Source: a virus (Duplodnaviria; Heunggongvirae; Uroviricota; Caudoviricetes). Taken from it: 16,525 nucleotides of DNA. How positions within the stretch are numbered: the stretch's first letter is position 1; every line of letters starts with the position of its first letter. The notes below the pieces were generated by a model. That model searched no databases and had not been told where the DNA came from. It was given only the letters and a program-made list of their open reading frames with translations. Location: the IMG/VR virus record IMGVR_UViG_2706794662_000018. One strand, written 5' to 3'. Positions 1 to 16,525 of this stretch are shown piece after piece. The translations under genes and the position numbers were made by a program.

Positions 1-795
1 TCATAGAATAGGAGAGTAAATTTCCACCTCAGGGTAATAAGCTCTAAGGTAATTTATAAGACCTTCATAAGCATTAAGAAGAGATATTTTATGTGAAATC
101 AAATCTTGTTCTATTATCAGTGCTTTATCGGATGGTAGCTCATCATAATTGAAATGACAAAGAAGATTATGATTCGCACCACCAAACACCTGAATGTTTC
201 TATTATCGGAAATCGGCAAATGTCCAGATATGATAAAATCAATATTTTTATACGAATCAATAAAACTTTGGAAATGACCGTGGAGTAATTTATCATTTAA
301 AGGATAGCTCGCTGGAAAATCCCTTAAAATACTATCAAACTGATCTCCAAAAATAAGAAGATTGATGTGAAAAGAATTAGGTAAAGTTTCAACTAATGAA
401 CGTACCCTCGCAAACGGTGTAAAGTGGAAGTAAGCGTTTAAAAAGTCCACATCTGACTGTCTTTTTTTATCTGAAAATAATGTATTATCGGTTGCACCCT
501 GTATATAAGCCTCATGTTCACTTTTGATTTGATGCAATTTTTCTACTGTATAAGTGAATGGATCTCTATCAACAAGAATATGATCATTTGCACAAAGCAG
601 GATAAGATTTTCATAAGAATTGTCATTTGCTAACAGGTCATCGCCCCTTGGTCCTTTTGGGCTTTTGGCTATTACATGAGCCATTTGTCCGATGTGAACC
701 TGCTCTTTAAAAAGAGAAGTTCGGCAAATATTACATTGCCCAGCGGATAGTCCATACAATTTTTTTATTGCTGCTGTAGTAATTGCATCACTCAT
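1..795 (-). CDS. HNH endonuclease-domain protein with uncharacterised C-terminal domain
   Basis: Complete ORF: ATG at 795..793, TGA at 3..1. AAGGA Shine-Dalgarno 8-9 nt upstream. N-terminal ~90 aa carries CNIC ... AHVIAKSPKGPRG ... NLILLCANDH, the canonical HNH zinc-finger nuclease signature. The C-terminal ~170 aa matches nothing I recognise. Confidence 0.75.
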   Translation of the reverse strand: MSDAITTAAIKKLYGLSAGQCNICRTSLFKEQVHIGQMAHVIAKSPKGPRGDDLLANDNSYENLILLCANDHILVDRDPFTYTVEKLHQIKSEHEAYIQGATDNTLFSDKKRQSDVDFLNAYFHFTPFARVRSLVETLPNSFHINLLIFGDQFDSILRDFPASYPLNDKLLHGHFQSFIDSYKNIDFIISGHLPISDNRNIQVFGGANHNLLCHFNYDELPSDKALIIEQDLISHKISLLNAYEGLINYLRAYYPEVEIYSPIL

Positions 796-855
796 AAATC
801 AAATCCTTAGATTGCTATTTTATTAACTCAAAACACATATTAAAGGAAAAATCTT

Positions 856-1149
856 TCAGCTTCCACCAACCATAATCAATAGCACTTGCAAAAGTTGTCC
901 TAATGGAACTTGGATCACAATAATTCCAAAAGCATCAAGTACTGGTACTATGATCCAGTTATAGAGAATGATAAGGGTTAGTACAAAACCGAGGGCATTA
1001 CGCCAGTGGAATGTTACCTTTTCAATCTCTTCTTTATTCGTTTCAATCTGCCCTTCTACATTCGTTTTCTTTACTTCCTGTTCAATAGTTTTCTTCTTAA
1101 TGAAAAAATCCAATCCTGACTTCAGAAACTCAATCAATATACTAATCAT
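856..1149 (-). CDS. small membrane protein with two predicted C-terminal transmembrane helices (function unknown; holin-like or exclusion factor possible)
   Basis: ATG at 1149..1147 overlaps the upstream stop in an ATGA arrangement. Charged K/E-rich N-terminal 45 aa, then two hydrophobic stretches (ALGFVLTLIILYNWIIVPVL and IIVIQVPLGQLLQVLLIMVGG). No homologue recognised. Confidence 0.45.
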   Translation of the reverse strand: MISILIEFLKSGLDFFIKKKTIEQEVKKTNVEGQIETNKEEIEKVTFHWRNALGFVLTLIILYNWIIVPVLDAFGIIVIQVPLGQLLQVLLIMVGGS

Positions 1150-1457
1150 TCAATAATCCCCACGGCATATACCCAAAAATGTTTACCCTTCACAAAGAGC
1201 TTTTTACTCTCAATTAGAAATACAGGCATCTTTTCACCCTGTAATTCCCATTCAAGTACTTCACCAACTTTGAAATCTTTCTTCTTCTCATAAATAACGT
1301 TCATATAGCTATCAATCTGATAATTACTTTTCTTAACGACCTTTTGAAATTTCTTATCAAGAAAACATTTGTTAATTGGCATACTATTACCATCTGGTGT
1401 CATGCCATTTAGCTTAATCTTGCTTATTAAATCACCATAATGTTGCTCAAAATTCAT
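1146..1457 (-). CDS. hypothetical protein
   Basis: 103-aa ORF with ATG start. Start and stop overlap both neighbours by 4 nt, suggesting translational coupling within an operon. No recognisable motif. Confidence 0.4.
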   Translation of the reverse strand: MNFEQHYGDLISKIKLNGMTPDGNSMPINKCFLDKKFQKVVKKSNYQIDSYMNVIYEKKKDFKVGEVLEWELQGEKMPVFLIESKKLFVKGKHFWVYAVGIIE

Positions 1458-2032
1458 TGTCTACTTATCCTGAATGTTCCCTGAATACCGCTCATAATTA
1501 CCCTTACACCATCATTGGCTTCCTTATAGAAGTCATAGATAAGGCGACGTTGTTTCTTCTCACGTAAGCCAATTACACGTTTGGTTTTCTTCTTGGTATC
1601 TTTCTTTGCGGTATCAATTAATCGTTCTTTACCATTCTTACCCTTCACTACCTTATATCGTTCACTTAAAAGATTCTTTTTCAGTCCTGAAATGTTGCCC
1701 TGCTTAGTTAATCTTGTAGATGAAGTAGGTATAAACTTATCAATTGCCTTTGGCTGTACCAGTACTTGATAAAGGTACTTAGCCTGAATATCTTTAACCA
1801 TGATGGTCGATGTAACTGAATTTCTCCCAACCTTTCTATAGAAGAAAAGGATGGAACGTTGAGTAAAGCCCACTGCCCCACGGTCAACGCTATTATTCAA
1901 ATCACCCTGCATTCTTTGGGATAGTAGCTTGGAACGTTTAATTATTTCATTCTGGAATTGATTATTTAATCTAACTCCCTGCGTTTGTATATAGTTCCTT
2001 ATACTACCAATCCCATTTATTCCACTTGCCAT
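1454..2032 (-). CDS. hypothetical basic (Lys/Arg-rich) protein
   Basis: 192-aa ORF, ATG at 2032..2030 with GAGGT Shine-Dalgarno 6 nt upstream. Strongly basic C-terminal half (KGKNGKERLIDTAKKDTKKKTKRVIGLREKKQRR). No family recognised. Confidence 0.45.
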   Translation of the reverse strand: MASGINGIGSIRNYIQTQGVRLNNQFQNEIIKRSKLLSQRMQGDLNNSVDRGAVGFTQRSILFFYRKVGRNSVTSTIMVKDIQAKYLYQVLVQPKAIDKFIPTSSTRLTKQGNISGLKKNLLSERYKVVKGKNGKERLIDTAKKDTKKKTKRVIGLREKKQRRLIYDFYKEANDGVRVIMSGIQGTFRISRQ

Positions 2033-2041
2033 ATATTTACC

Positions 2042-2476
2042 TCAATTCAAGTACTCCAATAGTTCCTGTACTATTCCGAGTAGTCTTTTTTTATCCTTTG
2101 CATTTGGTGATCTAATCTTACTCATCATTGCCAGATTCAAACATTCCGGTTTAAGCATCTGATGAAGGATCAGTATTGCCTCTACAATCATTACCTCTCG
2201 CATAGTTGCGAAGCACCATAGAATCGTTTTTGAGTACTGTTCACCATTTTCAATTTTGTTTTTAACGACATTGGAACTACTGAGGTACTCACGCCAGCCA
2301 TTTTCCTTTGAAGTGGGCTTTAGCTTTCTCGCATCCTTAACCCGCTGATAGATTTGCTTAGCACCGACATAATTAGAACCATCCTCAAACTGAAAGATAT
2401 AAACGAAACCAGCATATTCACCGGATAACATTTCCTCCTCGCTCCAATCATCCGAGTATTTCCATTCACTCATCAT
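2042..2476 (-). CDS. GIY-YIG-like nuclease domain protein (tentative)
   Basis: 144-aa ORF starting ATGATG, AGGA Shine-Dalgarno upstream. Segment GFVYIFQFEDGSNYVGAKQ ... R fits the GIY-(10-11 aa)-YIG pattern followed by a conserved Arg, as in I-TevI and T4 Seg proteins. Motif-level only. Confidence 0.45.
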   Translation of the reverse strand: MMSEWKYSDDWSEEEMLSGEYAGFVYIFQFEDGSNYVGAKQIYQRVKDARKLKPTSKENGWREYLSSSNVVKNKIENGEQYSKTILWCFATMREVMIVEAILILHQMLKPECLNLAMMSKIRSPNAKDKKRLLGIVQELLEYLN

Positions 2477-2483
2477 AAATATT

Positions 2484-2502
2484 CCTATAAATTCATTATA
2501 GG
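2484..2502. promoter_or_regulatory. inverted repeat cctataa-N5-ttatagg in the 36-bp divergent intergenic region (candidate operator or promoter element)
   Basis: Perfect 7-bp arms with a 5-bp spacer, lying between the divergent start codons at 2476 (minus) and 2513 (plus). It overlaps a TATAAA-like sequence. Confidence 0.3.
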
Positions 2503-2512
2503 TATTTAGTAA

Positions 2513-2962
2513 ATGAGCGATTTAAAAACACGATTAAAAGAATATGAAGGTACTAAAGAGTATCAGGCAAATTTGAAGTACTTCAGAAATGGGAAATTCT
2601 ATCCATATGCTGATAGTTTAGGATGTAGTACTATTGGATATGGTCACTTAATTCAGGCGGGAGAAGATTTTAGTACTGGCATTACTGAAAGCGAAGCAGA
2701 CAAGTTACTATCTCGCGATTTAGCCAAAACAATTATGCAGGTACAGACATTAGGGTTAAATCTTCCCGATGACTGGAATGATTTTATTATTATCATGACC
2801 TTCCAGTTAGGTATTGGCGGGGTGAAGAAATTCCGTAAGATGTTAGCAGCCCTGAAAGCACATGATTACCTTGAAGCAATTAAACAGGCTAAGTGTTCTC
2901 TATGGTACAGGCAGACACCAAACCGTGTGAATTCCATGATTGCAGTACTTAAAAACAAATAA
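2513..2962 (+). CDS. endolysin, T4-type lysozyme (glycoside hydrolase family 24)
   Basis: 149-aa ORF, ATG start, TAA stop. Matches remembered T4/P22 lysozyme motifs: catalytic-region YEG ... YADSLG ... STIGYGH, then ITESEADKLLSRDL and CSLWYRQTPNRVNSMIAVL (T4: ITKDEAEKLFNQDV, SRWYNQTPNRAKRVITTF). No N-terminal hydrophobic SAR segment, so a holin is presumably required. Confidence 0.9.
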   Translation: MSDLKTRLKEYEGTKEYQANLKYFRNGKFYPYADSLGCSTIGYGHLIQAGEDFSTGITESEADKLLSRDLAKTIMQVQTLGLNLPDDWNDFIIIMTFQLGIGGVKKFRKMLAALKAHDYLEAIKQAKCSLWYRQTPNRVNSMIAVLKNK

Positions 2963-2968
2963 AGAAAA

Positions 2969-3002
2969 GGCATAGTACGAATGACATACTATGCCTTTTT
3001 TT
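2969..3002. terminator. bidirectional rho-independent terminator
   Basis: Perfect 9-bp stem ggcatagta (2969..2977) / tactatgcc (2987..2995) with a 9-nt loop. An A-run lies upstream and a T7 run at 2996..3002. It sits between the convergent endolysin (+) and the 3001..4029 gene (-). Confidence 0.65.
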
Positions 3003-4029
3003 ATGGTCGTTGTTTCTGCTGAAGAATTGCAATAATCCTTTCAATCTTAACATCAAGTTCATGGATTTGTGTTTCCAGTTTACTTAGTGTATCTCTCATC
3101 TTATCCTGATCATCCTCAATACGGGAAATACTACTTTCCAGTACAGCAATGGTAGTTTCAAGAGTAGCAACGCGAGTTAATAGATCATTCGTATCCTTTG
3201 TATTATCTCTAAAGATAGTATAAAGGAATACGCATCCAGAAATAACAANNNNNNNNNNNNNNNNNNNNNNNNNNNNNNNNNNNNNNNNNNNNNNNNNNNN
3301 NNNNNNNNNNNNNNNNNNNNNNNNNNNNNNNNNNNNNNNNNNNNNNNNNNNNNNNNNNNNNNNNNNNNNNNNNNNNNNNNNNNNNNNNNNNNNNNNNNNN
3401 NNNNNNNNNNNNNNNNNNNNNNNNNNNNNNNNNNNNNNNNNNNNNNNNNNNNNNNNNNNNNNNNNNNNNNNNNNNNNNNNNNNNNNNNNNNNNNNNNNNN
3501 NNNNNNNNNNNNNNNNNNNNNNNNNNNNNNNTGATATGTTCCCCGGACATTGTGACCAGCAGAACCAGGGATCAGCTACTGGAGACGTTACCGTAATGGC
3601 AGTACTGAGATCGGTAGCCGCAGGTGCTGTCAAAAATCCCCTGATACGTGGCATTGTTGCCGCTGATGCAGCAGACCAGATTAAAGTACCTTCTTCACTG
3701 AACACATCAAGAAAACCAGATGTGGGGGTAGCCGTGTGACTACTTGTCATGAACCTGCCCATGCCAGGCTGGAACATATAGGCACCAGGGAAACACCATG
3801 CCCCGTCTTTCTGTATCTGGAACCAGTACTGTGTTGTGTTCCTGTTAGCTACTACTGATGGCATAACGAAACCGAGCGATCCACCATTACCGAAGGCACA
3901 GGTAAAGCCTGTGTAGTATCCCGTATCAGTTAGATTTCCCATGGCCTTTACTGCACCCGTCATTATCGACTTGTTAGTACTATCTATAGTCAGTGCACCC
4001 GCTGAATTATATACCTCGAAACCTGCCAT
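3001..4029 (-). CDS. hypothetical tail-associated protein, paralogous at its N-terminus to the upstream 98-aa protein; continuity across the N run unverifiable
   Basis: ATG at 4029..4027, one nt after the upstream TAA. The N-terminal 166 aa are aromatic/Gly-rich. After the 283-nt N run the frame continues into a short hydrophobic segment (VISGCVFLYTIF) plus heptad-like coiled coil ending at 3001. The gap could hide a stop and a new start. Confidence 0.4.
   Translation of the reverse strand: MAGFEVYNSAGALTIDSTNKSIMTGAVKAMGNLTDTGYYTGFTCAFGNGGSLGFVMPSVVANRNTTQYWFQIQKDGAWCFPGAYMFQPGMGRFMTSSHTATPTSGFLDVFSEEGTLIWSAASAATMPRIRGFLTAPAATDLSTAITVTSPVADPWFCWSQCPGNISXXXXXXXXXXXXXXXXXXXXXXXXXXXXXXXXXXXXXXXXXXXXXXXXXXXXXXXXXXXXXXXXXXXXXXXXXXXXXXXXXXXXXXXXXXXXXXXVISGCVFLYTIFRDNTKDTNDLLTRVATLETTIAVLESSISRIEDDQDKMRDTLSKLETQIHELDVKIERIIAILQQKQRP
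3249..3531. other. run of N (masked or unsequenced), 283 nt
   Basis: Literal n characters in the sequence. Confidence 1.
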
Positions 4030-4030
4030 C

Positions 4031-4327
4031 TTACGCCGTCCACTTATATACGTTAAAAGTGTAGTTACCAGCTAACGGTGCATATGTTGGCAAATAAACC
4101 GCAGTAAATGACCCATTATTACAAAAGGCTGACCACTCATTAAAGGTATCACTGGCGGGGGCATAGTGTACAAACCAGCCTGTAGTTTTCATATTTGGTA
4201 CTGATACAGTATAGGTCTGTGCAGAAGTAGCCTTGACAGTATAAGTACCCATAAAACGTATGTTATAATCAGTCAGATCTACTACTAATACACCCGCTGC
4301 ATTCCAACATTGTAATCCCTGTGCCAT
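4031..4327 (-). CDS. hypothetical small tail-associated protein (candidate receptor-binding or fibre accessory protein)
   Basis: 98-aa ORF, ATG at 4327..4325 with AGGAG Shine-Dalgarno about 9 nt upstream. N-terminus MAQGLQCWNAAGVLVVDLTD parallels MAGFEVYNSAGALTIDSTN of the next gene. Aromatic-rich. Confidence 0.45.
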   Translation of the reverse strand: MAQGLQCWNAAGVLVVDLTDYNIRFMGTYTVKATSAQTYTVSVPNMKTTGWFVHYAPASDTFNEWSAFCNNGSFTAVYLPTYAPLAGNYTFNVYKWTA

Positions 4328-4484
4328 AGCTCTTACTCCTGTAAATCCTTTTCTTCATTCCAATTGTTTCTTTTCCGCTAATACTGAATGGGTTAGTACT
4401 GGTACTATTGAAAGTACGTTCATTAGATTTCATTTATGTATCCTTTTGAAATGAGGTTACAGTTAATAATCCCTGAATTATTTA

Positions 4485-8210
<3,726 letters not shown>

Positions 8211-8211
<1 letters not shown>

Positions 8212-9398
8212 TACTTGTATTTCCAGTTCTGATTTTGATTAACTTGACCTAACAGACTAAAGTACTCATCATTTCTATAGTAAGATTGATATACTGAGTT
8301 GGCGGCAATTAATGCAGGTTGTCTGTCTAATTTCTTATAGACAGAATTCACATATATAGTCATTTCGTTTTGCTTCTGATTTGGATCAGTTACTGCCTGT
8401 ACATAGTCAATAAACCCCGTAAACATGAGCATTGAATCAATTACAGTACTATCATATGGATTGAGAATTACTAACTTGATATTCATCTGTGCATCTTTCA
8501 AGAAACCACCAAGGGCAAGAGCACGAACCGAGGCGTTTACATTGCTAATTTTAAAATTGATAGCATCATTAGACATGCCCTTTTGTTCAGAATATGAAGG
8601 TAATGAACCACTGATAATGTCGGGGAAACTTATGTACTTATAACCATCCAGATCTATATCAATTAGTGAATCCGTCCAGTGAAAACCATTAGTACCTTTT
8701 GGTAGTACATCAAAACAAGTAACATTAACGCCTAAGCTCATAATTTCNNNNNNNNNNNNNNNNNNNNNNNNNNNNNNNNNNNNNNNNNNNNNNNNNNNNN
8801 NNNNNNNNNNNNNNNNNNNNNNNNNNNNNNNNNNNNNNNNNNNNNNNNNNNNNNNNNNNNNNNNNNNNNNNNNNNNNNNNNNNNNNNNNNNNNNNNNNNN
8901 NNNNNNNNNNNNNNNNNNNNNNNNNNNNNNNNNNNNNNNNNNNNNNNNNNNNNNNNNNNNNNNNNNNNNNNNNNNNNNNNNNNNNNNNNNNNNNNNNNNN
9001 NNNNAAGTACTGGTACGTTCTACGATTCGATATAGCTTATTGTGATTGGAAAACTGTACCCACTCACCCACAGCTAATGTGTTAGTACTGATAGGTACAA
9101 CCATATTACCCGGTTTAGTGAGAGCAGTAGCGGTTACTGCACCAGTCTGTTTACCGTAATATGTACCTGCAAGCCCCAATGACATAGTGAAAGGTTTGCC
9201 CTGTGCATATTGAGCTAAAAAGCTATTCACTTCATTTAGTGATGCAGGATTAAAATTAAGGGTGAACTGAATTTGATAGTATTGAATTCCAGTACTTCTC
9301 ATGATACGTTGACCTGTCCATGTTTGATTAGAATAGATCGGTTCAGTACTTTTAATTTGAAAGTTCGTTACTTTTATTTGATTTGAAAAGGATGCCAT
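8211..9398 (-). CDS. minor tail protein(s), gpM-like N-terminal part and gpL-like C-terminal part; may be two genes separated inside the N run
   Basis: ATG at 9398..9396. The 131 aa before the gap loosely resemble lambda gpM; the 178 aa after it loosely resemble gpL. Position directly downstream of the tape measure gene is as in lambda. The 257-nt N run could hide a stop and restart. Confidence 0.45.
8748..9004. other. run of N (masked or unsequenced), 257 nt
   Basis: Literal n characters. Confidence 1.
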
Positions 9399-9498
9399 TT
9401 TGTTACCTCGAATATCTTCTTTCTTTATTTATTTAAAAACCTCGATTCGTATTTTTTTTAACAGGCTTGATTGGCAGGCTGCATCCGTCATCGTTGCT

Positions 9499-9972
9499 AT
9501 GTTGTTATTTGCAGGCCAAATAGGCTATAACGCATATGATAAATGGAAAGAAAGTTCAGATGATGTTTTTAAGATGCGTGTAATCTTATTGAGCGAAATC
9601 AACAATAACCTTTTAGCTCTTGCTACTGGTGGCGATGAGTCTCAGGTGTTAGGCACATATGAAATATGTATTCCTCTTCCAACTGAAGATACAGAAGCTA
9701 TTAAAAGAGTAGCAACTGCCGTTTCTTATTTGCATGATGATGTATATTATTCCCAATTAGAAAAATTAGCATCACTCCCAAAAAAAGAAGTAGATGCCAT
9801 CGTAAAGAGTTATTATTCATTATCGAGATTACGTACTCTTTCAACACAGCTTGCATACAATATTAAATACTCACCACCTAAAGTTAAATTATTGCGGGAA
9901 GAGTATTACAATCTCTATACCCTTTCATCTTCTCTTTCACAATATTTGTCTTATCACACGGAAAATCCCTAA
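9499..9972 (+). CDS. hypothetical protein encoded opposite to the tail operon (moron-like), start uncertain
   Basis: Plus-strand frame open from 9400 to TAA at 9970..9972. First ATG is at 9499; the only in-frame upstream start is TTG at 9400. The TTG start would add a hydrophobic helix (WQAASVIVAMLLFAGQIGY). No strong Shine-Dalgarno at either. It converges on the tape measure gene with a 10-bp gap and is visibly more AT-rich than its neighbours. Confidence 0.45.
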   Translation: MLLFAGQIGYNAYDKWKESSDDVFKMRVILLSEINNNLLALATGGDESQVLGTYEICIPLPTEDTEAIKRVATAVSYLHDDVYYSQLEKLASLPKKEVDAIVKSYYSLSRLRTLSTQLAYNIKYSPPKVKLLREEYYNLYTLSSSLSQYLSYHTENP

Positions 9973-9982
9973 CTGGGCTTTC

Positions 9983-12196
9983 TTATGTATTACGTTTTTG
10001 ACTACTTCTCACAGCTTGAGAAACACTATTGGCGTGTTTCTTAAGCATCTCATTAAATTTCTTGTCATCATCAGCTACATCACCCTGGATGATCAATGGT
10101 GCGTTAACGGTAATATCACCTGAAGTACTTCCACCTTCTTGTTTATCCAAGAATGCTGTTAATTTCTTATTCGCTTCAGGCTGCACCACTCTCTCGCCCT
10201 GCTTAAGTACAAATGATTTGTTGTCATAACTTGCTGGTAGTTCATCTACCCCGCCATGGAACTGACCAGCAGCAGCACCCTTTGCAGTACTAATAATCGA
10301 CATACCAAGTGAAAGTACTTGTGCATAGTTTGCCAATGAAGCTGGCCAAGGGGTAGCGAGTGCTTGGGCCAATGCTGACTGAATTGAAAGTACTGTCTGT
10401 GCAATGCTTATGCTCTTACTTAGGGTAAATGCAGCTTGTGCAGCCCCACTACTTTCCCCAAACGCATCAACCATGCCCTGTGATAGTGACTGTGCAGTAC
10501 TTGAGAAGATACTTAACTGATCCTGTGCATTCTGGTTACTGATTTGGATGGCCTGTGCATTGTACTTTGCCGTGATCTCAGCTTTACGTTTCTCATAGTC
10601 CTCATGGCCTTTCAGCAACAACTCATTCTGCTGAAGTTCAGCATTCATAGCATCAGCGTTATCTTTCAACTTCTGATCGGTATCGTTATAGGCTAATGGA
10701 TTACCACCATTGATACGCTGATTCTGTTGCTGTGCCAGATACCCCTTCTGATTGTCATTGAGTAGACCGGAACCAATAAGAGCATTGGTATCTTTCAGAC
10801 CCTGATTAGGATCTTGATAACCAACCATTGAATTCAGTAAATCAGTACGTTGTTTAGCACCATATGCAGTAGCGTTCTTTAGCATTTCATCAGGATTGAT
10901 ACCGAGTACTTGAGCACTATCGGTGATGGTTTTAAGAAGTGCCTTTTGTTGTCTGTCGAACTGCTGTAGACGTACCTGAAAACCATCTTCCCCAACTTGA
11001 GCAAGAGCAGCTTCCAGATTACGTTGAGCCTGTAGGCGTTTTGCATCTGCCGCCTTTTGTGCCGCTTCTGCCTGTTTACGTTGTTGTTCTAACTTCTTCG
11101 CTGCATCTTCAGCTTCTTTTGCCTGATCAACCCATCCGCCAGTAGGAGCGGTAGCAACCGCAACATCGGACTTTAGGTTGTTTGCCAGTTCTTCTAAACG
11201 TGCCTTAGCCTGAGCGAACTCATTACCCTTGTTGCCCTTATCATCCATGATGCCAGTATTGAGTGCTGCACCCTGGTAGTTTAATGCCCCTGCTGTACGT
11301 AATTTTTCCCAGATATCCAACATATCCTGTAGAGAACCCTTGGAAGTTTTAATACGTTCATTCAGATCTTCAAACAAACCTGCCTCGTGAGGTTTTTGAT
11401 TTGCAGCATCATAGACACTGTTCATGGCATTAACTAAAGGTGATAGGCCATCAGCAATAGTACCTTTAATGCTGGTAGTAAGTTTCCCAAGGTTTTTATC
11501 GAATTCAGCATATTTTTCAGCAGCATCATTAGTTACTTCAGCATTTTGTGACTGGATATAGGCTGTAGCTTGAGCCTCATTATTGAACTGCTGAAGAGTA
11601 CTAATCATGTGGCTTGAGTCACTGGCTAACGTTTCCATTACGTTAACTATTTCACTCTGTGATTTACCTGCATCACGCATGGCGTAAAAGGTGTGGATCA
11701 CAGCCTGCATACCACCATCAGCCTGTTTTAAGTACTTGTTATAGTCCTGTAGGTTGAGTCCATATTCTTTAAGATCATCGGATACACCACCGCCAGCACG
11801 AAAAGCATCACCGAGCTTATCCAAGGTATCCTTGTTGAAATCACCAAACTTATCAATCTCAAGACCGAGGCCACTAAACGCCGCTGATAGCTGTTGTAAC
11901 TGAACCACGGACAATCCGGTACTCTTACTGATCTGGTTCATTTCACGCACATATTCACGTGATGATTCTACTAATGCTGCCAGGCCACCAATACCAATAG
12001 CCGCAGCACCCGCGATCCCGGTCATAGCAGTACCGAACCCGCCAGCCATACCAGTTATTCGGCCTGTGAACTCTTCAACAATGCCACCAGCAGTACTACC
12101 AAATTCCTCTAATGATTCAGTACCAGACCTTAAAGCACGCTGTAAACCGGAAGAATCACCCGTAATATCTACACGTATTCTATTATTATTTGCCAT
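9983..12196 (-). CDS. tail tape measure protein
   Basis: 737-aa ORF, AGGAA Shine-Dalgarno about 9 nt upstream of the ATG. Gly-rich hydrophobic segment near the N-terminus (GMAGGFGTAMTGIAGAAAIGIGGLAAL), long A/Q/K/E-rich helical stretches, second hydrophobic region near the C-terminus. Sits immediately downstream of the G/G-T chaperone pair. Confidence 0.85.
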   Translation of the reverse strand: MANNNRIRVDITGDSSGLQRALRSGTESLEEFGSTAGGIVEEFTGRITGMAGGFGTAMTGIAGAAAIGIGGLAALVESSREYVREMNQISKSTGLSVVQLQQLSAAFSGLGLEIDKFGDFNKDTLDKLGDAFRAGGGVSDDLKEYGLNLQDYNKYLKQADGGMQAVIHTFYAMRDAGKSQSEIVNVMETLASDSSHMISTLQQFNNEAQATAYIQSQNAEVTNDAAEKYAEFDKNLGKLTTSIKGTIADGLSPLVNAMNSVYDAANQKPHEAGLFEDLNERIKTSKGSLQDMLDIWEKLRTAGALNYQGAALNTGIMDDKGNKGNEFAQAKARLEELANNLKSDVAVATAPTGGWVDQAKEAEDAAKKLEQQRKQAEAAQKAADAKRLQAQRNLEAALAQVGEDGFQVRLQQFDRQQKALLKTITDSAQVLGINPDEMLKNATAYGAKQRTDLLNSMVGYQDPNQGLKDTNALIGSGLLNDNQKGYLAQQQNQRINGGNPLAYNDTDQKLKDNADAMNAELQQNELLLKGHEDYEKRKAEITAKYNAQAIQISNQNAQDQLSIFSSTAQSLSQGMVDAFGESSGAAQAAFTLSKSISIAQTVLSIQSALAQALATPWPASLANYAQVLSLGMSIISTAKGAAAGQFHGGVDELPASYDNKSFVLKQGERVVQPEANKKLTAFLDKQEGGSTSGDITVNAPLIIQGDVADDDKKFNEMLKKHANSVSQAVRSSQKRNT

Positions 12197-12590
12197 TCTT
12201 TTTCTTTCCTAATACCTGAGATTTAATTAACTCCCCTATAGATTTAATATCATTGGATTGAGCCTCTTTAGTTTTTAATTTTCTTTCTTCAGCTTTCTCT
12301 GAAGTACTCTTAGTACTATCACTAAGCACATCAAGAAAATCAAAATCCTGTACCTTGATACTTTTCCTTGCTTCTGGTGTTAGGTTGCCATTACTGATAG
12401 TGGTGTAGTAACACTGGTACGCATGTTTCATCATTTCAATCTGCGTACCGGATGGTTCTATAAAAGTATCGTAGATCATAAGCATATTGAGTACATCAGG
12501 ATCTAAACTAAAGTATTCTTCAGGTGATAAGCCTCTTTTGTTAACCATCTTACAAAAGTACTTTAATTCGATATCACCTCTTACTTTTTT
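12186..12590 (-). CDS. tail assembly chaperone G-T frameshift extension (gpT-like part, made as a G-T fusion)
   Basis: The -1 frame relative to G is open from the slippery site through the ATG at 12548 to TAA at 12188..12186, with no stop in between. The stop overlaps the tape measure start by 11 nt. Confidence 0.55.
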   Translation of the reverse strand, partial: KKVRGDIELKYFCKMVNKRGLSPEEYFSLDPDVLNMLMIYDTFIEPSGTQIEMMKHAYQCYYTTISNGNLTPEARKSIKVQDFDFLDVLSDSTKSTSEKAEERKLKTKEAQSNDIKSIGELIKSQVLGKKKNGK

Positions 12591-12886
12591 TCTACTTCAT
12601 CTACAGGTTTCGCAGTATTGATTAAAGCAATAATTGCTGAGTAAATTTCATTCTGGATTACAAAATCAATAGAGTTAACATTAATTCGTCCATCAATATC
12701 TTCTTCTGCGAAGATAGGATCACCATTTTCATCTTTTACACATAGGATTAGAGTTTTAGCCACATCAGTGCATTTCTGGAAATCCTGACCATTTGGACGA
12801 TGAATAAAGATGATTTCACCCATTACTTCATGTGGTTTTAATTCTGGTTGTAGTTTTTTCTTCAATTCGTTTAAATTCATTTTCAT
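12581..12886 (-). CDS. tail assembly chaperone, gpG-like
   Basis: The ORF track start at 12892 is a TTG. GGAG lies at 12890..12887 and ATGs at 12886 and 12880, so the true start is probably one of those. Stop TAA at 12583..12581. Small acidic protein between the tail tube and tape measure genes. Ends in the slippery heptamer. Confidence 0.6.
   Translation of the reverse strand: MKMNLNELKKKLQPELKPHEVMGEIIFIHRPNGQDFQKCTDVAKTLILCVKDENGDPIFAEEDIDGRINVNSIDFVIQNEIYSAIIALINTAKPVDEVEKK
12584..12590 (-). other. programmed -1 ribosomal frameshift site, slippery heptamer A_AAA_AAG
   Basis: mRNA reads GTA GAA AAA AAG TAA. The heptamer A AAA AAG is in the zero frame of G immediately before its stop, identical to the E. 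coli dnaX slippery sequence. It lies at the position of the conserved G/G-T frameshift of tailed phages. Confidence 0.55.
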
Positions 12887-12892
12887 CTCCAA

Positions 12893-12921
12893 TAAAAAAG
12901 GGAAAGTTGAGCACCTTCCCT
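12893..12921 (-). terminator. intrinsic terminator or attenuator hairpin between the tail tube and chaperone genes
   Basis: On the minus-strand transcript a 6-bp stem (12921..12916 pairing with 12904..12899) with an 11-nt loop is followed directly by UUUUUAUU (12898..12893), which runs into the GGAG of the next gene. Confidence 0.4.
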
Positions 12922-12931
12922 TTATTTATTA

Positions 12932-13405
12932 TTATTCGCCCGATTCTGGTTTTGGAGTAATCAGACCTGAATCAATTGCTTCACCATCAACTGCAAGGGT
13001 GAAAGTCTTAGTTACTACTTCATCTTTATCACCACCGATAGTGGTACTTGAAACAAAGCAGGTATAAATTACAAAGAAACCTTCTTTTTTAGTTGCATCG
13101 GTAAAATAGCTTAGTTTTACCTGACAACGTTTCTGATCGTCTGCAAGTTGTTCTAAATTCTGATGTACTGCATTATCTGGTAAGTAGTTAACTGCAAGAG
13201 AAATGTCCGGGATTGACTTAGTACCCAATAGCTTACGATCATAAGCATTATTGAATGTTTTTACGCTAATTACAGTACTTTCAAAGCCTGAAGTACTGAA
13301 GGTGTTTACCTCTGGTACTTCTACAAAGTCAGTAGCAACTGTTTTACCAGCACTTGAACCTACTTCTACAGTAAGGTTAGCACCGGAAAAAATATCCATA
13401 GCCAT
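12932..13405 (-). CDS. major tail tube protein (lambda gpV-like fold, tentative)
   Basis: 157-aa ORF, ATG at 13405..13403 with AAGGA Shine-Dalgarno. Occupies the canonical position immediately upstream of the G/G-T chaperones and tape measure gene. Pattern-level resemblance to lambda gpV from memory. Clear paralogue of the N-terminal domain of the 883-aa protein. Confidence 0.6.
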   Translation of the reverse strand: MAMDIFSGANLTVEVGSSAGKTVATDFVEVPEVNTFSTSGFESTVISVKTFNNAYDRKLLGTKSIPDISLAVNYLPDNAVHQNLEQLADDQKRCQVKLSYFTDATKKEGFFVIYTCFVSSTTIGGDKDEVVTKTFTLAVDGEAIDSGLITPKPESGE

Positions 13406-13420
13406 AGTTTTATATCCTTA

Positions 13421-13455
13421 TAAGAAAATTTTATTGGAGTGAATCCGTTCACCCC
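13421..13455 (-). terminator. weak hairpin between the fibre gene and the tail tube gene (possible attenuator)
   Basis: On the minus transcript GGGGUGAA-CGGA-UUCACUCC (13455..13436) forms an 8-bp stem with one G-U pair, followed by AAUAAAAUUUUCUUA. The U tract is interrupted, so termination is doubtful. Confidence 0.25.
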
Positions 13456-13463
13456 GTTTATAT

Positions 13464-16115
13464 TTATTTATTATTTAATAGCTGTTGTACTAAATCTTTT
13501 AGCTGATTAATTTCTTCTTGTTGGGCTTGAATAGCTCCCATCAAGTCCATCACTATTGGATTTAAATCAACACGTGGATGATCACGAGTGACAATCTCCC
13601 CTTCTATTTCAACTGTTTCTTCATCATGCTTAATGTACTGCGGAGCAGTCAACTCAGCATCTTCGGCGATAACACCAAACCTAACCCTTTCTTGTTCATC
13701 ATCCTTGTAGATAAACGTTACTAAATCTTGTGACATTATCCGATCTAATGCTTCAACTGGATTTGCTGGAGTTATGTCTCTTTTAAACTCACGACCTGAT
13801 GTACCTTGAGCTTGCATTACTAACCATCCAAACCATGTTGTACCGTTCCCGCCTCGTACTCTTAAAGTACCACCACCGTCTATCTGAAGCTGAGAGCGAT
13901 TTGCCCCTGGGTGTCTTTGCATGTGCAATAAAGGGGAATATTTTTCACTATAGTTAATACCTGAGTCACCTGGCCCTGCATACATACCGTTAAAGGTGAT
14001 GGTATTGGCATCTGTCGGTCCCGAAACAGCGGTATTAGTCATCCATCCTGATTGAACATCAGTTAGGATCGTTCCAGTCGGCCCTTTTAGCCCCCATAGT
14101 TTATCCTCTGCACCATTTTCAGAAATAAAAAGGGTGAGATCAGCCTGTCCAGTCTGTCCCATCGTTTTACCAACCCGAAAACCACCAGATATTTCAGTTG
14201 ATGTACCAATGTTGCATATCGAACGAATACGCCCTCCAGTTACATAACTACCAATTGCCGTAGAGGAAGGGGAAGAAGCAATAACATCCCATTGAGGACT
14301 AACTGAAGTACGACTACTCAGCAAGTTTTCAACCCAGCGTTTGGTAGTCGCGTCAGAATCAGAGACAGGATCTCCTGCTAAAGAAGTTGCACCCGTAGGA
14401 CGAATCGCAGGCCATAACTCAGCCTGAGTCTTAACACCAGTACCGCCCTGCGGAATTGCTAATGCTTTCCAGCCAGTGAAAGCACCCGCAATATATGTAG
14501 CTGAACCCCATTGCCCTCCATCATAAACCACTAATGCAGCGGAAGAATCAGCGGATTTAATAGTTGTTAAATTACTACCTTGATTAAAGCGATCCACCTG
14601 AAAGTTTAGGCGAGCACTCAAAGCATCTGTAGCCCCTGTCCCCCCCTGACCTATACCTAAAGCAATCCATCCAGTACCAGTACTTGCACCCCATGCCCCG
14701 TTATCCTGAATTCGGATACGGTTAGTCAGGTCATTACTCATCAGATCGGTGTACGTAGCACCCTGAGTCAAACGGTTCACCTGTAGGTTAGTACGTGCTG
14801 TAGAGAGACTGGATAGATCAGAAAGGTTACTCGCTTTCTTCATGGAAGCGGAATCAAGGGAAGTAATACTGTCAGCTAAAGCCGTTACCTCTGCATCTAC
14901 TTCATCCATTGAGTAAACAGCAAGGTTAATACGTGCTTCTTCCACGTCCCCCAGATCACTTAGATTACCTGCTATCGTAAGCTGGGCATCATCTGTAACC
15001 TTCCCTAAGCCAACATCAGTACTGGTAAGTACTACATCCTCACTGAGTACATGACCGTTGACCATACGTGTATCAGGTACTGAACCTGTATCTTCACTAC
15101 TCAGTACTACATTTTCACTAAGTACATGACCGTTCACTGTACGCGTGTCAGGTACTGAACCTGTATCTTCACTACTCAGTACTATATCTTCACTGAGTAC
15201 ATGACCATTAACTGTCCGTGTATCTGGTACAGAGCCGGTATCAGTACTGGTAAGTACTACATCCTCACTTAGAGGCTTACCATTCACAGTACGTGTATCA
15301 GGTACTGAACCTGTATCTTCACTGTTCAGTACTAAATTGGCCGTGAGTGCATGGCCGTTGATGGTACGTGTAAGGGGTACGTATCGCCCGTCCATCTGTG
15401 TAGCGGTATATATGCGTGTCCAGGCGGTTGTAGCGTTCTTTGCATAGATACTTAGAGTACCCGTCTTTGTCATCGCAAGAGAACTTACAGTAGTGCCATC
15501 TACAAGCCCTACTCCCATCAGATCCGCCCCGGCAGGATTGCCTGCTTGAGATGATGGTACTTTGATGAAGCTGTTACCCGTAGGTACTGATGGTGAGTAC
15601 TGAGGTACATCCGTAGTGTTCGAACCTAAACCGTAGTCCCCCTGATAGATTGGCGATAGTGCGTTAATGGTCATTGCACGTGCGATCACATCATGTGGGG
15701 CAAAACTGTATGCCTTGGTTACTACTGAACCTTTATCACCGTCCAACTTATAAGAGGTGATATAACCATTCACCATCGCATAAGTAATGGTATTTTCATC
15801 CTTATTCATCTGGTACTGAATGATGATCTGGAAAAGCTGCTGAGACTTAGCGGCATTATCCAAGAATTGATGTGTAGGATCATCAGGTAGGTAGTTAACT
15901 ACAATATCAAATGGTGCTACTGATTTATCAGATAGTAGTACTGTCCTGTAATCACTATCATACGTTTCAAAATTATTTGCTTCTGAATTTATTGTTAAGG
16001 TTGGAAAAGTATTAATCTGTTTAATTACTACATTGCCTGCTCCCTGTGGTGTTCTGTTACCAATATCAGCATTATACTGTACTGATAATTCTCTTCCTGA
16101 GAAAATATCACTCAT
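13464..16115 (-). CDS. tail fibre protein with N-terminal tail-tube-like domain, five 25-aa tandem repeats and C-terminal intramolecular chaperone (peptidase S74-like) domain
   Basis: 883-aa ORF. Residues 1-145 align with the 157-aa tube protein (MSDIFSG/MAMDIFSG, NTF, VNYLPDD/VNYLPDN, GDKGSVVTK/GDKDEVVTK). Middle has fibre motifs (NLSDL ... ARTNL). The C-terminal 111 aa (SGREFKRDITPANPVEALDRI ... LVTFIYKDD ... RFGVIAEDAELTAP) match the autoproteolytic chaperone domain of endosialidase and T5 L-shaped fibres, with Ser and Lys 5 residues apart. Confidence 0.8.
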   Translation of the reverse strand: MSDIFSGRELSVQYNADIGNRTPQGAGNVVIKQINTFPTLTINSEANNFETYDSDYRTVLLSDKSVAPFDIVVNYLPDDPTHQFLDNAAKSQQLFQIIIQYQMNKDENTITYAMVNGYITSYKLDGDKGSVVTKAYSFAPHDVIARAMTINALSPIYQGDYGLGSNTTDVPQYSPSVPTGNSFIKVPSSQAGNPAGADLMGVGLVDGTTVSSLAMTKTGTLSIYAKNATTAWTRIYTATQMDGRYVPLTRTINGHALTANLVLNSEDTGSVPDTRTVNGKPLSEDVVLTSTDTGSVPDTRTVNGHVLSEDIVLSSEDTGSVPDTRTVNGHVLSENVVLSSEDTGSVPDTRMVNGHVLSEDVVLTSTDVGLGKVTDDAQLTIAGNLSDLGDVEEARINLAVYSMDEVDAEVTALADSITSLDSASMKKASNLSDLSSLSTARTNLQVNRLTQGATYTDLMSNDLTNRIRIQDNGAWGASTGTGWIALGIGQGGTGATDALSARLNFQVDRFNQGSNLTTIKSADSSAALVVYDGGQWGSATYIAGAFTGWKALAIPQGGTGVKTQAELWPAIRPTGATSLAGDPVSDSDATTKRWVENLLSSRTSVSPQWDVIASSPSSTAIGSYVTGGRIRSICNIGTSTEISGGFRVGKTMGQTGQADLTLFISENGAEDKLWGLKGPTGTILTDVQSGWMTNTAVSGPTDANTITFNGMYAGPGDSGINYSEKYSPLLHMQRHPGANRSQLQIDGGGTLRVRGGNGTTWFGWLVMQAQGTSGREFKRDITPANPVEALDRIMSQDLVTFIYKDDEQERVRFGVIAEDAELTAPQYIKHDEETVEIEGEIVTRDHPRVDLNPIVMDLMGAIQAQQEEINQLKDLVQQLLNNK
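14997..15371 (-). repeat. five tandem 75-bp (25-aa) repeats inside the fibre gene
   Basis: Protein repeat TRTVNGHVLSEDVVLSSEDTGSVPD occurs 5 times with a few substitutions each. The DNA units are near-identical (for example gtatcaggtactgaacctgtatcttcactactcagtactacat recurs at about 15070, 15146 and 15296). Confidence 0.85.
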
Positions 16116-16132
16116 CCTTTATATCCTTTTAG

Positions 16133-16525
16133 TTATCTTGTCTTTTCCGTAACTTGAATATTTATCGTAAAGGATAGGGAAACCGAGCCAGTTATAGGAT
16201 CTGTGACAATATCGGATTGTTCATAAGAACACGAAAGCATTATTAAACCTGCATCACTGAATGCTGAAGTTTTCTCTTTATCAAAAGTACTAATAATCTG
16301 ATCATAAGTGATGGATGGGGCTGTATTACCTGATTCTGGTTTAGGGGAAATCAGATACTGAATTGCAAAGTTACCTGCCCGGCGTTCATTGCTGAAACTT
16401 AAACTCGTTAATGAGTAATCAAAAGCAATTTGTTCAAATACATCAACATCACGTGATACTGTCAGATTCTTAGTAGCATTGATAAGCTGCTTCATCGTAT
16501 TCCGTACTTTTTGTACTAACATCAT
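16133..16525 (-). CDS. tail terminator protein candidate (lambda gpU-like by size, position and weak pattern)
   Basis: 130-aa ORF with ATGATG at the window edge (16525..16520), so it is probably complete. Upstream of the fibre and tube genes, and the same size as lambda gpU (131 aa). Pattern-level resemblance only (RDVDVFEQIAFDYSL vs gpU RPAVFDEADFPAVAVYL, from memory). Confidence 0.4.
   Translation of the reverse strand: MMLVQKVRNTMKQLINATKNLTVSRDVDVFEQIAFDYSLTSLSFSNERRAGNFAIQYLISPKPESGNTAPSITYDQIISTFDKEKTSAFSDAGLIMLSCSYEQSDIVTDPITGSVSLSFTINIQVTEKTR

Follow-up and report, generated by a model that had tools for sequence, protein, structure and literature searches.

In the DNA analysed here, a window of 16,525 nucleotides within a prophage, the enriched unit is the palindrome GTAC with independent A/T flanks, and AGTACT is its commonest flanked form rather than the unit itself. 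The enrichment is independent of reading frame and coding orientation, and among relatives its density is kept while most individual sites turn over. We tentatively propose that (R)GTAC(Y), mostly as AGTACT, is a strand-symmetric double-stranded DNA word that is selected for its density and read by a putative symmetric factor.

The host element is a ~32-kb prophage between yeaG and mipA in Shigella sonnei, with a large serine recombinase adjoining yeaG (prkA) and a methyltransferase-like gene adjoining mipA. It is organised as a lambda-like temperate siphovirus, a single block with host DNA on either side that contains an integrase, GpA-type terminase, Portal_2, protease-capsid, tail tube, tape measure, tip proteins and lysis genes. 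The element contains true Chi too, and there it is polar (10:0 with gene direction). Enrichment was initially ascribed to the tail genes, but it spans the whole prophage and includes the terminase, portal, capsid, lysis and early genes. GTAC density drops sharply at host DNA and at IS elements. The features of the window are as follows.

1..16525, no strand: dispersed site field, 58 AGTACT and 174 GTAC (61 and 184 including masked stretches)
1..795, minus: accessory HNH-like gene, specific to the Shigella lineage; 0 AGTACT, 1 GTAC
856..2032, minus: three core small genes encoding a 97-aa holin-like protein, a 103-aa protein and a 192-aa basic protein
2042..2476, minus: core gene for a stand-alone GIY-YIG nuclease domain (SegE_GIY-YIG, E 2e-16); 2 AGTACT, 4 GTAC
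2513..2962, plus: lysozyme gene on the opposite coding strand; 4 AGTACT, 7 GTAC (15.6/kb)
3001..4029, minus: two genes, DUF8377 (218 aa) and DUF2730 (90 aa)
4485..7814, minus: central tail-tip gene, J-like, fn3/Phage_Tail_Tip; 12 AGTACT, 49 GTAC (16/kb)
9400..9972, plus: moron on the opposite strand, found in 2 of 15 lineages; 0 AGTACT, 1 GTAC
9983..12196, minus: tape measure gene; 9 AGTACT, 18 GTAC
13464..16115, minus: 883-aa fibre-like protein with a Peptidase_S74 domain; 10 AGTACT, 39 GTAC

The three genes at 856..2032 have a clade-typical GTAC density of 8–10/kb across the clade. An N mask at 3249–3531 fuses the DUF8377 and DUF2730 genes into one false open reading frame and hides a (TTGTTA)7 repeat. 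IS elements have inserted into the tail-tip gene in some S. sonnei genomes.

The over-representation of AGTACT claimed in the preliminary description is real and stronger than stated there. The 58 copies compare with 5.57±2.34 (maximum 12) in 200 dinucleotide-preserving shuffles, three further copies lie under three N-masked stretches, and the local counts given earlier (six in 4485–5400, five in 10201–10920 and four in 2513–2962) are exact. GTAC occurs 174 times where 47.6 are expected, and the pentamers AGTAC and GTACT occur 100 and 96 times. The expectation for AGTACT is 3.9 from base composition, 31.5 from an order 3 Markov model and 55.2 from an order 4 model. An excess is left at order 3 but not at order 4, where the hexamer is accounted for by its pentamers; this agreement shows only that the signal resides in 4–5-mers. 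When the unmasked 22-kb copy L008 was subjected to synonymous shuffling within each gene, the excess survived this codon-aware comparison for both AGTACT (77 vs 19.4±3.9, maximum 31) and GTAC (244 vs 134±8). The one-substitution neighbours of GTAC have observed/expected ratios of 0.92–1.23, close enough to expectation that the GTAC excess is not a side effect of depleted neighbours. Sites are dispersed with Poisson-like spacing (CV about 1), and examination of the spacing revealed no long-gap avoidance, clustering, even spacing or helical phasing, so that nothing past mean density is visibly selected. An artefact of tandem repeats was rejected, as the 75-bp repeats at about 15015–15371 in the fibre-like gene hold only 7 of the 58 AGTACT sites.

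Relative to synonymous shuffles, GTAC is enriched about 2x and AGTACT about 4x in all three frames, and enrichment is present in both coding orientations; that the lysozyme gene is still enriched on the opposite strand likewise demonstrates independence of orientation. Together with context-dependent codon choice, this bears out the earlier view of a bias at the DNA level rather than in one codon pair, and the frames quoted for it fit the assigned reading frames (at 5846 xAG TAC T, E/K/Q-Y; at 5953 xxA GTA CTx, V-L). Valine is written GTA in 87% of cases before C vs 45% elsewhere, tyrosine is written TAC in 59% of cases after G vs 28%, and NGY codons end in T in 97% of cases before AC vs 75%. 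Ser-Thr pairs are written AGT-AC in 54 of 67 cases, and the dipeptide itself is in excess (67 vs 41.8 expected) while Ser-Ala is depleted. Judged from this context-dependent codon choice and the Ser-Thr excess, sites are actively created. Codon usage or a codon pair as the cause was rejected by the synonymous shuffles and by the same context dependence. The flanks of AGTACT are mirror-symmetric, with A or C but not G at −1 (G 0.09 vs background 0.195) and T or G but not C at +6. A longer hidden motif was rejected, there being no information past −1 and +6 and CCAGTACTGG-type extensions being rare. Self-complementary structure at the RNA level was also rejected: native RNA exceeds synonymous shuffles in stability by only 1.3 kcal/mol per 150 nt, and the orientation independence of the signal disfavours it further.

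Enrichment depends on residence time and is absent from newly acquired genes. GTAC density is 11.3/kb in core genes and 3.9/kb in accessory genes, the latter near composition expectation, as had been claimed in outline for acquired genes. Found in only 1–2 of 15 lineages, the accessory HNH gene and moron both lack AGTACT as described previously and have one GTAC each. At 11.3 GTAC/kb they would be expected to have 9.0 and 6.5 respectively (Poisson p about 0.001 and 0.01).

Small prophages related to this one occur in Shigella and allied gut bacteria and form a family, referred to here as the clade, which contains no GCGC at all (0 vs about 200 expected in 146 kb). CTGCAG, GGATCC, GAGCTC, GTCGAC and CCTAGG are likewise zero in clade genomes, GGTACC and CGTACG are about zero and purged in every lineage, and CTAG is zero in several sublineages. 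Short palindromes in phage genomes are generally viewed as lost under restriction pressure. With at least ten other palindromic restriction sites purged by this phage, the enrichment is indeed unusual, as was first suggested. A host signature, one of the options raised at that stage, is contradicted by pooled host DNA (83 kb), in which GTAC (210/325, 0.65x) and AGTACT (4/19.3, 0.2x) are depleted; a host cause was rejected on this depletion and on the fall in density at the prophage border. AGTACT occurs at about 3.6/kb in phage vs about 0.05/kb in host DNA, and GCGC at 0/kb vs about 6.8/kb, GCGC being the host's most over-represented palindromic tetramer. In 86 other viral loci the observed/expected ratios of GTAC and GCGC correlate negatively (rho −0.37, p 5e-4), and that of GTAC co-varies positively with CTAG.

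Clade members all have GTAC at 2.2–3.6x despite about 70% site turnover, and orthologs at ~61% nucleotide identity have only 29–31% of their GTAC sites in common. Since density is kept while about 70% of sites differ, the responsible force is still acting; under a model of decay alone the ancestor would need about 40 GTAC/kb. Aligned words where a relative lacks GTAC show mixed transitions and transversions with no dominant precursor. Sublineage L049 alone shows a secondary depletion of AGTACT (4 vs about 16 predicted by the flank frequencies), with GTAC still at 2.8x. A Yersinia enterocolitica island, which has only the replication module in common with the clade, carries the signature and has no copy of the methyltransferase-like gene. 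Aeromonas and Y. pseudotuberculosis elements have zero GCGC and no GTAC excess. A primase recognition word was rejected because primase-domain identity to the clade is higher for the GTAC-free Aeromonas element (0.64–0.69) than for the GTAC-rich Yersinia island (0.37–0.63), and PADLOC defence-system models gave no match to the helicase-primase. Megablast against phage and E. coli collections returned no match to a close sequenced relative. Of the deposited sequences, the first 26 kb of DCP80 come nearest, at 30–35% amino-acid identity and with no enrichment; the DCP80 record is apparently chimeric.

The same signature has arisen by convergence in unrelated phages. RaK2 and GAP32 are giant phages of Klebsiella and Cronobacter, and in these jumbo myoviruses GTAC is present at about 2.1x, AGTACT at 6.7–8.3x and GCGC at 0 of 33–37 expected. 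In compositional signature such phages (Alcyoneusvirus, Mimasvirus) are identical to the clade, with GCGC absent, AGTACT in excess in every frame and the flanks chosen alike. At the flanks their base frequencies almost coincide with those of the clade (A.61 C.09 G.13 T.18 vs.57.09.19.15), and the codon-aware comparison for GAP32 gives 109 vs 27±4.7. GAP32 also has zero GGTACC and CGTACG, as does the clade, whereas RaK2 differs (GGTACC 8 vs 3.8). They are unlike the clade in having an unrelated architecture, genomes of 346–359 kb vs ~32 kb and a virulent rather than temperate lifestyle. The Pseudomonas relative PA5oct lacks the signature, and on this basis the signature is linked to the host group, the Enterobacteriaceae. 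The sole gene found in common between the clade and RaK2/GAP32-like phages belongs to the methyltransferase-like family, and none of the genes common to both groups tracks the signature. The GIY-YIG, 192-aa and 103-aa proteins were considered as candidate readers and sought in RaK2-like phages, and none is shared.

How such a density could arise admits several explanations. The conserved NPPF methyltransferase-like protein of 241 aa, encoded by the last prophage gene just past the left end of the window, is the outcome of the search for a methyltransferase elsewhere in the genome that was recommended initially. It may protectively methylate or mark (A)GTAC(T), so that the site is tolerated, as had been suggested earlier, and dense methylation itself is selected, although we regard this as doubtful. 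The protein matches phrog_3820 'DNA methyltransferase' (E 3e-103) and its motifs I (ELCAGIG) and IV (NPPF) follow the gamma-class order; it has no Pfam or NCBIfam match, its best sequence and fold matches are weak ones to M.TaqI (TM 0.54), and its fold is that of a generic class I SAM methyltransferase. The gene is core in the clade with 14.9 GTAC/kb, the highest of the gene families tabulated, and GAP32 carries a homolog at 48.6% identity. The T4-like phages of the same hosts have zero AGTACT, so that for them restriction directed at AGTACT is probably a genuine danger. However, T4-like phages with a 45–55% identical homolog are GTAC-poor and AGTACT-free, only two alignment positions separate GTAC-rich from GTAC-poor carriers, and no enzyme residues in the homolog alignment track GTAC richness. 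M.KpnI-type m6A blocks KpnI, and a modified A in GTAC would therefore not lead one to expect the purge of GGTACC and CGTACG seen in every lineage. The Yersinia island is GTAC-rich without the gene, and protection accounts for tolerance rather than for a 10-fold excess. The link between the gene and GTAC appears weak, and the AGTACT-free homolog carriers, the GGTACC/CGTACG purge and the lack of discriminating residues argue indirectly against GTAC as the enzyme's specificity. We consider it rather unlikely that a phage activity in lytic replication converts near-cognate words to GTAC without benefit, in a process of biased mutation or repair resembling very-short-patch repair or gene conversion. 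Frame independence, Poisson spacing, turnover, the lag in acquired genes, sharing by the co-resident island and absence from host DNA are all compatible with it, but no candidate enzyme is known, the words aligned to missing GTAC sites are mixed, GTAC neighbours are not depleted and amino-acid content is shifted too. Furthermore, host machinery mostly copies and repairs the prophage, yet the host is GTAC-poor.

That the excess is a passive by-product of low GC, a preference for A/T-ending codons and the purge of many other palindromes is improbable. GTA, ACT and AGT are favoured codons, GCGC, CTAG, CTGCAG, GGATCC, GAGCTC, GTCGAC, CCTAGG and others are banned, the order 4 expectation matches the observed count, and the covariation of GTAC with CTAG and GCGC in other loci hints at a dinucleotide component. 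Synonymous shuffling, however, keeps codon usage and protein and still falls far short of the 77 copies observed, codon choice is strongly context-dependent, accessory genes, at a still lower GC of 0.34, show roughly the expected GTAC, and GTAC is scarce in other phages with low GC that infect these hosts (KLB5 42/140, Phi1 84/148, DCP80 segment 97/93). Sites that bind SlmA, the nucleoid-occlusion protein of the host, and so block or titrate cell-division control are among the least probable readings. SlmA reportedly recognises a 12-bp site, GTGAGTACTCAC, with AGTACT at its centre, and only phages with Enterobacteriaceae hosts have the signature. Against this, the required flank is the disfavoured G at −1, GAGTACTC is found in only 5 of 381 AGTACT sites and there is no extended motif; SlmA sites were rejected on these flanks, GTGAGTACTCAC not being matched beyond the central hexamer. 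A relic is also very improbable, whether of a former host's signature or of double deamination of HhaI-type methylated GCGC (G-m5C-GC to GTGC/GCAC to GTAC, and AGCGCT to AGTACT). It draws on the absence of GCGC wherever GTAC is high, a host GCGC density of the same order as phage GTAC density, the opposite shifts in Ser-Ala and Ser-Thr and the methylated CpG reported in RaK2 DNA (PMC3622015). Turnover at kept density with no GCGC left as feed speaks against it, as do the A/T flank preference, which it leaves unexplained, and the Aeromonas and Y. pseudotuberculosis elements with zero GCGC and no GTAC excess. GTGC and GCAC are not the main alternative states (observed/expected 1.08), and the complete loss of about 200 expected GCGC implies lethal selection, not decay. 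Ongoing deamination of GCGC to GTAC was rejected on the turnover without substrate and the lack of enriched intermediates.

A density-selected word read by a symmetric factor is the explanation that we favour, if tentatively. Continuing selection for site density would account for GTAC at about 3x and AGTACT at about 10x in every long-resident gene, with selection rather than mutation as the presumed driver and a protein as the presumed reader. The protein-binding motif raised as an option in the preliminary description is possible. The reader would most likely recognise DNA symmetrically, as a dimeric factor at work in the setting of Enterobacteriaceae and their phages; a candidate was not found among the clade proteins examined. 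The GCGC ban and AGTACT density together make phage DNA sharply distinguishable from host DNA, and we conjecture a self/non-self use in which phage DNA is discriminated or protected during lytic growth. A more specific version, which we think unlikely, is that in both the clade and RaK2/GAP32 a two-word code tells the phage's own DNA from that of the host. Here the absence of GCGC would allow a nuclease directed at that word to destroy the DNA of the host or of competitors, while a putative symmetric factor would protect, replicate or package only DNA bearing (A)GTAC(T), and the satellite-like island would have evolved the same code. A literature search found nothing relevant on GTAC/AGTACT over-representation in phages or on a GTAC methylome motif in these hosts.

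Set against known systems, this genome purges at least ten restriction-type palindromes but keeps another at an excess of about 10-fold, and each lineage maintains the density independently via site turnover. That the same word, flanks and GCGC ban recur in jumbo phages which infect this host family but are unrelated to the clade argues for a specific reader or process. If the reader were identified, a new way of discriminating self from non-self, of protecting DNA or of taking over the host might come to light, and a simple sequence marker would also be gained with which to recognise such elements and to date gene acquisitions within them. Type II restriction-site avoidance is evident in the same genomes for GCGC, CTAG and at least eight hexamers, but AGTACT (ScaI) and GTAC (RsaI) are enriched 10x and 3x. 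The motifs of solitary methyltransferases (Dam GATC, CcrM GANTC) are similarly A-containing palindromes of 4–6 bp, and the conserved small gene in the element appears to encode an amino-methyltransferase-like protein; unlike such systems, T4-like phages that bear a homolog lack the word, and we know of no 10-fold enrichment of a methyltransferase target in its own genome. A further likeness is to Chi, KOPS and DNA uptake sequences, which are also short words whose genome-wide density is kept by turnover and which provide a self/foreign contrast. Genome-wide over-representation is common to them and to GTAC; strand polarity is not, the word being self-complementary with mirror-symmetric flanks, and the depletion in host DNA departs from an uptake sequence or host signature. 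Whereas Chi, KOPS and uptake words are 8–12 nt, non-palindromic, usually strand-polar, found in cellular genomes and served by known readers, GTAC/AGTACT is a non-polar palindrome of 4–6 bp that resides in phages and has a putative reader.

AGTACT occurs 58 times in the window, against 5.57 ± 2.34 (maximum 12) in dinucleotide-preserving shuffles, and the three local counts in the preliminary description (6, 5 and 4), like its two frame examples, are exact on recount. Near-identical public copies supply a further 3 AGTACT and 10 GTAC beneath the three N-masked stretches (3249–3531, 7015–7304 and 8748–9004). The inner tetramer GTAC is present 174 times versus 47.6 expected, and the pentamers AGTAC and GTACT 100 and 96 times. 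Expectation for AGTACT is 3.9 from composition, 31.5 under an order-3 Markov model and 55.2 under order 4, so the proposed over-representation holds at order 3 and falls to a ratio near 1 at order 4. The order-4 match places the signal in 4–5-mers and does not refute the enrichment. The base before GTAC is A in 57% of cases and the base after it T in 55–56%, and the hierarchy of flanked-word counts indicates that AGTACT is GTAC with two independent flank preferences. GTAC is enriched 2.8-fold in lineage L049, yet AGTACT occurs 4 times against about 16 expected from the lineage's own flank frequencies, which shows that the unit is GTAC and that counter-selection can act on the hexamer separately. 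Single-substitution neighbours of GTAC lie at 0.92–1.23 of expectation, so GTAC is gained, not a remnant. Spacing is Poisson-like with no phasing, the flank preferences are mirror-symmetric, and flank analysis found no motif longer than the flanked word. The enrichment is a feature of the DNA duplex.

When synonymous codons are shuffled gene by gene in L008, an unmasked 22-kb copy, protein sequence and codon usage are preserved, and the result is 19.4 ± 3.9 AGTACT (maximum 31) and 134 ± 8 GTAC, compared with 77 and 244 observed. All three frames are enriched for both words (observed/shuffled 92/52.7, 114/62.0 and 36/17.1 for GTAC; 40/10.2, 13/3.8 and 24/5.5 for AGTACT), which bears out the earlier view of a DNA-level surplus not attributable to a single codon pair. 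Codon choice depends on context: valine is GTA in 87% of cases when C follows versus 45% elsewhere, tyrosine is TAC in 59% when G precedes versus 28%, and the third base of NGY codons is T in 97% when AC follows versus 75%. The spelling AGT-AC is used in 54 of 67 Ser-Thr pairs, and dipeptides are also shifted (Ser-Thr 67 versus 41.8 expected; Ser-Ala 24 versus 39.8). The lysozyme gene, on the opposite coding strand, is enriched like the other genes (15.6 GTAC/kb).

The window lies within a prophage whose tape-measure protein is identical across hundreds of assemblies, the Shigella sonnei 53G chromosome among them. Its right end adjoins mipA, yeaE and gapA, and the left end, seen in an Enterobacter relative, is a large serine recombinase adjoining yeaG/prkA. 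IMG/VR contigs of 28–36 kb span helicase to methyltransferase-like gene, and the gene order is:

Recombinase, two small ORFs, primase-helicase of about 965 aa
A few morons, small terminase, GpA-type large terminase, portal, protease-capsid fusion
Tail genes of the window, lysis genes, GIY-YIG domain protein, three small genes
Variable cargo slot, then a 241-aa methyltransferase-like gene as the last gene

The S. sonnei copies (L004, L005, L006, L009, L016–L021) are interrupted by several IS elements, which sit in the terminase and the J-like gene, and have left-end deletions; there the prophage is probably defective, whereas metagenomic and Enterobacter copies are intact. No close relative was found in phage or E. 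coli collections. The nearest deposited sequence, the first 26 kb of Escherichia phage DCP80 (30–35% amino-acid identity), lacks the GTAC excess. In that record (L022, PQ671644.1) a siphovirus structural module of about 26 kb (GATC 0/93) is joined to T4-like sequence, and from its sequence the record looks chimeric.

Several further features of the element were observed. The cargo slot, between holin-like and methyltransferase-like genes (window 1–795 and just beyond; about 8.1–10.0 kb in loci L038–L058), is occupied by a low-GC gene that changes with nearly every lineage and is mostly reverse-strand (HNH in the window; proteins of 441, 305, 283 or 228 aa elsewhere), and it resembles a hotspot for defence or accessory genes. 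The mask at 3249–3531 (3249–3488 in L001) covers a (TTGTTA)7 hexanucleotide repeat, and the 342-aa ORF at 3001–4029 is an artefact in which Ns fuse the DUF8377 and DUF2730 genes. An 883-aa Peptidase_S74 fibre-like gene contains, at about 15015–15371, four to five tandem repeats of 75 bp with about 80% identity; their copy number differs among genomes, so that the product is 808, 858 or 883 aa long. In the pooled clade (L019/L008, L023, L024/L030, L025, L031) the E. coli Chi sequence GCTGGTGG has 10 copies, all running in the gene direction, and 0 of its complement, where about 0.1 per 26 kb is expected.

The preliminary description confined the enrichment to the tail genes; it is instead phage-wide, with 8–15 GTAC/kb in terminase, portal, capsid and upstream genes, falling to about 1.7/kb in host DNA and within IS elements. 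Its contrast with acquired genes proves correct and general. Across the right-hand 10.7 kb of 15 lineages, gene families present in at least 10 lineages carry 11.3 GTAC/kb, and those in three or fewer 3.9/kb, close to composition expectation and at lower GC (0.34). Among these lineages the HNH gene is confined to that of Shigella (1.3 GTAC/kb) and the moron to two (1.9/kb). Relatives collected through the portal, helicase and methyltransferase genes, at about 38–39% GC, include a Buttiauxella metagenome-assembled genome, Enterobacter, Phytobacter and many uncultivated viral genomes, and protein matches to the methyltransferase-like gene reach Citrobacter, Kluyvera, Salmonella and Klebsiella. 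GTAC is enriched 2.2–3.6-fold in all relatives and AGTACT usually 4–11-fold. Between S. sonnei and Enterobacter/Phytobacter orthologs at 61% nucleotide identity, 29–31% of GTAC sites are shared, compared with 19–20% averaged over all tetramers, so most GTAC sites have turned over while density was held. Since an ancestor subject to decay only would need about 40 GTAC/kb, we infer that the force maintaining this density is still active.

A second signature accompanies the first. GCGC is absent from every member of the clade (whole window, L008, L023–L031 and L038–L058; 0 versus about 200 expected in 146 kb pooled), and also from every element with the helicase-primase of about 965 aa (Yersinia islands, an Aeromonas prophage); borders to host DNA are sharp, with 5–20 GCGC/kb on the host side. 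CTAG is absent in Shigella, Buttiauxella and some other sublineages (60–90 expected in 26 kb) and present in others; CTGCAG, GGATCC, GAGCTC, GTCGAC and CCTAGG are absent clade-wide, AGGCCT has one copy, and GGTACC and CGTACG are close to zero in every lineage. These phages are heavy avoiders of Type II sites in which GTAC is the sole enriched palindrome. Host DNA (83 kb pooled) is the mirror image, with GCGC the most over-represented palindromic tetramer (566/357), GTAC at 0.65-fold and AGTACT at 4/19.3.

Scanning IMG/VR for three AGTACT within short distances gave further GTAC-rich viruses, two loci being Klebsiella jumbo phage RaK2. In stretches picked independently of AGTACT, the Cronobacter jumbo phage GAP32 (40.7 kb) has GTAC 270/131, AGTACT 115/14, GCGC 0/37 and neither GGTACC nor CGTACG, and RaK2 (50 kb) has GTAC 318/148, AGTACT 114/17 and GCGC 0/33. 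GAP32 AGTACT also exceeds the codon-aware expectation, in all frames (109 versus 27 ± 4.7), and its flank frequencies (A.61, C.09, G.13, T.18) almost equal those of the clade (.57,.09,.19,.15). In contrast, PA5oct, their Pseudomonas-infecting relative, has neither feature (GTAC 106/151, GCGC 47/36). Over 86 further viral loci, observed/expected GTAC and GCGC are inversely related (rho −0.37, p 5e-4). Of the small Yersinia islands and the Aeromonas prophage that share the helicase-primase module, the Y. enterocolitica island alone is AGTACT-rich. Islands of about 13 kb (L034, about 6.5–19.5 kb; L036, about 9–22 kb) carry the small ORF and helicase-primase module with integrase or recombinase, CI-like repressor and resolvase genes, and look like satellites. 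Klebsiella phage KLB5 (L033, PP202993.1), an unrelated 38.8% GC siphovirus, has the opposite pattern (GCGC 187/56, 3.3-fold; GTAC 42/140; AGTACT 0/13; GATC 0/140). Uncultivated virus contigs L115, L094, L170 and L127 reach 3.4–4-fold GTAC with no similarity detected to the clade or the compared GAP32 stretch; one, of 278 kb, also lacks ACGT, CATG, GGCC and nearly all ATAT.

Tolerance or marking through methylation is one lead, as a candidate methyltransferase gene does lie about 500 bp past the left end of the window (L016, an S. sonnei copy, 11312–12034), adjoining mipA. Its 241-aa product shows, in this order, motifs I (ELCAGIG) and IV (NPPF), and matches phrog_3820 'DNA methyltransferase' (E 3e-103); the gene is core in the clade, and GAP32 has a copy 48.6% identical. 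Several results speak against a link to GTAC: Pfam and NCBIfam give no match, the structure prediction (pLDDT 85) shows a generic class I methyltransferase fold for which M.TaqI is the top hit at a TM-score of 0.54, and GGTACC and CGTACG are still purged from the clade. Homologs of 45–55% identity are scattered as an inserted gene in T4-like and RaK2-like phages of Enterobacteriaceae and Aeromonas; also against the link, the T4-like carriers are GTAC-poor and mostly AGTACT-free (Phi1 0/13; KP27-like loci 0–4 versus about 6), only two alignment positions separating GTAC-rich from GTAC-poor carriers. The gene is a lead and not an explanation of GTAC. The AGTACT-free T4-like phages suggest that restriction directed at AGTACT is of consequence in these hosts, which makes the enrichment more striking. 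Across Phi1 and the KP27-like loci (L037, L059–L066, L070) AGTACT is 0–4 versus 6–13 expected and GATC is enriched about 1.6-fold; Phi1 also has 0 GGTACC and CGTACG.

Our data are consistent with continuing density-level selection for a strand-symmetric word that would be read on duplex DNA. A passive compositional by-product is largely excluded by the synonymous shuffle, the context-dependent codons and the near-expected accessory genes, as is a deamination relic by site turnover at constant density and the non-deviating neighbours of GTAC, and SlmA sites by the flank analysis, with no longer motif. Tolerance or marking based on methylation and an enzyme-driven mutation bias that creates GTAC are further rival readings. 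Convergence on identical flank preferences by two phage groups that are unrelated but share a host family points to a common molecular reader, which may be a host-encoded factor or the product of a shared mobile gene. GTAC richness and the GCGC ban together set phage DNA very far apart from host DNA. We therefore prefer, with low confidence, to read the word as a self/non-self mark used during lytic growth, a purpose that is conjectural.

We found no paper describing an excess of GTAC or AGTACT in phages; the one on RaK2 (PMC3622015) refers to two methyltransferases and to resistance to restriction, without mention of the word. We rate the GTAC enrichment as belonging with known selected genome-wide signal words; what sets it apart is that the word is a restriction-type palindrome and that the phages enriched for it avoid other palindromes.

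Follow-up and report, generated by a model that had tools for sequence, protein, structure and literature searches.

Gene Organization of the Locus

The window is a stretch of 16,525 nucleotides from a tailed virus of the Caudoviricetes (IMG/VR record IMGVR_UViG_2706794662_000018) that represents a separate, poorly sampled siphovirus lineage. When the locus was searched by megablast against collections of phage, plasmid and complete E. coli genomes, no close relative was found, the sole match being of 75% and lying inside the J gene. The locus (Table 1) harbors on the minus strand a gene for a J-like protein followed by genes for a 98-aa protein, a DUF8377 protein and a protein of about 90 aa. 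The open reading frame of the 98-aa protein downstream of J is as originally predicted. Its gene starts 157 nt past the J stop codon, its ATG being preceded within this spacer by the ribosome-binding site AGGAG, and the DUF8377 gene follows 1 nt after it. The genes thus immediately adjoin a J homologue, which is how gpJ-adjacent loci have been delimited (Maffei 2021; 2026 preprint). A search for terminator-like sites between J and the two small genes, including the spacer in front of the 98-aa gene, found none, and the spacer does not fold more stably than shuffled sequence (z = 0.53); the genes form one operon. The 54-aa open reading frame that overlaps the 98-aa start has no family match in Pfam and PHROG searches.

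Table 1. Features of the locus, in the order of their positions in the window
Feature	Position	Strand	Remark
Terminator-like hairpin closing the tail operon	2965..2999	-	Common to the convergent lysozyme gene
~90-aa gene, N-terminal transmembrane helix and coiled coil (MDIGAILALVISGCVFLYTIF...)	3001..3273	-	Start approximate
N-mask, 283 nt	3249..3531	.	Hides the DUF8377 end, a repeat and the start of the next gene
218-aa DUF8377 (PF28254) protein, proposed receptor-binding subunit	3373..4029	-	3' end placed from identical contigs
DUF8377 internal motif copy, residues ~104-120 (SGFLDVFSEEGTLIWSA)	3670..3720	-	Motif HMM, hhalign
DUF8377 N-terminal motif copy, residues 1-20 (MAGFEVYNSAGALTIDSTNK)	3970..4029	-	hhalign P = 1.3e-5; motif HMM
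98-aa small protein, proposed adaptor, gp55 equivalent	4031..4327	-	All-beta lectin-like sandwich (model)
N-terminal hairpin motif of the 98-aa protein, residues 1-20 (MAQGLQCWNAAGVLVVDLTD)	4268..4327	-	Most conserved part of the family
Doubtful 54-aa ORF overlapping the 98-aa start	4269-4433	-	In the spacer region
Spacer of 157 nt, J to 98-aa gene	4328..4484	-	Holds the doubtful ORF and AGGAG
Last ~61 residues of J, proposed docking end for both downstream proteins	4488..4670	-	Conservation
J-like central tail fibre/tip protein	4485..7814	-	1109 aa; Pfam and phrog_31

The frame after the 98-aa gene starts at position 4029 with MAGFEVYNSAGALTIDSTN and is open to position 3001, which gives the 342-aa protein taken originally as the second member of the pair. 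This open reading frame is an artefact, because it crosses the N-mask and because unmasked contigs carry two genes in its place. In contigs L019 and L020, which are 100% identical to the window on both flanks, and in L003-L006, which have 94-97% nucleotide identity to it on the flanks, the order is a 218-aa protein, a spacer of 38-56 nt and a separate 90-aa gene. The records of the identical contigs are IMGVR_UViG_2690316276_000015 and 2671180405_000018. The second protein is therefore the 218-aa DUF8377 protein, of which the window shows residues 1-166; the mask covers its last 52 codons, the (ACAATA)n repeat lying between the two genes and also the first ~9 codons of the gene that follows, the start of which is for this reason approximate. 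That next gene was called separately, with 85-92 aa, in L003-L006 and L016-L018; segment 3001-3273 was consequently rejected as a part of the second protein. The ~90-aa protein has only weak matches of the coiled-coil, spanin or DUF2730 type and lies outside the receptor-binding pair.

The PF28254 annotation is precomputed on 35 of 35 homologues, among them P0001 (96% identical). A Pfam search of the window fragments matched neither of the two small proteins, the model set searched being one without PF28254.

The two genes almost always occur together. Of the 80 IMG/VR contigs that encode a homologue of DUF8377 (40-98% identity), 79 have the small-protein gene directly upstream, and in 79 it is itself preceded by a J-type C-terminal segment, all on one strand. 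The same pair adjoins J in HK639, IsaakIselin and IME347 and is also found beside J in the N4-like podoviruses XC38 and phCDa.

The J-Like Protein

The J-like protein has Pfam matches to PF13550, fn3 and PF09327 and matches positions 547-1302 of the 1565 positions in the phrog_31 profile ("central tail fiber J"); its gene contains an internal N-mask at 7015-7304. It was predicted to lack the receptor-binding C-terminus of the lambda type, and this is borne out by the Pfam search: in lambda J, PF09327 at 845-972 is followed by PF12421 (Ig_GpJ_C) at 1001-1132, whereas PF12421 is absent from the window J and from its unmasked, 95-97% identical relative, in both of which PF09327 reaches almost to the end. 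The distance of ~70 aa originally given between the DUF1983-like region and the end of J was too long. The Phage_Tail_Tip match is split into two stretches, the second of which ends in the unmasked relative at residue 1080 (1027-1080 of 1100), and the tail after it measures about 20 aa.

The J proteins of other phages carrying the pair likewise lack PF12421 and end just after PF09327. The last ~61 residues of the window J are conserved in the J of HK639, IsaakIselin and IME347, and the same segment is kept in XC38 gp34, phCDa gp93 and DEV gp56. The best tblastn matches to this segment are to phages that also have the small-protein and DUF8377 pair.

Two Proteins with a Common Hairpin Motif

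The 98-aa protein matches phrog_2427 and the N-terminus of phrog_4062. Its monomer model is a lectin-like beta-sandwich of a kind known from the distal tips of fibres and spikes, and the DUF8377 monomer model is also a beta-sandwich; structure 9rpt_C is matched by both. A PDB sequence search with the DUF8377 profile gave no meaningful match. By inspection of the 98-aa sequence and, for DUF8377, of P0001, no signal peptide, lipobox, transmembrane segment or hydrophobic stretch is present in either protein.

The two proteins were predicted to be paralogues, which holds for their first ~20 residues and fails for the remaining length. Pairwise BLASTP was not significant (E = 3.9-4.9), and the full-length shuffle p was 0.003. 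Alignment of the two N-terminal 22-mers after Smith-Waterman gave a score of 43 as compared to a maximum of 36 in 20,000 shuffles (p < 5e-5), and hhalign of a profile of 101 small proteins against the DUF8377 profile aligned 22 columns (P = 1.3e-5, probability 81-90%) and nothing past residue ~23. At the level of sequence, the resemblance is thus real but short, ~20 residues. It consists of a beta-hairpin motif, G-[LF]-x-x-[WY]-N-x-x-G-x-L-x-[VI]-D, which in the 98-aa protein is modelled as a hairpin (E6-8, E14-17) and which contains most of the residues invariant in the small-protein family (M1, G4, L5, Q6, W8, V16, D17, L18, D20 and R24).

In the DUF8377 protein the motif is present twice. 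The motif HMM scores 7.2 bits at the N-terminus, where pLDDT in the monomer model is below 50, and 6.8 bits at residues 109-117, both above the maximum of 300 shuffles. The internal copy is also found as a second hhalign match (P = 1.5e-3) and is modelled as a hairpin (E108-110, E116-119). This recurrence points to a shared hairpin module rather than to a recent duplication. Judged from sequence and gene order, the 98-aa and the DUF8377 protein are two different, obligatorily co-occurring subunits.

Similarity to the DEV gp56-gp55-gp54 Fibre

The Pseudomonas phage DEV (Schitoviridae) has, like the window, three consecutive genes, encoding a J-like fibre followed by proteins of 99 and 223 aa (98 and 218 aa in the window). 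All three DEV proteins, gp56, gp55 and gp54, are essential, and the suppressor mutations by which DEV regains growth on an lptD mutant lie in gp54. In the AlphaFold3 model a gp56 trimer carries a single gp55 and a single gp54, with gp55 near loop 9 of LptD, the deletion of which leads to temperature-sensitive plating (PMC12892993). The orthologues of gp54 and gp55 in LIT1 are reported to be structural proteins of the virion; the detection of gp55 in DEV virions is reported as uncertain (PMC12892993).

The last ~230 aa of the window J are 29% identical to DEV gp56 (BLASTP, 238 columns, E = 4e-23), the alignment extending to the last residues. The small-protein HMM matches DEV gp55 end to end (25 bits, HMM positions 1-92, E = 1.3e-9 per comparison; hhalign probability 92.8%). 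DEV gp54 has the hairpin motif at residues 1 and 115. Since there is no significant sequence similarity between DUF8377 and gp54 beyond this short motif, their equivalence rests on position, size, the homology of the partners and fold. In pairwise BLASTP comparisons of the mid-sized proteins (DUF8377, XC38 gp36, phCDa gp91, DEV gp54 and T1 ST31) only XC38 gp36 gave a significant match. The equivalent in phCDa, gp91, matches the DUF8377 model by Foldseek (E = 2e-5, TM 0.44). The search for homologues of DEV gp54 yielded one Litunavirus cluster and nothing else, the family being narrow, and PDB sequence searches with DEV gp54 and DEV gp55 gave no meaningful match. DEV differs from the window phage in being a podovirus with the fibre beside the tail plug and with LptD as receptor, whereas the window encodes a full-length siphovirus J, the C-terminal part of which is the fibre.

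Similarity to YncD-Type and Other J-Adjacent Loci

IME347 and IsaakIselin need YncD (PMC6499177, PMC8594841). The YncD-type loci beside gpJ comprise IME347 gp55/gp54/gp53 and IsaakIselin bas10_0026/0025/0024 (Drexlerviridae) as well as HK639 gp24/gp25 in a lambdoid phage. The small protein of the window belongs to the same family (32-40% identity) with the same gene order, and DUF8377 is over its whole length 37% identical to IsaakIselin bas10_0025 and 42% identical to HK639 gp25. In a 2026 preprint a YncD-associated family at the gpJ-adjacent locus was named, with a threshold of >30% identity; the 37% identity to the receptor-linked IsaakIselin allele lies above this threshold, with near-full coverage. 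The tie of the family to receptor binding in the literature is correlative. The J proteins of the window and of the YncD-type loci both lack a receptor-binding domain and end in ...LRVRMGL[WF].

There are also differences. In Drexlerviridae J and the pair are transcribed towards each other, whereas in the window the pair is on the strand of J, and the Drexlerviridae loci contain a third gene, encoding a signal peptide-bearing putative exclusion factor, which is absent in the window. An exclusion protein is frequent, not universal, in published gpJ-adjacent loci (Maffei 2021; 2026 preprint). In the window its place is taken by the ~90-aa transmembrane coiled-coil protein, which has no similarity to bas10_0024 or IME347 gp53 and was therefore rejected as an exclusion factor homologous to bas10_0024.

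T1 has, as the window, a small and a mid-sized gene after J, ST32 (101 aa) and ST31 (229 aa), with homologues in N15 and HK022. The motif HMM matches the N-terminus of ST32 and residues 115-124 of ST31; beyond this short motif DUF8377 has no detectable sequence similarity to the mid-sized proteins of this group. The C-terminus of T1 J is different (...RVQIGRLTGSW), and the receptor of the T1 group is FhuA. The LptD-binding protein of Oekolampad/Rtp44 (PDB 9RPT; bioRxiv 10.1101/2025.07.07.663478) is a single polypeptide without a small partner gene, its receptor is unlike that proposed for the window phage, and neither window family gave a significant hhalign match to the Rtp44/Oekolampad pair (P >= 0.1). 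In size the single chains of Rtp44 and Oekolampad (311-321 aa) are close to 98 + 218. With lambda J and T5 pb5, too, the central fibre recognises an outer-membrane protein by its tip; in lambda the binding domain is PF12421 inside J itself, and pb5 is a single protein unrelated to the window pair.

Proposed Two-Subunit Tip on J

Homology to, and strict synteny with, the studied modules of DEV, IME347 and IsaakIselin make it very probable that the two small proteins are separate parts of the tail tip and provide the receptor-binding function missing from J, in agreement with the original prediction of separate receptor-binding or tip-accessory proteins. We propose, with a probability of about three in four, that the J trimer carries a tip composed of the 98-aa protein as adaptor and the 218-aa DUF8377 protein as receptor-binding subunit. 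J itself ends in its conserved C-terminal segment without a receptor-binding domain of its own, and the two genes directly downstream most likely provide this function. By analogy to DEV gp56-gp55-gp54, we infer that both proteins are present in the virion, one adaptor and one DUF8377 copy being bound to the J trimer at its distal end (3:1:1), and that DUF8377 is the subunit touching the receptor. The attachment face is probably formed by the hairpins, since conservation in both families is highest there, and the variable loops of the beta-sandwiches would contact the receptor. The assembled tip would recognise an outer-membrane protein of the enterobacterial host, leading to irreversible adsorption.

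The likeliest single candidate for this outer-membrane protein is by family membership the TonB-dependent transporter YncD, although the assignment is tentative: the receptor may be a different one, because DUF8377 shares no more than 37-42% identity with its counterparts in the two phage types tested.

A more speculative extension, to which we give a smaller chance than to YncD as receptor, is that the ~20-residue hairpin opening each ~100-residue module is a universal plug for the trimeric J tip. One hairpin of the 98-aa protein and two of DUF8377 would then meet the three J C-termini, and because three hairpins from two chains would meet three C-termini, the 3:1:1 symmetry mismatch would be resolved. 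In the same reading the YncD-, FhuA- and LptD-type families and the DEV gp54 family, published as "unrelated", might have diverged from one ancestral module, and Rtp44, the Oekolampad protein (311-321 aa) and P0137 (313 aa) might be fusions of adaptor and receptor-binding subunit.

The combination of J, adaptor and receptor-binding module has already been described in other phages, and the window most likely holds a new example of it. To specialists this will not be surprising, as receptor-binding proteins after a J without binding domain have been described since 2021. The proposed tip provides DUF8377, as well as an unnamed phage protein family of ~100 aa, with a working function and ties the gpJ-adjacent locus of coliphages to the experimentally dissected DEV gp56-gp55-gp54 fibre. 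The three-part cassette moves as a unit among siphoviruses and N4-like podoviruses of Escherichia, Klebsiella, Cronobacter, Acinetobacter and Pseudomonas. A receptor prediction (YncD-like) becomes possible for an uncultured enterobacterial phage lineage, and for phage engineering the conserved hairpins together with the J C-terminus would be the interface to keep when receptor-binding modules are swapped.

Alternative Explanations

The 98-aa protein could be an assembly chaperone comparable to tail-fibre assembly proteins, which would assist folding or attachment of DUF8377 or the J tip and be lost from the virion. It is small and always encoded beside its partner, and the uncertain detection of gp55 in DEV virions would fit. 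This is nevertheless unlikely, since the LIT1 orthologues of gp55 and gp54 are reported to be structural, AlphaFold3 puts gp55 into the tip complex, and the lectin-like beta-sandwich of the 98-aa model is not a known chaperone fold. Slightly less probable still is that both proteins bind receptors independently, with two specificities or as primary and secondary recognition, as the resemblance of both models to carbohydrate- or receptor-binding beta-sandwiches and the position of DEV gp55 near LptD loop 9 might suggest; the small-protein family is, however, conserved mainly in the N-terminal hairpin, and the DEV suppressors are found only in gp54. We consider it very improbable that the two genes are non-structural cargo (superinfection exclusion or moron genes) that by chance follow J. 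The exclusion genes cor, rtp45 and llp do occupy the same locus in related phages, and T1 ST32 and ST31 were formerly annotated as membrane proteins, but neither window protein has the export or membrane features looked for, both share the operon of J, and both are related to essential tail genes of DEV.

Equally improbable is the original proposal that the two proteins are recent paralogues serving as interchangeable receptor-binding proteins, whose duplication and divergence would change the host range. In its favor are the common N-terminal motif and the C-terminal half of DEV gp54, where the small-protein HMM scores 16 bits (independent E = 7.5e-7), a sign that a module was duplicated in the distant past. 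The proposal is largely refuted by the different lengths of the proteins with ~22 alignable columns, only the N-terminal hairpin being shared, by their fixed order and co-occurrence in 79 of 80 contigs, and by the lack of hypervariability. Hypervariability of the locus, looked for within the phage lineage, was not found: identities are 56-74% for the small protein and 74-81% for DUF8377 as compared to 62-84% for J and 51-55% for the tape measure protein, the pair being no more divergent than the neighbouring tail genes.

A second protein of 218 residues

The original prediction took the 98-aa protein and the next ORF, downstream of J, for two paralogous small proteins. This next ORF (342 aa) reads right across an N mask, and the hidden sequence was read from the IMG/VR contigs L019 and L020, which are 100% identical to the window on either side of the mask, with further support from the Logan contigs L003-L006, whose flanks are 94-97% identical to the window. 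In all of these contigs the second protein ends at 218 residues (...ALATFTGY) and is followed by a short spacer of (ACAATA)n repeat and then by a separate 90-aa gene, which begins MDIGAILALVISGCVFLYTIF... and whose product has a single transmembrane helix followed by the label of a coiled-coil protein. The second protein is thus 218 aa in size, and the span first ascribed to it takes in an unrelated third gene. PF28254 (DUF8377) is the precomputed Pfam annotation on 35/35 database relatives of the 218-aa protein.

The small-protein and DUF8377 genes appear to belong to the tail operon: no terminator was found after J, and a strong hairpin terminator lies beyond the 90-aa gene. The 90-aa gene closes this operon and is convergent with the lysozyme gene; its product has weak matches only (spanin, DUF2730 or coiled-coil) and a putative lysis-related or exclusion role. 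The spacer before it is filled by a perfect hexanucleotide repeat (ACAATA, 6.7 copies, L019 3659-3698), and its length, which is 38 nt in L003 and 56 nt in L019 and would come to ~99 nt in the window provided that the mask is true to length, suggests a variable-number repeat. A 54-aa ORF in the spacer between J and the small-protein gene, with a 59-nt overlap onto the start of the latter, is probably spurious: gene calling picked it up in a single relative contig, and family searches gave no match for it.

A shared hairpin motif

Whole-protein pairwise BLASTP of the small protein against the second protein was not significant (E = 3.9-4.9). The N-terminal 22-mers gave a Smith-Waterman score of 43, the maximum in 20,000 shuffles being 36, and the full-length shuffle gave p = 0.003. 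Searching 1.8 billion representative proteins with a profile returned 110 proteins related to the small protein, almost all 90-105 aa long; a profile of 101 of these sequences aligned with that of DUF8377 across 22 columns at the N-terminus (P = 1.3e-5, probability 81-90%) and, in a second alignment, with DUF8377 residues 107-117 (P = 1.5e-3). A separate HMM made from the motif alone matched, above the best of 300 shuffles, DUF8377 at 2-16 and 109-117, HK639 gp25 at 1-16 and 105-113, T1 ST32 at 2-13, T1 ST31 at 115-124 and P0137, a 313-aa representative-library protein, at 2-19 and 205-215. Conservation within both families is highest in the motif, and past residue ~23 the small protein and DUF8377 do not align. 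The two proteins therefore share a repeated motif, and what stands of the proposed paralogy is this hairpin, not a relationship over the full length.

AlphaFold2 gave confident all-beta models (pLDDT 83 for DUF8377 and 85 for the small protein), in which the motif forms a hairpin in the small protein (E6-8 and E14-17) and in the internal copy of DUF8377 (E108-110 and E116-119). The first 20 residues of DUF8377 are unplaced in the monomer model (pLDDT <50); an N-terminal hairpin that is conserved yet unplaced would fit a docking element.

P0137 has an N-terminus like that of the small protein plus further motif copies, a third one at ~106-125 being recognized by eye only. It is a candidate for a fused form of adaptor and receptor-binding subunit.

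The C-terminus of J

In lambda J, Phage_Tail_Tip (PF09327, 845-972) is followed by the receptor-binding domain PF12421 (1001-1132). PF12421 was not found in the J of the window or of its unmasked relative, in both of which PF09327 is split into two stretches, the second extending to residue 1080 of the 1100 in the relative. A long receptor-binding C-terminus is thus absent, as predicted, and the tail past the domain is ~20 aa rather than the ~70 aa first estimated. The J proteins of HK639, IsaakIselin and IME347 likewise have PF09327 without PF12421, and the last ~60 residues (...YDxNNxLRVRMGL[WF]) are very similar in all four phages.

J residues 1-55 (7650-7814, minus strand) form a long Gly/Ala-rich hydrophobic segment, and no separate lambda I-, K- or L-type genes were evident besides DUF6950; this start of J may therefore be a fused tail-assembly segment.

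Occurrence of the pair and comparison with studied systems

By tblastn the pair adjoins J in the same order in the lambdoid phage HK639, in many Drexlerviridae of Escherichia and Klebsiella, and in Cronobacter, Pantoea and Acinetobacter phages. In 79 of the best 80 IMG/VR contigs with DUF8377, the gene directly upstream encodes the small protein and is itself preceded by a J-type C-terminus, usually with gaps of just 2-20 nt. In the lone exception, L041 (IMGVR_UViG_2225789004_000342), neither was detected upstream on the same strand. The N4-like podoviruses XC38 of Acinetobacter (gp34, ending ...LRVRMGLW, gp35 and gp36) and phCDa of Pseudomonas (gp93, gp92 and gp91) contain the trio, and Foldseek against predicted viral structures retrieved their partners.

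YncD is required by both IME347 and IsaakIselin (PMC6499177, PMC8594841), in each of which the small protein, DUF8377 and a signal-peptide protein lie beside J. A 2026 preprint ties four protein families at the J-adjacent locus, often accompanied by accessory proteins, to FhuA, BtuB, LptD or YncD. Over its full length the window DUF8377 protein shares 37-42% identity with IsaakIselin bas10_0025 and HK639 gp25.

In the Pseudomonas phage DEV the genes for the gpJ-like fibre gp56, for gp55 (99 aa) and for gp54 (223 aa) are transcribed together, and the phage can dispense with none of the three; the suppressors obtained for an lptD mutant lie in gp54. An AlphaFold3 model has a single copy each of gp55 and gp54 sitting on a trimer of gp56, and the LIT1 orthologues of gp54 and gp55 are reported virion proteins (PMC12892993). 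The C-terminus of the window J aligns with gp56 to the very end (29% identity, E = 4e-23), and with gp55 the small-protein HMM gives an end-to-end match (25 bits, E = 1.3e-9 in a single comparison; hhalign 92.8%). A further match of this HMM, to gp54 residues 115-185 (16 bits, independent E = 7.5e-7), suggests that the larger subunit has an ancient copy of the smaller as its C-terminal half. Outside the motif DUF8377 has no detectable similarity to gp54, whose family is too narrow for a profile, and no sequence similarity to LptD-binding proteins was found.

In the mechanism that we propose, the conserved tip of the J trimer would be the docking site for a single 98-aa adaptor and a single DUF8377 receptor-binding subunit, both anchored through their conserved hairpins, and the variable loops of the DUF8377 sandwich would bind an outer-membrane protein. 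That this receptor is YncD is a guess from the family, to which we give somewhat less than an even chance.

Duplication with divergence had been put forward as a route to host-range change. In three relatives from the lineage of this phage (L016-L018, amino acid identity to the window, or to L003 where the window is masked) the small protein is 56-74% and DUF8377 74-81% identical, as compared with 62-84% for J segments, 51-55% for the tape measure and 60-66% for lysozyme. The locus is therefore not hypervariable in this lineage, which speaks against such a route; the small protein and DUF8377 behave like a fixed pair rather than like copies that replace one another. The observation behind the original prediction is thus confirmed, and its interpretation supported, each in part. 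The locus adds one more example to a module type already known, here from an enterobacterial siphovirus lineage that is poorly sampled. Only the proposed modular hairpin repeat and the possibility that single-chain receptor-binding proteins are fused, and this pair split, forms of one arrangement (98 + 218 versus 311-321 aa; P0137) might be new.

Tail module of the window

The window contains a siphovirus tail module encoded on the minus strand, whose tube protein has its closest match in the phage collection at 40% identity.

Coordinates of features in the window
Feature	Position	Strand	Remark
Holin (PF11351)	856-1149	-	three transmembrane segments
SegE-type GIY-YIG homing endonuclease	2042-2476	-	
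Lysozyme	2513-2962	+	
Hairpin terminator	2965-2999		
90-aa gene	3001-3273	-	
342-aa ORF	3001-4029		reads across mask
N run	3249-3531		
(ACAATA)n spacer	~3274-3372		within mask
Small protein	4031-4327	-	98 aa, intact
54-aa ORF	4269-4433	-	
J-like tip protein	4485-7814	-	1109 aa
N run	7015-7304		within J
Distal tail proteins, DUF6950 protein		-	between tape measure and J
395-aa ORF	8211-9398		
N run	8748-9004		
190-aa ORF	9400-9972	+	hydrophobic N-terminus
Tape measure protein	9983-12196	-	listed with chaperone-like genes
Tail tube protein	12932-13405	-	157 aa
Tube-plus-fibre fusion	13464-16115	-	883 aa

The N runs give rise to artificial long ORFs; the 395-aa ORF is two genes in unmasked relatives, encoding a pb9-like distal tail protein of 185 aa and a protein of 207 aa. 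The 883-aa protein opens with 140 residues that share 31% identity (E = 3e-19) with its tail-tube paralogue, the 157-aa tube protein; next come ~20-aa repeats, then a fibre region and an intramolecular chaperone domain (Peptidase_S74). The protein is therefore a fusion of tube subunit and side fibre. The 190-aa ORF between the tape measure and distal tail genes has no Pfam match; its place is taken in relatives by another gene (157 aa; 209 aa, DUF6216) or by none, and looks like a variable cargo slot within the tail operon. The homing endonuclease and holin genes lie just past this operon, and the lysis genes are dispersed on differing strands.

Follow-up and report, generated by a model that had tools for sequence, protein, structure and literature searches.

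A reverse-oriented accessory gene between the tape measure and distal tail protein genes of an enterobacterial prophage, with a possible role in superinfection exclusion

One open reading frame (ORF) on the plus strand interrupts the tail genes of a virus sequence of 16,525 nucleotides (IMG/VR record IMGVR_UViG_2706794662_000018; this whole stretch is called the window below). This raises the question of whether the ORF is a gene at all, whether it belongs to the tail genes or is accessory cargo, and what its product might do. The host element is a temperate enterobacterial siphophage, and the prophage is widespread in Shigella sonnei. From 16525 down to 3001, all tail genes lie on the minus strand, as an earlier reading made from the letters of the window (the sequence-only reading) had described. 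The sole other plus-strand gene of the window is a lysozyme gene (2513-2962), which lies outside the tail block. Further genes of the window are an HNH-like gene (1-795) and a holin gene (856-1149).

The right flank of the ORF is the gene of the tail tape measure protein (TMP; 737 aa, 9983-12196, minus strand; phrog_13674, E=5e-86), and the left flank is the 5' part of the distal tail protein (Dit) gene (9005-9398, minus strand; phrog_1302, E=6e-10). The 395-aa ORF at 8211-9398 spans a run of Ns (8748-9004) and probably represents two genes; the equivalent region of one related locus (L007) holds two genes of 185 and 207 aa. Between the flanks, the ORF list gives an accessory protein-coding gene at 9400-9972 (plus strand) of 190 aa from a TTG, with the stop codon at 9970-9972, and an in-frame ATG at 9499 yields a 157-aa form. 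The ORF is thus found where it had been described before, with both lengths. The convergence on the TMP gene also holds: the stop of the ORF ends at 9972 and that of the TMP gene starts at 9983, and the 10-bp spacer between the convergent stops (9973-9982) contained no terminator hairpin in the terminator scan.

The TTG start (9400-9402) is preceded by a Shine-Dalgarno-like AAGGA (9388-9392) with a 7-nt spacer (element 9388-9402, plus strand, read from the sequence). It lies one base from the CAT at 9396-9398 with which the distal tail gene begins on the minus strand. At exactly this site, the relatives start with TTG (seven loci), GTG (L026) or ATG (L024); in L023, the start is an ATG one codon later than the fixed site. 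That relatives use TTG, GTG or ATG at a single fixed position favours the 190-aa form. In comparison with the Citrobacter copy, the 33 codons 5' of the ATG at 9499 contain nine synonymous and three non-synonymous changes. Even if the product were a routine exclusion protein, the annotation would be tidied: the 190-aa TTG form is right, not the 157-aa form.

The ORF is a real protein-coding gene under purifying selection. In its plus-strand frame, dN/dS was 0.09-0.13, including the pair of two copies from prophage remnants, and the five other frames over the ORF contained 6-29 stops in every locus checked (six diverged loci). The opposing minus-strand frames had 6-23 stops in all loci. The ORF might be non-functional, having arisen by chance in an AT-rich spacer or as the antisense shadow of a regulatory RNA or a gene on the minus strand. 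This could be suspected from the non-canonical TTG start, from the fact that neither a promoter nor a terminator was detected and from annotated lengths that differ among annotators (157 aa, 179 aa partial and 190 aa). However, neither the dN/dS values nor the minus-strand stops agree with this, homologues down to 20-30% identity keep a common architecture, and the ORF is whole in two decayed prophages with frameshifted flanking genes. Rfam gave no credible match either (best E=0.77). The probability left for a non-functional ORF is next to nil. As far as sequence analysis goes, the shadow or chance ORF was rejected based on dN/dS, the stops in the other frames and the homologues; an out-of-frame shadow of a minus-strand gene had been named beforehand as a finding that would overturn the reading of the locus.

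The sequence-only reading had called the gene a moron. According to Juhala et al. 2000 and Cumby et al. 2012 (summarised in PMC3594210), morons are characterised by extra DNA, a deviant base composition (implying horizontal transfer), their own promoter and terminator and expression from a repressed prophage. Presence or absence at the junction in related phages, a comparison that had been proposed together with the moron reading, was surveyed in 30 TMP-related viral contigs with TMP relatives at 36-100% identity. The TMP-Dit junction was empty in 13 of the 30 loci (a gap of 59-132 bp with a hairpin), eight carried this ORF (gap of ~588 bp) and nine had other inserts. These were an unrelated multi-TM membrane protein with DUF6216 (four loci), a hydrolase-like protein with DUF726 (four loci) and IS1 (one locus). 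This means that the ORF is missing or replaced in 22 of 30 related loci, and that the extra DNA is absent at the same junction in close relatives. In L019, the DUF6216 gene occupies the slot although the TMP is 96% identical to that of the window. All three kinds of cargo gene (this ORF, DUF6216 and DUF726) are reverse-oriented and AT-rich, with 30-36% GC. We consider it very probable that the ORF is a real accessory gene in a cargo hotspot.

The leader of the Dit gene (9399-9436, minus strand) comprises the ribosome-binding site (RBS) GAGGT and ATAAATA at 9432-9426, and it overlaps codons 1-12 of the ORF in antisense. A TATAAATA-like motif ~27 nt 5' of the Dit ATG and an AGAGG-type RBS are kept in empty junctions, and the same leader elements are present in the window and in other occupied loci. 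No match to the junction was found by blastn among cultured phages, and none to 9005-12600 by megablast among complete E. coli genomes. When TMP was compared with cultured phages by tblastn, the matches were only partial: each covered less than 80% of the protein, at an identity of under 60%. With no close match of junction or TMP in cultured phages, this phage group is known only as prophages and uncultivated viral genomes (UViGs).

The base composition of the ORF differs from that of its neighbours. With 34.4% GC, the ORF is poorer in GC than the TMP gene (43.9%), and to this extent it had been described correctly as AT-rich. The word 'markedly' did not stand, as the Dit gene has 36.0% GC and several small tail genes have 32-34% (window: 39.7%). 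AGTACT occurs 58 times in the window, with ~5 copies expected, and not once in 9345-10124. The earlier observation that the ORF lacks AGTACT is therefore correct, and the gap is weak evidence when taken alone (Poisson P(0) ~0.12). Other AGTACT gaps in the window measure 1387 bp and 975 bp, the latter spanning an N run. More clearly depleted in the ORF is the GTAC core (1 observed vs 6.4 expected, P=0.013). The ORF copies of four diverged relatives also lack AGTACT, and defence-like genes (the HNH-like gene at 1-795 and AbiGi in L007) show a similar GTAC depletion. The difference in GC is modest, and the GTAC/AGTACT depletion is the clearer signal.

A consensus scan for promoters and terminators returned no plus-strand promoter and no terminator in 9005-10400, and the search for a downstream hairpin gave nothing but a weak one of -7 kcal/mol at 9992-10035. 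As the start codon of the ORF lies 1 nt from the Dit start, the insert itself has no room for a promoter. A weak candidate sigma-70 promoter lies inside the Dit coding sequence (9282-9310, plus strand; TTGAAT at 9282-9287, 17 nt, TACGTT at 9305-9310). In the window, L002, L008 (with TAAGTT as the -10 hexamer) and L007, the top score falls to a hexamer pair at this position. Both hexamers were intact in nine of 11 occupied and in none of nine empty junctions (Fisher 3e-4, a comparison confounded by relatedness). The -10 hexamer matches at three of six positions, and Dit coding places a constraint on the sequence as well. The consensus scan passed over the pair at 9282-9310, and in a hand count across the six family-occupied loci, a higher conservation of synonymous sites in the hexamers than in their neighbours was not demonstrable. 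Since neither a promoter nor a terminator of the ORF's own was demonstrated, the gene corresponds to the strict textbook definition of a moron only in part.

The gene also survives in two decayed prophages. The remnant in Citrobacter (L002) carries only the equivalent of window positions 8575-10348, and that in Enterobacter (L008) only the equivalent of 9005-10213. They lie at different chromosomal sites and decayed independently. Both have a frameshift in Dit and retain no more of TMP than its final 78-123 residues; the 190-aa ORF is whole in both. The Citrobacter copy was also considered as an independent island; this was rejected, as it is a prophage remnant with Dit and TMP fragments. The retention of the ORF in the remnants points to a benefit for the host and leaves the kind of benefit unspecified. 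For expression from the repressed prophage, it would be indirect support at most.

Homologues with 84-100% identity were found in Shigella, Citrobacter, Enterobacter and Buttiauxella, and those of Klebsiella and Dryocola had 56-63%. The ORF matched phrog_3829 (hmmscan, E=1e-5, residues 21-143), and a profile of the close clade found P0011-P0015 at E=3.5e-5 to 8e-4. When the ORF family was aligned to a 197-aa 'lysogenic conversion protein' of P2-like phages, hhalign gave a probability of 98.9% (E=1.2e-17, 163 columns). Profile similarity to the phrog_3829/P2-like 'lysogenic conversion protein' family thus extends over most of the length. A basic N-tail, a single hydrophobic helix and a helical C-domain of ~140 aa were found across the family (15 members, alignment and AlphaFold (AF2) model). 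The family is small: when 1.84 billion clustered proteins were searched with the close-clade profile, no more than 11 representatives reached E<=0.001. No match was found in Pfam, NCBIfam or PADLOC 2.0 for the ORF or its P2-like homologue, a family-profile search of PDB sequences gave nothing meaningful, and BFVD gave no match.

The 197-aa protein represents the cluster of P0017 with 569 member sequences. It lies between G and FI in all 29 P2-like loci, a site that is 'moron position 2' of these phages (PMC3573123); the occupant of this slot in P2 itself, Fun(Z), has 528 aa and is unrelated. The P2-like protein is a true distant homologue, with just 20-30% identity to the ORF. Both have the basic N-tail, an (I/L)NW(E/Q)A.SVI.AM.LF helix, a (Y/S)EI..N helix and a helical C-domain of similar length, and both occupy accessory slots in tail clusters of temperate phages. 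The P2-like protein differs in that its host phage is a myovirus and not a siphovirus, its gene runs in the direction of the tail genes, and its slot is a different one. No experimental work on it was found in the literature, and its name is an annotation label.

Longer relatives (218-225 aa) adjoin the integrase of integrative elements, in one case beside a TIR gene, and these elements carry type IV pilus/shufflon, TraD and MobA genes. One further member is located on a Pantoea megaplasmid beside a Sel1-repeat lipoprotein gene, in a context without a link to phages. Members of the family occupy accessory positions in mobile elements of three kinds, and one copy is on this megaplasmid. Cargo slots of several elements together with survival in remnants are the pattern expected of a gene that benefits the host. 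The variable junction, the retention in decayed prophages and the homologues in the P2 moron slot and in integrative elements support the moron reading, i.e. a probably horizontally mobile accessory gene of the moron/lysogenic-conversion type in a variable TMP-Dit cargo slot.

The predicted protein starts with a basic N-tail (codons 1-26, 9400-9477, plus strand), with four basic residues and one acidic residue in the N-flank. This is followed by a predicted single TM helix (codons 27-45, AASVIVAMLLFAGQIGYNA, 9478-9534, plus strand; Kyte-Doolittle 19-residue mean of 1.52) and by an all-alpha four-helix-bundle domain (codons 48-190, 9541-9969, plus strand) that is probably periplasmic. The basic flank and the hydrophobic helix are found across the whole family; the hydropathy is moderate here (1.52) and reaches 2.4 in distant members. 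In the AF2 model, one helix (residues 25-76) links the membrane segment to the bundle. A four-helix bundle is a generic fold, from which no function can be read. The N-terminal membrane helix, which the sequence-only reading had tied to the TTG start, is supported as a prediction by hydropathy, by conservation 5' of the ATG at 9499 and by the fixed start site. The protein is probably membrane-anchored with its N-terminus in and its C-terminus out, a topology derived from the positive-inside rule alone.

HK97 gp15 had been cited as a parallel. It was the first moron described and is an inner-membrane superinfection-exclusion protein (PMC3594210). It is expressed from the prophage and prevents DNA from entering; escape mutations lie in the tail tube/tape measure region (PMC3594210, PMC10883804). 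The parallel holds for an accessory gene in the tail operon that adjoins the tape measure gene and encodes a small membrane protein (predicted in the case of the ORF). It does not extend to sequence or arrangement: gp15 has 62 aa, belongs to the YebO family and is unrelated to the 190-aa protein, and its gene lies on the other side of TMP (between the tail assembly chaperone and TMP genes, not between TMP and Dit), codirectional with the tail genes and with an annotated terminator, whereas the ORF is antisense.

Prophage envelope proteins of the SieA and Ltp group, which are encoded by single genes and have ~160-190 aa, offer a functional model (PMC10883804). SieA has three predicted TM helices (PMC10883804). 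No sequence similarity exists between this group and the ORF protein. Ltp is a lipoprotein, and the genes of the group lie near immunity or early regions and not in the tail cluster.

Hotspots of anti-phage cargo are known from P2-like phages and P4-like satellites (Rousset et al. 2022, PMC9122126). As in the TMP-Dit slot, unrelated accessory or defence genes interchange there at a fixed position among close relatives (PMC9122126). The phage group and the position are different, and the cargo of the TMP-Dit slot consists of single small genes, mostly for uncharacterised membrane proteins, none of which is a recognised defence system. With respect to P2, the paper on these hotspots treats the other locus (PMC9122126).

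What the protein may do can be put together as follows. Translation would begin at the TTG next to the Dit start codon, with transcription opposite in direction to the late tail operon. The gene would be active in the repressed prophage, most likely via a promoter within the 5' region of Dit. In the product, a single TM helix would join a short, basic tail in the cytoplasm to a four-helix bundle of ~145 aa, the latter probably on the periplasmic side. From the inner membrane or the periplasm, the protein could prevent incoming phages from forming or using their DNA-injection channel. This would be a superinfection-exclusion role analogous in function to those of HK97 gp15, P22 SieA and lactococcal Sie2009. 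Prophage-expressed small inner-membrane proteins, some of them encoded in tail clusters, are known to block DNA injection (PMC3594210, PMC10883804). Homology to a characterised exclusion protein was found neither in sequence nor in fold. We regard exclusion of phage DNA entry, a putative function assigned by analogy and the likeliest of those considered, as possible rather than probable. The explanation as a whole, that of a moron in the TMP-Dit slot that may encode a membrane-anchored, prophage-expressed superinfection-exclusion factor, stands a little below an even chance.

The gene might instead serve lysogenic conversion with a target other than phages. The membrane-anchored periplasmic protein would then alter envelope physiology in another way, for example by barring the entry of conjugative DNA, by guarding against colicins or other imported toxins, or by contributing to stress tolerance or to host-association traits. 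Retention in decayed prophages is compatible with any host benefit, and the homologues in integrative elements with type IV pilus/shufflon, TraD and MobA genes, as well as the megaplasmid copy beside the Sel1-repeat lipoprotein, would fit such a role. Morons serve varied purposes (Lom, Bor and the protection against colicin M by Cor; PMC3594210), and the P2 slot can hold a virulence-fitness gene, NeaT (PMC3573123). However, most characterised single-gene membrane cargo of prophages acts on phage entry (PMC3594210, PMC10883804), and no domain suggests a role in transport, signalling or enzymatic activity. An inner-membrane anchor also means no surface exposure, which limits direct contact with a eukaryotic host. 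On balance, a non-phage target is unlikely. An abortive-infection or post-injection effector that depolarises or permeabilises the cell on sensing infection, alone or with a partner such as a TIR protein, seems quite unlikely. Single-TM effectors are frequent in defence systems (PMC9122126), other defence-like cargo is present in the window (the HNH-like gene at 1-795) and in L007 (AbiGi), and a distant homologue lies directly 3' of a TIR-domain gene, adjoining the integrase (L010-L012). In L013 and L014, though, this homologue is not accompanied by the TIR gene, and the gene always stands alone in siphophage and P2-like contexts. Moreover, there was no PADLOC match, and a C-terminal domain in the periplasm, if it is there, could not sense cytoplasmic phage components.

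It appears very improbable that the gene serves the lytic cycle of its phage, be it as an i-spanin-like lysis component, a regulator of lysis timing or a helper of tail assembly or injection. The predicted type II topology and helical periplasmic domain recall i-spanins, and the lysis-region genes of the window (holin 856-1149, lysozyme 2513-2962) include no recognised spanin pair. Against this, 13 close relatives do without a gene at the junction and eight others have unrelated genes there. The gene is antisense to the late operon and is kept in remnants stripped of lysis and tail genes, and its homologues are found between G and FI of P2-like phages, far from the lysis cassette, in integrative elements and on a plasmid. 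An i-spanin (Rz-like) was rejected: there is no o-spanin partner, the gene is in the tail cluster and not in the lysis cassette, and it is missing or replaced in most loci, as counted above. An embedded or adjacent lipoprotein partner is absent because every other frame is full of stops. A tail component was likewise rejected, given the empty or otherwise occupied junctions in relatives, the antisense orientation and the retention in remnants.

The superinfection-exclusion reading can be widened, to a form that we consider rather unlikely. The TMP-Dit boundary would be a cassette-like exchange site, at which unrelated, reverse-oriented genes for envelope proteins (this family, DUF6216 and DUF726) replace one another right beside the Dit start codon and are driven by a resident antisense promoter in the conserved 5' end of Dit. 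The 190-aa protein would found a new family of exclusion factors, with an inner-membrane anchor and a periplasmic four-helix bundle, common to siphophages, P2-like myophages and integrative elements, and would block foreign DNA from phages and possibly from conjugation.

A cargo hotspot in a siphophage tail operon with three alternative uncharacterised genes is previously undescribed. Accessory genes of prophages decide which other phages infect a lysogen, and this bears on phage therapy and on the ecology of Shigella, E. coli and related pathogens. The three genes of the slot form a compact candidate set for new anti-phage functions at the level of the envelope.

The plus-strand ORF at 9400–9972 encodes 190 aa from a TTG codon or 157 aa from an ATG at 9499. 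As the sequence-only reading had described, it converges on the minus-strand tape measure gene (TMP, 9983–12196; phrog_13674, E=5e-86), with 10 bases between the two stop codons. Its start is one base from that of the distal tail gene on the opposite strand (Dit, start 9398; phrog_1302). With TMP as bait, 30 related viral contigs (TMP 36–100% identical) were collected, and the TMP-to-Dit interval was measured in each. The junction was empty in 13 loci (59–132 bp; the TMP stop is followed by a GC hairpin, and a TATAAATA-like motif and the RBS of Dit are also present). It held the ORF family, including the P0004 and P0006 clades, in eight (about 588 bp), a multi-TM protein of 208–212 aa (Pfam DUF6216; L019, L022, L039 and L043; about 670 bp) in four, and a GHSLG alpha/beta-hydrolase-like protein of 260–280 aa (Pfam DUF726; L020, L032, L037 and L040; about 890–970 bp) in another four. 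One locus (L021) carried IS1 (839 bp). The TMP of the DUF6216 carrier L019 was 96% identical to that of the window. The three kinds of cargo gene are AT-rich (30–36% GC) and run opposite to the tail genes. The TMP–Dit junction is a cargo hotspot, and this pattern, with nine inserts other than the ORF family, favours the inserted accessory gene that had been proposed.

The window retains both the minus-strand ATAAATA motif (9432–9426) and the RBS (about 9405–9409) of the Dit leader, and codons 1–12 of the ORF therefore run antisense across the old leader. The conserved TATAAATA-like motif of empty junctions lies about 27 nt before the Dit ATG; in the window it is kept at 9426–9432 (minus strand), beneath ORF codons 9–11. 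In the empty junctions of L027, L028, L030, L033, L041 and L042, a GC-rich hairpin directly follows the TMP stop, and in some loci a T run comes next, as in a terminator. One transcription unit may end and another begin at the junction, with a terminator and then a late-type promoter.

In each of six diverged loci, the plus frame alone was open and the other five frames had 6–29 stops each, so the ORF is not a shadow of a minus-strand gene, and this explanation was rejected. Pairwise dN/dS was 0.09 for the window against Citrobacter, 0.13 for the window against Enterobacter and 0.12 for Citrobacter against Enterobacter, at a dS of 0.7–1.0. The chance that the ORF is no gene at all is practically negligible. 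Purifying selection extended upstream of ATG 9499: the 33 codons there had 9 synonymous and 3 non-synonymous changes, codons 19–33 had 6 and 0, and the WQAASVI motif was kept through synonymous changes in relatives of 56–58% identity. Of eleven loci, most have TTG at the position of the window's TTG, L026 has GTG there and L024 has ATG; in L023, an ATG directly follows the codon at that position. That start codons alternate at this one position identifies it as the initiation site. Together with AAGGA 7 nt upstream of the TTG and the selection upstream of the ATG, the alternation favours the TTG start already considered in the sequence-only reading and, therefore, a protein of 190 aa. On these grounds, the ORF is a real gene and the long form the correct prediction. 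Identical copies of the protein were found in hundreds of Shigella sonnei contigs and a few of E. coli. Neither the complete E. coli genomes nor the cultured phages searched contained near-identical DNA.

Copies with 87% and 84% identity were found in Citrobacter cronae and an Enterobacter species, neither of them in an intact prophage. The Citrobacter remnant (L002) lies between a HAD-hydrolase gene and modC and keeps DNA equivalent to 8575–10348, with a frameshifted Dit and TMP residues 615–737, also with a frameshift. The Enterobacter remnant (L008) lies between mipA and prkA, beside IS and recombinase fragments. It keeps the equivalent of 9005–10213, with Dit truncated and frameshifted at least twice and TMP residues 660–737. 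The 190-aa ORF is intact in both. Insertion sites and deletion end points differ, and the same small gene was kept at the dN/dS of 0.12. Its preservation in two independent remnants is thus the footprint to be expected if the gene serves the host in the prophage state. The Enterobacter remnant also keeps a 236-aa gene (7563–8273), with about 76% DNA identity to the 241-aa gene at one end of the Dryocola prophage L007, as well as an uncharacterised 320-aa gene (8344–9306). The host may therefore have retained further cargo genes of this phage group besides the ORF.

The protein belongs to a small family: when 1.84 billion clustered proteins were searched with a profile of the close clade, 11 representatives came up at E≤0.001. 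Its members are all built alike, with a short basic N-tail, a single hydrophobic helix and a C-domain of about 140 aa that is also helical. The pattern of the hydrophobic helix is (I/L)(N/D)W(Q/E)A.SVI.AM.LF, its mean KD being 1.5 in the ORF and as high as 2.4 in distant members. Residues E66 and N70 do not vary. Pfam, NCBIfam, PADLOC and PDB gave no match for any member, and no experimental literature on the family was found. Profile–profile comparison matched the clade to the 197-aa "lysogenic conversion protein" of P2-like prophages (98.9% probability, E=1.2e-17), and a phrog_3829 match at E=1e-5 independently hinted at the same link. At the sequence level, the protein is a member of this uncharacterised phrog_3829/P2-like family. 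The P2-like gene lay between tail genes G and FI in 29 of 29 P2-like viral loci, a slot named "moron position 2" (PMC3573123); in P2 itself, it holds the unrelated Fun(Z). Distant members (218–225 aa) directly follow the integrase of integrative elements with type IV pilus, TraD and MobA genes, and one member is carried by a Pantoea megaplasmid, next to a Sel1-repeat lipoprotein. An E. coli integrative element (L010–L012, 7090–8657) has a 218-aa member by the integrase, with 38 bp separating it from a 290-aa TIR-domain gene upstream; the TIR gene is missing from L013 and L014, where the member occupies the same position.

The window spans the tail and lysis end of a temperate siphophage. Besides TMP and Dit, its minus strand carries a fibre-like gene with an S74 chaperone domain (13464–16115), the major tail protein (12932–13405), two chaperone-like genes (12581–12892 and 12186–12548), DUF6950 (7807–8211), a 1109-aa tail tip protein (4485–7814), lysis genes and other small genes. 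Three N runs (3249–3531, 283 bases; 7015–7304, 290 bases; 8748–9004, 257 bases) mask parts of three genes, and the bridging ORFs 3001–4029, 4485–7814 and 8211–9398 are artefactual in length. The last, an apparent 395-aa Dit, spans an N run and corresponds to two genes of 185 and 207 aa in L007. The fibre-like protein (883 aa, Peptidase_S74 domain at its end) contains a 75-bp tandem repeat (15028–15334, minus strand; 4.1 copies, 80% identity) encoding 25-aa units (…SEDTGSVPDTRTVNGHVLSEDVVL…), each with AGTACT sites. The lysozyme gene is separated from the small genes beside the holin by a SegE-type GIY-YIG homing-endonuclease-like gene (2042–2476, minus strand; Pfam E=2e-16), which is conserved in L007.

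AGTACT is the commonest hexamer of the window, with 58 copies (938, 1255 ... 16286) against about 5 expected, distributed over the three codon phases as 26/16/10. There are 174 copies of its core GTAC (about 11 per kb), and L007 is likewise enriched in AGTACT (52 copies). It is unusual for a phage to have a palindrome so strongly over-represented. The enrichment suggests selection at the DNA level, for example a modification or binding-site signature. The ORF had no AGTACT in any of the five loci compared, as the sequence-only reading had noted for the window, but as an argument for foreign origin this was weak (P about 0.12, with longer gaps elsewhere). It is reasonable in the broader GTAC form (1 against 6.4 expected, P=0.013), where only a short chaperone-like gene and two defence-like cargo genes were comparably depleted. 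The description "markedly AT-rich" was overstated: the ORF has 34.4% GC and the window 39.7%, with several small tail genes below the ORF. The AGTACT signature is missing from cargo-like genes. The HNH-like gene at 1–795 (minus strand) has 1 GTAC against 8.8 expected, and the AbiGi gene of L007 has 2 against 8.4. The former encodes 264 aa, whose N-terminal ~100 residues match PADLOC HNH effector models (SAVED-HNH, PDC-M68A, E down to 4e-23), with no Pfam match; the AbiGi gene occupies the equivalent position. The prophage end therefore looks like a second cargo or defence slot.

Because the ORF start abuts that of Dit, any promoter must sit inside the Dit coding region. No plus-strand promoter was found by consensus scan. 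The top pair in a weight-matrix scan, TTGAAT and TACGTT (the −10 hexamer is TAAGTT in L008) with 17 nt between them at 9282–9310, was weak and occupied the same position in four loci. Both hexamers were intact in 9 of 11 junctions occupied by any cargo against 0 of 9 empty ones (Fisher 3e-4, confounded by relatedness and Dit coding constraints). As the DUF6216 and DUF726 genes also start close to Dit (about 36–70 nt), a resident antisense promoter serving whichever cargo is present is a possibility, to be taken as a lead and not a result. No intrinsic terminator was found 3' of the ORF, so the transcript would run antisense into TMP. The moron reading held for the insertion itself, with empty junctions in 13 of 30 loci. 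As to the promoter and terminator of its own that a strict moron would have, the scans gave the weak hexamer pair inside Dit and no terminator. By category, the ORF belongs with the moron or lysogenic-conversion genes of tail operons.

The ORF is an accessory gene, under purifying selection, horizontally exchanged among mobile elements, dispensable to the phage and retained by the host. Superinfection exclusion at the DNA-entry step is our best mechanistic guess for it, plausible if short of probable. The gene would be expressed in the lysogen and its protein would act at the envelope, where an inner-membrane anchor would hold a periplasmic bundle at the place where the incoming tail tip and TMP must form the injection channel. 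This is the step at which HK97 gp15, P22 SieA, Sie2009 and Ltp are believed to interfere (PMC3594210; PMC10883804). Another envelope-level form of lysogenic conversion (conjugative entry exclusion, toxin import or stress tolerance) is unlikely, and an abortive-infection effector slightly more so. A role in the lytic cycle, such as that of an i-spanin, is very improbable, as both the presence/absence pattern and the non-phage homologues contradict it.

Morons in tail operons have been known as a category since HK97 gp15. The ORF is unlike gp15 in sequence and size, in strand and in the side of TMP on which it lies. Exchange of cargo at hotspots has precedents in P2 and P4 (PMC9122126). The finding is biologically well supported and lends itself to testing, though it would not surprise a specialist. 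The novelty lies in the TMP–Dit hotspot with its three alternative uncharacterised cargo genes.

Follow-up and report, generated by a model that had tools for sequence, protein, structure and literature searches.

Side fibres govern both adsorption speed and host range. Only for T5-like phages and lambda is it established how such fibres attach to a flexible tail, in both cases through an external 12-mer collar. The T5 fibres are anchored by three separate proteins, the p140 ring, the 12-mer p132 collar and the pb1 fibre, of which p140 is a tube-protein paralogue with a double tube domain that forms trimers and thereby a dedicated fibre-bearing ring (PMC10038345). The trimeric side fibre Stf of Ur-lambda instead has its own ring-forming N-terminal domain of 94 residues, present three times per trimer on flexible linkers; 12 copies, belonging to 4 fibres, build an external collar at the gpV/gpM junction, and the domain is not described as a tube-protein paralogue (PMC12617516). 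The L-shaped fibre LtfA of phage DT57C is attached through the collar protein LtfC and has no tube-fold N-terminus (PMC12617516). The tube itself can also be decorated. In lambda gpV, T5 pb6, YSD1_22 and SPP1 gp17.1* the tube domain is extended at its C-terminal end by a single Ig-like or FN3 domain of about 90 residues on the major tube protein itself, which in all four projects outwards and is thought to aid adsorption; SPP1 produces its tube protein both with and without this addition (PMC8718954). Tube-protein paralogues are further known as the tube initiators of contractile systems, such as T4 gp48/gp54 and Pvc5 of PVC, which are essential and carry no fibre.

The window, which is the whole stretch of 16,525 nucleotides analysed here, encodes a protein of 883 residues with features of several of these systems. 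Its family is currently annotated only as "tail fiber domain-containing protein", and the tube domain at its N-terminus has been missed. The gene, its two N-terminal parts and the gene of the neighbouring tube protein are located as follows.

13464..16115, minus strand: 883-aa tube-domain/fibre fusion gene, stop codon included, with an ATG start (open reading frame list and translation)
15681..16115, minus strand: residues 1-145, tail-tube-fold domain, a paralogue of the neighbouring tube protein
15366..15680, minus strand: residues 146-250, family-specific connector
12932..13405, minus strand: 157-aa major tail tube protein (Phage_tail_3, phrog_158 and position)

Sequence comparison supported the proposal of the initial annotation that the 883-aa protein's N-terminal domain is paralogous to the 157-aa protein. 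Residues 3-139 of the fusion aligned by BLASTP with residues 4-138 of the short protein (31% identity, 51% positives, 2 gaps, E=3e-19), that is, along the whole short protein except for its C-terminal tail and far beyond chance. Both proteins matched phrog_158, "major tail protein", with E=1.3e-16 for the 883-aa protein and E=5.8e-19 for the 157-aa protein, while residues 1-145 of the fusion gave no Pfam tail-tube match at E<=0.1 and no NCBIfam match. Fold comparison agreed with a tail-tube fold, in which a beta-sandwich is flanked by a helix and has a long flexible beta2-beta3 loop. The confidence of the AlphaFold model was moderate (pLDDT 73.5), with a low-confidence stretch at residues 41-60. 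The N-terminal M..I..G and the motif T-[YF]-x(3)-Y-x(3)-L at residues 51-60, the latter within the low-confidence stretch, are conserved in both paralogue families. Both families are acidic, with mean net charges of -12 and -8 over 145 residues, and the mean pairwise identity is 46% for the fusion tube domain vs 66% for the major tube protein, indicating that the fusion domain evolves faster. Taken together, residues 1-145 appear to have arisen long ago by duplication of the major tail tube protein of this phage and to have diverged since. The tube domain of the fusion thus resembles p140 in being a paralogue distinct from the major tube protein, but it is a single 145-residue domain fused covalently to the fibre. 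It contains no duplicated tube domain, and no Ig-like/FN3 domain directly follows it. Two parts make up the connector, a conserved flexible linker (146-179) followed by a small beta domain (about 180-237).

The identity of the 157-aa protein was assessed from its own matches and from its surroundings, which comprise the following features.

12581..12892, minus strand: tail assembly chaperone of 103 aa, the first of a pair with 12186-12548 (phrog_344, E=1.6e-6)
9983..12196, minus strand: tape measure protein of 737 aa (phrog_13674, E=5.4e-86)
12897..12923, minus strand: terminator-like hairpin directly after the tube gene, an 11-bp stem followed by a T run (consensus scan only)
16133..16525, minus strand: 130-aa gene preceding the fusion, presumed neck or tail-terminator protein (conserved position)

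The 157-aa protein passed the Pfam model Phage_tail_3 (PF08813; 34 bits vs a cut-off of 24.2) and matched three more tail-tube models, each below its cut-off. Its gene lies in the canonical tube slot, with the chaperone pair and the tape-measure gene immediately downstream; the 103-aa chaperone itself scored 24 bits with Pfam Phage_TAC_13, below the cut-off of 28.8. NCBI gives the name "phage tail tube protein [Shigella sonnei]" to an identical protein (P0131), which is present on 353 contigs, and the annotated major tail protein in the same slot of Vibrio phage V6Aob is a distant homologue. The initial annotation had also considered that both proteins share a fibre-attachment fold and serve as fibre adaptors, the true tube protein being encoded elsewhere. 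Only the low-level divergence of the sequence from textbook tube proteins and the lack of any phmmer match of the 157-aa protein to PDB sequences would fit such a reading. However, in loci L002, L003 and L006 the stretch from capsid gene to tail tip held no other tube candidate, and in the Pectobacterium loci L009-L011, which have no fusion, the 157-aa homologue is the only tube-fold gene found at that position. As far as sequence analysis reaches, we therefore rejected this alternative as extremely improbable, and the 157-aa protein is the real tail tube protein of the phage. The hairpin that follows its gene is consistent with a higher expression of the genes upstream of the hairpin. Searches of Pfam, PHROGs, NCBIfam and PDB returned no match for the 130-aa protein, also when a profile of 10 sequences was used. 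Its gene always precedes the fusion and keeps its position in L002, L003, L004, L006-L008 and L012-L016, and it is from this position only that we presume a neck or terminator function.

The distal part of the 883-aa protein displayed the signs of a self-processing fibre, with two features of particular relevance.

15028..15372, minus strand: tandem 75-nt (25-aa) fibre repeats (Tandem Repeats Finder and motif positions)
13467..13799, minus strand: residues 773-883, S74 intramolecular chaperone domain from the predicted cleavage site Ser773, with Lys778 (Pfam and DT57C LtfA alignment)

Five 25-aa units of the form "(T)RTVNGHVLSEDVVLSSEDTGSVPD" occupy residues ~253-377, and Tandem Repeats Finder reported a period of 75 nt with 4.1 copies and 80% matches at 15028-15334. 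The protein matched tail-fibre PHROGs with E down to 1.8e-37. At the extreme C-terminus, residues 774-822 matched Pfam PF13884 (S74; 34.1 bits vs a cut-off of 22), and residues 768-878 aligned (E=6.5e-34) with the C-terminal end of chain 8hqz_d from the solved structure of the L-shaped tail fibre of DT57C. A Ser-x4-Lys pair is located at the N-terminal edge of the domain, in TSGREFK, and QGTSGREFK of the fusion (Ser773, Lys778) aligns with QGTSGIEYK of DT57C LtfA, so that TSGxxxK is conserved. We take Ser773 and Lys778 to be the catalytic residues by analogy with the endosialidase and T5 pb1 domains. The C-terminal 111 residues are thus an S74 intramolecular chaperone domain with its Ser/Lys motif, in agreement with the earlier description of the remainder of the protein as a repeat-bearing S74-type fibre. 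Stf, in contrast, has no S74 domain and is matured with the help of separate Tfa-type assembly proteins. Compared to the decorated tube proteins, the extension would here be a trimeric, protease-matured fibre of about 740 residues on a separate paralogue. We consider it highly probable that the locus encodes a fibre matured by an S74 domain and fused to a tube-fold paralogue, and that the 157-aa protein makes the tube.

The fusion family comprises 141 representative clusters at 50% identity, nearly all of 700-1560 aa, and 98 of these were found at E<=1e-30. It is common in prophages of Shigella, E. coli, Enterobacter, Klebsiella, Citrobacter, Salmonella and Serratia, and a protein from Shigella sonnei (P0001) is 100% identical to the 883-aa protein. 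Among the matches listed, residues 1-250 were present in all homologues (120/120), whereas close relatives were alike over residues 1 to ~560 and then diverged. Thus, the first 250 residues are a module kept constant throughout a large protein family, and relatives exchange the distal part, suggesting a constant anchor and a variable tip. The order of neck gene, fusion and tube gene was kept in 14 of 17 related loci, and no extra gene between them was found in any locus examined; a scan of genome collections with a closer alignment yielded 7 loci. No DNA near-identical to positions 12900-16525 was found in the collections of phages, complete E. coli genomes and plasmids, and draft assemblies and metagenomes are the only known sources of the element. 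Short forms consisting of tube domain and connector only (P0121-P0129, P0304, P0326) were all contig-end truncations, frameshifted assemblies or pseudogenes, and the idea of a free-standing decorated tube protein was dropped for this reason. In the L005-type locus a -1 shift follows the connector; it may be an error or a programmed frameshift, which would give a short form of 240 aa.

Fragmented or truncated homologues in L004, L005, L020 and L021, and runs of masked N within the window, might suggest that the long reading frame is a chance product or a degenerate, functionless fusion in a decaying prophage. The 883-aa frame is nevertheless intact with its Ser/Lys motif retained, and the full-length architecture is kept from 100% to about 25% identity across many genera, which makes an artefact or decay very unlikely. 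The fusion is a widespread, conserved design of enterobacterial prophages and no rare oddity of the window.

Only one isolated phage was found to carry the fusion. When 50,697 phage genomes were searched by tblastn with residues 1-255, the only match was E. coli phage DCP80, a distant relative at 25% identity; a search with the N-terminus of DCP80 itself yielded no further phage, and DCP80 was mentioned in no paper found in the literature. In the Pectobacterium loci the fusion is absent and the gene order is otherwise the same. This looks like a loss, since the more distant DCP80 has the fusion, and it suggests that the fusion gene is dispensable. Stf is likewise dispensable and speeds up adsorption (PMC12617516). 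The tube-initiator paralogues of contractile tails differ in both respects, the fusion being fibre-bearing and, by this comparison, dispensable.

Based on these results, we slightly favour a model in which the 883-aa protein serves a temperate siphovirus as an accessory lateral tail fibre for host recognition and is anchored as part of a hexameric tube ring. The fusion would probably plug the fibre straight into the wall of the tail tube. In this model, the S74 domain would drive trimerisation of the shaft and then cleave itself off at Ser773, releasing a C-terminal fragment of ~12.7 kDa and leaving a mature trimer of chains that end at residue 772, with three tube-fold domains on flexible linkers of about 35 residues. 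One hexameric ring would be built from the six tube-fold domains of two trimers and so carry two fibres, and the fibre would be held as part of the tube wall with neither adaptor nor collar protein. Since the known tube decorations of lambda, T5, YSD1 and SPP1 point outwards, a fibre attached after residue 145 would also point away from the tube. Both halves of the design have precedents, in the trimeric Stf fibres joined through three ring-forming domains and in p140 as a paralogue turned into a fibre-bearing ring. A p140-type pseudo-hexameric trimer with a separate collar does not fit the fusion, and no collar gene is present in its neighbourhood.

The entry of the N-terminal domain into the tube wall is something we purely infer. 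In solved tubes the ring-ring contacts are made by the N-terminus and the long beta2-beta3 loop (PMC10038345, PMC8718954), and in both paralogue families the conserved positions include these elements, which we counted in favour of incorporation. The faster evolution of the fusion domain and its lack of a Pfam tail-tube match of its own suggest that it may have lost some of the tube contacts. Alternatively, the tube-fold domain could lie off the DNA channel, docked to the outside of the tail (at the neck, the tube or the distal tail protein) or in a wider collar, as the N-terminal domains of Ur-lambda Stf or T5 p132 are, with the fold re-used only as a binding module; we regard such a peripheral adaptor as unlikely.

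The number of fusion-containing rings was also considered. If the fusion co-polymerised with the 157-aa protein at many positions, the fibres would cover the whole tail like a bottle brush. Mixed tubes exist, as SPP1 gp17.1* co-polymerises with gp17.1 (PMC8718954). The polymerisation elements are conserved in both families, and the same Shine-Dalgarno-like motif AAGGATATAAA precedes the ATG of the fusion gene and the tube gene, so that the fusion is not obviously translated less. However, three subunits must be neighbours for trimerisation, rings follow one another at ~4 nm and would leave little room for long trimeric shafts on each, the lambda and T5 systems of like function have three or four fibres at a single level, and the faster evolution of the fusion domain fits fewer contacts rather than the same ones. 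A tail covered with fibres therefore seems rather improbable. Taking ~0.15 nm per residue of the 737-aa tape measure and ~4 nm per hexameric ring, the tube would contain roughly 160 copies of the 157-aa protein, and the dedicated-ring model predicts about 6 (or 12) copies of the fusion.

For the dedicated ring of the tube-wall model, T5 p140 and the Ur-lambda Stf collar suggest by analogy that the likeliest position would be the distal end, beside the distal tail protein, a 395-aa reading frame at 8211-9398. Gene order is uninformative on this point, since a tandem duplicate would land beside the tube gene anyway, and co-variation of the fusion tube domain with the neck protein did not place the ring either, as their identities across loci do not track. 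Two three-fold shafts in a six-fold ring leave only two-fold symmetry, which is without described precedent among the published tails covered and counts against the model, as does the moderate confidence of the AlphaFold prediction. The conserved connector 146-250 would convert the six-fold ring to the three-fold shaft; it has no recognisable fold, and this role is a guess. We give even chances to the complete arrangement, with a full hexameric ring inside the tube, two trimeric protease-matured fibres on each ring and the symmetry mismatch solved by the connector.

No description of a tube-protein/fibre fusion was found in the literature covered, which lay outside the subscription journals. 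If the model is true, the fusion represents a third and so far undescribed way of anchoring side fibres on siphophage tails, which is adaptor-free, unlike the collars of T5 and lambda. It would be a natural case of a tube-protein duplicate that has gained a new role, and it poses the structural question of how a six-fold ring feeds two three-fold shafts. The anchor would also be simpler and open to engineering, with residues 1-250 as a constant plug and a tip that can be swapped, a combination useful for retargeting phages or F-type tailocins.

The tail genes of the window are all located on the minus strand, in the order listed below.

Tail genes of the window and their surroundings, in order of transcription
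16525-16133, minus strand: 130-aa protein of no recognized family (presumed neck protein), first in transcription order
16115-13464, minus strand: 883-aa fusion protein, second
13405-12932, minus strand: 157-aa protein, third, after the fusion
12892-12581 and 12548-12186, minus strand: two small chaperone-type genes, after the 157-aa gene
12196-9983, minus strand: tape measure protein, 737 aa
9398-8211, minus strand: 395-aa ORF, partly masked and without a family match; its position suggests a distal tail protein
8211-7807, minus strand: DUF6950 protein
7814-4485, minus strand: 1109-aa ORF, assigned as the tail-tip protein from its position; Phage_Tail_Tip is present in its counterparts at related loci
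Downstream of the tail-tip gene: more small genes, a SegE-like GIY-YIG endonuclease and a lysozyme (plus strand)

Proteins with 100% identity to the 883-aa protein (P0001) and to the 157-aa protein (P0131, on 353 contigs) are present in Shigella sonnei assemblies, and we therefore conclude that these genes form the tail module of a temperate Enterobacteriaceae siphovirus. Runs of N, read as X, mask parts of the ORFs at 3001-4029, 4485-7814 (around 6990-7310) and 8211-9398, which probably explains why the last of these, the 395-aa ORF, has no Pfam match. A 190-aa ORF with a TTG start and no family match is located on the plus strand at 9400-9972, between the tape-measure and presumed distal-tail genes. 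Opposite-strand ORFs also occupy this slot in the related locus L002 (16240-16713) and in the Pectobacterium loci L009 and L010 (10444-11037), and it may be a moron-type insertion site.

The initial annotation described the 883-aa protein's N-terminal domain as a paralog of the adjacent 157-aa protein, and the rest as a repeat-bearing fiber with an S74 end. Both descriptions were confirmed. Residues 3-139 can be aligned to residues 4-138 of its 157-aa neighbor (31% identity, E=3e-19), and both proteins match phrog_158, 'major tail protein'. The remainder contains five 25-aa repeats (residues ~253-377), encoded by a 75-nt tandem repeat in 4.1 copies, tail-fiber PHROG matches spanning residues 244-879, and a Pfam S74 domain that scores over the cut-off. 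The final 111 residues align with the solved structure of the DT57C L-shaped tail fiber (chain 8hqz_d, E=6.5e-34), in which TSGIEYK pairs with TSGREFK (Ser773, Lys778) of the 883-aa protein. The Ser-x4-Lys spacing matches the one in self-cleaving chaperone domains, such as those of endosialidases and T5 pb1. By its C-terminus the protein is a bona fide S74-type fiber, and by its N-terminus it is a tube-fold protein. An identical ribosome-binding stretch, AAGGATATAAA, precedes both the fusion and the tube gene (16116-16135 and 13406-13425, minus strand), which suggests that the translation-initiation region was part of the ancestral duplication. An 8-bp hairpin (GGGGTGAA-CGGA-TTCACTCC) is located between the two genes.

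The 157-aa protein passes the Pfam Phage_tail_3 cut-off (34 bits versus 24.2) and matches three further tail-tube models, each below cut-off. Its gene is in the canonical position ahead of the chaperones and the tape measure, and is followed by a terminator-like hairpin. An AlphaFold2 model of fusion residues 1-250, built from an alignment of 71 sequences, predicts a tube fold for the N-domain (mean pLDDT 73.5, weak mainly in loop 41-60 and the linker). Together, the Pfam match and the model dispose of the concern that neither domain has a tube fold. The other reading, that both proteins share a fiber-attachment fold and that the true tube is encoded elsewhere, is improbable in the extreme: no second tube candidate was found from the capsid gene to the tail tip in five related loci (L002, L003 and L006-L008), and in Pectobacterium prophages with the same module a 147-aa neck gene is directly followed by a 151-aa homolog of the 157-aa protein (53% identity), with no fusion gene between them. 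Thus, the 157-aa protein is the tube and the 883-aa protein is an add-on.

The homolog search proposed in the initial annotation revealed that the fusion is a large conserved family and not peculiar to the window. When residues 1-250 were compared exhaustively by phmmer with 1.84 billion representative proteins, 141 clusters were recovered at E<=1e-3, 98 of which reached E<=1e-30. Almost all are 700-1560 aa long and match through their own residues 1-250. Residues 1-250 are constant across the family. The tube-like domain opens all 120 listed homologs (30-100% identity), and in 119 the connector (residues 150-250) shows 42-100% identity to the window's; the remaining one, P0125, is a 219-aa fragment that retains just the first 16 connector residues. 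The gene order neck, fusion, tube is present in 14 of 17 related loci. A degenerate or artefactual fusion is very unlikely. Named members come from E. coli, Enterobacter, Klebsiella, Citrobacter, Salmonella, Erwinia, Kosakonia, Cedecea, Leclercia, Yersinia, Serratia, Edwardsiella, Rouxiella and Pantoea, and are annotated only as 'tail fiber (domain-containing) protein' or 'pyocin knob domain-containing S74 family peptidase'. Close relatives have residues 1 to ~560 in common and diverge beyond, as is typical where a constant part for virion attachment is combined with an exchangeable tip for receptor binding.

The sole isolated phage found with the arrangement is the E. coli phage DCP80, in which a 698-aa protein has the tube-like and connector domains (25% identity to the window's) and is followed by a second, 745-aa fiber-like protein (10899-13136 in its locus, L001) and by a tube protein of 164 aa that shares 40% identity with the 157-aa protein. 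Since DCP80 is a more remote relative than the Pectobacterium prophages are, the duplication is old, and the fusion-less Pectobacterium state is most simply explained by a loss, which makes the fusion dispensable for tail assembly. The DCP80 record (PQ671644.1, 1-18530) is labeled Straboviridae/Tevenvirinae/Gaprivervirus and carries a siphovirus-type module of protease-capsid fusion, tube protein, chaperones and tape measure, with all structural genes annotated as 'hypothetical protein'. This taxonomic assignment seems mistaken, or else the record is unusual.

Other features were observed in related loci. In L003, from a metagenomic phage, the tube gene (12711-13465) is interrupted at 12872-13125, exactly between '...FNSAYNR' and 'KLLGTKS...', by a group I intron (Rfam RF00028, 88.7 bits versus a gathering score of 50, full-length model match); the tube gene of the window has no intron. 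A SegE-like GIY-YIG endonuclease gene is present in both L003 and the window (2042-2476, Pfam 60.7 bits). In L005, also metagenomic, a -1 frame change straight after the connector (~8700-8810) splits the fusion into a 240-aa tube-connector protein and a 1049-aa fiber with S74, and the downstream frame is open through the junction, continuing the expected sequence ('YNLNGLPKTGGTLTGG'). The split may reflect a sequencing error, a pseudogene or a programmed frameshift; the latter would yield short and long forms, like SPP1 gp17.1/gp17.1*, and no obvious slippery heptamer was seen at the junction. Between the protease-capsid fusion gene and the tail genes, this phage family has just two small genes, of about 90-107 and 130-147 aa (L002 7461-9985; L003 7325-9991; L006 1931-4439), one of which weakly matches the lambda FII-type Phage_attach in L005. 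The head-tail connector set is thus unusually small.

As for anchoring, in the most likely mechanism the S74 domain would help the trimer to fold and then cleave itself off at Ser773. Each trimer would carry three tube-fold domains, tethered by conserved, poorly structured linkers of ~35 residues (pLDDT about 50 at residues 160-180 in the AlphaFold2 model), and two trimers would fill one hexameric tube ring. Several observations favor true incorporation into the tube wall. Among the positions conserved across both paralog families are the N-terminal arm and, in the long loop, T-[YF]-x(3)-Y-x(3)-L, elements that order upon assembly and form ring-to-ring contacts in solved tubes (PMC10038345, PMC8718954). 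The two families are both acidic, with net charges near -12 and -8 over 145 residues, and C-terminal additions to tube proteins face outward in all solved cases (PMC8718954). T5 p140 is a precedent for a dedicated tube-paralog ring bearing fibers (PMC10038345), and Ur-lambda Stf, with 12 copies and four fibers, for three ring-forming N-domains per trimeric fiber (PMC12617516). Against incorporation, the fusion domain evolves faster than the major tube protein (mean pairwise identity 46% versus 66%) and is not recognized by the Pfam tube models. Re-use of the tube fold as an external adaptor or collar is rather unlikely. For an incorporated fusion ring, a distal position is tentatively favored over a proximal or scattered one by functional analogy, and a mixed ring is also conceivable; two distal tail proteins form a 3+3 hetero-hexameric ring in phage Nocturne116 (PMC13595954). 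It is unlikely that the fusion co-polymerizes along the whole tube, giving a 'bottle-brush' tail like that of SPP1 gp17.1*.

By function, the closest counterparts are the T5 p140/p132/pb1 assembly and the Stf collar of Ur-lambda; by design, they are the Ig- or FN3-decorated tube proteins. No description of a tube-protein/fiber fusion was found in the full-text literature searched, which covers few subscription journals, or in a 2021 review on major tail proteins (PMC8718954). The fusion is genuine and occurs widely; fiber anchoring and tube-protein decoration are already known kinds, the fusion is not categorically new, and its key mechanistic step is one that we infer. A chaperone-matured trimeric fiber on a tube subunit would be unexpected to a phage structural biologist, and the six-to-three symmetry question is open to direct test.
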